A stretch of 64,000 bases of DNA from Pseudogymnoascus verrucosus (lineage: Eukaryota). Position numbers and translations under genes: made by a program. The DNA lies in the NCBI GenBank assembly GCA_001662655.1, contig KV460208.1, one strand, 5' to 3'. The stretch's first letter is position 1. Every line of letters begins with the position of its first letter. The notes under the pieces are model-generated. The model did no database searches and was not told the origin of the DNA. It saw only the letters and a program-made list of their open reading frames with translations. Positions 1 through 64,000 of this stretch are shown piece after piece.

Positions 1-728
1 GATCCCACTGACCATATATAATCCCCATCTCCAATCAATCTATAGTCAATTTCTCAGATCCCACCTCTCCTACTCCCGAAAAAAACGCCCATCATCCCAT
101 TCATCTCGGCCCCTTCCAGCCAAGTTTGGTAAGGCGCGCGGAAATGCCAAATATAACCGCAGACCACCAGTCCCATCCACCTCTTATCCTTTCCTAAAAA
201 TAAAAAAAACCAGAGAGAAAAAAAGTCAAAAGCGCAAAAAAGGGTATTCACAATTGTCCCGAGCGCCCTCCCGCCGAGACAATTCCCAGCGTGCATGCGA
301 GACGCCAAATATATACAAAACCCCCCTCCTCCTGTAACCGTGCACGGCCGTGCAAGTCGGATCCGCGCCCATTGGCATCTTATTGATTCCCATCCCCGAG
401 GGTCAATCCGCCAACGCCATAATCATGCTTCCCAGTAGTTTTTATCAATGATGATGAAACTGTACGTTCGTGCGAAACAAAAAATGCACATGAAAAAGAA
501 AGAACAAAAACGACACTGGCCGCATAAGCGGCCGAAAAGTGGGGAGATGGATAAAAATGAGGTACAGGAAACAAGAGCATCGAGAACACAAAAAATATGT
601 CTCGGTACGGTGCACTCTACCCAGCCTCGCCCATGAGATGGGCGAGTTGGGAATCCCAATTTTGTAACGCAGCTAGGCTTATCCGGTAAGCTGAAACTAT
701 ATCTTTGCGGGCCGTTATGAGACCAAGC

Positions 729-3700
729 TCATTGTTTTGGGGGCGTGTTAGTGATAGTAGGTGTTGTGCCTCCGCTGTGGGTACTAGAGGGGCGAGAGCG
801 TTGCTGTTGAGGTTGGGCCTTATGTTTGGCAATAACGGCAAGCTTTCTACGGAGCGTGAGGAGGCGACCTTTGACCATGGCGACAACTGTCGCTAGTTAG
901 AATTTATGTTAAAAAAGTATATGCTAGTTGAAAAACTCACGTTTCTTGACCGCATCCCGATCATCGACATTGATGCCGTTCACGGGATCATCTGGGTCTT
1001 TCTCTGTCACTTGCGCGGTCCCCACCTTCTTTTGGGGCTCATCGTCATCCTTCTCAAGAATTGCTTCCAACATACGAATTGCAGTAACGTATGAGAGTTC
1101 GCAGCCAACAAGATCTTCGTTTGCAATCTCATTGATGGCGGCCGATCGGCTCATCTCAATAGCTCTATCATACATCAGCCTCTCAGCTGTTGTACCAGCG
1201 CTGAGAAAAACGCCGTCGGCTGTTGAGCTATCTCCTCCATACATCCTCGAATCGTCGGTGTGGTTGCTTGGATGGCCTGGATGGTCCTCGGGGAGTTGTT
1301 TCTGGGCATCGATGAGTTTCAATCGAGAGAACTCCGCCTTTTCAAGAACTTCGTTAAATCGGCTCCGCATCCATTGAACGGCACTGTTTATACGGGCTGC
1401 GGCGACAGCAGTCTCGGTTTTCACGGTAGTTGCGCTACTGGCGGCCTCCGCTCTCTTCTTCTTGTTCCACCATGAATTTGCAATGCCCATCGACTTTGCC
1501 AGCAAAGTCAGAGATTTAACGTATAAAACCAGTGCTTCCTCTGATAACGAAACAACGGCATCAGGTGTGAGGCCATCATCCTCTTGGTCCACTTCCCTTG
1601 CGTTGTTTCCACCCAGGCCATGGTCCATAGACGGCGCAAGCGGGATGAGCTGCTTGTATTTGACCTCTGCAAAGCCATATACAACGTCAGATCTGGTTGC
1701 CAGCGCTTCGATTCTATCGCCTATTTTGACATCCTCATCATTGGATTTTCCGGGTTTGCCGTCAGTGATCATACCAGCAATACCTGGAGAAGTCGCAAAT
1801 CCCGTAAACGCGCCATATAGTTGAGGTGGCGATTGCCCTCTCAGCAATTGCGGCGCGTACCCAGAAATCCCGAAGAGTCTAAGACTTGCATTTGATATGG
1901 CTTTTGTGATCGCAGAAGTTGCCGAGCTGGGACTGCCGTAAGAGCGATCGTACGACGATTTGCGGTGAGGGTTTTGTTTCCCTTGGGCTATCTGCATGCC
2001 GCTAGGGGAAATCGGAGGTGAGGTTGCAGGCTGGTTGGACGATGGCGTCCCCTCTGTCTGTGCTCTTCTCCTCATGTTTGCTCGCGGTGAGTTAGGCTGC
2101 GCCGGTACTGCCCCTCTGGAATTGGCGTCCATCTCATCCGCAAAGGAGTTAACCTCAACGTAATTCTTCTCTACAACAATATACTCGCGCTCGTCCCTCA
2201 CGTCCTGGGCAGCTCTCTCTTTCTCGTCTCTCCTCAAATTGTCGTTACGCGGGGGAACTCGTTTTCTCTCGTTTAATAACGAAGAGCCAGGTGATGGGGA
2301 GTCCTGGCTCCTGCCCCGAACCATGTCAACTGGACCAGCGCTTGGTCGCCTTTCCATAGCTTCTTCGGTTGAAGGATATTTGTTTGGAACAGTGCTGGAT
2401 GTATGTATCACTGGCCTCCGTGAGGTAGTGGACGGTCCAGGGTTGGCCTGAAACCGCTCGGCTTGCGCTCTAGGTGGGGTACCATGAGGCTGCCGTGATC
2501 TATGTTGTGCTTCGTCGAACGTCTCTGTAGGAACTGCTCTAGAAGCATTTGACACTATCCCAGTGGACCGTGTATCATTCTCGCTGACGCCCCTACGAGA
2601 TATTCTGGCCGAAAATTGACCGCTCGTAGATTCTGGTTCTTCGGGCCTTGGTGTTGGACGGATTTCCTCGGGCCTGTCGTCTCCTACCAAGCCCCGGATA
2701 TTATTAACTATTATCGGATGAGCAAAGAAGTTATCAAAGCTAAGACGTTCAACAGGGTTCTTTTTAAGAAGTCCCTGAATGACTGATTTCAAGCCGTCAC
2801 TGATAGCAATGCCTGAATCCCATGGAAGGTCCTCGGACTGCATCTCTATTTTGCGGAGAAGCTCGACATGGTTTGCGGCACGGAATGGAGGCCTGCCGGT
2901 CACCATTTCGTACATAACAGTGCCGACAGACCATAAATCAGCCTTTGCGTCGTACTTTTCGTACCGCAATATCTCAGGCGCCATATAAAGCGGCGAGCCA
3001 CAGAGAGTCTCTGCTAAGCTTGCCGCTGGTAGAGACCTTGCGAAGCCGAAATCGGCCAATTTCAGCATCGGAAGTGAGAGTAATCCCGCGGCTGGAATCA
3101 GAGACTCAACACTTGGTGACATCAGAAGAGGGCTTTGAGGATGTGCTGACATATACTGCGGTGACGGAAGTAGCAGCATGTTTTGTGGTTTGACATCGCG
3201 ATGTATGAAGTTCCTGTCTCTAAGAAACTCCAACGCGCTCGCAAGTTGTTTGAGGAAGTGCACGCTGATCACTTCGTTCAGCCCACCTTTCTCCGGATTT
3301 GGATACTTCCTCGCCATTTCCGCAGTCGCCGCATTTGTCGAGAACTTCGAGCGCTTCCTGATGAATAACGACAAGTCGCCTAGCTCGCAGTATTCCATTA
3401 CCAGGTGTATATGTGTATCGGTTTGATGGCGGCCCAACAGGGCGACGATATGAGGATGTTGAAGAGATTGGAGGATGTCGATTTCTTGATTAAGGTTCTC
3501 TTTTAACTTTCGATTCAGTTTCGCCAAGTTGACCGATTTGATGGCAACAAGAGCACGGGTTGTCTGCATGAGTGTGACAGTTAGCAAGAGTACTTAATAG
3601 TATATGGGTTGCACATAGACTTGAGTAGTGCTTCAGTCACTCAGACCTTGCAGTCGTAGCTCAGGCCCTATCCAAGCGCAACATGGGGTTGGAAGTTCAC

Positions 3701-3830
3701 ATACCCTTCGGTGAGCTCTATATACCGTGGCAAAGCTTCCTTTGCCTATTTCTGTGTCGATCCTGTATGCCCCCACCAACGTGTCGTTCATCCGCGATGA
3801 GGAGGACCTCGAGCTTTGTGGAAACGCCAT
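729..3830 (-). CDS. ATG1: Serine/threonine kinase Atg1 (autophagy); 3 exons, approx. 3830-3705, 3563-941, 886-729
   Basis: Kinase motifs IGKGSFATVY, VAIK, HRDVKPQN, LKLADFGFARSL and ETLCGSPLYMAPE. The C-terminal Atg1 tandem-MIT-like region contains EEALVLYVKSL and LMYDRAIEMSR. GT..AG introns with CTAAC branch sites join the exons in frame; stop TGA at 729-731. Confidence 0.96.
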
Positions 3831-5207
3831 GTTGGATGGCCAGTGGTACCTTGCTGGGTATGAGTCTGGATCTCAAGCACTCTTCCCCGACCACGTTGAC
3901 CAAAGCTTTCCAGCTCTTGTGTTAATGCATGTACACACACGATGTGAAGCGATGGGTCCGGCTTCAGTAGGTCGTGAGTTTCGTATATAAAGGCAGCTAC
4001 TGAGAGCTATCAACCAATAGAGTCGGGAAGCGTGTGGCGTGTGGCGTGTAGCTGCACGATCAGGCCAGCCGGATCTGCGTGCAACGTCTGGCAAAGAAGT
4101 ATTTCGTTCGGTATAGTGTATCCTCAAGATATCCTCCACGGGCTTGGGAGTTTAAAGAGCGGATAAGGGCGTCGTTGGTGGTGGGGCGTCGACGAGGTTC
4201 AAGTTAATGACTCGAAGCGGTACCGAGTGAGTAGCTTGGGGGGGAAAGGCGCCTGGCAAGATAAGGCTGGGATACGGTGAAGTGGGTTTCTACAGAACAA
4301 GCACCAACTTGCTATATAGTAGCTGTAGAATGGTGGAGTTGTCAATGCAGAATTCAAGATGAAGATATATCGTTTGTTGTTGGGGGGAAAGGGCCGAGCG
4401 AGAATAAGGGACGAAGGGGAAGTGGGAAGGGAGAAGGGAAGGGAGTAGACAGAAAGGTTGTGGTTGACTGATTGTTGAACTTTGTGGTAACGAGGTATCT
4501 CCCGTGATGTGATGCTTGACTATTTAGGCTAGTATGGGGGACCGTAGCGGACCGTCAACGTTCGCGATAAGACGCCATGAAAGTGACGTTTTATGGCGAT
4601 AAGGGAAAAATGGCGGGATCACGGGATCAGGGATCTGTGAATCAGAATTACCATATACAGAAACTGAATCGTGGCGGTGTGTCTTGCTCACAGCATATAC
4701 ATACTTGCATATACTGCATGTGCTACAATGAGATGTTTCGGCGGTTTATGTGTTACTCCCCTTTATAGAACTTCGAATGGCGGAAGTGGTACAATACAGT
4801 ACAGTACAGTTCTGTCAGTTTATATTGCAGATGACGAAGGCTGGGTTTTAGCGTCAGTCATGTGTCAAGGCAGACGCGTTGGGAATCCACAATTCAGGCG
4901 GCTGTTCCTGACCTGGCTCCTGACGCAACAAGCTCGTCATGAGGAAGACATGGGCTCACTCGAGCGTCATTGAATGAGCGCTGGCAGCTGTCCTTGGTGA
5001 CTTGTGGAGGGACGACAACAGTGGCTGTCGGTAAACAACACGGACAACTGAATGCACTGTTGCCGACTTCACTGATTGTGGACGTCTCTGCCATGGATCA
5101 AACTGTAATCATCGATCATTGTGTCTCTACCGTAACAGCTCTATGTGACAGCAACATAAATGCAAATCGTATCGAGCCCCGACTCGTAAGTACAAGTGAC
5201 GAGAGCC

Positions 5208-7716
5208 TTACTTGTCATCCACCTCAGTATCATCAGATATCGGAATATCATAAATATCCCTGATCTCCTTCCGTTTCCTCTTCTCATTGCTCTCCTTTTT
5301 CTGCTTCGCATATCTCCCCCTTTCCTGATGCACATATTCTTCCTTTCCCTGCTTCACGTATCGCTCATTTTCCTGCTTCGCATATCTCCGTCCAAGATGC
5401 AACGCCTGCTTCAAAGAGTCATCCAGTCCACGATCAAAAGACTCGTTTCGCACTGGGAGTTGTGCTTCCTTAGCCATGACAATGCCGCGCTCTGACTCCG
5501 GTTGTCGAGGCATGTATCGTGCGAGAGGATCCACCAAACTTCGCTGCTTATTGACGATCCTTTGGGAGAGTTCGGTGGTTGCTTGTGGAAAGTATCTGGA
5601 TGCTTGACTGGCTTCACCTTCTGAGCCATCTCTATACACTGAGGTTCCCGAAAATCTCGCATTTCCCTCGCTGCCGTTGGACCTAGAAGGCGCAAGATAT
5701 GTCGATGGGTTGTAGATCACTCTACCAGAGGACATGTCACTGCTGTGGTCAAGCTGTGGCTCTGAGTGGACCACTGTCTTTGCGGAATGGACCTGCAACG
5801 ATGTCTTCAACGATGACTTCCGCATCCGCTTCTGAGAGGCACTCGTCCTTGATTCTGCTTCATTTTCAGTGCTAGAAGCAGCACTTTCATCATCGGAGTC
5901 GCTTGACAGCACGAACTTCTTCCATGCCGCGTCTGGGTCTTCTTGGGCTGCTCTTTTGGGAGGTTCGACAGGGAAATCTGCCAGGTTTTCACTAGACCCG
6001 GCGAGTACAAACTTTTCCCATGTAGTGTCCTGGTTTTCTTCCTTCGGTTGCCTTTTTGGGGAGACACTAGGCGGTTGGATATCGTCGGCTGCTCGTCCGC
6101 GAGGCTTCGACGTCCCGACCGTTCCAAAACTCAGCTTTGTATTATTATTTCCACGATCCTTATCATCGGGAGACCCAGTGACTGATGATGTAGAGTTCGG
6201 AATCGAGGGTATGAGCTTCCTATCGTGACTAGATTCATCATTTAGGGTACTTGGATCGGCATCCGACAATCCAGGCGATCTAATTTGTGTGGTGTTGTAG
6301 CTGGTACTAGGAATATCAGGCGCAAGTTGATCGCTTTCGTCGTCCACAGGCCAAGCAGGAGATTGTTGTTCGTCACTCTCTGCAACTAGCCAACTCCTCC
6401 ACATCTCTTCATCTCGGGCAACTGAAGCGGCAACTGTGCCTTTCCTTCCCGCCGTAGCAGCAATGCTACCCTCAAATACCGATGAATTACTTCGCAAGAG
6501 TCGCGAGGTCGTTGAGCTTTTCGGGGTTGGGTGGTAGATAACTGGCGAAGCGCCTAACCAGTTGGTTTTTGTGCGATCAGTTGCAAATATCGGGCTGCTC
6601 TGCTGTTGTGGACCAGGGGCATACATATTTCGATTTAGCCTTCTTATTTGGTGAATCCGAGGTCCTGAGCTTGGGTAGTCACCAATTGATGATATGGACT
6701 TCTCTTCAAAGCCCTGTCGACCGTGTGTTGCGGGTTCTGGAATGTACCCACTGTCGTTCACCATGTCTGAACTTAGTCGATGCGGCAGTCTTGGTATCGA
6801 TCCACCACCCTCTAAATCAAGCAGCATCACATCCGACGACGCTGATGATTGAACATACTCAGGATGTGGCTGGTTGATGACACTACCCGAACTTTCTCTG
6901 ACATGTCTTTCTCGGCCGTCTATAAATATTCTGACGCTTCCCTTTGCACCTGAGGTCTGTCCGTATTGCATTGATTGCGGCTGGTTCTCACCATGGTTCG
7001 GGAATATCTCTCTGCTTGGAATATGGCGATTAAATGCAAACGGAGAGGTAATCTTGTCCTGGACTCTTGAATATTGTGCTCCGTAGCCAGCATTCAATTT
7101 TCTCCGTTTACCAATCGCATCCCGGCTTTCTGATTCCATATACTTGAGTTGAAGAGGACGTTGTATGCTCAGTCCTAGCCAGTCACCCTCGCGAAGAATC
7201 CGAAACCGTTTCCGTCGTATTGCTTCCATGTCATCTTGCTCTTCATAGTCCCCATCGACGGGCTCCGTATTGCTAATCGGCTTTGGTTTCGTTTCGTAGC
7301 TGTGAGTTGAACTCTGGGACACCTTGTTCGAGCCTGGATAACCCAGTTGTCCATGGCGACTGTTGTCTGCACGGCCTGCTCTCAGGATTAGATCGTTCCC
7401 AAGGGCTGTTATAAAACTTAGAATAGATACCTGAATGCATGTTTTCGACATATGAACCATGGTCACTATGTAGGTCATGGTTGAGGGGTACCAATGGCTG
7501 CTGTAGCTGGGTTCTAACGGTTCCATCTCTAACAAGCAACCCATCTGGAGGTCGCGGACCTGCCATGTCAAAGTTCGGACGTTTGGCTGAATCTTTCTTC
7601 ATAGAGCCACTCATCAAATGGCTGCGCATCTTTGCAAAGTGCTGTTTCTGCTTGCTTGTAGTTGAGCTATCAGCTCTGCGAGAATGCCTCGAAAGGCGTC
7701 CACCGGTCCAGTTCAT
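5208..7716 (-). CDS. Hypothetical, largely disordered fungal protein; 2 exons, intron approx. 7430-7376
   Basis: The N-terminus MNWTGGRLSRHSRR...KQKQHFAK resembles a recurrent Pezizomycotina hypothetical-protein start. It can be spliced (GTATCT...CTAAT...CAG) onto the 787-aa ORF 5208-7571. Confidence 0.7.
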
Positions 7717-10036
7717 CTTCAAACGAAATACTGATACTATGGAGTGCTTGAAAGCTTAGAACGAGATATAAATATGATGATTCTGGAAGAGAGCTATGTA
7801 ACGGGATAGAAACATGTGTAAATTTGCTGTAGATAGAGATTTTGCATTGAAGCAATACGTACAGTACATATTAGTTCGTACAATGAAGTTAAGAGAACCG
7901 CTTCTTACTGAATAAGCGCTGGTTGCCGCGCGCAACTTCACATCCTTCCATTTTGGGCGAGCTTCCACATACAACATCAACAACCCAATTTCTCTAAGAG
8001 CTGTGCTGATGAACGCAATTCAACAAGTTACTTAGTCCAGCACCCCGTCACCCAGATGTAACAACTGCATCTTGGTTTCAAAGCTTATCAAGACGCCTCT
8101 TCTCAACCCCGATATGGAAAGAACCCAATATTGAATCTTAAACTTACTTTCGTCGGAATGGAAGCAGTGGGCATCCAAGCCATACAAGAAATGCCATCCC
8201 CTGGATTATTCGGAAGTATATTTCCTCGTGATCTTAAGGACCAAGTTCGAGCTCCATGATTTTGGATGAATATATGAACGAAAGAGAGGAAGTTTCAATA
8301 ATCCGCCTACCTTTAGAAGAGCAGCGGAAGAAGCCAGGCTCTTTGCTCATATATAAGTAAAGATATTTATCCAGCCCAAATGTCTTCATGGGGACTGTAC
8401 TGACTGAGTTGCCAATCAAAGTCGCGGATTTCCCATATAAATCAGGTAATTGCTGATGTTCATTGTTTTGCAGTCCTACAAGCACATTAGACTGCCGTTC
8501 AACTGCACGAGTGACTCAACGTCACAAAGGGCTTTCTCGGTGCATTGATATATACTGGAGGGAAGGTTTCGATACCCCCCAGCTGCGTTTTACCTTTCCT
8601 TTGGGTTGAGGCGTCACCAAACGGCGTCGATGTTAGCTTCTCTGGTGGACTGTGCATTGTACAGTACAGTCGGTCGGGGCAGCCCCATATTCTTCAATTC
8701 TTTGCTCGGTCCAGCAACGCCCAATGCAACCAGAAACATGATGGCAATGCGTTATGCGTCGCCCCGATTGTGATGTTTCATTCGGGGCTGCACGCCGGAA
8801 TAAATAACGCCCTTTATTCGGCCTTGGCTACCAGCCACTAGCCTAAGTTGCATCTTATCGCATCAGCTCAGTGGCTGATCTACCTCATAGTACTTCTTTT
8901 GATTAGTTAACGCAGGGTCTTGTTGGCCATGTCTCCAGCTGAACGGGTGAGGAGACATGGAGTACTTCCAATCCCCTTTTCTGGTCCAAAACAACTGAAT
9001 TTGTGCTTCTACGAGCCTTCACTGCCATTGCAGAATGGTACTCATATGACAGGTTGGGAGCTACAACATTGTGCACATTGCTTTGTTTAAATTTTCCTAG
9101 AAATGCTGGAATATACGCAGCATTATTGAGATTGTTTCGGGTCGTCCCGGTACCGGACTCTAATTCGCAATTCCCTACCTTCGTCGACGTTACATTTGCA
9201 TCCTACTTGTGGAGTCCACTGGCATGCATTCCACCTTGAGCCACCTTGCATTTTTGTTAGGAATCCCATTTGGTGTCTGCTGATAGATAGACAGTCGCGA
9301 CATACGAACTGCCGTCAGCCTTGAAATGCAGAGTTGGTGGGGGAACAACTGCTGAGCCCCGTCATGTGTTACTCCCCAGGCAGAAGAGCTAGTTGGAGCC
9401 TCTCAGCCTTCTTTGGCATTTGGCTTCGGTGTGCAATTTCAGAAACGGTTATTCAACCCTCCTTCCAGTTTGGGGTGTATTCTTGGGCTTTGAGTTCGTT
9501 GCAAAATCCCCTGATGTTATTTATGACCAGTCTATTTATCGCGGACACGCTGCATGGCGCGACAGCTAAGCGGTGTCTTCGACTCGACACAAGATATGCA
9601 CATACTCACCGTTCCGCGACCCCGAAACCGTCAGGCAACTATGGGAGGGATCTTACGGCCAGTGCACACCGTGTCGCACACTTATTGGATCGTAATACAC
9701 AAGGCGGCCTATAATAGTCACACAATGGAGGTAGCGTAGGTCAGTAGACTGCGGCTGGCGCCTCATTTGTTTCTGTGACAGGATGTTGGCTTATTACCAG
9801 ACCAATGAACCTGAATAGCCGCAGGACCAGAGCTGCTCACCATCCGTCGGTTTCATGAGCCTCGTCTCTCCTTCATTATCGCATGCCTAGCCCTGCTGCC
9901 TTCGTCTCGTCGTTTCCAAGGGCTATATCTACTGTAGCTGTTTGGGTGATATCTGCTCGTTCCTTTCTTTCAAACCTATAATTATTGTTATCTCTTTTTT
10001 CTATCCCTTCATATCTGTCACATTGGAACCCAAATC

Positions 10037-13000
10037 ATGGCCACCTTCTCAGGACCAGACGTGGAGGACGTGCGAACAATGATAAGCCGATGCCATGGGG
10101 ACTCGTCTGAATCGGTCACACCTAAAGCTTCGACGACAACGACGACTAGAAAGTCAAAAAAGCAAGCACCGCAGGAAATTATTGACGAGTTTTGGACCAA
10201 ATTCAATACGAAAACGCCGGGAAAAGGTACGCAAGAAATAATGAAAGCCGCGTGCATATGTTGTTGATACAGAACTAACTTCGTTATTCTTAGCAACCAC
10301 GATCCTGCCGGCTGACTCGTACGCCAAGAAGGTCGGCGAGTCTGCTCCAAAAGGGACCATAACGAGCCTATCATCCTCGGCATCTTACGAAGAGGCCGTT
10401 CGAACATGCAAGCTCAAGGTTGCCAAAATTGTGAAGGAGTGCCGGCGGGCAAATCAAAAATACAGAGATCCACATTTCGATATCGAGTTTGACCTGAAAT
10501 GGGGCAAGCGTGACTGCCTTGAAACGTTGAAGACACCGAATCGAGAGAAATCAATATTCAGGCCAAAAAGTGTGAAGAGGGTAGGAGATATTTTTGAGAA
10601 TCCCCAATTCTTCATCAATGGTCCTGAAGCCAAAGATATCAGACAGGGCCAAGATGGCGATTGCTGGTTATTGGCTGGTCTATGTACATTGTCGAATAAG
10701 AAGGGGTTGATAGAAAGGGTTTGTGTGGCCCGAGATGAAGCCGTTGGAGTGTATGGATTTGTATTTTACAGAGACTCCGAGTGGAGATCTGAGATAATCG
10801 ACGATAAGCTGTACTTGACTAAACCAGATTATGACGAAAGCATTCTTGAAAGACTATTGTGGGAAGACCGTGAGAGAGTGAGCTCGGAGGATGAATATAA
10901 AAAGGTGTATCAGACCAACTCAGGAGCGTTATACTTCGCACAGTGTGAAGACCCGAACGAGACTTGGCTGCCGCTTCTGGAGAAAGCATACGCGAAAGCA
11001 CATGGCGATTTTGCAACTATTGATGGGGGATATACTGGTGAAGGTATTGAAGATCTAACTGGCGGCGTTACGATGGAGCTCTTTTCAACAGATATCCTGG
11101 ACAAGAATGCATTTTGGACGAATGAGCTTCTTAGGGTCAACGAAGAGTTCCTATTCGGCTGCTCCTCATGCCTCTTTGCCGGCTGGGGGGAGCGTAAAGG
11201 TATCATCGAGGGCCACGCTTATTCGATTATGCGAGCTGTTGAAATGGATGGCCAACGACTCTTACTTCTCAAGAACCCTTGGGGCAAAGGAGAATGGACG
11301 GGGCCTTGGTCCGATGGGAGCAAAGAATGGACACCGGAATGGATGATGAAGTTAAACCACAGGTTCGGTGACGACGGCGCGTTCTGGATTAGCTACGATG
11401 ACTTTCTAAAGAAATATCAAACTTTTGATCGGACAAGGCTGTTCACAGATGACTGGAAAGTCACGCATCAATGGACGAGTCTGACGATTCCATGGTCGGT
11501 GGACTATAACTCCACCAAATTCGCATTTACCATTAATAAGCCGGCGTCCGTCGTGGTCGTCCTAAACCAACTCGATGGTCGCTATTTCAGAGGCCTCGAG
11601 GGTCAGTACACCTTTGAACTCTCGTTTCGCATCCACAAGGCTGGCGAAGAAGATTATATTATACGTTCACACACCAACTACTGCATGAAGCGGTCCGTTG
11701 CTGCTGAGCTTGATCTTGACGAGGCTGGTGAGTATTTGGTTCTTGTCAAGATCACTGCCAAGCGTGACTTTACCGCACTGCCAGCCCACACTGTTATCCG
11801 CGACAATGCGAAAGATCGCCGAGATAAGCTTCTTCGCATTGGCCTTGCCTACGATCTGGCGCATGCTAAGGGTCATGTGGAAGAATCCGAAGAAGACAAA
11901 AAGTCCCGGGAGAAGGCAGAAGCTAGGGCTAAAGCCAAGGAGCGCAAAGAAATCAAGGATAAGCTGACGGAAAAGAAGAAAAAGAAAAATCGCAGCGAAG
12001 CTAAGACTGCGAAAAGAGAGAGGGCTCGCCAGAACAAGGCTAAAGCTAGAGCGGAGGCGAGAGAAAAGAAGGAAGCCGACAAGAAGAAGCTAGAAGGAGA
12101 AGCTAAGAAGCCTGAAGAAGAAGCAGCAGCAGAGACGGGTGCAGAAAAGGCAGAGTCTGAGAAAGCTGATACAGATATGGCAGACACAGAGAAAACAGAC
12201 ACGGAGAAATCAGGCTCTGAGAAAGCAATTTCTGAGAATGCAGATGCAGAGAAGCGTTCAGAGGAGAAGCCGGAGGCGAAGGCATTAAAGAATAAGGAGC
12301 CAGCCGCTGAAGGTGCCGATTCAACACACAGCCAAACGCCAGCTTCTAGTAGCACCCGTCAAGCTATTACAGAAGCCGCACTAGATCAGTTAGCTGCCGC
12401 CACGGGCGATAGTTCTCGTTCTGCCCGTTCAACTGGCAAGAATGCTGATCGCGGAATCTCCCCACTCAACCATGCTAGATCCGCCCCCCGTGACAAACTC
12501 AACAGACGTGAAGCTCCGATCTACGACTCAGATGACAGTGACACGGATAGTTGTGTGAGCTCGGTGAGCGACTCGACCATAGATGCAGAGATTGAGAAGG
12601 CAAAATTGCCAACGCCCGTGACGAAGGAAGAGAAAAAAGATAAGAAAGCCGCCGATGACGAGAGTGAAGACGAGTTTGAGAAGGATCCGTGGAATGCGGT
12701 TGCGGTTGTCGGATTGAGGGTTTATGCTAAAGCTAAAGAGGTTGAGAAGGAAGATGAAGTGGAAGTGGGAGGTTCGGCAGGCTCCGAAGAGGTCAAGGTG
12801 GACAGTGGCAAGAAAGAGGTGGCAGCTGTAAAGTTAGAAGATAAAGCGAAAGGGGACGAAGAGAAGGTTGAAGGACCAGCAGAATTGACTCAGAAGACAG
12901 AATCAGCCACAAAGGATGCTGAGGATGCTTCAGGTAAGACGAAAGAAGAGAAACTAGAAACGACAGAAATAGTCACGGAAGACAAACCACAGGAGACAGC

Positions 13001-13217
13001 TAGCAAGACTGAGGCCAAAGAGGAAGATCCTCAAGAGTTGGAAGTCAGCATTCGGGTCATCAGACCTCGGACTTGGGAAGATGGCGAGGCGAGTTTGGAT
13101 GTCGACGATAGTGCCATGGATGCAACCAAAAACTTGGCTGAGGAAAGTGATAATGAAGACGGCAACAAGAAAGTCGTCATTGGGATGAAAGGCAGCTTGG
13201 GAGCCGTGAGTAATTAA
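10037..13217 (+). CDS. Calpain-family cysteine protease (peptidase C2) with a long K/E-rich low-complexity C-terminus; intron 10227-10293
   Basis: Catalytic triad motifs QGQDGDCWLL (Cys), GHAYSI (His) and LKNPWG (Asn); also LLEKAYAK and WTGPWSDGS. Confidence 0.92.
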
Positions 13218-13482
13218 CGAAATTGGAATTCAAATGGCCTTGAACACGAATGATGGGTATACGATGGAAACGAGGGAAATGAATGGGCTATTGGAATTTG
13301 GGACCCTGGAGGACCTCTACTCACTATGATACGTTACAGATATAATTTAGTATTTTATTTCATTTTACTCCACTACCACCATTTTGAACCCAGTTCGGCA
13401 AGGGCAGACTCAGATCATTGTAGGAGGAACTAGAGATTACGAGTTTTATGTCTCTACAGCCACGCCGCGGGTTTTAAAGATC

Positions 13483-14250
13483 TTACTTGGTAATAACTAG
13501 TACCCCATAAGCTGGAATACTCCTGTAAGTCTCCAACTCCCGCAAAGTTGCACCTCCCGGTGCGTCCTCCCTCAAGAAACTCTCTGGAACATCCGTCACC
13601 CCCCACTCCAACGTGCCCTTCAACCCAGCCTCCCTCGCTGCCTCCTCATACACCTCTTTCCTCAGATGGTAGCATTCAGAGTACAGCTTCCCAACAGGCG
13701 TCTTACCATGCACCCCGAAGAAAATCCCATCTTCGACATCCCTGATATGCCTATACATCAAATACCCCGATCCCTCAGGCTCAGGTCGAGCAGTCGCCTC
13801 AGCGTTGAGCGAATCAATCGGATTTTCGGAAGGCGGAACAGTAATTGACACAAACTTCCCCCCCTCCTTCAGATTCACCGCAACATTCCGAAACATCTGA
13901 ACCAACCCCTCGCGATCAGAAGCATAGTTAAGCAACCAAGCTCCAAAAACGATATCAAACTCCCCCTCCCCGTAGACCTTCGGAACCGCACAATCAGCCT
14001 GGATAAATGCAACCCTTTCCCCTACACCCGTCTCCTCACCCACGCTTCGTGCTTTATCCATCATCACGGCTGAGATGTCAAGGCCGACGACAGAACTAGC
14101 GCCCCATTGGAGTAGATCGTAGGTGTAGAATCCTGAGCCGCAGGCAAGTTCAAGGACACGGGCATTGGGGACGAAGGGCGTAAGTGTGGTGCGTACATTA
14201 TCATGCTCAATAAGGGCGATGGTTGAGGTGCGGATGTAGTCGTAGGGGGC
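13483..14250 (-). pseudogene. Class I SAM-dependent methyltransferase that appears to lack its start codon
   Basis: The frame upstream of the annotated ORF reads APYDYIRTSTIALIEHDNVRTTLTPFVPNARVLELACGSGFYTYDLLQWGASSVVGLDIS (SAM motif I), followed by FDIVFGAWLLNYA. There is an in-frame TGA at 14260-14262, with no ATG or AG acceptor between it and motif I. Confidence 0.7.
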
Positions 14251-14374
14251 GAAAACACATCAGCCCAGCCCAACCCATCCCACCCTTTCTTCTTCTCCTT
14301 CTCACCCCTAGATATTTAACTTCAGGGGCCAAAATCCAACATCCAAAGCGGCAAAAACAAAATGAGGCAAAAAA

Positions 14375-14493
14375 ACATACAACAGTGGGTATTCGCTGGT
14401 GGTCACCCACCCAACTACTAATCCACCGATCTCAAGCTTGTGTATGGCAGAGCGGACGGGATGCCCAATTCTCTTGAGTCTATGGTCGTATGT
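14375..14493 (-). rRNA. Dispersed 5S rRNA gene, intact, 119 nt
   Basis: The minus strand reads ACATACGACCATAG...CATCCCGTCCGCTCTGCC...AGTAGTTGGGTGGGTGACCACCAGCGAATAC...GTTGTATGT with complementary termini. An oligo-T Pol III terminator follows directly, and TATATA lies ~25-30 nt upstream (14518-14523). Confidence 0.96.
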
Positions 14494-14981
14494 GAATGTT
14501 CTTGTTGTGTCGGGGACTATATACAATTCCATCTCAGTGACGACCGACCACGAAAAAGTCCTCATCCTAGTAGAAGGATCGGCAGTTTAATGGCAGCACC
14601 ACCTAATGGACGAGGAGTCCAATGGATGATAGGTTCCCACGAAGAGTATAAAAAGATTATAGATGACTATTTCACGTGTAATAGTACTATAGCGTTATTA
14701 ATCAATCCACAACAGTATAGTAAAGCAGTTGGAATTTGGGGCTTTCTCAAATACGTTTAAGTTAACTGAATCATCAAAGTCACGATAATTACACGAAGAG
14801 ACTACAGGTGCAGGCATTGATATTTAGCATGATCTTAGGTTATCAAGCAATTTATACTATCATGATACTAATGTAAGATATTCAGCTCGGAAAATAGAGT
14901 AAACTTGCCCTGCCATCTGCTTTCAACCCCAAGTCTCGCAGCATCCGAGAGGAAGCCAAGATAGATCTGAAGTCCCTATGC

Positions 14982-15606
14982 CTAATTTCCCCCGCCGCCT
15001 GTATTCTGCCCTCCAGCCTATGGATTGTCAATTCTGATCTACAAAGTGGAATGTGGCTAAACTTACACCAGCCTGATTGGCAATATTTTGCTGCCCCCCA
15101 TCACCAGGTGGTGGGGGAGGAGGGGGGGGGGTATTCCCCTGGTTGCCTCCTCTGTTATTTCCACCCGGGCCGCCATTCTGCCTCTCTACCATATCTCGGC
15201 CCTGATTTCTCTGTGGAGGAGTGGGTGTATTCTGCTGATTGGCACCATTTTGCTGCCCCCCATTACCAGGTGGTGTGTGAGCAGGACGGGGTGTATTCTC
15301 CTGGTTGCCTCCTCTGTTGTTTCCACCCGGGCCGCCATTCTGCCTCTCTACCATATCTCGGCCCTGATTTCTCTGTGGCGATGGAGGAGGAAGAGGTGGT
15401 GTAGGAGGAGTCCCGCCCGTTTCACGATTCTGTCTATTGTTGAGACGCTGATTATTGTTCCGTGGGGGTTGGCCTGGAACTTCTTGGGGTGGTGGAATTG
15501 CTTGAATAGAAAGGTCAAACTTCGTGTTCTGGACAGGAAAACCATTGGCGGTGAAAGCTGTTATGAGGAGGACGACGAGGGAAGCGTGGCTGGCTTGCAG
15601 TTGCAT
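14982..15606 (-). CDS. Small secreted G/N/Q/P-rich repeat protein; intron 15066-15018
   Basis: Hydrophobic signal-peptide-like start (MQLQASHASLVVLLITAFTANG). Two near-identical 162-nt (54-aa) units. A GTAAGT...TAG intron gives a final exon AGGQNTGGGGN*. Confidence 0.75.
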
Positions 15607-17410
15607 TTTTGAGATGTGATTGGAAGAGTTGGCGAGGTAATAAGTGATAGTTCAAAGTTGCTTAGGGATTTTGTGATTATTATCAGACCGGCTGATAAGA
15701 AGTAGATTTGAAAATATATTGAAAGAAGATGAGAAGTAATGAAGGTTGCCGATTTAGTAAAAAGAAAGGAAGGCAAGCCTCATATATGTATGTCCTTATG
15801 AATTGTTTTGTTGGCTGGATGTCTCTCCTTGAAAGAGTTGATACAACATGAGAGCCAATTACGTACGTGTCTCTTGGAATATCGTTAGATCCTGAAAAAG
15901 TGAACATTCTCCTACACAAGCTTACGTGCTCTGTTTGGAATGTGTAGTTTGCAAGCCCGAACATCCTGAACTTCATCTGATTCCAGCAACAGAGTGCGGT
16001 CTGAAAGCCGGATCTGTTTGAGTGTCCCGCTAATAGAATACATGCTAGAGGCGACGATACAAAGATGCCGAAACGATGCCTGCGGTCGACCTGCTTGAGC
16101 CTTGAGTCACACCAACAGAAACACCTGAAAAGCCGGCTTGAAGTTTCCAAAATCCGTTCTAGTATTCTAGTATGAGCTATAGTAGAGATATGCTGATCCA
16201 AATGATGCCTAAATTCTCAATCGAGGCATCTCAAAGCATTTTAATTGTCCTTAAAGTTGACTAAGCACCAGTGACTTTCTTTAAGTTATTGAAATAAGTT
16301 GTTGAGAAAGTTATCTCTGGAGGAGCTGTGGGAAACTTCCCTAGACGTGTTCTTTTGCAATTGAGTTTTTAGTGACTCTTCATTTGGGATTTGTTTGTTT
16401 CATAAACTCCCTGCAGCATCTTCAAGCAGAATCAGTAGAGCAGGTGCTGAAAGACGCGTATACCTGCCATAATCGAAATGTCTCAGTTGGGACTGAAGCT
16501 GTTCATGTCACGTGCTAGTTATTATCATATAGCAGTCTCAAATATAGCACTATTTAGGCTTAGTTTACTCACTGAGTGCAACATCCTGCGCTGGCTCAGG
16601 ACGCTGCTCTCCAGACAATATACACTCATTGAAGCGATCCATTGAAATATCAGTTGGTTGACATCGCCAATGAATCGTACCGGCTGCCCAACTGAGAAGA
16701 TGCATAAGATTTGTATACAAAAGCGTTGTCTAGAATAGCAGCTTCAATCGTGTCCCCCTGATCAGCTGAAACATGGGACCTCATGTGTTGGACCAGTTAA
16801 GGGGACGACTCATTTCTCAACCTGGTTCAGGAGTAAGGTCATGTGAGGCGAGGATTTTCCAAGTTATTTTCCATCGTATCCCGATGTCCCAGACCCGATT
16901 TCTTCTCTAGGTGACGACAGTGTTTCAGTTCACTTTCGGTTACGTTGCTTTATCGTTATTATAGTTTGTTCGCATTACTATATGACTTACGTGGTGTGTG
17001 ATCATCTTAGGTTTCAAGGGACTTATGCCAACGACGTCTTCAAGGCTTAGCACGCTTAGCACCAAACTCTCGAACGTAATTGGGAAATATTCCTGGTCTC
17101 ATAAAAAGACTTCCTTGTACGTTTGTCGTCCACTACACACGTTTCCACCGTCCACGAACCCCTTAGGCGTCAGCATTCGAGGCGGAGTAATATTCTCAAA
17201 TTAGACACATTGGAAATGCGGCGATGTTATTCTGTACGCCCTTATGATAGTCAATCATGGGAAGAAATCTATAAAGACAGGATGGAGTTTCCCAAAGTTT
17301 ATCTTCGTCACCCTCACCACCATCATCACTTTCCTACTCAGCTTTTCATTGCCTAGCTTTCCTAACTTTCAATTACTTCGCCACTCGTTTTCACATTATA
17401 CGCTATCAAA

Positions 17411-18421
17411 ATGCACTCATTCACCACCGTCCTGATCACCGCCTCGGCCCTCCTAGCGACAGTTTCCAGTTCTCCCCTCCAACTCCGCAGCACCTGCGGT
17501 GGCGCACCAACCGGCAATGGCAGCCAACAACCCCTTTCCCAACCAAGCGGTATCACCACCGCCAAAGCATGCCAGGCTAATTGCACAGCTAATGCATCTT
17601 GCCAATCCTTCGTCTTCGGCATGGTGAACAATGCAGTCAAATGCATCCTCTACTCCGTCCCAGCGGCTTCAGCCCCTAAGCAATCAAGCAGCAATCTCAT
17701 CGCCTACGATAAGTCATGCGGCTCCGTCCCAGCAGTCGTTCCCACGGCATCCAACCCAACAGGCGCTAAAACAGGTGGGAAACTCGCCATTCGAGCAACC
17801 TGTGGCTCTGCACCAACTGGCCCTACCGGAAACGCCAAACCCCTTTCTCAACCAAGCGACATCACCACCGCCAAAGCATGCCAGGCCAAATGCACCGCTA
17901 ATGCATCTTGCCAGTCCGTCGTCTTCGGCATGGTGAACAATGCAGTCAAATGCATCCTCTACTCCGTCCCAGCGGCTTCAGCCCCTAAGCAATCAAGCAG
18001 CAATCNNNNNNNNNNNNNNNNNNNNNNNNNNNNNNNNNNNNNNNNNNNNNNNNNNNNNNNNNNNNNNNNNNNNNNNNNNNNNNNNNNNNNNNNNNNNNNN
18101 NNNNNNNNNNNNNCACCAACTGGCCCTACCGGAAACACCACACCCATTTCCACGCCAGCAAATATCTCCAGCGCCGCTACATGCAAGACCCAATGCCAAG
18201 CCAACCCCTCTTGCAAATCGTAAGCTCTCTCCCCCTCTCTCCCTATCTCTACAAAACACTAGAATATCAGTGACGAGTATATTATGATTAGGTTTGAATT
18301 CGGCACTCCATCACCGAACGGCAGCCCCACCTGCCGTCTGTTCTCCGTCGCGGCCGCCTCCGTGCCTACATCAACGAGCGGGCAGAGTTTTGTTGTCTAT
18401 GATGTGGGATGCTCTATCTAG
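17411..18421 (+). CDS. Secreted Cys-rich protein with at least 3 tandem PAN/Apple-like modules; spans an assembly gap; intron 18220-18291
   Basis: Signal peptide MHSFTTVLITASALLATVSS. Repeated C..CxxxCxxxxxCxSF..C..YDxxC pattern with a 309-nt period. The final exon ends ...FVVYDVGCSI*. Confidence 0.8.
18006..18113. other. Assembly gap (108 N) inside the repeat gene
   Basis: Run of N characters. Confidence 1.
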
Positions 18422-18913
18422 GCACGAATCACACCACATATAGTTGAGATTGGGGCTCATTAACTTGCTACCTCACTCAGGTCGGGATTCTCTTTTGTTG
18501 GGGCGTAGGATGGTATGCTACTGGGGTGGGAAAGGAGGTTGGTGCATTCAGAGACTCAGTGGGAGGAGTTCGCATTTTTGTTTTGATTTTTGATTTTAGC
18601 AAATATCTGTCGTTACCAATCTAAGAAAACTCGCCAATCTATGGTCTGAGCAGGGAATTAGTCCTCGCGACTTTTTGAATTGTAGTAGATAACTTCACCA
18701 ACCACTTCAAATACAATCATAATAAATTGAAAGAAATTTGAAACCGAACATTTTGAACAAGATGCCGTCTTCCAAATCTTTAAGTTCGCCCTCTGCGCGG
18801 AGGCGTCACGCGCGGCGTGGCCCAACTACCCCGCACCTACCCACCCGTCGCCGATGCGTCTAACAGCCACAAGCGCAGACCGAGTATATTGTGAAAACGT
18901 TACGTCGCCTAAC

Positions 18914-18986
18914 CTCACTCACCCTGCTCACCCCTCGGCTCACCCTGCTCACCCTACTCACCCTCGGTTCACCCTCGGTTCACCCC
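18914..18986. repeat. Short degenerate tandem array of (C/T)TCACCC(T/C)-type units, about 7 copies
   Basis: ctcactcaccctgctcacccctcggctcaccctgctcaccctactcaccctcggttcaccctcggttcacccc. Confidence 0.85.
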
Positions 18987-19053
18987 TTAAGGCGGCAAGG
19001 GGCTTAGATTCCACGCTATGCCTATTAGCACGATTGAGAGTAATAGGCAGGTA

Positions 19054-19119
19054 GATCACAAGCTTATGTATAGTAGAGCGGACGGGATGCCTAGTTCTCT
19101 TAAGTCTGTGGTTGTATGT
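19054..19119 (-). pseudogene. 5' half of a 5S rRNA gene (nt ~1-66), RIP-mutated
   Basis: Ungapped manual alignment to 14428-14493 gives 57/66 identical. Six of the 9 changes are C>T or G>A, mostly creating TpA. Confidence 0.93.
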
Positions 19120-19198
19120 GAAAACTAATATTAAAGAGCAAAGTAAGTAGTACTACTTCCTTAGCATATAAATGAATATTAAGTATTAAAAGGTAAAA

Positions 19199-19261
19199 AC
19201 ATATAATAGTAGATGTTTGCTAGTAGCTACCTACCTAACTACTAATCTACTAATCTTAAGC
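19199..19261 (-). pseudogene. 3' half of a 5S rRNA gene (nt ~57-119), heavily RIP-mutated, retaining its oligo-T terminator
   Basis: Ungapped manual alignment to 14375-14437 gives 47/63 identical. All 16 differences are transitions and 14 are C>T or G>A. The flank aggtaaaaac resembles aggcaaaaaaac at the intact gene. Confidence 0.88.
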
Positions 19262-19508
19262 AAGCACCTAGATAATAGTTGAATTAGTGCTATCTAGCTA
19301 TGTAGGTAAATAACGCTACCCTTACGATTTTGGTTCCCTCACTATCATTAGGTTGTCCTACTAGATATGCCCTAACCTAGAGTAGAGCCAGCTAAATGGA
19401 ACTATGTCCTGCGAGCTACTAAAGCTTTGAATTTCAGCATCAAGCCCTATAGCACTATTACTAGTAGTTTTATTCCTAATATATCATTTAGTTGTCTACA
19501 CTCTAGCT

Positions 19509-22175
19509 TCACTTCCTCGTCCACTTTCCTATCCACTTCCTTACCCACTTCCTTACCCACTTCCGCTCCTTACCCTCGACCCCATTCCAATCAACTACCT
19601 CCCTCGCCCTTCTGACAACTTTCAAATACACAGGGAATAGGCATGCCATCCCTAGAGCAACAGCGACGATCCAGAAACTCCTGCGCACCCCCATCTTGCT
19701 CTGCGATGCGAACAAAACCCATGGTCCCATGGCGCCACCCCCAGTCCCAGCTGCTAGCATCACCGCACCCCTCTTTGTCGCGCGGCCTAGACCACGCAAG
19801 GCGATCGCAAAGATGAGGGGGAATACGGGGCCTTCAAAGAAATATAACCCAACCGTCAGACCCAACACCGTATTAGGGTGGGTTGTAGCGGTGTGTGAGG
19901 GAAGCGCCGCAATAGTTATAGATATGGCCATGCCGCCTAGGAGAGAGGCGCAGAGAAGTTTGCGTGGGCGAATAACGAGGCACAACGCGCCGCACAAAAA
20001 GCGTGACACCGCAAAGACGCTGTGGCCAACCAAGGATATGTTTGGTAGTGTCAAAGAAGGGCTGAAACCCAGATCATGGTCGGCGAAGAGGTCAGAGAAC
20101 CAGAGGTTGACAGTTTCCTGTGCGGCAACATACAGGAACTGTGCAAAGACACCGATGGCAAGCGTTATAGACACGACTCTAAAGGCGCCAATATGCGTCA
20201 ATGTCCTTGGCTCTATGATAACTCTGTTCATAGGCAGAGATCGAGATCGTGTTGCCCTCTGCAACTCTTGGTCAGTCGCTTCCGGAAGCGGCATGTAGTA
20301 AAAGAAGAGACCGAGAATGACCGCGAGGTATGAGATAGCAAGGTATGTCCACTGTACGCCAATTAATGTTGAATGTTCTTTTACACTCGCAAAAAGTACT
20401 TTAGAAAGAAGCTCGCTAACCACGCTTCCGATAGCCTGAACCCCCTGTGCAAGCAGTAGTCGCATCTCACCATATAATGGCGGACCGGCAAGAGCAAGGA
20501 AGGGATTCGCGGCCGTCTCGAGAACGGAGAGACCGAAGCCTACGACGAAAGTAGATATGACGAAACCAGGGAAGGAAACGAGAACCGCAGAGGGCCAGAA
20601 CATGAGAGTTCCAACGCCATACACACAGAGCCCCGCAATGAATGTCACCTTAAACCCCCCCCTTGTTAACGCATACCATCCTAATGATAAGGGTCCGAAT
20701 ATATACCCGCCCCAATATGCTGATAGTAAGCCTATGCCTTGCGATACAGCAGAATGCGAAATTGCCACTATCTGTGAGTTCAAGTGGTTGAGAAGGCCGT
20801 ATGAGAAACCCCATAAGAAGAAGAGGATCGTAACAGCAGTGCAGTACCTCCACGAGTCCTCCGAGGAAAGATCTGCCAAACATTTCGGGCGCCGGATATT
20901 AACAAAACCGAAGTAGACGCTACCGGAACTAGAAGCACTCGATTCTTGTCTGGCCCGCATATTAGTTGCCGTGGTTGGTATAGTGATAAACTCTATATCG
21001 TCGGCTTCAACCTGTCGCCTTGCTTTAGCCGCGATCGGAGCTGTTGCCACGATATTCGCAGGTGGTATTTTTCCTTGCAATGTCGATTCCGGAGATGGAT
21101 TGCTACCGTCCGTATTATCAACTTTTGCAACAGATGCAGTGGGTGTCTCGTGAGAAGAATGGTGGCGAGTCGGCTCAAGCAAAATCGGAAGAATCCTCTT
21201 TACTATCGGCTTCAATGTTGGGATGCACGCACACACAATACCAATATTGACTTCGACCGCTGTCCACATTAAAGAATATGACACGATAAACGCGTAATCT
21301 TTCTCATCTCCTAGCCCAATCGTTGAAGTTGGTGACGCGGTCAAAGACGAGACGTCTATCATGGCCTGTTGCAAAAAATAAACCCGAATCACATCCACAA
21401 TCATTACAAATATTCCCAAGGCGAATGTAAACACCAATATATTCTTTTGCCTCCGAGGCATATGTATTCCAGTAAGCATAGGTATCGGAAGTACCAGGAT
21501 AATAACATCGGTAACGATTGTAATCGGTGTGGAGGTAAGATATAGCGTGATGATCGGAATGCATTTTGCTAGATCATTATGCACGTTGAAGGTCTTACTG
21601 ACCGGTCGACACTGGAATATATAGAGGAGTGTCAAGACCAAACCCCCCGCGTTGACTAGCACAAGCGCTGCATATGAAATAATTCGAAAAAGTTTATTCG
21701 TAACCCTCGATAGTCGCAAGTAAAAGACTAAGAGGCTTGACTTCGTCGCTACAAGAGCTGGATTCTAGTAAGTATTAGCTGTAGCTCGCTTTATATTGCC
21801 TAGTCCATCCTTTCATTTTCCTCCTAACCTAAGACCTTTTGTGGATATACGCACATAAAGCACACTAAATGCATATATGCATTTCTTTAATGGCAGCACC
21901 CACTCGTCCTTGATTCTTGCATCTGGCTTTCCTAACCCTTTTCCCGTCGCAAATACAACCACGACACTAGCCCCCAACGATAGTATCCAGCCGATAACAA
22001 TTAGATAATCGTCGAATGTTATATGCTTGACGATAACTGCACGGCTTATCAGTCGTCCAGCTATTAACACCGTCGCGACGGAAACCGTGACAATAGTCAC
22101 GATTAATATCGTGGTGTTGCGGTCCGAAAGATTTATGTCGTTGGGCGAGGAAGAATGGGGGGATTCAACCGCCAT
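19509..22175 (-). CDS. Fusion of a PTH11-like (fungal rhodopsin-like) 7TM domain with a FucP/glucose-galactose-type MFS permease; intron 21854-21765
   Basis: N-terminal part: RLISR..DDYLI, ATKSSLLVFYLRL, FQCRPV, TDVIILVLPIP, WTAVEVNIGIVCACIPTLKP. C-terminal part: LFFLWGFSYGL, GLSVLETAANPF, FLYVAAQE, FEGPVFPLIFAIALRGLG. Both lie in a single reading frame. Confidence 0.9.
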
Positions 22176-23102
22176 CTGGGACAGCCCAGCGACGATTGCA
22201 TTGCTTGTCTAGGATTCTCTCTCTATTGAACCGACGTCTACGTCTAATGTCCCTCAGCTTTGATTTTTTGAGGGGCAAGATAAGCAATTTATGTTGTGAA
22301 CAACCGAGTCGACGACCTGCGTCGTCTTCAAATTATGTCGCCGGAGCTACGTCATGACTTGTATTCCTTAGCCACACGTGCACCAACTTTCGGAACGGGA
22401 TGCTACCAAACACGAAGTAGAGGTGCTAAACCCATGTGAGCTAGGGCTCAGAAACCGTACCCCGCTTGCCGTCTCATAGTATACTAATATTCTAAGTAGT
22501 AACTATAGGTGGTAGTACCTATAGGTAGATGCAACTTATAAGATCGTTCTAGGTAATTGCTATCTTATGTCCTATTATAATTTACTTACATTATTTACTA
22601 AGTGTCTTTAGCCTCTTAACACGTTAGTTATTAAAAATAATTTTGCCTTTTACCATTTATACTTTACTCTAAAGTTAGCCTTCTAAATAGCTTTACTAGA
22701 CCTCTGTTTTTCTAGATAAAATTAGAAGGGTACTAATTTCTATGCTAACGGCTAAATGGAAGATCTGCTGTGCTGTGTTGTGATGGGAACGTGGAGGGTT
22801 TGCTCGAATATCAAAATCGGGCTGCATGAGAATTCGATATGGGAGGTTTGTGTGATATCTCACGTACAAGACAGATTCAAAGCTCAAAAAAAGATATGGC
22901 ATTTGCATTTTGTAAATGACAGGCAAGCGCATTAAGGCGCATAGCTATCCCTACGTATTAAATGGGCTTCTTGAGCTACGACCGCTCAATTTCACGGCAT
23001 TCTAGGGTATTCAACATCCTTCTCTACAGCCCTCTGTTACTCCTCTTTTAAGCACCTTCTCCACTACACCATTCAAGGCTAACTAAAGCCAGCCATGACC
23101 GT

Positions 23103-24897
23103 TTAGACCTTTGGAGCCTCGTCAGACAGACCAGCAGTCTTGTCCTCGGCGTGGTACGCATTCAGAGTAGCAAGCTTGTCCGGGTCAACGTTACCACTTT
23201 CAGTATGGTGGATATCCCTGTTAACACGGGTCTTCCACGCCGGGGTACCAATAAGACGCAGGGCGCCAGGGGTAGAGTCATCAAAGATGTTCTCAATCTC
23301 CTCCAGAGTCTTAGAGGCCGTCTCGGGGAACATGAAGAAGACGTGGATGAACATGACGGTGCAGAAGACACCGAACAGTATGTACACCTTCCAGGTGATG
23401 TTCGCGAATGCCGGGGGCACAAAGTAGGCGAGCGCAAAGTTGAAAGCCCAGTTAGAGCTGGTCGCGAGCGCAACAGCCTTTCCACGAACGCGGAGAGGGT
23501 ACAGCTCGGGTGGGTAGATCCAGGAAACGGGCCCCCAAGTAGGCGCATAAGAGGCTACGAAAAGATATGTACAGGCGATGAGAGCGGTGGCGGGCTTGCC
23601 GGAAATGCTGAAGCTCTCAGCAGCGTTATCAAACTCTCCGGGACGGGGAGCGCGGGAGTAGGTCGCCACGAGACCGGCGTTGGCGAACATCCAGGTTGCC
23701 ATCAGTGCGGCGCCAACAAGCAGTGTTGGGCGGCGACCCCATCTGTCGACCCAGATCAGGGCGGGGATGGTCATGACGACGTTGATGATGTACTGGATGC
23801 TCGAGGAAAGCAGTACGGCAGAGCCGACGTTGGCCATTGTGAAGACATAGGAAATATAGTACATCATGACGTTCATACCCGTCAGCTGCGACCAGATCTG
23901 CATGAAGATACCGACGTGAGTACGGTTGATCATGCCGGGCTTCAAAAGCTCCATATATGTAACGTCAGCGTTTTGGCGCTCAAAATCGACGGTGGCCTTG
24001 ATCTCAGCAAGTTCCAAGGCGACGAATGGGCTGTCCACATCTCCCTTCGCGTGGACCAAAACAAGGACGTTGCGCGCCTCTTCCCAGCGGTCCTGACGTG
24101 CGAGCCAACGAGGAGACTCTGGCAGAAACAGCAAGAAGACGAAGAGAAGGATGGCAGGGACCATCTGGAGACCCCACGGGATTCTGAAAGCTGCCGTTCC
24201 CTTGATACTAGCAGTGCCGTAGGATATATAGAACATGATCATGATACCCCAAGTGATTGCCCACTGTTGACACCCCACCATGCGGCCACGCTTCGAAGGT
24301 GGAGCAATTTCGGAGAGGTATACAGGCACTTGTGCGGAGCAGATACCGACTTTGAGGAGTTAGTTGCTGAGAAACAATGGCTGTGTTCAATTTACTCACC
24401 AGAGAAACCGTTGATAATACGGCCAACAGCCAACATAGCAATGTTTTGCGAGGCACAGACAATAATAGAACCAATACACCTGCGGATTATTAGCCTCCTC
24501 TGCGCGATATTATACCAAGATGGTAGGAGCTATAGCGGGCTCATACCAGATAATTGCACCGACTTGAATCGAACGTTTGCGGCCAAGCTTATCAGAGAGG
24601 TAACCAGAGATCAGAGCACCGAGCCAAGAGCCACCAGGCATGGCAGCAGTAATACCACCTTGCACATCTGGCTTAGGACCGTAGCACTTGTTGACATCGT
24701 CTCCTTGAATTTGACTAAATACAGAGTCAGGATTCTTGGCTCGACAAGCAGACTAGAGTTGCTATTGCTTACTTGAAATAACACAAGTATGGTTCGGTAG
24801 AGATAATGGCAGACATGGAAGCAATGTCAAAACCAAACAGACCACCGCCAATAACGGCGACGGCCGTGATCACGTAGATGTTGCCCACGGTATACAT
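23103..24897 (-). CDS. Sugar porter family MFS, high-affinity glucose transporter (Hgt1-like); several introns near the 5' end
   Basis: GGLFGFDIASMS, PVYLSEIAP, PESPRWL, QLTGMNVMMYY, VDRWGRRP, WGPVSWIYPPE and PET motifs. Confidence 0.93.
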
Positions 24898-25019
24898 TTT
24901 GGAGAATCCAAACGGCGAACGCAGTTCAGCGTATTTGTGTTCTCTTACAGCGGAATCGAACCCCTCAAGAGTCTCGGAAGCGTGGGGGAGAAAAAAGATC
25001 AGAGGCACGCGAGGATGAG

Positions 25020-25505
25020 GGGAAGCTGGGGTTATATGAGAAAAATGCGAGAGCTGGAGACTGTGGAGATGTGGGGATCGCGTCAGGTGTGAAGTCGAAT
25101 AGGACCGATGTTCTGAACAAGTCGGCCACTACGCGCCTGGTATGGAAGTTCACCTGATGATCTGCTCGGACGCTATTCCCCCGTACTCCAACACAATAGG
25201 GGGACTGGGGAGAGGGTAGGATTGATAGACCCCGCTTGGCGGGGATTAGCCCACCATCCACGTTTTTTGGCCACTCGTCATGGACGGCGTTACCACGGAG
25301 CCGTCAAAGGGTCATGGTTGCATTCTCCCCACCGCGGAGGTTTGAAGGTGGCAGCGACTCCATGGTTTGGAACCCACTTAAATGTATGCGAGCCTTCAGC
25401 TATTGGGATCGATCAGCATAATCCTCCGCGCCATGTCCATTCACAGCACTGCTCGTTTTGTGGCCATGATCATTGAACATATCGGCTCCAAAGAGCTGTG
25501 GGGTT
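25020..25505. promoter_or_regulatory. Cluster of about 10 SYGGRG (CreA/Cre1/Mig1-type) sites upstream of the glucose transporter
   Basis: CTGGGG 25026, CTGGAG 25054, GTGGAG 25063, GTGGGG 25071, CTGGGG 25205, GCGGGG 25239, CCCCAC 25327, GCGGAG 25334, CTCCGC 25424, GTGGGG 25498. Confidence 0.5.
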
Positions 25506-27045
25506 CAATAAGCACAGATGCATAACTCGACTAGTAGCAAAACAAGGTGACGTTGCCATTGGGATCAAGGTAATTGGATGGTTTATCCCTTGATCCGTTC
25601 GGCAAGAAGAGTAAAGACTCGCACTCTTCTCTCGTATATGTTAGGGATTAGTCGCCCATCACTTCTTTTCCTGGAGCTAACCCCCGCCGCGTCTGCTGTC
25701 GGCTAAGCCGGCAGCAGTTTGGTAAGGTTGCGCACCCCTCCATAGTCCCAGTATTAGCATCCCCGCACGTAACAACACTAACTTGTTTGTAGAGTAGGGC
25801 ATAGTCGAGTATCCGGTTTTTTGTATTCCACGTACCAGAGAAGGTGCAGAAGGTTGCGCTGTGGATATATAGTCCTCGGCCATAACAGATGTATCGGGCA
25901 GCATCGCAGAATCCTCAAAAATCTATGGATATATCCCTCTCTCTGTTCTGTTGCTACCATTGTGTCGCGCTTGTTCACACGCTGTTGAACGGACCGTCGG
26001 AAGGCGGCACTACGGGATGTATTTGGTGGCGTTTATTTCCGGCAAGGGATCGTGTTCGTGGCGTTCTCTTCCGTCATCGATCGTGCGCTTACTTAGCCGG
26101 AAAAGCTTACTTCCTTGAAAACCCCCCAAATTGCCTTGCCAAGATGGAAGATTCGACAGGACTAACCGGAGTAATGGTAGCGCTCTCATTTGGTATTGCA
26201 GAACTCCGTATGCAATTGTAGCCGTGCCTGTATGTTTCAAAAGAGTAGAGCCAGTAGGTTTGAAGATTTGGAAATTATCTGGAACGACCATGGTTGCATT
26301 TATTAGTGGGACGAAGAAACAATGGATCTGGGGGATGGGGAAATGGGTAAGAGACTCCACTTTGTCAAGTTCTAGAATTGTGTCACGTGAATATAGAGCA
26401 CATGGGCGACTTCCGTATTGAACTGGTTGGAAATCGACGTCAAGTCAGGTCATGTATGAGAACGAACAGGTCTATCTCTTTAATTAATGATCTTCCAAGA
26501 TGCCTTTGGGTTAGTTTAGATATTGCCGCTGTATTTATTTATTGTGTTTTCTTTCATTCCAAGACTCTTTATTATTCGGATTTCTCACTTGGTTTATTAT
26601 TCATCGATATCCATATGGGAATTGCGGCGTCTAGAAAGAATGAGAAGCTTCATTTTCATATTGATATTTGTACAAATCCAAAGACGCCATCCGTGCCGCT
26701 GCCGCTTGTATCCTGAACTTTTCGCATAACCTCCACAAACCGGAGCTATACTTCGCCAAATATTCCAAGCCGAATAAACAATACAAAGCCGGAGCTACAT
26801 CGCTCTACGCTGAACACCCCAAGCCGAATAAACTCTCCACTCTCACGCCGATATCACCACCGATACACGCACCGGGTTCATCTCCCCCATCACTGAATCC
26901 TCCACATATACCTTCCAATCCCCTCCCTCGCCGAATCCTCCGCATATACCCGTCCCCAACACCGCTCCCCCATCTAACAACCCCCCAACCGATGAGTGCC
27001 CACAAACAGTGAGCTTCTCATGCATCAAGATAAGGTCACCTCCCC

Positions 27046-28107
27046 TCACACAGCACCCTTCCCAAACACCTCCTCCTCTGTGACTTCCTCCATAGCCACC
27101 GTCTCCTCAGCAACTTCCTCACGCAAGAACTCCAGAATAGCGCAAGCAGCGTAAAGGTGATCATCACCACCAGACCCATTCTTTATGATACCCTCAAACT
27201 CAGTCTCCTCCACGATGGGTTTGCGGCACTCTATCGCGATCTCTGGGTTGAACTCTGGATGCACTTGAAGGCTAAATACGCGTCCCGGTTTATATATGCC
27301 TTGGACATCGCAGAGTTCGGTTTGTCCCACTCTCACAAAGGCCTTTGTTATGGACTTAGCGTTTACTCTATCTTGGTGGACGAGCTGAAGCCGCATCTCC
27401 GAAGGGGAATCGGGATTTGAGCCCACCGGTCCGAACCTTGCGAGGAACTCGGGTGACAGTTTGACCAGCTGAATTCCAAGCTCCCATCCCTTAGGATTTC
27501 GGGAAACGACGGGAGGAAGGTCGGTTTGTGCCGGACCATCTTCAGATGCCTGTGGGTGTTAGTTGAAAGCCGATAGTAGAAGAGCCGGAGCGAGGGTTTC
27601 CGAGGGGATTCATACCTTGAAAATGGCATTGCAAATGACCTGATGGCCAAAACAACTGCCAAGTAGCTTCATATCAGGTCTATCTTTGTATATTTCTACA
27701 TTATTGTTAGAAAGTTCTTTGAGGAATTCGACAGCGGTGTATACATACCCGCCACAAACGAAACAAGTTTCAGCACCCATGAATCAGTGTCATATGCTCC
27801 GGCTCCTATTGAATCTTTTGTTAGCTTTCGGGCTTGCAGCGGCATAGTACGGCTCATTTTTACCAGAACCAGTAATCACGACAGCATCATAGCCGTCCAG
27901 TGATTGGCGACGAGGTAGCTGCCCTTTTGTGGCATCGAAGGTGATATAAGATATATCACTATTGTTCCACCCAGGGATGGTAGAAGACACCTCTTGCAAC
28001 ATCTCCATTAAGATGTCAGAATAGCCTCCCCTGGTCTCGAGGATACTTGATGGTGGATTTCCACACTTAATGCACGCAATGAAAAGTTTTGTGTGATCCT
28101 GTCCCAT
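27046..28107 (-). CDS. Stand-alone class I glutamine amidotransferase-like protein; 4 exons
   Basis: YDAVVITGS, nucleophile elbow LLGSCFGHQ, GWELG, HQD and FSLQVHPEF (His-x-Glu). Three GT..AG introns restore the frame. Confidence 0.85.
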
Positions 28108-28623
28108 CTTAAGGAACAAGAATATAATACAAATAAAAGTATAGTGATGTGTATAATACTTATAATCCAATGCTGTGATGAGTGGAATGGGTTGCATACG
28201 GAAGCAATGGCAAGAGTTGAGATGGAGTCAAATATAAAGGAAAGCAAGCTAGCCCCCACCTCCAGGCTAGAGAGAGTGAAATTTACAGAGTGAATTCGTC
28301 TATAGCTACTTTCTCAGCTCGTTTGCTTGCTATTCTATGTGGTTTCCATGGAGAATCTGCTTCGGTGAAGCAGCCCCTGTTTCTTTATCCACCAGGGTGG
28401 TGGCCTAAACAAAGGGGGGTGCGTTGTGGGGCCGAACTGCAAATGGAGAATTATCAGGTCTATCTGATAAGGCAATGGCCCTTGTTGCTCAGCATGGAGA
28501 GTAGCAGCATAAGTATCATAGAGTAGATTAAAACTTATGAACCTCGAGGTGGAATATGATGATTATGAGCCCATGATGTGCGTTAATTTGGATCCTATCA
28601 AAGAAAATTACGTCCTTGTCATT

Positions 28624-28980
28624 TATATTTATTTGGCAGGTGCAACTGACGGAGAAATCATGGTTACCAAAGAAGTAATGGAGGTTCACAATTATTTTAC
28701 CATGGCAGGTGCAACCCACGGCAAAGGCGTAGTTACTGAGGAAGGAACGATATGTTTCCAATATTTCAACCCGGCAAGTGCAACTGATGGGGGAAGCATG
28801 ACTGCTGAGGAACTAAGGGCTTAAAATATTCCAGCATGGCAGGCGCTGTTGATAGCGAGAGCGTGGCTACTGAGGGAGGAGCGATTGTTTTACAATATTT
28901 TAACAAGGCAGGTGCAACCTGGGGAGGCTTGGCTACTGGCGAAGGAACGATCAGTTCACAATATTTACAACGTGGCAAGA
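28624..28980 (+). repeat. Degenerate ~69-nt (23-codon) tandem repeat, 5-6 units, in a frameshifted ORF starting at 28537
   Basis: The anchor GCA(G/A)G recurs at 28636, 28705, 28774, 28839, 28908 and 28975 (spacings 69, 69, 65, 69, 67). Confidence 0.8.
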
Positions 28981-29025
28981 GCTAGGTAAGAGTTATGGAT
29001 TGTTCATAAATTGTGTGTATTCTAT

Positions 29026-30043
29026 CTACAACTTTGACTTTGACATCTTCGGCGCACTCGATACCTTCGGGTGGTCTCCTGCCAGGTCAAGCCCAGTCAA
29101 CTTCTCCAGCTCAGCAACAGCATCATATGCCTGCCCCAGGTGCACCTTGATAGTCCCAAACCCAACCTTCTTCGCCGCCTTGAGGTTCTCTCCAATGTCA
29201 TCCAGAAACACAACGTCCTCTGCCTTGATCCCACTCCCCAAGTTAAGTCCCTTGCCTTGTGCCGAGGCATTCTTCTGGGCGTACTCGTTGACGGCACTAA
29301 GCGCCAAGTTATAGATTGCGGGATCCGGTTTGCGAAGCCCGACATGTGCTGACGAGATAAAAATATCAAAGATTCCGCGGACCTCATTCGCATCGTTGTA
29401 CTCGTGCCCCTCGGGAAAGATGATAGTGTTGCTCAGGGCGGCAATGATATATTTGCCGCTGGCCTTCAGCTTCTTCAGGGCTGGCCACATCCATGGGTCC
29501 GACGCCCTGGAAGCACCCATCATCTCCCAGAAGAGCCATTCTGCATCTACCTGAGGCAAAGGCGGGATGGCGGTGACTGTCTTGCCTTGTTTCTGCATGG
29601 CCTCCGTGTAGAAGGCCTTCCAGCGGAGCGGATCACGTAAGTCATGGCTGAAGCCCGCGAAGAAGTCCTCGTCGCACTTGATTTCTCCTCGCTCCAGCTT
29701 GTGCCATGCTCCATTAGGAGCGGTCTTGGAGAGCGAGTGGTTTACCCATCCTGGGGGGATGTCGTTCCTTAATTCATAATTTAAGATTTCTTGGAACGGA
29801 GAAACGACCTGGGAATGTTAGTTTTCTTCGGCGATTGAACATGCTTAGGATACGCCTTGGGCTGGAGAGATACGCCGGCCACTGGACTCTGTTTCTCTGC
29901 ACTATATGCCCAAGCTGGGCATCTGGAGATGGATATGCCTGAGAAACTGGGACTTGGAATGCGGGGTATAGTATGGCAGGAGGACTCACACAGACGCCTC
30001 CGATGTCGAACAAGATAACCTTTGGCTGCTTCTTCGGAGCCAT
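29026..30043 (-). CDS. HAD-superfamily hydrolase (epoxide-hydrolase N-terminal/ACAD10-like phosphatase domain); intron 29989-29809
   Basis: Motif I ILFDIGGV, motif II ALSNT, motif III GLRKPDPAIY and motif IV FLDDIGENL. Confidence 0.9.
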
Positions 30044-30243
30044 GAGTGCTTCGACAGTGCCTAGAGCAAGTTCTACTAAATGATGTGCTTCCTCTGACAT
30101 GGTTATGATATCTTTCTGGAAATGGGCATCGTGGCGATTCTCAAAAACCTTAGCCAGCAAGGTCGCCAAATGGGTAACAATTTGATGCCGAGGCTCGGTA
30201 TGATGGTTGAACCTTTCGCCGGTCTTACAGTACCCGGATTACC

Positions 30244-30352
30244 ATTGGAGCCCTGCATTTAAGGCCGTGCACTACGCTCAGGATTTTATTGGAGCCCTAA
30301 ATATAAGGTTGTTTAACATCAGTCGAATTTTATTGTAACCCTAAATATAAGG
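30244..30352. promoter_or_regulatory. Three direct repeats with a 44-nt period containing (G/A)CCCT(A/G) in the RPL5/HAD divergent promoter
   Basis: attggagccctgcatttaagg, ttttattggagccctaaatataagg and ttttattgtaaccctaaatataagg end at 30264, 30308 and 30352. Confidence 0.6.
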
Positions 30353-30575
30353 CAACATTTATCTTTGGGTGTTTCAATTTTGTTTGTGCCCCATATATCA
30401 GGCTGTTATCGTCGCCGACCATGAATAAAAACTCGAGATGCATTGAATACCCACCCTAAATAAGCGAAAAGTTCGCGCACAACTTAGAGACCTCACCCCA
30501 CGATCAAGAGTCTTCTTCTCTTGACAACGCCCCTTCGACACAACATTCCAGCAATTGTGCGGCCAATCTATCAAG

Positions 30576-31671
30576 ATGGTAAGTTCATCAACACCGTTCA
30601 GCATAGCATGCTTGAACGAGAATTCCGTGGATCTCGAGGATCTACGTTGAATGGGTCCATGCAAGATGCTTCGGATGAGATCTGAAGCGCAAATTGCTGA
30701 CTCTGGTTTTCTTCACAGCCTTTCACCAAGCTGGTTAAGAACTCCGCGTACTACAGGTAAGAATCAAGTCCTCTCTCAGTTTCGAAACAATCGCATTGCT
30801 AACCTCAAATAGTCGCTTCCAGACTAAGTACAAGCGCCGTCGTTCCGGAAAGACCGATTACTACGCTCGCAAGCGCCTCATCACCCAGGCCAAGAACAAG
30901 TACAATGCGCCTAAATACCGCCTTGTGGTTCGCTTCACCAACCGCGACATCGTGATGCAGATCGTCACCTCCGAGATCTCCGGAGACAAGGTCTTCTGCG
31001 CCGCCTACTCGCACGAGCTGAAGGCCTACGGTCTTGAGCACGGTCTTACCAACTGGGCCGCCGCCTACTGCACTGGTCTTCTGATCGCCCGCCGTGTCCT
31101 CAAGAAGCTCGGCATGGACGCCGACTTCCAGGGTGTTGAGGAGGCTGACGGAGAGTTCACCCTCACCGAGGCCGCTGAGGATGAGGACGCCCGCCGCCCA
31201 TTCAAGGCCTTCCTTGATGTTGGTCTTGCCCGCACCTCCACTGGTGCCCGCATCTTCGGTGCCATGAAGGGTGCCTCCGATGGTGGCATTCTCGTGCCCC
31301 ACTCCGAGAACCGCTTCCCCGGTTTCGACATGGAGTCCAAGGAGCTCGACTCCGAGACCCTCCGCAAGTACATCTTCGGTGGACACGTCGCTGAGTACAT
31401 GGAGACCCTCGCCGATGACGATGAGGAGCGCTACAAGTCCCAGTTCCAGGGTTACATCGATGATGAGATAGAGGCCGATGGACTTGAGGAGCTCTACCAG
31501 GATATCCACAAGCAGATCCGTGAGGACCCATTCAAGAAGGTCGAAGGTGCCGCCGAGAAGAAGGACAAGGAGGAGTACAAGAAGGAGTCCCTCAAGTACA
31601 AGGGCCGCAAGCTCACAAAGGAGGAGAAGGTCGAGCGCGTCAAGGCCAAGATCGCCGAGCTCAGAGAGTAA
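30576..31671 (+). CDS. RPL5: 60S ribosomal protein L5 (uL18); exons 30576-30578, 30719-30756, 30813-31671
   Basis: [57 protein letters not shown]; strong codon bias. Confidence 0.98.
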
Positions 31672-33114
31672 ATTTCTGTACCGGTGTCTTGAGACTTCTG
31701 TGCTCTGTTTTTTTTTCTCTTTAGTGCTTCATAGGTATACCAACAACAATGAGGCGTTCTTGAGCATTTGGCTTTCCAAACGATTATGAAACTATGAACT
31801 ATGAAACTTTCATTGTCTGCCCTACCCTGTGATATATAGATGTTGTGAGCCCGTTTCATTATCTTTCGCTGTAAATTTCAAAGACACCTCGGCGTAGAAC
31901 ATCCAGCTACACAACGTTGCATATACATATATGTAGCCCAGTCCATTCCCAAACAAAGGATATTTGATAGGAATTGTGGAGGAGGGGGGTGGTGTTGAGG
32001 TAAAATGCAGTACGGATGAGGAAAAGATGAATTGGGGTTCAGGAGAGATATTCTCATCTATTAAACTATCAAAGCTATCAATTATGAGACAGCACTGAAG
32101 CACTCACATTGATAATATGTTTAGCTGTCAGATTGTACAAAATCCCTCGCGTGTTATAATAAATCTCTTAATATAAATAATAAAATGGTAGGAGATACTA
32201 ATATTACTATCCCCGTAGAAATTAAAAACAATGTATACTCTCAGCCCTCAGATTATTCCCAACACCTGGCAGACTTCAATACATCCTTTATTGGCTTTCG
32301 TAGGGCCCTGTGACGACTTTGCAATCACCAACTTGTCCACCAAAAATGATAGGTTAAAACTCGTGACGGAGCGGGCAAAAGGAAACAACTACATACGTCG
32401 TCACAATGACCAGTTGAGGAAAGTAAGGGGTCGAGGTCGAGTTTATTCATGGGCGCTGATGAGCCAAAAGTTATCACTGTATGGCCGGAGAGAACATAGC
32501 CTAAAGCTGCCACCTGCCACTGCGGCCGCGATATTCTCATCACCGCCGCACCTCCCGCCATTAGTCTTCCCTCCGGACTTCCTCAGTCCTTTTGCGAGTC
32601 ACAGCGAAAACTCTTTCGCTGTCTGGAAACATTGGCTACCCCCGATTGTTTGCGGCGCTGGACTGATATGGATGCGTGGTTTATTTTCAATAAAGTATAC
32701 TTAGTTTGCAATAAATAAAGATTTGGCAATTTTAATTCATTTATTTCTGGCATAATTTATTATAATTTTTGAAATTCATTTTTCAGTCGCTGGCTTCGCT
32801 CAAAAATACCAAGGCTTACTTCCTTAAGAAATCCCAACCTTATCATTCATTTTGATGAATGCTTACTACTCTGTCGATATTTGAGATATTATGTGCTTGA
32901 ATCGGGGGTTGACGACTTGAAGTGAGAAAAAACATAGCTCGTCACGTGCCCCCCCCCCCCCCCAGCGAGACATTCGCACCTTGCCTCCCAACCCAGACCA
33001 GTCATCGCACCTTCTCACCCCAAATCAATCCCCATAGTACCCTCTGTCCCTCCATCTCCCAATCATTCCATCCCCGTACCTAAAAACAAAAGTGCAAAAA
33101 AACTACAAAAAAGA

Positions 33115-33203
33115 TGCCCATTCTCGGAATCGAACCGAGGATCTTCTCATATCGGACACATTCGGTTTACGAGTGAGACGCTGTACCACTAAGCCAAACG
33201 GGC
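33115..33203 (-). tRNA. tRNA-Thr(CGT) with a ~17-nt intron
   Basis: GCCCGTT acceptor stem pairs with AATGGGC; D arm TGGCTTAGTGGTACAGC; anticodon arm TCTCA-CT-CGT-A[intron]A-TGAGA; T arm CTCGG-TTCGATT-CCGAG; downstream T runs. Confidence 0.94.
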
Positions 33204-36200
33204 TACTTGAATTGAAAGCATGTGCCCTAGCTGGACTTATCAGACGCCGCTTGGTCCCTCCTGCCCTATCTTTCAGTCTCCATACCTCCATTTCGACATT
33301 CTATCATTTACGCACTTGTTCCCCAAAGGGAATTGAATTGATGGATGGATTGATTGATTGATGGGCGTTGACACGTGCAACCGCGTACAGCTACGATGAG
33401 TCGATGCGTCTTTCCCCGACACCGCGTTAACCTTGGCAAGATCAGAAGCACAGCGGGTAGCTACATGCATGACACCTCCCCTATTTCCCCCGATCCCGAT
33501 ACCTCTCCCCGCATACTACTATATCGTGCACGTCATTGAGGGGAAAGTGTACCGAGGGGTAAACAACCTCGAAGCACGGGGCAGCTGGAGAGAGGGGTTG
33601 ATGGATGGGGATGGGAATGTGAAGGCTGGATGGGCGATACCGGGACGAGGGGGGGGATGCACATGTGAGGCCGACGACGCGCCTGTTTTCGTGGATTGGG
33701 GGATGGGGGACGGGAGGGCGTGCGAGGTCGGCGTGTTTGGTGGGGAAGCTGTGGGGAGGGAGCTAGAGGACTGCACTGTACTCTATTTTCTCTCCGCATT
33801 CTGGGAAGGGATGGTCTGGAGGGACTGGACTGGTAGAAGGTTGGCATGCATGGGATTGAGGTTGGGATGGGGATTTGGACGGGGGGATACAGTATGGAGG
33901 CGGACATCTACCTACGCTTGCGATAATGTCAGCCTTGTGGTACGAGGCTGAAGGAGTCAGTCGTCGTCGGAGGCTGCCGATCGGGGATTTTCTCCCTCTC
34001 TTCCTATTCTGAAGAATGACTGCCGGCCGCTGAGCGATTTTACGAGTGTCGGAGACCTGCGCTCCTTGTGGCACGGATAGGGGGCATACGCATCGTATTC
34101 CTCGAGACGAGACCCAGCGCCCACGGCGTCGAGCACGCGTACATGCCACGGAACTCCGCCGAGGCGACTCGCTCAGTCACCAGTCGGGGGATTGGCAATT
34201 ACCAAATCGACCCGCCCGTACTCGCACGCTCCAGGCGTCCAGAACAACTACAGTTACAATACTTAGGGCTTGGTAGTGGCAGTGGCGGCGAGTACGGTTG
34301 CGTTTTGTACAGGCCCGGGAGAAGTCGGGCTTCGCCGGCGGACATGTCACCGCTAGTTAGTCTAGACTGACTACTGGGGTGGTTGGGGGAGGGATGAGGT
34401 GCCGGAGCGAGGCGTTTCAGCACCCCTGTCCGGTCGTGGTGGGTGGGGTTGGGATGGGGCGGCGATCGGGTCGGGGATCGCCGCGGGAAGTCGGGATTGG
34501 GATTCTTTGCTTTTGCGGTGGTGGTGAGGGAGAAAGAGATGAGAGGTGTCACTGGAGAGGGAGGGCATGATGAGACGGGATGGGATGGTGTGACTGGCGG
34601 GAGAGAGAAAAGGTTTCATGGCCATGAGGAGGATGTGTGGGAGTGGGAATGGGTTGAGGTGCGCGAAAAGGCTTGGTTGTTCTTGGGGTCTCAGGTGGGT
34701 TGAGGGTTTGTGGATGATCGGGGAGGACGACAACTCGCCGAAACGGGACGGGTGGGGAAGGAGACGAGAATGGCGTGAGGGCTGGAAGGTGGAGGAGAAG
34801 GGAAAGGTCGAGAAGTGGAGAAAAAAGGGGAGATGGGGATGGAGTGGGGAGAGGGAGGTTACAGTGGTGGTGGTGCTAGGAATGGAGGAGTACGAATGCT
34901 CGTACGAGGATGGAAAGACAACAAGTCTAGGCTTGGCTGGCACGCGAGGGAATTCCCGATGTGAGAGATATTTGCGAGATTTATTTGTGAGATATTTGCG
35001 ATATTTGTGATCGTTACGTTATATGGTCTCGGACGAGGTCTCGCACTGCATTTGTTGGGGAAAAGGGGAGAGTACGATTGGGGAGTCTTGGGGAGTATTG
35101 GGACATTGGGACAGATGAGGACAAATGAGTGAGGGATTGGGGGGGGGGATGAGGAGGAAAGAACAAGGATGCCGGGATTTTGGAGAGTAGACTGGGTTGA
35201 GTTAGTAGCGTTAATAGCGTATGGAAGTTATGGAAGTTGCATCCCCACCCAAGTAATCTCCACTTGATTACATTTTCATCCTTCCTCGTCCCCCTGCCCA
35301 CCCCCCTACCACTAACTAACTCCCCCTACCTACCTCTCTCCCCAGTTGCCGCTTCCCGGCTCTCTCTGGAGGACATGAATACATAGCATGGGCATATAGG
35401 GTACATGTATTTATGCGGCGACAAAGGACACAATGGTGGAGAGTTTCAAGTACCCCAGTCCGATGATGCGCGTACCGCTGTCGTCTCAACACGTAGCGTA
35501 ATAGGTGTGGTAGAGACCAGACAGCCGGGAAAAGAATCTCCCAACAACGGTGACAGCAACGACAAGACTACGCCACTACTAAGACTACTAGCACTAACTA
35601 CTACCACTACTAGCACTACTAACACTAAACTACGCTGTCGCTGCCCCTTGGCAATTGTTCCACACACATGTACCGTCTGGGGTGTCCCACCACCCAATTT
35701 CTGCGGTAATCCCTCTCGGCAGGTACTTTAGTCATGCACAGGCAGAGTAAGGTAGGGTACACTTCCCGTTCACAAGGCAAAAATAAAAAAAGTTGGGGAA
35801 AGGCTGCAGCTAGATGTACCTTGCCATACGATGTAGTACTGTACTGACTACTGTACAGAACTCCGACACAACGACTTTCCCCGATCGCGGCATTGGGAGT
35901 ATCGAGATGGGGATCAATATGACTCTACTTCACCGACGGATCTCAATTACTCACCGTTGAGAAGGCGGGCGTTTGTGTGCTTTGTGCTCTCCATTGTGAC
36001 TGTTCTCTCTCTGTGACTCCCTACGCCGGACCGGTGCCATGTATGTAAGTTGCCGTCTGTGTCTGTGTGTGTGAGATTCTTTGTCATTATTGATTGACAT
36101 TGCTCTTGCTTCTGAGATATTTTCTTCTTCTGTTACTATTCCTTGACTAGTATATGTCTTGCAACCGTGACATCCCTCACTCACTAAGCCTCACTACTCA

Positions 36201-36696
36201 TCATCCCAACAAACACTCATCTCACTATTCCCTACGGAGCACTCTCGAAACCGCTGAATCCGAAACTGGGCATCAAACAAATTTCCAGCGCCCCGACCCG
36301 ACCCGAACAAGCATTTCACAAGCTCTCACAGCACTCTCTCCGGCCTCTCACAGGCTCTCACTGCCCATTGACCACAGGGCATCACAGGCATCACAGGCCA
36401 TTACAGCCCATAGAAGGTCCGAAGAGAACAAACCACGCACACCGGTTCCACTACTACCGCTACCTCCTTCTCACTTCGTCTCGTCTTTGGCTTGTCACCT
36501 CTGGGCTCTGACCCCAATTGCCCCAAATTGACCCCAATTTGTCAATTTTGTTCCCCAAAGTCACAGTCCCAGACAATACAGCAACAAGGACAAGGACTGT
36601 TCCTGCCCTTTCCTCCGTCTTTTGCCTCCCCCTTCCCCGCCCCCTTCCCCTTTTGCCCCCTTCTTCCCCTCCTGCCTGTGCGTTGGGCGCCAGAAT

Positions 36697-39350
36697 ATGA
36701 TTTCCACTCTTTCCGTGATATCCCGAGCCTCGCCCAATTCTGTTATATGCAGCCCGCCTCGGTCCGCCGTTCTTGGTCTTCCAAGCTCATTGACCAGACC
36801 CAAATTATCTCGCCGCTCTCCTCCGCATCCGCACCCGCACCCGCAAGTCACCACCTCAACCACTACCACAATTCAAGCCACTCAAGTTGCTCCAGTCACA
36901 ACTACTCACATCCACTGCCGCTACCACCATTACAAACACTATAACCACTACTACCAACACTACTCCTCCCGCTACCCACACGCCTACATGTCATCACGAT
37001 CATCATCCGCCTCCACTCACTACACTAATTCTCACTCGTCCTCTCCTTCTCGCTCACACCATTACTCACATTCTTCCCGCTCTTCAATGGCTTCTTCTCC
37101 TCCTCCACCTTCTCTCCCCCATAGCTCTCAGTCATCCGCCGTTCCAACTCCTACTTCTTCAACCCGCTCTATATCACCACCCTCCTCCGTCTCTAGCGCT
37201 GCATCCCTCCTCGCATCCAGGAAACGAGTCTCACTTTCTGAGAGACACTCCTCCAGCCCCCTCTCCTACGTCGACACCGCTGCCATTGACGCACAAATGA
37301 AGCTGGCATCTTTAGATCACCTCGCTGGATACTCAACAAAGGCATATCCTGCACCCGTCACCCAAACCGCAACCACAGAATATACTCCCAAAGATATGGC
37401 GAAGGGATATCAGGTTCTCCGCGAGCCGGCGTGGAACAAGAGTAGGTCTCTCCAAAAAACCCCTAGATCATCCCAGAATACTCCGGATCACCCCAGAAAT
37501 ACCCCGAGATCCCCAGTGATATGCTCGTATGACAGCAATTGACTCTTTACCATAGGCACGTCGTTTACTCCCGAAGAGCGTGTGACAAAGAACCTCACTG
37601 GGCTCATCCCCCACGTTATGGAGAACATGGACACCCAGGTGATGCGTGCCATGAAGATGATCAACTCGAGATCAACACCCATCGACAAATACCTATACCT
37701 GTCGACCCTCAAGTCGAGTAACATCGACCTCTTCTACCGCGTTCTCATCGACAACGTTGAGCAGCTCATGCCCCTCGTCTACACACCCACGATCGGCGAC
37801 GTGTGCCTCCAATACTCGACTCTGTACACCAGACCCGAGGCCCTATACATTTCCATCAAGCAGAGGAATTCCATCCGCACAATTCTCAAGAATTGGCCGT
37901 ATCCCAATCCGTCGATTTGCGTGGTGACTGACGGTTCCCGCATCCTCGGTCTTGGCGACCTCGGCGTAAACGGCGTTGGCATTCCGGTATTTCCCCCCAA
38001 CCCCATCTTCCCCTCACTTAATCAATTCCCCACCCCACTCTCTTGACGCCTCGTGCTAAGCCAAGTCTCAGATCGGAAAGCTCGCGTTGTACACTGCTGC
38101 CGCCGGTATCCACCCGGAGAAGACTCTCCCAATTGTTCTCGACTATGGCACCAACAATGAGCAGAACCTCAGGGACCCGCTATACCTTGGCCTCCGCCAG
38201 AAGCGCGTGTCCGTCAACGAGGCACGTGAGTTCATGGATGAGTTCATGGAGGCCGTGACCGATGTGTACCCGGATATGGTCGTTCAGTTCGAGGACTTCG
38301 AGACCGAGAAGGCCTTTGCCTACCTCGAGAGGTATAAGCACAAGAAGGTCTTCAACGATGACATCCAGGGTACCGGAGCCGTCATCCTTGCTGGGTACGC
38401 ATTTCCTTTCCCTCCTCGTCGATCTATCACATATTAACAAAACCCCTAGCTACATCGGAGCCGTGAACCTCTCCAACGTCCCCATCGAGGACCAGAAGCT
38501 CGTCTTCATGGGCGCCGGCAGCGCCGGTGTCGGTGTCGCCAAGCAGCTCCTCGAGTACTACACCCGCCGCGGTCTCACCGACGCCGAAGCTAAGGACAAG
38601 TTCTACCTCGTCGACACCAAGGGTCTCGTGACCAAGGACCGTGGCGACCGCCTCGCCGAGCACAAGAAGTTCTTCGCGCGCCACGACAACGCTGGACACC
38701 AGTTCAAGACCCTCGAGGAGGTCATCGAATACGTCAAGCCCACCGCCCTCGTTGGCCTCACCGCCACCCACGGCGTCTTCACCGAGTCCGTCGTCCGCGC
38801 CCTCAAGGCCTCCGTCGACGCCTCCGGTGCCGGCCGCCGCCCCATCCTCTTCCCCCTCTCCAACCCTCTCACCAAGGCCGAGTGCACCTTCGAGCAGGCC
38901 GTCACCTGGACCGACGGAACCGCTTTGTTCGCTTCGGGATCCCCATTCTCCGCATTCGAGACCAAGATCGGAGACGTCACCACCACCCACTACCCCAACC
39001 AGGGTAACAACGTGTACATCTTCCCCGGACTCGGCCTCGGCGCCATCCTGGGTAAGGTGTCCCGCGTCACCGACGACATGGTGTACACCTCCGCCCACGC
39101 GCTCTCCGGCTGCCTCAACAGCGAGGAGATCGCTAAGGGACTCATCTACCCGCATATCAGCCGCGTGCGCGACGCGTCTGCTGTTGTGGCGAGAGAGGTG
39201 ATGAAGTGTGCGCGTCGTGATGGCGTGAGTGAGTTGCCAGAGGAGACGTGGTTGGAGTGGGAGGAGTGGGGAGATGTGGCGCTGACGAACTGGATTAAGG
39301 CCCAGGTGTATGATCCTGCTCCGGCTGCCGGGAGGTCGGGGAAGTTGTAG
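36697..39350 (+). CDS. Malic enzyme (NAD(P)-dependent); 3 introns; start codon uncertain (36697, 36988 or 37087)
   Basis: LVYTPTIG, VVTDGSRILGLGDLGVNG, QFEDF, FNDDIQGTG, GAGSAG, LSNP, FASGSPF and NQGNNVYIFPG motifs. Confidence 0.93.
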
Positions 39351-41364
39351 ATCTGTGGTGTGGTTGATCTGAGGTTGATGTTTTCTTTTTCTTTTGTTTT
39401 CTTCTGTGGATGAGGTGATTTCGTGGTGGTTGATCCGATGAGTTTGCTGGTTCCTCGTGTTGGTTTGTCATTGTTGTTGACGTTTGCCGATGATGATGAT
39501 CAAACGACCGAGGAACAAAGGACAGACTGTCAGGAAGTTAGTGAATTTGTTGGTACAGAGCGGGAAACTATGCATTCAATCGGCGGCGGCGGGGAAAAAA
39601 TTGGGAATGGAATGGATCGGTGGGGGTAACAAGGAACGAAATGAGAGAGAGAGAGTTGATACCACATTTTCTGTATTTTTCGCTGAGCGGGACGGATGGA
39701 ATGGATGAGCGGAGACGAACCGGGAAGACGTGTGTTTTTTTTGCGCTATATTTCCGTTTTTCTTTCGACCTTTTTTAATTGTGTTGTTTTCGTTTTTAGC
39801 TAGATAAGTGTGTTAAGATGGGTGGGGGCCGGGTGGTGTGCCCATGGTTAGGTAGTTTCCAATCTGATGAAGATGAAGATGGAATACTTTGGTTTTGGAT
39901 TACTTGTGTGTGAGATGTGTGAGATGCGAGGTGGATGTTGAAACGTATGATGGATGGAGTTTGGTTGAGTGTGTATGGAGAGAAACACTTCATGGTCGCT
40001 GCCATCCGTCGTGGTAAGGAGGCCTGACTCTCCAGTTCAGACAGTCTCTTTCCCCCGCCCAGCACTGTTCGACTCTGTTGTGTCTGGAGCGTTAAGGTGA
40101 TTTCGGCGAGACTGTTAGATTTCGCTACACCTTCTTAATCTTCTGTTTGACTTGGATATCTCTGGGAGGGTGGCGAGAAAGAAGAGGTGCGGCGGCAAGA
40201 AAGATGGGGGGTAGTGAGAAAAGGAAGAGGTGGCCGAGAAGAGCGAGTGGTGGTGGTGAGAAGTGGGAGGGGGTGGTGAGAAAAGAGGGTAGTAAGAACC
40301 GCCCTTCGATTTTCAAGCCGAAATTGGCTGGCCGGGAATTCTTTCGGCAGGTGTCTTACTCTCTCCTGATCCATTCTATTTCCTTTCGCCCGAGCCGCGT
40401 CCTCTCCTAAAATGCTTCTCCTGGTGCCCTGTTGTTCGTGGCCGGCGGTTGGCTTAAATAAAGGAGCCAGCCATGCTGCTGCCGATAATGGGGTTGCCTG
40501 TGTGAGAGACACGTGAGGGTGCGAGATGATGTATTGTATATGCCAGCTTTGTTCAACACTGAGATGTCTAGAATGTGTTTCTCGAACACACTCTACGACC
40601 TATGGAGATTCGCAATACCCTCGAAATGTTACCGGGAACGTATACGCACCTCAATGACTGCTCCATTCCTGCTCTTCATGTCGAACTGGCTCTTGGAGAT
40701 GTAATACCATGGCATCCTGGATTTGTATATTTTGTAGACAACGATGGGGGCGAAGCTGATACCCTATAGAATCTCATTCACTTCTTGGAGCATCGTCGAT
40801 ATTTAATAAGGTTGGCCTGGGCAAAGTCGAGGTTGAATCAAACAAACTCAGAATCGCAGATTTCATGTCCGGATCCTGGAGCATGTAAGAAAGGATCATG
40901 GTCCTCATCTATCCGCAAATATGGTGGGTGCTTTTCGTGACTGGCTGGTTTTGACAGAATCAGGGTGGGTGGTAAGAAAAACGGAGGGGTGGTGAGAAAA
41001 GGTAGAGACGGTGACAAAATGGAGGAGTGATGGAAAAGAGAAAGGGCTGCGAGAATGGGGGTATGAGAACTGGGAGGGGCAGCCGGGAGTCAAAACAATG
41101 ACAAGCTAACACACTGAATCTGGATTGATGCTCCTAACGGTGCTATCGTCGTATATCATGATCAGTACTTTGAGCGAGTCAGTCCTTTGCTGAGTCGGTT
41201 GTTCAACTCTGTTCTATATCCCTCGAAGTGCCTGGAATACAATATCGTTGTCTCAAAATACGTGAGATTGATTTGCATTTCTACAGTATCAACTGATCTA
41301 GGCCTATCTAACCTTTCCTCCGACCCCCCTTTCCAGCTTCCTCGATTCATCACCAATCACCGCC

Positions 41365-43309
41365 TTAATCAGTTACTGACGCACTTACATTCTCCACTCC
41401 CCTCGCCTCCCCATTCACCCCCGCAACCCCCTCCTTCTCCGCCTTCTCCACCTGTGCCGGATCACTAATATCCACCCCCGCCGCCTCTAACTCAATCTCC
41501 CTCAACGGCCCTACGAACCACTTCCTGGCTGTCACAACCCATGTCCCCATCGCTCCAAAGGCTATAATTCCCACAGCCACAACTGTATAGTTCAGACTCT
41601 GCGTATCGACCGGTGTTGCGGTGGGAAGACAGAACGCCACAGTAATAAACCCGATCCAGCCGGTTGCCACGAGTGCCACCGGTCTCGAGAACCGGCCTAG
41701 GTTAAATGGCCCCTTTTTGCTGTTGAAGTGTGTTGGGTAGATGAGTCCGATGAGAATGGGAATGCCGTAGGAAATGTATAAGCCAATGGTAGCAATTGAT
41801 GTTGCGGCGGCAAAGGCCACAGAGCTACCCAGCGAGGGGAGGGAAAGGAGGAACGCAAGGAACGCAGCGAGCCAGACGGCGCGGATGGGAGACTGGAACT
41901 TGTCATCCACGTGAGCGAAGAAGCGTGGAATGCCCCCGTCACGTGAGAAGGCGAACATCATGCGGCTGTTGGAGGTCATACTGAAAAGGCCGCAATGCCA
42001 GACGCATATGATAATGAGACAGAACAGCACGACAGCGCCATCAGGACCGAAGACATCCACGAATATTTGAAGGACTGGGTTTCCATAGTCACTGTTGAGC
42101 GTGCGGTCAAAGTCCTGGATGGAGAAGAGGAAGGACATGATGACAAAAAAGCCAAAAAATGCAGAGAAGCCCACCGAGGATATCACGCCGATGGGGGCAC
42201 TCCATGAAGCATTACGAGTCTCTTCACTCAAGTGAGCTGATGCGTCGAACCCAGTTAACGTATAATTGGACATTAAAGCACCGCAGCATGCCACATAAGC
42301 TGGTGATGCTCTGATCGACCATCCTGGCTCATCAGGGGTGGCGGCGGTGCCGTCGTAGAATTTTTGGAAGACGGCGGAGGCAGGTTGGTGGGTGGGCGCC
42401 TTAGCGAGCACGCTTATGGCGATGGCGGTTACCCCAACAGAATGCAAAAGGATGGAAGTGTTGTTAAGGTATCGAAGGACTTTGACGCCGAAGGTGTTGA
42501 CGATGCCGTGGGAGACGAGGAGGGCGGCGTAGATGCCAACTGTTTTTGCGGCCGTAGGTTCGTAGCTAGATTTGACGGTTGCGACTGTTGAGATGAGACC
42601 TGCACAGCCAAATGTTATACCTGTCGTGACAGCAACTTGGCCGAGGAGGTTGAACCTAAAAGGTGGATGGTCAGTTTGGATGGAGTCAAGGAATGGAATG
42701 CAAAATATGAGAATTAGGCGGGTGGGTCTTGTCGTTGTAAGCGGCCTTTTTCCACTCCCCAATATCATACACCCGATCAAACCAAAAAAGAGATATAAGA
42801 GGACTTACCAGCCAGTGAGCCAGGAGCTCAGCGCAGAATGTTTTGGGGGTGCCAACATCGCAGCCCAGAAGTATGGCCCGCCGCTCGTTGGGATGGCTGA
42901 CACGATCTCTGCCATTCCCAGCGCAACTGCGAAGGTAAAGAACGACACCACTATCCAACCGACCGACATTACGGCACTTATTCCATTAGCTCTTGTGCGC
43001 CTGTCTTGCCTACTGGGGTGGAGGAGAAGGCTCACGGTCCACCGGTATGAAGCCCATAACTGAATAATGTCGTAATGCCCGTAATCACACTCTGCATTAA
43101 CTATCAGTCTTCGGACAATCTCTCAGACCTCTTGGAGCGGGGGAGGAACACACAATAATCGAGAAGGAGATGCCAAAATTGTGCATCAGCCCCCAGTCGC
43201 GCTTCAGCTCCTGCTTGTACCCGAAATTTGCAAGCTCCTCCTCATCATGGGCGTCAGCGCCGACCTCTTTGGAGGGAAGCGCGGCATGGAGCGACTCGGG
43301 CGACGGCAT
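41365..43309 (-). CDS. APC-superfamily amino acid/GABA-type permease; several introns
   Basis: GYKQELKR, NFGISFSII, MAEIVSAIPTSGGPYFWA, GFDASAHLSEET and SRMMFAFSRDG motifs. Confidence 0.93.
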
Positions 43310-44664
43310 TGTCGCGTCTCTCGGTCCTGCTGGCGCGGTGTGAGGGTGACGGTGCTACTGCATACACTGGACAACAATCACAGGCACAGAGGAATCACCG
43401 GATTCGGTCTCTACCACAAATACAGGAATGCCAGAGTAATAAAGGAACCGTACGGGTAGAAGACGAGTTGCAAAGGCAAGAGTGAGGAAGATAGAAAGAG
43501 AATGAAATAACCACCCACCATCGCGGGGCCAGAGCCGCTATATACCTACCACCCACGCCCACCTACTTACCTCCCATACCCTGCGATCTGCGCCTAGGCC
43601 CTGATAAGGATGTCCAGGAGGCGCCACAGCCCGTCGGCGCTCATTCCCTGGTGGGTGCAGTGGTGCGGCAGGCAACTGCCATTTCCATGACATCAAGAGC
43701 TAAGAGCTATCGCCGACATTGCAGGGGTCCAAAGCGGAGGAGGGAAAGTTGGCATGGGATGGATTGGGATGCGCGTGGCATGGGCATGTCGTACGTCGCG
43801 TGTCTCACCCCCACACGGCAAGAACGAGGGACGCCGCTTCTGGAAGTTTTTTCTGATATACCAGCGCCGCCATTATATGCGCTTACAGTATGCGTATATG
43901 GTACAGGCTTCGGTGAAATATCTAGGAGCGAGACACGCGGCACATATGGTTATCTATCACGACAAGCATCTCCAATAGACCAGACCCGCCCTTGCCAATC
44001 TGCCAGCAAGGATGGTGACTGATAAGAACCAAGCCCCCGCACTCCAATCGGTCCCGCACGGCGCGCTGAGGGGGCGATTGGACGGCGCTGGTTCGGAGGC
44101 TAGGATTACAGTGCACGCGCCCTTTGACTTATAACGGTAAGGGAATGGGGGAGGAAAAAGTAAGAAAAGGCGCCGCTGAGTTGGGGACGGAGGGTTATCC
44201 AGTGGGAAGCTTGGTATGTCAGGCGGTCGATCGTGGCGTTGGGGTAGTGGAGAAGGCCTCGGCCTCGCCGACATCGTCTGTCGTTTGTGTGTGTGGCGTA
44301 GGGATTTGGATCTAACAACTATACAGTGTGTACGGAGTTGGTGAAGATGAGAGTGTTCGAGGATGTTAAGATGATTCGTATTGTACGTACTTCCAGTGAG
44401 CACACGTGATGAAATTGAGAGACCGACGACCGTGTTAATTGAGCAAGATCTGATAAATTACGGTATCTATGCCCCTCGATAGCTTCATATGAAAACCGCC
44501 GGCAAGTGTCAAATAGCGCCGTGTCCATCGAGCCCCAACCTATCCTGATCGGCTCGAGACCTAAACTGTATGGGCCTGCCTGTCAGGGTCCTTTATCCTC
44601 CTATACTCCTCCTATATCCCCGCCCGTTCGTAAATAATCATACACTTCCCCTCCCACTACTACC

Positions 44665-46356
44665 TCAATACCCTCCCTGCTCACGCCTCTTATCCTCCTC
44701 CGCACTCCCAGCCTTCTCTCTCTCCACCTCTCCGGCTCCCCCCTCATCCCCTCTCATCTTCGCAAAATGTGCCTTAATATCTTCCGCCCTAATGACCCTC
44801 CCACTTTCTGCAAACTCCTTAAAAAACGGAGTCAACTTTTCTTTGAGGTGGTTAAACGCCATCACGCCCTCAATCGCCTTAACGCGGTCCATGGTGCTCA
44901 GTGCGCGCTCGCCACGGTCCAACAGGCTGCCTGCGTGGCTGCCGAGCGTGCTGCCTGCCCCGTCGGATGCGGCCGAGGAGTGCGAGAGGGATTGCTCGTA
45001 GGACTCTTCTTCGTCGAGGAGCTGGGGGTGAATGGCAAGGTGGGGGAAGCAAGCTGGGCAGCGGCAGAAAGAGGCGCGGAAGTCGTCTTTGAAGAAGAGG
45101 GAGAAGTGTTCAGTTGGTGGGGAGGGAAGATGGCTGATTTTGCAAGACGCTGGCTCGTCCTTCATGCTTGAGTTTGTCGCGCCATCACCATTGGTGTTTG
45201 GCTCGGCGGTGGCCGTTGATGTGGGTTTGCCTTCCGTGTCATTGTCTCCTCTCGCTCGCTTTGTCTCCACATCAGCGTCAGCACCATCATCCTCTGCTTT
45301 TCGCTTCTGCGATGAAGCAACAGGAGCGAATGTCGTCTTCAGAGCCGCCTTTTGATCCTCTTTCTTCTCCGACTTGGCCTGAGGCGAAGGCGCCCCGCTC
45401 CGTTTGAACACAGGCGGCAAGAATCCCTCTGTGCCAGCATATGCCTTGATCCACGGGTTTGCCTCGACACACTTGTAGCAGATAAAACCAGCAAAGTCAT
45501 CGGCGTGAGGAAACCCAGGCGGTGTTGGCATACCATCTTCGATATCAATGGCATCCCCATCGGCTTCTACTATGGCAGTCGTCGATCCTTGGTCATTTCC
45601 AACTGTAGATTCTGCCAAAGCTGCCTTCTTCTTCATCGCCTCATCATGCCACGATGGATCCAATCCAACCACGCAAGTAGTATGATACCAATCCTCGCCG
45701 CATCCACCATTCCTTGCCGGCCCAAGGCCCAGGCACTGATACATCACCCCCTTCTGGGACTCGGCATCATAGTCGCATTCGCATCCGCAAAATCGGTTTC
45801 GAAAGTTCTGGTTATACTCGTTCTTCTCCTCACACGGCTCATTGACCACTCCGCCTTTCTGTCCCGTCTCCGAGTTGATCCGTAAGGTGCACGGCGCAGT
45901 GGATGGGAGACGCGTCGTACCGCAGTCGCAAACGAAGTTGCGCTTGTAGAACAGCTCAACAAGAGTATGCTCGCCGTGACACGCAACCGAGCATGAATAG
46001 CAGACTCCAGCTGGGGTATAGGGATCGGATGGATTCGCAGGTGGCGGGTTGCAGGTTATACAGGCGAAGAGGTCCTGGCGCAAAGGACCGAGTTGTTTCG
46101 TGCAGGTGTCGAATTTCTGGATTCGGTAAGTTTTTGTCAGATATAATAGAGAATCGAGTCATGCATACATATGGGAGAGCCTCTCTTGCATCTGCCTCAA
46201 GTTGAAGTTGGCTGTTGATGAATCTGATCAAAAGTCAGTGGATGTCATGACGAGCTGGATAGGATCCGCGTACTCGGCGGCGGTTTGTGAGTCCTGAGAA
46301 GCTGCAGAATCGCTATCTCGTCGCTTGGAATCAGCAATATCTTGCGAAGACGCCAT
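44665..46356 (-). CDS. UBR7: UBR7/Mlo2-like protein (UBR-box zinc finger plus PHD-like finger)
   Basis: QLQLEADAREALPY, GVCYSCSVACHGEHTLVELFYKRNFVCDCG, YNQNFRNRFCGC, MYQCLG..CGEDWYH and MDRVKAIEGVMAFN. Confidence 0.9.
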
Positions 46357-46503
46357 TTTATACGTTCTTCTTAGTTTTAAAGCTCAGTTATGGTAAATTG
46401 TGATGTAGTTTTGTTGTGTTCAGGGTCGGGATATGGCGAGGCTCGAGACCATATCCACAGCCTCGTGCAATCTCGGTCACCGTAATAGAGTGGAAGCGCG
46501 CCG

Positions 46504-46539
46504 ACGCGTAAACGCGAAACGCGAAACTTCAAGACGCGT
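46504..46539. promoter_or_regulatory. MCB/SCB-like cell-cycle boxes in the UBR7-MCM2 divergent promoter
   Basis: ACGCGT at 46504 and 46534, CGCGAAA at 46513 and 46520, all within 36 bp. Confidence 0.8.
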
Positions 46540-46674
46540 CTGAACAGATCAATTATCCCCCCTCCTGAACTCAGCGCCAACTCATCCATGTCATTGACCA
46601 GGCTACCATTATCAACAACAAACTCTGGTATAAACAAAAGGATTTTGCACATTTAAATATATATTGTTGCAACC

Positions 46675-49352
46675 ATGAGGTATGTTCTAACATTATCCCG
46701 AACGCTCTGGGTCAATCATCCCTGACTCTCTACAGTTCGCCATTGAGGCCCAATATGGACTCCGCGAACCGCGGAGCAGGAGGCAGAAACCTGGGCAAAC
46801 GTGGCAGAGATGAAGATGATGTGCCGACTTCTGGTTATGCCTCCAGTCCTGCTGCCGCCATCATCCCATCGTCGCCGCCCGCATATCATCTTGACCGTGC
46901 CGACGACGACGACGATGACATAGTGGACGACTTTATCGCGGATATCGACGATGCAGATGAGATGGTAGAGGAGGACGACGGAATTGATCTCTTTGCGGAC
47001 AACTTTGAGCGCGACTACGAGGCTCGCGAGGATGACCAGTATGGCGGTGACGATATCGACGATGAAGGCGACCACGAGGAATTGGATGCTTCAACGAGAC
47101 GCCAGCTAGAAGAGCGACTCAACAGGAGAGATCGTGAGCTTGCTCGCCGACGCCGTATGCCAGCAGCCTTCCTCCAAGATGAGGAAGAAGACGATGGAAT
47201 GGACCTCACCAACCAGCCCAGGCGCCGCCGCCATCGCTATGACGAGGAGCCGGATGAAGACATGATGGACAATATCATGGAAGAAGAGTTGACGCTGGAG
47301 GCCTTACAAGATGTCAAAGCGACGAGTGTGGTGGAATGGGTTGCCCTACCACAAGTTCAGAGAACGATTGCAAGAGAGTTCAAGTCGTTCTTGACGGAAT
47401 ACACTGATGACAATGGTTCCTCAGTCTACGGAAACAGGGTTCGCACGCTCGGAGAGATCAACGCAGAGTCCCTTGAAGTGTCATATGACCATCTCGGTAC
47501 TTCAAAGGCTATTCTGGCATACTTCCTCGCAAACGCCCCATCTGAGATGCTGAAGATATTCGATGAGGTTGCTATGGAAGTTACACTGCTTCATTATCCC
47601 GACTACCAGAAAATCCATTCTGAGATCCACGTCCGCATCTCCGACCTACCTACCCAATACACTCTCCGTGAACTCCGCCAAAGCCATCTTAACAGCCTTA
47701 TCCGTGTCAGCGGTGTTGTCACACGCCGCAGTGGCGTCTTCCCTCAGCTTAAATACGTCAAGTTTGATTGCTCCAAGTGCAAAACTACCCTTGGACCTTT
47801 CATGCAAGAATCAAATGTCGAGGTTAAGATCTCATACTGCCAAAGCTGCCAGTCTCGCGGCCCCTTCACCGTCAACTCTGATAAGACTGTCTACCGCAAC
47901 TTCCAGAAACTCACCCTCCAGGAGTCCCCTGGTACAGTACCCGCAGGTCGCCTACCTCGGCACCGCGAGGTCATCCTTCTCTGGGATCTCATTGACTCAG
48001 CCAAGCCGGGTGAGGAGATCGAGGTTACGGGCGTCTATCGCAATAACTATGACGCCAAGCTGAACAACCGCAACGGCTTCCCTGTCTTCGCCACAATCCT
48101 TGAGGCAAACCACGTTGTCAAGTTGCACGACCAGCTTGCCGGCTTCCGCCTCACAGAAGAAGATGAACAGAAAATCCGCGCTCTTTCTCGCGACCCGCAG
48201 ATCATAGAGAAGATCATTGGCTCCATGGCACCCAGCATTTATGGCCACACCGACATTAAGACTGCTGTCGCCCTATCTCTCTTTGGCGGCGTTAGCAAGG
48301 TTGGCCAAGGCAAACACAAGATCCGTGGCGACATCAACGTACTTCTCCTTGGTGACCCCGGAACCGCCAAGTCCCAAGTCCTCAAGTACGTGGAGAAGAC
48401 TGCCCACCGCGCCGTTTTCGCAACAGGTCAGGGTGCTTCCGCGGTCGGTCTCACAGCCTCAGTGCGCAAAGATCCTCTCACATCAGAGTGGACTCTGGAA
48501 GGTGGCGCGCTCGTCCTTGCTGATCGCGGCACCTGTCTGATTGATGAGTTCGACAAGATGAACGATGCCGACCGAACCTCCATCCACGAAGCCATGGAGC
48601 AGCAGACCATCTCCATCTCCAAAGCTGGTATCGTCACCACCCTCCAGGCGCGCTGCGGCATTGTCGCAGCTGCCAACCCCAATGGCGGCCGCTACAACTC
48701 CACCCTCCCCTTCTCCCAGAACGTCGACCTCACTGAGCCCATTCTCTCACGTTTCGACATTCTCTGCGTTGTCCGCGATACCGTCGAGCCAGAGGAGGAC
48801 GAGCGCCTCGCTCGCTTCGTCGTCGCCTCTCACGGACGCAGTCACCCTGCCGCCGCCACCGGTGAGGAGGACACGGAGGGCGAGCGCATGGAGGTCGAGC
48901 GCGACGGCCCGAAACAAGAGGGCGAGATCCCCCAGGAGTTGCTACGCAAGTACATCCTGTACTCGCGCGAGCGCTGTCGCCCGAAGCTGTACCAGATGGA
49001 CGAGGATAAGGTGGCGCGCCTGTTTGCGGATATGCGCCGCGAGTCGTTGGCTACGGGAGCGTTCCCTATTACTGTGAGTTTCTCCCCTTGTTGTTTACCT
49101 GGTCTGTTGGTTCTTTACTAATATATGCAGGTCCGTCATCTTGAGGCTATTATGCGTATCGCCGAGGCGTTTAGCCGCATGAGGCTCTCAGAGTATGCTT
49201 CCGCGAGGGATGTCGACCGTGCCATTGCCGTGACGGTGGATAGTTTTGTTGGTGCGCAGAAGCTGAGCTGTCGCAAGGCGCTCGCCCGGTCGTTTGCGAA
49301 GTACACGCTTGCGAGGCCAGGGAAGGGAGTTCCAGTGGGCGTGACGGCCTAG
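46675..49352 (+). CDS. MCM2: DNA replication licensing factor Mcm2; introns approx. 46680-46735 and 49074-49130
   Basis: Acidic histone-binding N-terminus ([11 protein letters not shown]), Walker [10 protein letters not shown], Walker [10 protein letters not shown], arginine finger SRFD, and TVRHLE. Confidence 0.97.
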
Positions 49353-49604
49353 AATTGTTATGTTGAATGGACATGTTAGAATGAATGGGTTTGCTGGAGG
49401 AGTTGAGGGACTGGGAGTGGGTTTATGCGTAATCAATACCAAATGTTAATGCTTGATGAGAACTACGCAACCACATGGAATATCTGTATTGCAAATGGAG
49501 TACTGTAAGGATCTTAACGCGAACAGCTCGAAAAATGGTTACTTGCCTGTCCGAGACAGACTTGGAAACATGGTAACGACGATCCAATACGTTGATCTAA
49601 GAAT

Positions 49605-52600
49605 TTAAGTAATAGAAGAGAGCAGCTTTGCTACTGCGTCGTTCCCACTCCGTGTAGCCCATAAGAGCGGCGTATGGCCATCAATGTCTTTAGACTCTAG
49701 CTTAGCGCCCTTGTCAAGCAGAAGCCTCACTACTGCCTCATTCCCATACTCTGCAGCGAACGAGAGCGATGTCCGGCCACTGTCAGTTGTAGACTCTAGT
49801 TTGGCGTCCTTGTTAAGCAGCAGCTTCACTACTGCTTCGCGCCCAGTCCGTGTAGCCCATAAGAGCGGCGTGTAGCCATGAATGTCTGTAGACTCTAGCT
49901 TAGCGCCCTTGTCAAGCAGAAGCCTCACTACTGCCTCACGCCCATCCTCAGCAGCGTACGAGAGCGATGTCCGGCCACGGTCAGTTGTAGACTCTAGCTT
50001 GGCGCCCTTGTTAAGCAGTAGCTTCACTACTGCCTCACGCCCATACATTGAAGCCCACATGAGTGGCGTCAGGTTACTGTTACGTGTAGACTCTAGCTTG
50101 GCACCCTTGTCAAGCAGAAGCCTCACTACTGCCTCATGCCCATTCCGTGCGGCCCCTGAGAGCGCAGTCCGGTCATCGTCTGACCTAGACTCTATCCGAG
50201 CATCCTTATTAAGCAGCAGCTCCACTACTGCTTCATGCCCATTCTCTGCAGCCCACGAGAGCGGCGTTCGGCCAATGTTAGACTCAAACTCTAGGTTGGC
50301 ACCCTTGTTTAGTAGGAGCTTCACTACTTCTATGTGCCCATTTTGTGCGGCCCATAGGAGCGGCCTGTAGCCGCCGGAGTCCTCAGACTCTAGATTTGCG
50401 CCCTCATCAAGTAATAGTGCCACCACGGCAATGTGTCCATTTCCTGCAGCCCATGAGAGTGGCGTCCGCTCACCTCCGTCTTCGGCCTCTAGCTTAGCAC
50501 CTTTGTCAAGCAGCAGCTTCACTATTTCCTCATGCCCATTCTCTGCAGCAAACGACAGCGGCGTCTGTCCCACTCTGTCCTTTGAGTTGGTGTCGACAAT
50601 GTCAGAGTCGAGCAGCAACTTGAGGACGGCCTCTTGCCCATTCTCTGCAGCCCAAGAGAGCGGCGTCCGTCCCACTCCATTTTTTAAGTCTGCGTCGACA
50701 CTGCCGGAGTCGAGCAACAACTTTAATAGAGCCTCATGCCCGTCCCGCGCGGCTAGTGACAGTGGAGTCCAGTCATCTTTATCTGTTGCATTCATGTTTA
50801 TTGCATTGCCTTTACATAGCCTGCGCAGCAGGTCGTATATAATCGGCTCTTTCTCTGAAATGAAAAAGATATGCGGCAACCAATAGAGCTTTGCATAAGA
50901 GTAAAAAGGAAATTCATCCATCGGCTGAGAACGGAAAAGCTTGGTTGTTTCCGCAAGAGTCTTTCCAATGTCAAAGCCAGGTTTCTTCTTAGAATTTAAG
51001 AGCTTTAATGTGAGACTTTTAACGATGCTTGGTAAGTCGGGCGCTGAACGTATAATTTGGGACGGTGCTGATGCAGTCATTATTTGGGGGACTACCGTAG
51101 TAGATACCTGGGTTGAAAAAACGCCGTAATTGAGGTATGTAACAATGATACTTGCCATTGCCCTGTTTGCGCTATCGACTGTGATTTTTCTGTTAGCTGA
51201 GTCTTCAAACCCACTCAGAAGGAATTGCTTGACGCTATGGTGCACGAGCCGTATAGTTCTCTCCTCTTCATCAATAGTAAGGAGGCCCCCGCAGCAGGTT
51301 AATATAAAATTCACGTCATTGAGACGCCTTGACCAGTTCCAGACAGGATCACCAGGGTCTACACTCAAGGCGTCTCTAAGTTCTTCCGCTGTTAAGGGAC
51401 GGCGAGCTATAGTTACAAGCTCTAATATCCGTCTTTGATAAGCCTTTCCAGATCCTTCTGATTTCCGCAAAATACGAGAAAACGTTTCTGAAAGATCCTT
51501 AGGAAGGTTTATTAGAGCCTGGCGAATGGCATCATCTGTTTTCATGTCGCACAAGGATATGATTTGCAGAGCTACCCAGAGAAACATTCCGTGGGATCGT
51601 TCAAGGAGAAAGTCTCGTATTTCCAGTATAAGCGAGGGATCTCCTATCACCAATCGGTTGGACTCTATGTGGCTCTCTAGTTCTGCTGATATGAACGAAG
51701 TAATATCGGGGTTATCACTGGGAATTGATATGACCTGGGCGGCAATGAACCGTTCTAGGCTGAGTTTCAAAACATTGCCGGGATCGAGTCTAACTGATAG
51801 ACATAAAACCAGTGGAAATATCCCCTGGAGCTTGCGGAGTTGTAGAACCAATATTTCTCTTTCGGCAGAGTCACACTCATCTAACCCGTCAAGGACGAAG
51901 TATGCTCTAGAATTCGGTGCAATGGCGCGTTGGAGTAAACTGAACATCATTTCGAAATCTAGAGCAAAAGTAGCAGTCCTGTCGATGAATCCCGCCACCG
52001 TTGCGAGATCTGCTATCGGGCGTAGCAGTTGTCGGGCCAGAGAACCAATGACTGTCCGCGCTTTCAGACTTTCTAGAATGTCGTACCGGCAAAAGAAGTA
52101 CGAAACCGTAATATTCTTATTTCGACTATCAAGATGTAGATCGTCAATTAGGTTGGCTAGCAAAACGGATTTTCCGGATCCTAGCCCACCTGTATATATA
52201 AGTGTACAGGAGGTATCTTGTCCTTTCCAGTCCTTGTATTCGTCAATTAGGTTGAATAGAGTTGTATTTCCAATCTTTCGAGTCTGCTTCCAAGTCGTCT
52301 CGTAATCATATGTAGAGCAGGAATCGAGGATCCGTAAGCTTGCCTTCAACTTTTGCTCGCGTGATATAGATTTAGAGATCTTGTTAGAAAAAGCTCTAAA
52401 TATAGAGTTGTCTTGGGCTTCCCCCTCAATCGTTTTAGCCATCAGAAGGCTCATTTCCTCTTTAATCGCATTCGCCCAATGGCCAAGTTCTGACTGGTAT
52501 GTTTTCGTGTCTAAATCACTTAGACTAGATGCAAATTGCCCCAAGGCAGACTTCTGCGTGAACTTTAACAATCGATGGCAAAGATTAACCACTACAACGA

Positions 52601-53136
52601 AATATTCAGGCAGGTATGACTGTAGATTCTTTGACTGGGGGTATAGCAAGGCTATCATTTGGTAACGGGGAGCCGATTGACCGGCAGTCATAAGAAGAGT
52701 CGATAGCTTTTCTAGATAGGAAGAGAAGTTTGCAATTAACTACGAATATGTCAGTAGAACGTAGCTAAGGGGCTCAAGGGATACTGACAAGCAATGACAT
52801 TCGCACCAACGACCAGACACTGCATGCTATTATATTCTGGGACCCGCCTAGTATGATATCACCAAGCGCAGCAAATTGTTGAACGGCTTGCAGGAAATTG
52901 GTCATCCGCGGCCCAAAACAACGCCCGCGGCTACTCTTATTAGAAGCGCAATAGTCAACCTCGGCCGTGAGTCGCATGACATCGCTAGGACCTGGAGGGG
53001 AATTTTGCCATTGAGATCTGTAGTTACGAAACGCAACTTTCTGTTCACTCGAGAGGTCCGCTTCAAACTGCGAAACGGCTTGCGCTAGACGAAGTTCGGG
53101 CTTCAGTCGTGAAGCATTTGATAATATGATAGACAT
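49605..53136 (-). CDS. NACHT-NTPase plus ankyrin-repeat protein (fungal NLR-like); intron 52788-52740
   Basis: P-loop GGLGSGKS, YFFC, Walker B FVLDGLDEC, GMFLWV and winged-helix RLVHHSVKQFL, followed by 12 ankyrin repeats. Confidence 0.93.
49620..50770 (-). repeat. Ankyrin repeat array, 12 units, 99-nt period over the C-terminal units
   Basis: gactcta recurs at 49693, 49792, 49891, 49990, 50089 and 50188. Confidence 0.92.
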
Positions 53137-54324
53137 GGTAGTGACATCCTAAAGGACAACAGGTAACGGCCTACATCAAGCAAAACTATATGCATTCCAA
53201 AGATAACTGTGTTGGAAGATATATGCTAAGTAGTGGTTATTTTGAGATACACTGACACAAGGCGCTATGTGTGTTCCATGCACATCCATGACGAGGCTGG
53301 GCAGCGCGTAGTGAAACCGTTTCTAACATTTAGGCTGCAATACTGTTTTAGCGATATTACCAGTCTCTTAGAACCAACCGACTTCAGTAAGGTATATACA
53401 AGGCCCCATACAAGGTCCCTGTCAATTGCGGTAGAACAAAATGTTGGCGCGTACAGAAGTATTGTGAGAGGTCGTATATTCAACAAACTCCACAACTCCG
53501 GTGCGGGCCGTTAAGCGTAGTCGTCGGCAGTAGCGTGTGTTCATGGGTTGCAAATGGTAGGAATTTAAGGCCCAATGCGATCATATTCTCGTAGAGTTAC
53601 CTTAGCACTCTTTCATTCTATTTATATTCCCCAACAATGTCCTCTATACTCTTCAAGAGCTGCACCTCTTATGTTCAACTTCTTATGTAAAGATTTTGAA
53701 ATGCTGAGGATACGAAAGGTGCCATCTAAGCGCTGAACTGGATATTGCTGTTGCTGTTATTGCTGGCGGTGTTTGTATTGGATAGACACACCCTGTTAAG
53801 CTGTGCATTGTTACACATCGATGGGTCCCAGTAAGCAATCAGGTTGCATGGGAAAACCATGTAGGCTAGGGGAAAATCCGAAAGCAACCAGCAGACACAA
53901 GCACGGCACAAAGACCATCTCCAGTCCCTAAAATAGTCGGCAAATTTAAGATAAATATAATCTATCTCCACCGACACGACAGTAACAAACCTCCCCTTCC
54001 CCACAAATCACTCCTAAAAATCCTCCAATCCGCCAGTTTACCGTCCCCAACAGATAGTATTACAATTACAAAAGATATAAGCTTTCTGCCCAGCCCCCCG
54101 CAACCTCCCTGCCAACCCAGTCCCGACGCGTAACTGGTCGAACCGACCTGACAGGGACGCGGAGTCAGGAGACGAGGTGAGCGAAGCAGAGTGTGGTATC
54201 GCCGCCGACAGGAAACGCTAGACAATATGGATGCAAATGAAGCGCGCGCATGACATGGGAAAAGAAAGGATGACCGTGACAATTTCGTTTATGGTGAGCG
54301 TGTGCTGTACGTGTGCTGGAGCGG

Positions 54325-55055
54325 TTACGTCTTGACCGTGCCTGCTGGCGGTGTCTTGATGTTGTTGGAGAGCCAGGCCTGGAGCGGGTTAGCGCGGTTG
54401 GGGGAAGAGGGAAAAGGGGGTCTTACGAGGCCTTCGAGGAGTCCCTCGCCGGTTGTGGCGCAACTTGGCACGACATACCAGATCGTGTCTTCCAGTTTCT
54501 CGAGCTTCAGGGCCTTGGTCACTTCCTGGGGTGTCATCGCTGGACGAAGGTTAGTCTTGTATCTGAAAGGAGCTGGGGTTGGAGGCTAAACGTACCGTCT
54601 TTGACATCTTGCTTGTTGGCGAAGACGAGCAGCAAGCTCTCCTTCATTTCACGTTCCCTGATAATGCGATTTAGTTCCAGGCTCGCCTCTTCTATCCGCT
54701 CGTGGTCTGAAGAGTCGATGACGAAGATCAATCCCTGAGTGCCTGTACCACAATGTTAGAATTTGCAGCTTTGAAGGCATCATCGCTATAACAGTGATGT
54801 CTTACCTGAATAGTAGTGTCTCCATAGGGGTCTAATCTTGTCTTGTCCTCCAACATCCCAGACATTGAACTTGACATTCTTGTATGTGACGGTCTCGACG
54901 TTGAACCCGACAGTTGGGATAGTCGTCACGTCTTGGTTGAGCTTCAGCTTGTATAGAATAGTGGTCTTCCCCGCAGCATCGAGTCCCAACATCAGGAGGC
55001 GCATCTCCTTCGATCCGAAGATCTTGCCCATCATCTTTGAAATCTGGCCGCCCAT
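54325..55055 (-). CDS. ARF6: ADP-ribosylation factor 6 (ArfB-like); 4 exons
   Basis: MG myristoylation start, [41 protein letters not shown] and SCAT. Confidence 0.95.
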
Positions 55056-56013
55056 GTTGGCGGTGGAGCGCGTGCGTGAGAGTCAGGTAGACGGTCTTTC
55101 GTTGGTTCTTCGTATGCTTCAATTGCAAGGCTGAGATGCACAGATGCACAGATGTCGGTGAGAGCTGAGAGAGTCGAGTAAGAGCGGGGTTGGTGCGCAA
55201 GTTGATTAGGGGAATGCGATGCGAAACACGAAATTCGAGAGGGTCGCGTGTAGGTCAGGGGAGTGTTTATCTGGGCGCGAGGTCGCGGAATTGATCGTAC
55301 CACCAACGTAAATAGAGGACAGCTTGGTGAAAAGAGCTTTAAGGAGGACTCAGTAAATTTGCGCAGGAAGTTTGCATTCGCAAGTAAATTATTTCAATCT
55401 CCAGAGTGTGGACACACACGCGATAGCCGCTCAATGTCTCTCGGCAGTCGTCAGGGGGGGGTTGGAGGAGTTTCCACAACCCTTAATTTCCCCTTGGGGT
55501 TCACTAGCCACATTGCGCCGAACTTGACGGGTATGGGATGTCATGTGATGGAAAACGGGGTTCAATTGGGGACTAGTGCACCGCCACACCCCGCCACAAC
55601 CCCCACGTTTGTTTCTCGCTTATATCACCTCACGATTCCACAAAACGTGACTATTCACGTGGATTATCAATCACGTGAAATGTGACTCTACCACTAATCA
55701 ATGCTGATTGCTGATTTGTACTCCACTTAGTCAGCTTTTCCGTCATCGCACGTGCACTACTCTGCTTATCGATTGATTACGGAGGATAAGGCATATTTTG
55801 CCTAGGCCCTTAGAAAGTGCGGGACAAGCGACCTCGGGCTTGCCGGCCCATCATCAATAATCCCGGACGTCAACTTATCCCCTCACTTCTCCAAATACAT
55901 ATACCGAACCACGCTCTATATACTCATTCTACGACTCAAAACTACCGGCTACCGTGCAATTGCTACCGCCATTGCCATTGTGCTGTACAGCTTAAAGCCG
56001 CGAATGCGCCGTT

Positions 56014-57186
56014 ATGGCTGAGGGACACGACCAAGCACGCGAGCACGACTCACACCTTCCCCCCTTCTACTCGCCCCGCCTCAACCCTTCCGCCCCTCAT
56101 AATGTCCCCGAACACGACCTCAAAACGCAAGGACGCGCACACCCCGAAAGACCACAAGCCTCCGCTCTCCCATCATATCTGAGCCTCTCCTCCTCCGAGG
56201 GAGAAGCCCTCCCCGGCCTCGTCAGCCCCGCATTCACTCCACCGGCAACCCCAGGGACTGCCACACCCGCCCAAAACCGCGAAGCTGCATCCGTACCCGT
56301 CGACAGCAGCATTCCAGATGGCGGATGCGGCTCCAAGAAGCCGCGCCTACTCGAGGTCCTCCCCGAGGTGACATGCGTGGTGCGCGCACGCATCCCCACT
56401 ACTACCGGCACAGAGATGTTCCTGCATCTGTACACCAACAACGTCGACCAGAAGGAACATCTTGCCATTGTCTTTGGCAACACCATTCGCAGTAGCAGCC
56501 TCGACGCTGTGCGTTCCGGAGAGACGGAGATGGATCGCATGATCCGTGGTGCCTACACAGGGCGCCTGTACCCCGGACGAACGACGAGCCAGCTCCCTGG
56601 CTCGCAAGCGGAGGCCGCCAAGAGTGACACCCCGCTCGTGAGGATACACTCTGAGTGCTACACAGGCGAGACGGCGTGGAGTGCACGCTGCGACTGTGGC
56701 GAGCAGCTAGATGAGGCGGCACGGCTGATGGCACTGCCAGGGTCGAGTGGCGGGGTTATAGTGTACCTGCGGCAGGAGGGCCGCGGGATCGGACTTGGCG
56801 AGAAATTGAAGGCGTATAATTTGCAAGATCTGGGAAGTGATACAGTGGAGGCAAATATTCTGCTAAGGCATCCAGCCGATGCTAGGAGCTATGGGCTGGC
56901 GACGGCGATGTTGCAGGATTTGGGGCAGAGTGAGATTAGGCTGTTGACGAATAATCCTGATAAGGTGCGTGCGGTTGAAGGGCCCAATAGGGAGGTTGTG
57001 GTGAAGGAGCGTGTGGCAATGGTGCCATTAGCGTGGAGGGGCAAGGGAGGAATTAAGAGTGCTGAAGTCGGAGAGTATTTGAGAACGAAGGTAAGACATT
57101 TCCCTGATAAATTTGCATCATGAGCCTTGCTAACGACAACACAGATTGAGAAGATGGGCCACATGTTAAGCATGGAGACTGCATGA
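56014..57186 (+). CDS. RIB1: GTP cyclohydrolase II (riboflavin biosynthesis); intron 57091-57144
   Basis: [39 protein letters not shown] and YLRTK|IEKMGH. Confidence 0.96.
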
Positions 57187-57640
57187 TAATCGCTCCCAAC
57201 CGATACCAGCTCCACCTGCCCACAGATTTCGACTCTGATTATCTACCTAACACAAACTACTACCTACTTCCAGAGCACACTCTCCGCAAAAAATCGACAC
57301 CATATACAACATTACTATATTAACGCGCAAGCGACTCAGAGCACTGCACCAGACAAAAAAAGTCCAACGCATTTCTCACATGATATATTACGCCCTGCAG
57401 GGTGGCGGCACGGCGTTTTGTGTATCTACTTGAAGGGCGTGGGGAATGCATATAACGGATAGAACCAATGTTGCGTCTGGATAAGCGACTAAAAAATCAA
57501 AGAGACAATTTTTAGATCATTATATTTATACCACAATCTGGCTTTTCTTTTCATTTATTGTATGAATTTTGTTAGGTCATCTCTCTCTATCAAGGTCGCT
57601 GCGTTGCATTCGTTTTACGAAGCAAGAAAACAAAACTAGT

Positions 57641-59060
57641 CTATAACTTCTCCTTCTCGTTGTGCGATGCCTCCTCCGCGTTACTCTCCAACTCACAGAA
57701 GGCCTTGAAGCACGTAAACTCCTCCTCCCCATTATTCTCCAACACCAATTCCGCCGTCGCGCCGACAAAATACACATATCCTTCCTTGATCTCCTCAATT
57801 GTCGGCCCAACCCCGATGTACCCGCTCCCCTTCGTGCACAGCACAATACTCGGCCCCGCAATCGCCTCAAACGTCGCCTTCGCGCCTTTGCGCCTCAAAT
57901 CCGCCTTAACGACACTAAACTCGTCGATCGGGGGGTTATAAAGCGTCGCCTGGCTCGACGACGTGTACGCGGTGCTATTGAGCGTCGCGTACGCGTAGTC
58001 CTGCGGCTCCATCTTCTGCTCCTCAATAGGCGCGTATGAGTACGTCAGCATATCGACGAGGGTAGGCACATCCTTGAACTTGGGCGTGAAGCCAGCGCGC
58101 ACGACGTTGTCAGAGGCTGCCATGCACTCGATGATGTCGCCGGAGAGGTAGGCGTGAATGTCATCAGCTTTGAGGAACATGGCTTCGCCCGGGGAAAGTT
58201 GGACATAGTTGAGGAAGAAGAAGACGAGGAGTCCGATGTCTTGCGGGAATTGGGAGTTGAGGCGTGCGACAAGACGGGCAAGGGTTTCACCGGAGGTGGA
58301 GGGAAGGCCGCCGGATGCGAAGGAGGCGCCTTCTGAGGAGGCGGATTGGACGATGGCATCGCAGGCTTTGGTGACGGCCTCGGGGCTGGAGTTCATCAGG
58401 GTTCCGAAGAGCTTCTGGAGAGCTTTCTTGTTTTGTGTTTCTGCGGCTGGCTCGGTGGAGGTGTCTTGGCCCTTGATGGCAGACTCGAATGCAGCAGCTT
58501 CGGAGTCTCCAACGATCTCTCTCAGAGCAGGGATGGTCTTCAGGAAGTGGGCAATCTCTGCCAGAGGCCTGAATCCACAGAGTCCATCGAATTCTGTGAT
58601 GGCAATGGTCATCTCCGGCTTGTGGTTGTCATCGGGATAGTTCTTGCTATCCCTCTTGTGCAGCACTTCGGCGAGCTTCTTGTGGGGGTGGGCTTGGATG
58701 CTCAATGCCTTTCCTACGGAGAGGACCTTGAAAAGGAAGGGCAACTTGTTTCCAAATCGCTCAGCAATATCTTTGGAGAGAAGGGCTTGGTTGTCCTGGA
58801 CGAGGTCGAGCAGGGTTCGTTGGGTGGTGAGATCCTTCGAAGGGTTGGAGGGATGAGTTCCCATCCATAGCTATTGGGGCATTAGCATACATTATGAAAA
58901 AGGTACCAGATATTTAAACCTCTGCGTATGGCTTCTCCTCCTGAATCGAAAAATCCGATGGCGTGGCAGCAGCGAACTTGGCCGCAGCAGAGTCGTTGCC
59001 AACCTTACCCCAATCGTAGCTATTTACCCCGCATTGGAGGCGGATCAAGGGAACCTGCAT
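57641..59060 (-). CDS. PMI40: Mannose-6-phosphate isomerase (type I); one intron near the 5' end
   Basis: [50 protein letters not shown] and [12 protein letters not shown]. Confidence 0.97.
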
Positions 59061-59380
59061 TATCGCAGATGACGGTTTATCAGTTTTGTTGCGATGTTCA
59101 GCTTGAGACCTGCCAGATGACAGATTATAGGCAGGAAGAGGTGGGAACGTCATTTCAAGAGGGGCAATGTATGTATAGATAGTGCCTACGTAGGGGCGGG
59201 AAGTACATCAGCATACCCCCCACTTGAACAACCCAAGCTATTCTGCCTACCACCACCGCCTCTGTGACCAGAAACAAAGGTTTAGCGCAGCCTCCCCATA
59301 TCAAAGAGCTCCCTGGTCTCAATAAATAGCCTTCTACCCTCCTCCCTCAAACCAGCAATGTAAACGCCCACCCCGAAACC

Positions 59381-60126
59381 ATGTCTCGCAAACCCCCTCG
59401 CGGAGAGTATATCGAGACGGTACGTTCCCTCCCGCCTTCCACTTCGTCGTGTCTTCCCAATGCGCGCGACCCGGAGCACCTCCTTCCGTCGACCCACCTC
59501 GTCGTCACCGTAACTGACTTGGCTTCTTCTCACAGGACACGGGTAACAAAGTAAGCCGCAAGTCGCAGATCATCGGCACCCAGAATATCATCCTCGGCGG
59601 CAAATCCGTCATCCAGGCGGAAGTTATCATCCGCGGCGACTTGGTGCGCACGCTCGACGCGCCGGCTGGTGGGACAGAGAAGAAGGCGCCTGTGGTCGCG
59701 GTCGCGATTGGGCGGTACTGCTTCCTCAGTCGAGGATGCGTGTTGAAGCCACCTGGGCGGGTTATGAAGGGGTATGCGACTGCGTTTGTTGGCTGGATTT
59801 GGGGGATTAAGCTAACAAGATGGTTTAGGGTCTTTAGCTACCACCCTCTCAAGCTCTCGGATCACGTCTTCATTGGGCAGAACTCGATCGTGGAGGCGGC
59901 GATAGTGGGGAATAAGGTGCATATTGGGAAGGACTGTGTGATTGGCAAATTCGCGCTCATCAAGGACTGCGTTCGGATCCTGGATGGGACAGTTGTGCCG
60001 CCTGGCATGGTGATACCAAGTTTTTCGGTTGTGGCAGGGCGGCCGGGAAGGGTGGTCGGAGAAGTGCCCGAGGGAGGGGAAGAGGCGTTGGAGGGGAGAG
60101 AGATTTACAGGACTATCGTCAACTGA
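59381..60126 (+). CDS. DCTN5: Dynactin subunit p25 (left-handed beta-helix); 2 introns
   Basis: EYIET|DTGNKVSRKSQIIGTQNIILGGKS..IIRGDL, IGRYC and HVFIG..SIVEAA. Confidence 0.93.
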
Positions 60127-60582
60127 GAGGTTAGCTAGGACTGGGGGAGATGTGAAAGGAGGATGGAAGGCTTTGAGATACCCATTTGCTGCGTGATAAA
60201 GAATAAAGGAGATAATTAAATACGGAGAGCCGAAGAGCCAGGTGTACGCGTTATTACTTCTTAGGAGACAAAATCTAATATAGTCTGTCTAAAAGTATTG
60301 CTTCGCATGTCGCTACTCGTGCTGTCCAAAGTCTCCATAGGAACGGTACTGTACTGTACTGTGGATAGTTAAGGATCGATGCCAGCAGTTTTAGACAATA
60401 GTAATCATCTCTTGATCTGTATTTCCGAACAATTAATGTGACGATCATAGCCACAGTAATTGAATGCCTTTATTTTAATTATAGCTGCTATAACCTCTAC
60501 TTCTATCCACAGTCCCTCTTCAACCTTCTAGGCAGCACAGATAATCTAGCCTCGCTCTCTCGACATTGGCTCTCGCCATTAC

Positions 60583-61648
60583 TCAATACGCCTCCGCCTC
60601 TATAACGGTGGCATCATCAGCTGCAGGTGCTTCTCGGTACGCCAATTGCTTCATATGCCTGGCCTCTTCCACAGCCAGTGCAACTCCAGCTTTAATCCCG
60701 TCCACGACCCTCACCAGGCTTGCAGCTCGACGTCCGAGTTCTTCCACACATGCATCCTCAACCCACTTGTCCATGCCAGCCATGCCAGCACAGCCTAATA
60801 CTACAACAGCCACATCGCCATCCGCAACTAGCTGCCTTGTGGCCTTGACCACCCTCTCCCTCACTTCCTCTTGTGGAGTGGTGTGCAACTGCTCCGCAGT
60901 GAGCCCTGTGCTCGCCACTCCCTTGAACCTCGCCGATTGGGAAGTCTCGCTGGCTGGCAAACCGAGATAGTCGTTAACGCCTGCTGTAAGGATGGGTACC
61001 CATGCCGCGCCTGTCGTCACGATGCCGAATTTGGTGCCTGTGAACTTTCGTGCCGGGGGCTGCGGATCGGCAGTAGCTGGCAGGTCGACATACTCTTCTG
61101 GAACCGAAAGGGGGAGCATGCTGAGCGATAAACTGATGCTTGCTTCGAAAATGCCGATCACGGGTTTCCGATAGAGGGAAGGGTGGTTGCGGAGTACGGA
61201 AACGAGAGGATGAGGGCTGAAACAAGCAACGATGAAGGCATCCCTGGCGGCGAAGTAAGGAGTAGCTTGTGCGATATCATAGGATATGACCTTGGTGCTG
61301 GCGAGGGCATCTACCTCATTATCAATGCTGGTGGGGCCAGATGAGGCGGTAAAGGTTATGAGTTTGGTATGCTGATAAAATTAGCTACATCTATTTAATC
61401 AAGCGATGATATCGACTTGAGGAGAGTGAGAGGTAAAATAGTATGAATTTGGGACTGGAGAGAAGCTATCACTAGAGACGACATACCTCCGGAGGATAGG
61501 CTTGACCCTTGATTAGTTTGCCAATACCGACAGACATATCTCTATTTGAGTTTGGATTAATGACGAGGATTTGCACTTCTTTTGGTGGCTGCGGTAGAAG
61601 AAGGTCTGCAGGTCTCTTTGGAGAGAGACTTTCTGGTAGTGCGGCCAT
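60583..61648 (-). CDS. Asp/Glu/hydantoin racemase family protein (Dcg1-like); one intron; an alternative start at 61660 is possible
   Basis: ILVINPNSN, GPPSIDN, AFIVACFSPHPLV, GIFEAS and VVVLGCAGM (two catalytic Cys). Confidence 0.88.
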
Positions 61649-62288
61649 GTTCCTGTCCAAGGGGAGTTAGAACACAGCAGCATGTTAACAGCCAGCTTAC
61701 ATACCCTGAGATTTGTTTCGTTTTTGAACGTCAAGAAGTAGATGGAAGATATGCGGAGTTTATGATGTTTATGATGTTTCTGGGAGGAGAAAAATGTGGG
61801 AGGGAGGGGGATGAAGGGCGTTGAAGGGGCAAATGTGAAAAGTGGAAACCACGATGCGGCCGTGATTGAGGAATTGATAATTCGTATCGAGTCATCAGGA
61901 CGTAATTATCACGAGTGGGAGAAGAAGGATTGAGGAGCAGCTTAAAGTTTCTCTTAAGGACCTACTTTCCCATTGCTCCATACTACAGCATTATAATAGT
62001 CTGGAAGGCAATGGTATTTGACAATATAAATATTATCGCGTTGATATAAAGTTGTGATGTGGTTCTGGTTCAGTCGTGGCTGGCGAAAAGGTGGACGCTG
62101 TTGACAACTCGCACGTGACCTGTCCACCCCACCACCGCCGCAATCTATACGGTGCCCGCAGTTACCCCAGCCCAAGCCGCAACGTCACAGAAGCGATCGA
62201 AGCTCACTCTCTCACCCACTTCAGCCTACACCTCTTCTATTTCTGTGGCTGGCGCATCCAACATCTTGAGCTTCCACAAATCGCAATC

Positions 62289-63643
62289 ATGGCGGAGGCC
62301 CCTATTGGTACTTCTACTCTCCTCTGTACTGCTGCCAATCCCTCTTCTAACACTTTCCGTAGTCCTCGATGGCGGAACCGGCTTCCTCAAGGTTGGCTAC
62401 GCGGCCCAGGTAAGCTCTCTCTCCCTTCAGCACCACCACGAGTACAGCCCTGACAATGCATCTTAGAACTTCCCCGAATTCCAATACCCTTCTATCGTGG
62501 GACGACCGATCCTGCGTTCCGAAGAAAAGGGCGACCCCACCTCCGTAATTAAGGATATCATGTGCGGTGACGAAGCAGCGGCAGCGAGGACCATGTTACA
62601 GGTTTCATACCCAATGGAGAACGGCATTGTCAAGAAGTGGGATGATATGCAGCACCTATGGGATTATACTTTTTACGAGAAGATGAAGGTGGACACGACA
62701 GGGCGAAAGATCCTCCTGACAGAGCCACCTATGAACCCCCTCAAGAACAGAGAGCAGATGTGCGAAGTTATGTTTGAGCGATACCAGTTCGGCGGCGTAT
62801 ATGTTGCCATCCAGGCAGTTCTTGCTCTCTACGCACAAGGTTCGTCAAGCCCCGTTCCATTTCATTTCCCCATTCCCGCTGCCTAGCCCCTCTACTCACA
62901 CTCCTTCCCCAGGTCTCTCATCCGGTGTCGTTGTCGACTCTGGTGATGGTGTAACCCACATTGTCCCCGTCTACGAATCCACCGTCCTAAACCACCTCAC
63001 GCGCCGCCTCGACGTCGCCGGCCGCGACGTAACCCGCAACCTGATCTCCCTGCTCACCCGCCGCGGATACGCCCTCAACCGTACTGCCGACTTCGAGACA
63101 GCACGCCAGATCAAAGAGAAGCTCTGCTACGTCTCCTACGACCTGGAGCTAGACAAGAAGCTCTCCGAGGAAACCACCGTTCTGGTCGAGAGCTACACCC
63201 TCCCCGATGGCCGCGTCATCCGCGTCGGCAGCGAGCGCTTCGAGGCCGCAGAGTGCCTCTTCCAGCCCCATCTCGTCGATGTCGAGCAGCCCGGTATTGC
63301 CGAGTTCCTCTTCAACACCATCCAGGCCGCCGACGTCGACGTGCGCTCCTCCCTCTTCAAGGCCATCGTGCTCTCGGGAGGTAGCAGCATGTACCCCGGT
63401 CTACCATCGCGTCTCGAGAAGGAGCTCAAGCAGCTGTGGCTCACGCGCGTCCTGGGCGGGAACCCAGAGCGCCTCGGCAAGTTCAAGGTGCGCATTGAGG
63501 ACCCCCCGAGGAGGAGACACATGGTGTTCCTGGGAGGTGCGGTTCTGGCGAATATCATGGCGGATAAGGAGGCGATGTGGATTAGCAAGCAGGAGTGGGA
63601 GGAGCAGGGGACGCGGGCGCTGGAGAAGCTCGGACCGAGATAG
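62289..63643 (+). CDS. ARP2: Actin-related protein 2; 3 introns
   Basis: [40 protein letters not shown] and [19 protein letters not shown]. Confidence 0.97.
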
Positions 63644-64000
63644 GGAGGGGGATAGATGATAGAGTTGGGGGGTAAGCGGTTCATAGCGACAAAATTATAT
63701 ATCTTTCTCATGATGACGAATGGTATGTCTGCAGAGATACGTGGGAAATGATAGGAGTCAAAGTTGTATGCATGTGAATTCCATGGATTATCAAATACAT
63801 CAGTCGCTCAATGCTCCTAAACAACGCCCCTGATAGAACACGATCCAGAACACCATTCAAGCCAACCCCATTACACCCTGCTCGATTGATCTTCTCAAGC
63901 CATCTCAACACCCTACCCGTCCAACTCCTCAATCGCACGCTTAACACCAAACTCAATCAACTCTCCTCACTCGTCCCCACACCTCATCGGCATCCCTCTT

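Follow-up and report, generated by a model that had tools for sequence, protein, structure and literature searches.

The two pieces of a 5S rRNA gene that lie in swapped order at 19054–19261 of the 64-kb stretch of DNA analysed here (called the window in the following) are probably the remnant of a resident 5S gene which is followed by one copy of a dispersed repeat with a 5S-derived head, the whole patch having been mutated by repeat-induced point mutation (RIP). The original prediction, which was made from the letters of the window, agrees with our analysis in the description of the two pieces and of their mutations. Nevertheless, we come to a different conclusion concerning how the arrangement arose. 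It had been proposed that a 5S-targeting mobile element, for which Starships were given as the known case, left its footprint here by site-specific integration. On the contrary, we suggest that one of the two breaks belongs to a repeat family and was already present when the copy arrived.

The two 5S halves

The window contains one intact 5S rRNA gene, which was recognized by the full Rfam model and served as the reference. Both halves were missed by the Rfam search, even with E-values up to 10. By alignment with MAFFT the stretch 19054–19119 corresponds to nt 1–66 and the stretch 19199–19261 to nt 57–119 of the gene, in both cases without a gap. In BLAST searches within the window the first half, in the following fragment A, is 86.4% identical to the intact gene over 66 nt (E 4e-17) and the second, fragment B, is 75.0% identical over 64 nt (E 1.6e-9), whereas the intact gene had no further match at E < 0.5 in the 64 kb. 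The Rfam matches to snoR79, two hairpin ribozymes and Six3os1 between 10000 and 30000 (E 1.8–7.8) are far below the gathering scores and were taken as chance. The features of the region are as follows.

14374..14493, minus strand: intact 5S rRNA gene, reference (Rfam RF00001, 74.2 bits, full model, 1-120)
18890..18898, minus strand: 3' copy of an exact 9-nt direct repeat, directly after the 3' motif of the unit
18894..19119, minus strand: whole SINE3-like unit (nhmmer profile, alignment, multicopy depth)
~18912-18990, minus strand: GGGTGAG-type repeats of the unit
~18990-19035, minus strand: conserved block of the unit
19036-19053, minus strand: linker of the unit, ~18 nt
19054..19119, minus strand: fragment A, 5S nt 1-66, forming the 5S-derived head of the unit (alignment, BLAST, profile)
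19117..19125, minus strand: 5' copy of the exact 9-nt direct repeat, candidate target-site duplication
19120..19198, minus strand: AT-rich spacer of 79 nt between the halves, near single-copy depth in run X1
19195-19198, minus strand: T-run terminator 3' of fragment B
19199..19261, minus strand: fragment B, 5S nt 57-119, heavily RIP-mutated (ungapped alignment, BLAST)
19262..19500, no strand assigned: flank R, AT-rich and RIP-like, in place of 5S nt 1-56 (contig comparison, composition)

Read on the minus strand, that is in the sense of the 5S gene, the order is 3' half with its T-run, the rest of the 79-nt spacer, and then the 5' half. The likeness to the gene ends at the outward edge of each half, and nt 57–66 are common to both. 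Thus, the alignments bear out that two ungapped 5S halves lie in swapped order 79 nt apart and that their broken ends overlap by about 10 nt, the overlap being nt 57–66. That both breaks fall within nt 57–66 is true for this copy; the end at nt 66, on the other hand, is partly due to the copy's own linker variant. In less mutated copies of the 5' piece, which are described below, the 5S likeness extends to nt 61 (locus L005) or, with a diverged stretch, to nt 74 (locus L002).

A dispersed repeat with a 5S-derived head

A metagenome collection was scanned with a pattern of the junction between the block and the 5S head, in which the gene upstream of the head had no part. Five loci were obtained. 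Two of them (L003 and L004) have no 5S sequence or block nearby; they were considered chance matches and left out of all counts. The other three (L001, L002 and L005) contain the unit in unrelated flanks. The block pattern had 0 matches in each of the collections genome_contigs and viral_contigs. When a profile was built from the three outside loci only, the window copy being left out, nhmmer matched positions 1–204 of the profile to the window from 19119 to 18894 with an E-value of 8.5e-48. All four copies align from the head into the repeats, and the window copy is accordingly a member of the same family.

The unit has a length of ~220 nt and is composed of the 5S head, an 18-nt linker, a block of ~70 nt, a set of GGGTGAG-type repeats and, at the end, a short 3' motif. 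The block is conserved in 4/4 aligned copies, and the linker has a constant length (18 nt) and a variable sequence. The heads of L001 and L002 match the 5S gene, whereas the head of L005 spans nt 43–61 only, this copy being truncated at the 5' end by the first 42 bases of the head. As the block flanking the 5' half is conserved across a multicopy family, the break of the 5' half is, to judge from these alignments, the boundary between head and body of the family, which appears to have been inherited and not made locally. The claim of two independent breaks was therefore not upheld: the boundary is found family-wide, on many contigs and in other fungi.

The block also bears on a simpler explanation, namely that a tandem pair of 5S genes suffered two unrelated deletions and RIP, with the breakpoints close to each other by chance. 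By our own estimate two breaks within ~10 nt of each other in a gene of 119 nt are to be expected in about 1 of 10 cases, and RIP-mutated tandem duplications with a 5S gene are known from the zeta-eta region of Neurospora. Against this explanation, the sequence beside the 5' half is the conserved multicopy block that matches the profile with the E-value given above, so that this break is inherited. We consider plain decay of both copies improbable. For the break of fragment B alone it is possible.

In the window copy, 8 nt of the linker pair perfectly as an inverted repeat with 8 nt of the block, the two arms being 13 nt apart (19020–19048). The linkers of the other copies have the same length and a different sequence, and since the change includes transversions it is not the result of RIP; it may be a hairpin-templated conversion.

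Copies in the source genome and in close relatives

The region 18400–20200 was compared with the contigs of four sequencing runs, of which X1 is the likely source and X2, X3 and X4 are three close relatives with ~98–99% identity to the window (own estimate from shared words). Approximately the stretch 18935–19121 is covered by many other contigs, whereas the flanks and the spacer are at single-copy depth. At position 19027, within the block, the majority letter is found in 27, 21, 23 and 14 distinct contigs of X1, X2, X3 and X4, respectively, so that each run has the unit on at least 14–27 contigs. In X1 the summed depth at this position is 19868 compared with ~205 in the flank (~95x), a ratio of summed depths which is not to be equated with the copy number. 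In contrast, the depth of the spacer in X1 is 224.6, against a flank baseline of 204–209. Because many contigs cover the 5' half and its left neighbour while the flanks are single-copy, these two together are a dispersed repeat, and its multicopy status is directly observed in all four runs.

X3 and X4 each have one contig that extends from the block across the 5' half and spacer as far as the 3' half (19013/19014–19257), with four differences each. The closest relative, X2, departs from this arrangement: its spacer is uncovered at 19132–19192, and one contig of single-copy depth joins 19039 to 19195 and carries 32 other letters in between. Most simply, this contig is an allele without the head and most of the spacer, a reading which rests on the one joining contig and not on missing cover. 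The arrangement is hence shared by two of the three relatives, and the third differs by ~125 nt, which is not the size of an element. The contigs of all four runs extend through the right flank. The orthologous interval had been recommended as the place to look for empty sites; in the region compared, the four runs had no large insertion and no empty site.

The Starship reading

These comparisons speak directly to the reading that two tandem 5S genes were split alike by a Starship with a DUF3435 recombinase, or that the region is the junction of two such elements. The underlying premise is sound, as it is in print that some Starships insert into 5S genes (PMC9156397, PMC11162782). According to these papers, such elements interrupt dispersed 5S genes of fungi at one fixed position inside the gene and generate short 5S-derived direct repeats, which is the likeness to the present case; elements from the families Enterprise, Arwing and Voyager carry direct repeats of 6–16 bp matching 5S motifs, and the 10-nt overlap of our two halves resembles a direct repeat of the integration type. 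In fact, the overlap occurs here in permuted order and at the family-wide boundary. Moreover, Starships have a length of 27–700 kb, possess a tyrosine-recombinase captain and are present in few copies (PMC9156397, PMC11162782), whereas neither a captain nor cargo nor a large insertion was found here.

The window has 21 open reading frames of at least 200 aa, 15 of which were scanned with Pfam; the other 6 are 5 antisense overlaps and a sugar transporter, which was checked separately and which a protein atlas placed only in Ascomycota. The scanned frames belong to ordinary genes, with the products ATG1 kinase, a calpain, ribosomal protein L5, a malic enzyme, an amino-acid permease, MCM2, a NACHT-ankyrin protein, a GTP cyclohydrolase II, a phosphomannose isomerase, an actin-like protein, a PAN-domain protein and a Fung_rhodopsin/MFS protein. 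A DUF3435 gene had been expected beside the split, and none is among the 15 scanned frames, nor is any other recombinase, a transposase or a reverse transcriptase. The repeated parts reach only ~170 and ~240 nt to either side and are then followed by ordinary single-copy genes. Furthermore, what would be the left end of the element is found on tens of contigs per genome, far above the number of giant elements; for comparison, Voyager has 0–4 copies per isolate, and it inserts at a distance of 20 bp from the 5' end of the 5S gene and not at nt 57–66 (PMC9156397, PMC11162782). Finally, the halves are only 79 nt apart, and the four runs are devoid of a large insertion or deletion at this place. 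Thus, with no recombinase among the scanned frames and neither a large insertion nor an empty site among the four runs, the footprint of a Starship-type element is extremely improbable.

Position of the repeat behind 5S genes

The swapped order of the halves probably results from the place of the repeat, whose head sits just downstream of a 5S gene where the upstream side is visible. A complete 5S gene is found upstream of the head and on the same strand at a distance of 85 nt in L001 (71.1 bits) and of 48 nt in L005 (75.5 bits). The order gene, then repeat is hence present in 2/2 outside loci with a visible upstream side; L002 ends at the contig edge. The spacers of these loci have different lengths and no alignment between them is possible; the flanks likewise have nothing further in common. 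Including the window, 3/3 visible copies are situated 48–85 nt downstream of a 5S gene or of its remnant. By our own estimate, the zone within 100 nt behind all 5S genes makes up well under a thousandth of a 33-Mb genome, and because this zone is so small the link of the copies to 5S genes is not due to chance. Applied to the window, the best reading of the succession of 3' half, spacer and 5' half is that of a putative 5S gene followed by the repeat, and most simply fragment B is the remnant of this resident upstream gene. No repeat unit was detected with nhmmer behind the intact 5S gene at 14374–14493.

A short and fairly fixed distance from polymerase III genes is reminiscent of the TRE elements of Dictyostelium and of Ty3 of yeast, which are retroelements homing to RNA polymerase III genes. 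In contrast to these elements no element-encoded protein is known for the 5S-headed family, and the targeting is here putative. A picture like that of targeting could also arise through co-duplication or if the repeat preferred the T-rich DNA that follows 5S genes. It is at present a rather speculative idea that either the family homes to the T-rich stretch behind 5S genes, as a polymerase III-targeting retroposon of filamentous fungi would, or an insertion at AAGCTT took place of which both junctions survived (see below). If either were true, much of the excess of 3'-truncated 5S pseudogenes that has long been known from filamentous ascomycetes would consist of copies of a single element and not of decayed genes. 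The spacing of 48–85 nt behind a 5S gene in all visible copies is possibly a new observation.

The 5S genes of the window and of the two outside loci (L001 3184–3303, L005 3099–3218) are also alike in the first ~10 bases after the T-run. The common start has the form G/A-Y-C-T, then a T-rich stretch follows, although the loci are unrelated; it seems that a short 3' flank travels with the 5S genes in this group.

Element type

The window unit, 221 nt in this respect, is bracketed by the exact 9-nt direct repeat at 19117–19125 and 18890–18898, for which we estimate that ~0.01 matches would be expected in the space searched, and L005 has an exact 7-nt repeat at the corresponding places. Flanking direct repeats are clear in these 2/4 copies, whereas L001 has at most 5 nt and L002 none. 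The direct repeats of 9 and 7 nt together with the truncation of L005 favour retroposition. Conversely, a TATA-like box precedes the head of L001 by ~29 nt, the distance typical of real 5S genes, which fits a DNA-level copy better than a retrocopy. Besides box A, the internal promoter of 5S genes (type 1 of polymerase III) comprises an intermediate element and box C, which would fall beyond nt 66; with a 5S likeness ending at nt 61–74 only the box A region can be present in the heads. We infer from the SINE3-type build that the repeat probably spread by retroposition.

The closest counterpart in the literature is AfuSINE3 of Aspergillus fumigatus, a 5S-derived SINE which is related to SINE3-1_AO of A. 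oryzae in Repbase. In AfuSINE3 positions 1–64 of the 5S gene are well preserved and are followed by an unrelated body, the length of the elements is 259–343 bp, and the printed sequences show repeats of the GGGTGAG type (PMC5063351). The unit in the window agrees in the 5S head of 60-odd bases, the unrelated body, the GGGTGAG-type repeats and the length of a few hundred bases. Likewise, short flanking duplications are marked in the table of that paper, the promoter boxes are poorly conserved, and the copies are dispersed in gene-rich regions, as is the unit here (PMC5063351). The bodies were compared by eye only, with a short resemblance before the first GGGTGAG. On the other hand, AfuSINE3 has ~5 copies in A. 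fumigatus, whereas the block is found on tens of contigs per genome here, and the sections of the paper on this element make no mention of copies just behind complete 5S genes (PMC5063351). Altogether, the best reading is that the repeat would be a member of a 5S-headed SINE3-like family and thus of a known kind of element.

The same build may have been met even earlier. In 1988 Borsuk et al. reportedly described 5S pseudogenes from A. nidulans which are truncated and carry a conserved 3' sequence that resembles the mouse immunoglobulin switch region. These pseudogenes reportedly resemble the unit in the 5' half of the 5S gene, in the conserved block and in the G-rich repeats of the GGGTGAG kind.

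[quoted passage not shown] Here at least one class of them is a repeat family of its own with a fixed boundary between head and body, and for this reason a common internal 5S breakpoint should not be read as the footprint of an integrase. For Starship surveys and annotation this means that a split 5S match should first be compared with 5S-headed repeats and only then be called an insertion site.

Proposed course of events and the junction of the 3' half

We suggest that a 5S gene was once located between the PAN-domain gene and the Fung_rhodopsin/MFS gene and that a copy of the ~220-nt dispersed repeat would have landed ~75 nt downstream of it. The resident gene would later have lost nt 1–56 at the junction with the AT-rich flank R, and the whole patch, with both parts belonging to repeated families, would then have been mutated by RIP. 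The order of these steps and the route of the loss of nt 1–56 are what we infer. Two facts are not accounted for by this course of events: fragment B starts, at nt 57, only a few bases from the end of the head, and the start of R has an inverted match to the linker of other copies.

The junction between fragment B and R is itself a small, low-copy family. It is found in other contigs of all four runs, and record 22 of X3 spans 19219–19298. A few other contigs also carry the first 40–50 nt of R together with fragment B, and 2–5 contigs have other letters at 19264, 19267 and 19281; further within R, the stretch 19357–19456 has one paralog on the other strand. When the letters of the other copies at 19264 and 19267 are used, the first 17 nt of R match the common linker in inverted orientation at 14/17 positions, and the 32 letters of the X2 contig contain a 12/12 inverted match to 19266–19277. 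The window's own linker matches R in inverted orientation at only 8 of 13–14 positions. All these inverted-repeat counts were made by eye and after many comparisons. The claim of a common break site may thus hold in part: the break of the 5' half is family-wide, but the break at nt 56/57 lies a few bases from the family boundary and the two junctions are inverted repeats of each other.

Several identities of R were tried and rejected. As a second copy of the block it aligned on either strand no better than shuffled sequences, and nhmmer found nothing; in a scan that was lenient to transitions R came low in the top ten for one of 4 queries, and an unrelated coding region scored higher. As an inverted 3' half of the 5S gene it reached a z-value of 2.0, with 53 of 1000 shuffles as good.

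These features of the junction can be combined in another explanation. One or more old insertions of a short element, X, at AAGCTT (nt 55–61) of a 5S gene would have given rise to both types of junction, X being today's linker, block and repeats. The left junction (5S 1–61 and X) would have acquired the promoter region of the 5S gene and multiplied as the 5S-headed repeat, whereas the right junction (the other end of X and 5S 57–119) would have been kept in few copies, including fragment B with R. In this form the site specificity of the original prediction would be retained, with a small element in place of the Starship. This explanation stays alive because the breakpoints overlap at the AAGCTT palindrome, by nt 57–66 here and by nt 57–61 against most other copies, and because of the inverted match of the start of R to the linker beside the head (14/17, and 12/12 with the letters of X2). 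It is also in line with the recurrence of the junction in all four runs. In addition, Starships are reported to have evolved at least five different target sites within the 5S gene, so that the gene is a proven target (PMC9156397, PMC11162782).

On the other side, in the outside loci L001, L002 and L005 the ~3 kb that follow the block contain neither a 3' half of the 5S gene nor the block in inverted orientation, and host genes come close behind the repeat; in L005 a histidine-kinase gene starts ~1.2 kb beyond it. Past its first 17 nt R resembles the block no better than shuffled controls on either strand, and the low count for the window copy and the many comparisons behind the counts weaken the inverted match itself. 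The truncated head of L005 and the 9-nt bracket in the window also fit better to retroposition. We therefore regard an insertion at AAGCTT as unlikely and prefer a resident 5S gene with a retroposed copy behind it. The occurrence of family copies just behind 5S genes and the inverted junction motif are worth following.

Repeat-induced point mutation

The patch 19000–19500 is AT-rich and bears the signature of RIP. The ratio TA/AT is 1.72 in the patch and 0.75 in the whole window, and the ratio (CA+TG)/(AC+GT) is 0.75 compared with 1.21. Of 25 differences between the two fragments and the intact 5S gene 20 are G:C to A:T changes, and 15 of these 20 are at CpA. The 3' half and its right flank carry a heavier load than the 5' half. 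There are 9 differences in fragment A, with 6/9 from G:C to A:T and 5/6 at CpA, and fragment B has 16, with 14/16 from G:C to A:T and 10/14 at CpA. Thus, both the bias of the changes and the composition indices agree with the original prediction that the halves are RIP-mutated.

It had also been supposed that the mutations occurred while the halves were within a larger duplicated unit, and this is what we find. The head with the block on the one hand and fragment B with the start of R on the other are each present on several other contigs, so that the mutated DNA is repeated in the genome. RIP could reach the halves because both belong to repeated units that exceed a single 5S gene in size. 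In Neurospora the zeta-eta region is a classical example of RIP in a tandem duplication with a 5S gene and of its spread into the adjoining DNA, and there as here a duplicated patch with 5S sequence has been made AT-rich by CpA-biased G:C to A:T changes. In our case the repeated units differ in that they are members of families dispersed in the genome, and the suggested second repeat tail at 19484–19600 is a weak sign of a local tandem duplication.

This tail would consist of short G-rich repeats where the patch ends on the right:

19510..19600, minus strand: short repeats, G-rich when read in 5S sense, which overlap with the end of the Fung_rhodopsin/MFS frame

They are possibly a second, degraded repeat tail. 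In a transition-neutral scan of 2552 tiles the tail at 19484–19600 gave the best non-self match (58) and a tile behind the intact 5S gene at 14374 the second best (52), with small margins over the following scores of 50 and 46. By strict alignment neither this second tail nor a truncated repeat behind 14374 is significant, and nhmmer found neither of them. We consider both as weak hints.

Neighbouring genes

The Fung_rhodopsin/MFS frame (19509–21719, minus strand) runs into the G-rich repeats at 19509–19600 with a tail of the KW/VRK type, and the true end of this gene may have been altered by the adjoining repeats. On the other side of the patch the PAN-domain gene consists of tandem repeats of ~309 nt (17502–18219) and is interrupted by a run of 108 N at 18006–18113, which is the cause of the low GC content at 17900–18200. 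Closer to the intact 5S gene, a proline- and glycine-rich open reading frame has a tandem duplication of 162 nt with 92% identity (15073–15378); the two Rfam matches to the hairpin ribozyme (E 5–8) fall in its two copies and were for this reason taken as chance.

The gene of ribosomal protein L5 (uL18) is located at 30796–31671, 11–16 kb from the 5S gene and the relics. This protein binds 5S rRNA, and the closeness of the two is probably a coincidence. A tRNA gene at 33115–33203 on the minus strand (Rfam tRNA, 55.8 bits) has an insertion of 19 nt after the position of the anticodon loop, which is presumably an intron. Finally, 9–12 head-to-tail units of 99 nt (33 aa) that are 60–84% alike are found at 49493–50777. 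They lie in the gene of a NACHT/NPHP3_N protein with many ankyrin repeats (49605–52691, minus strand), which is a repeat-rich type of fungal NLR-like gene.
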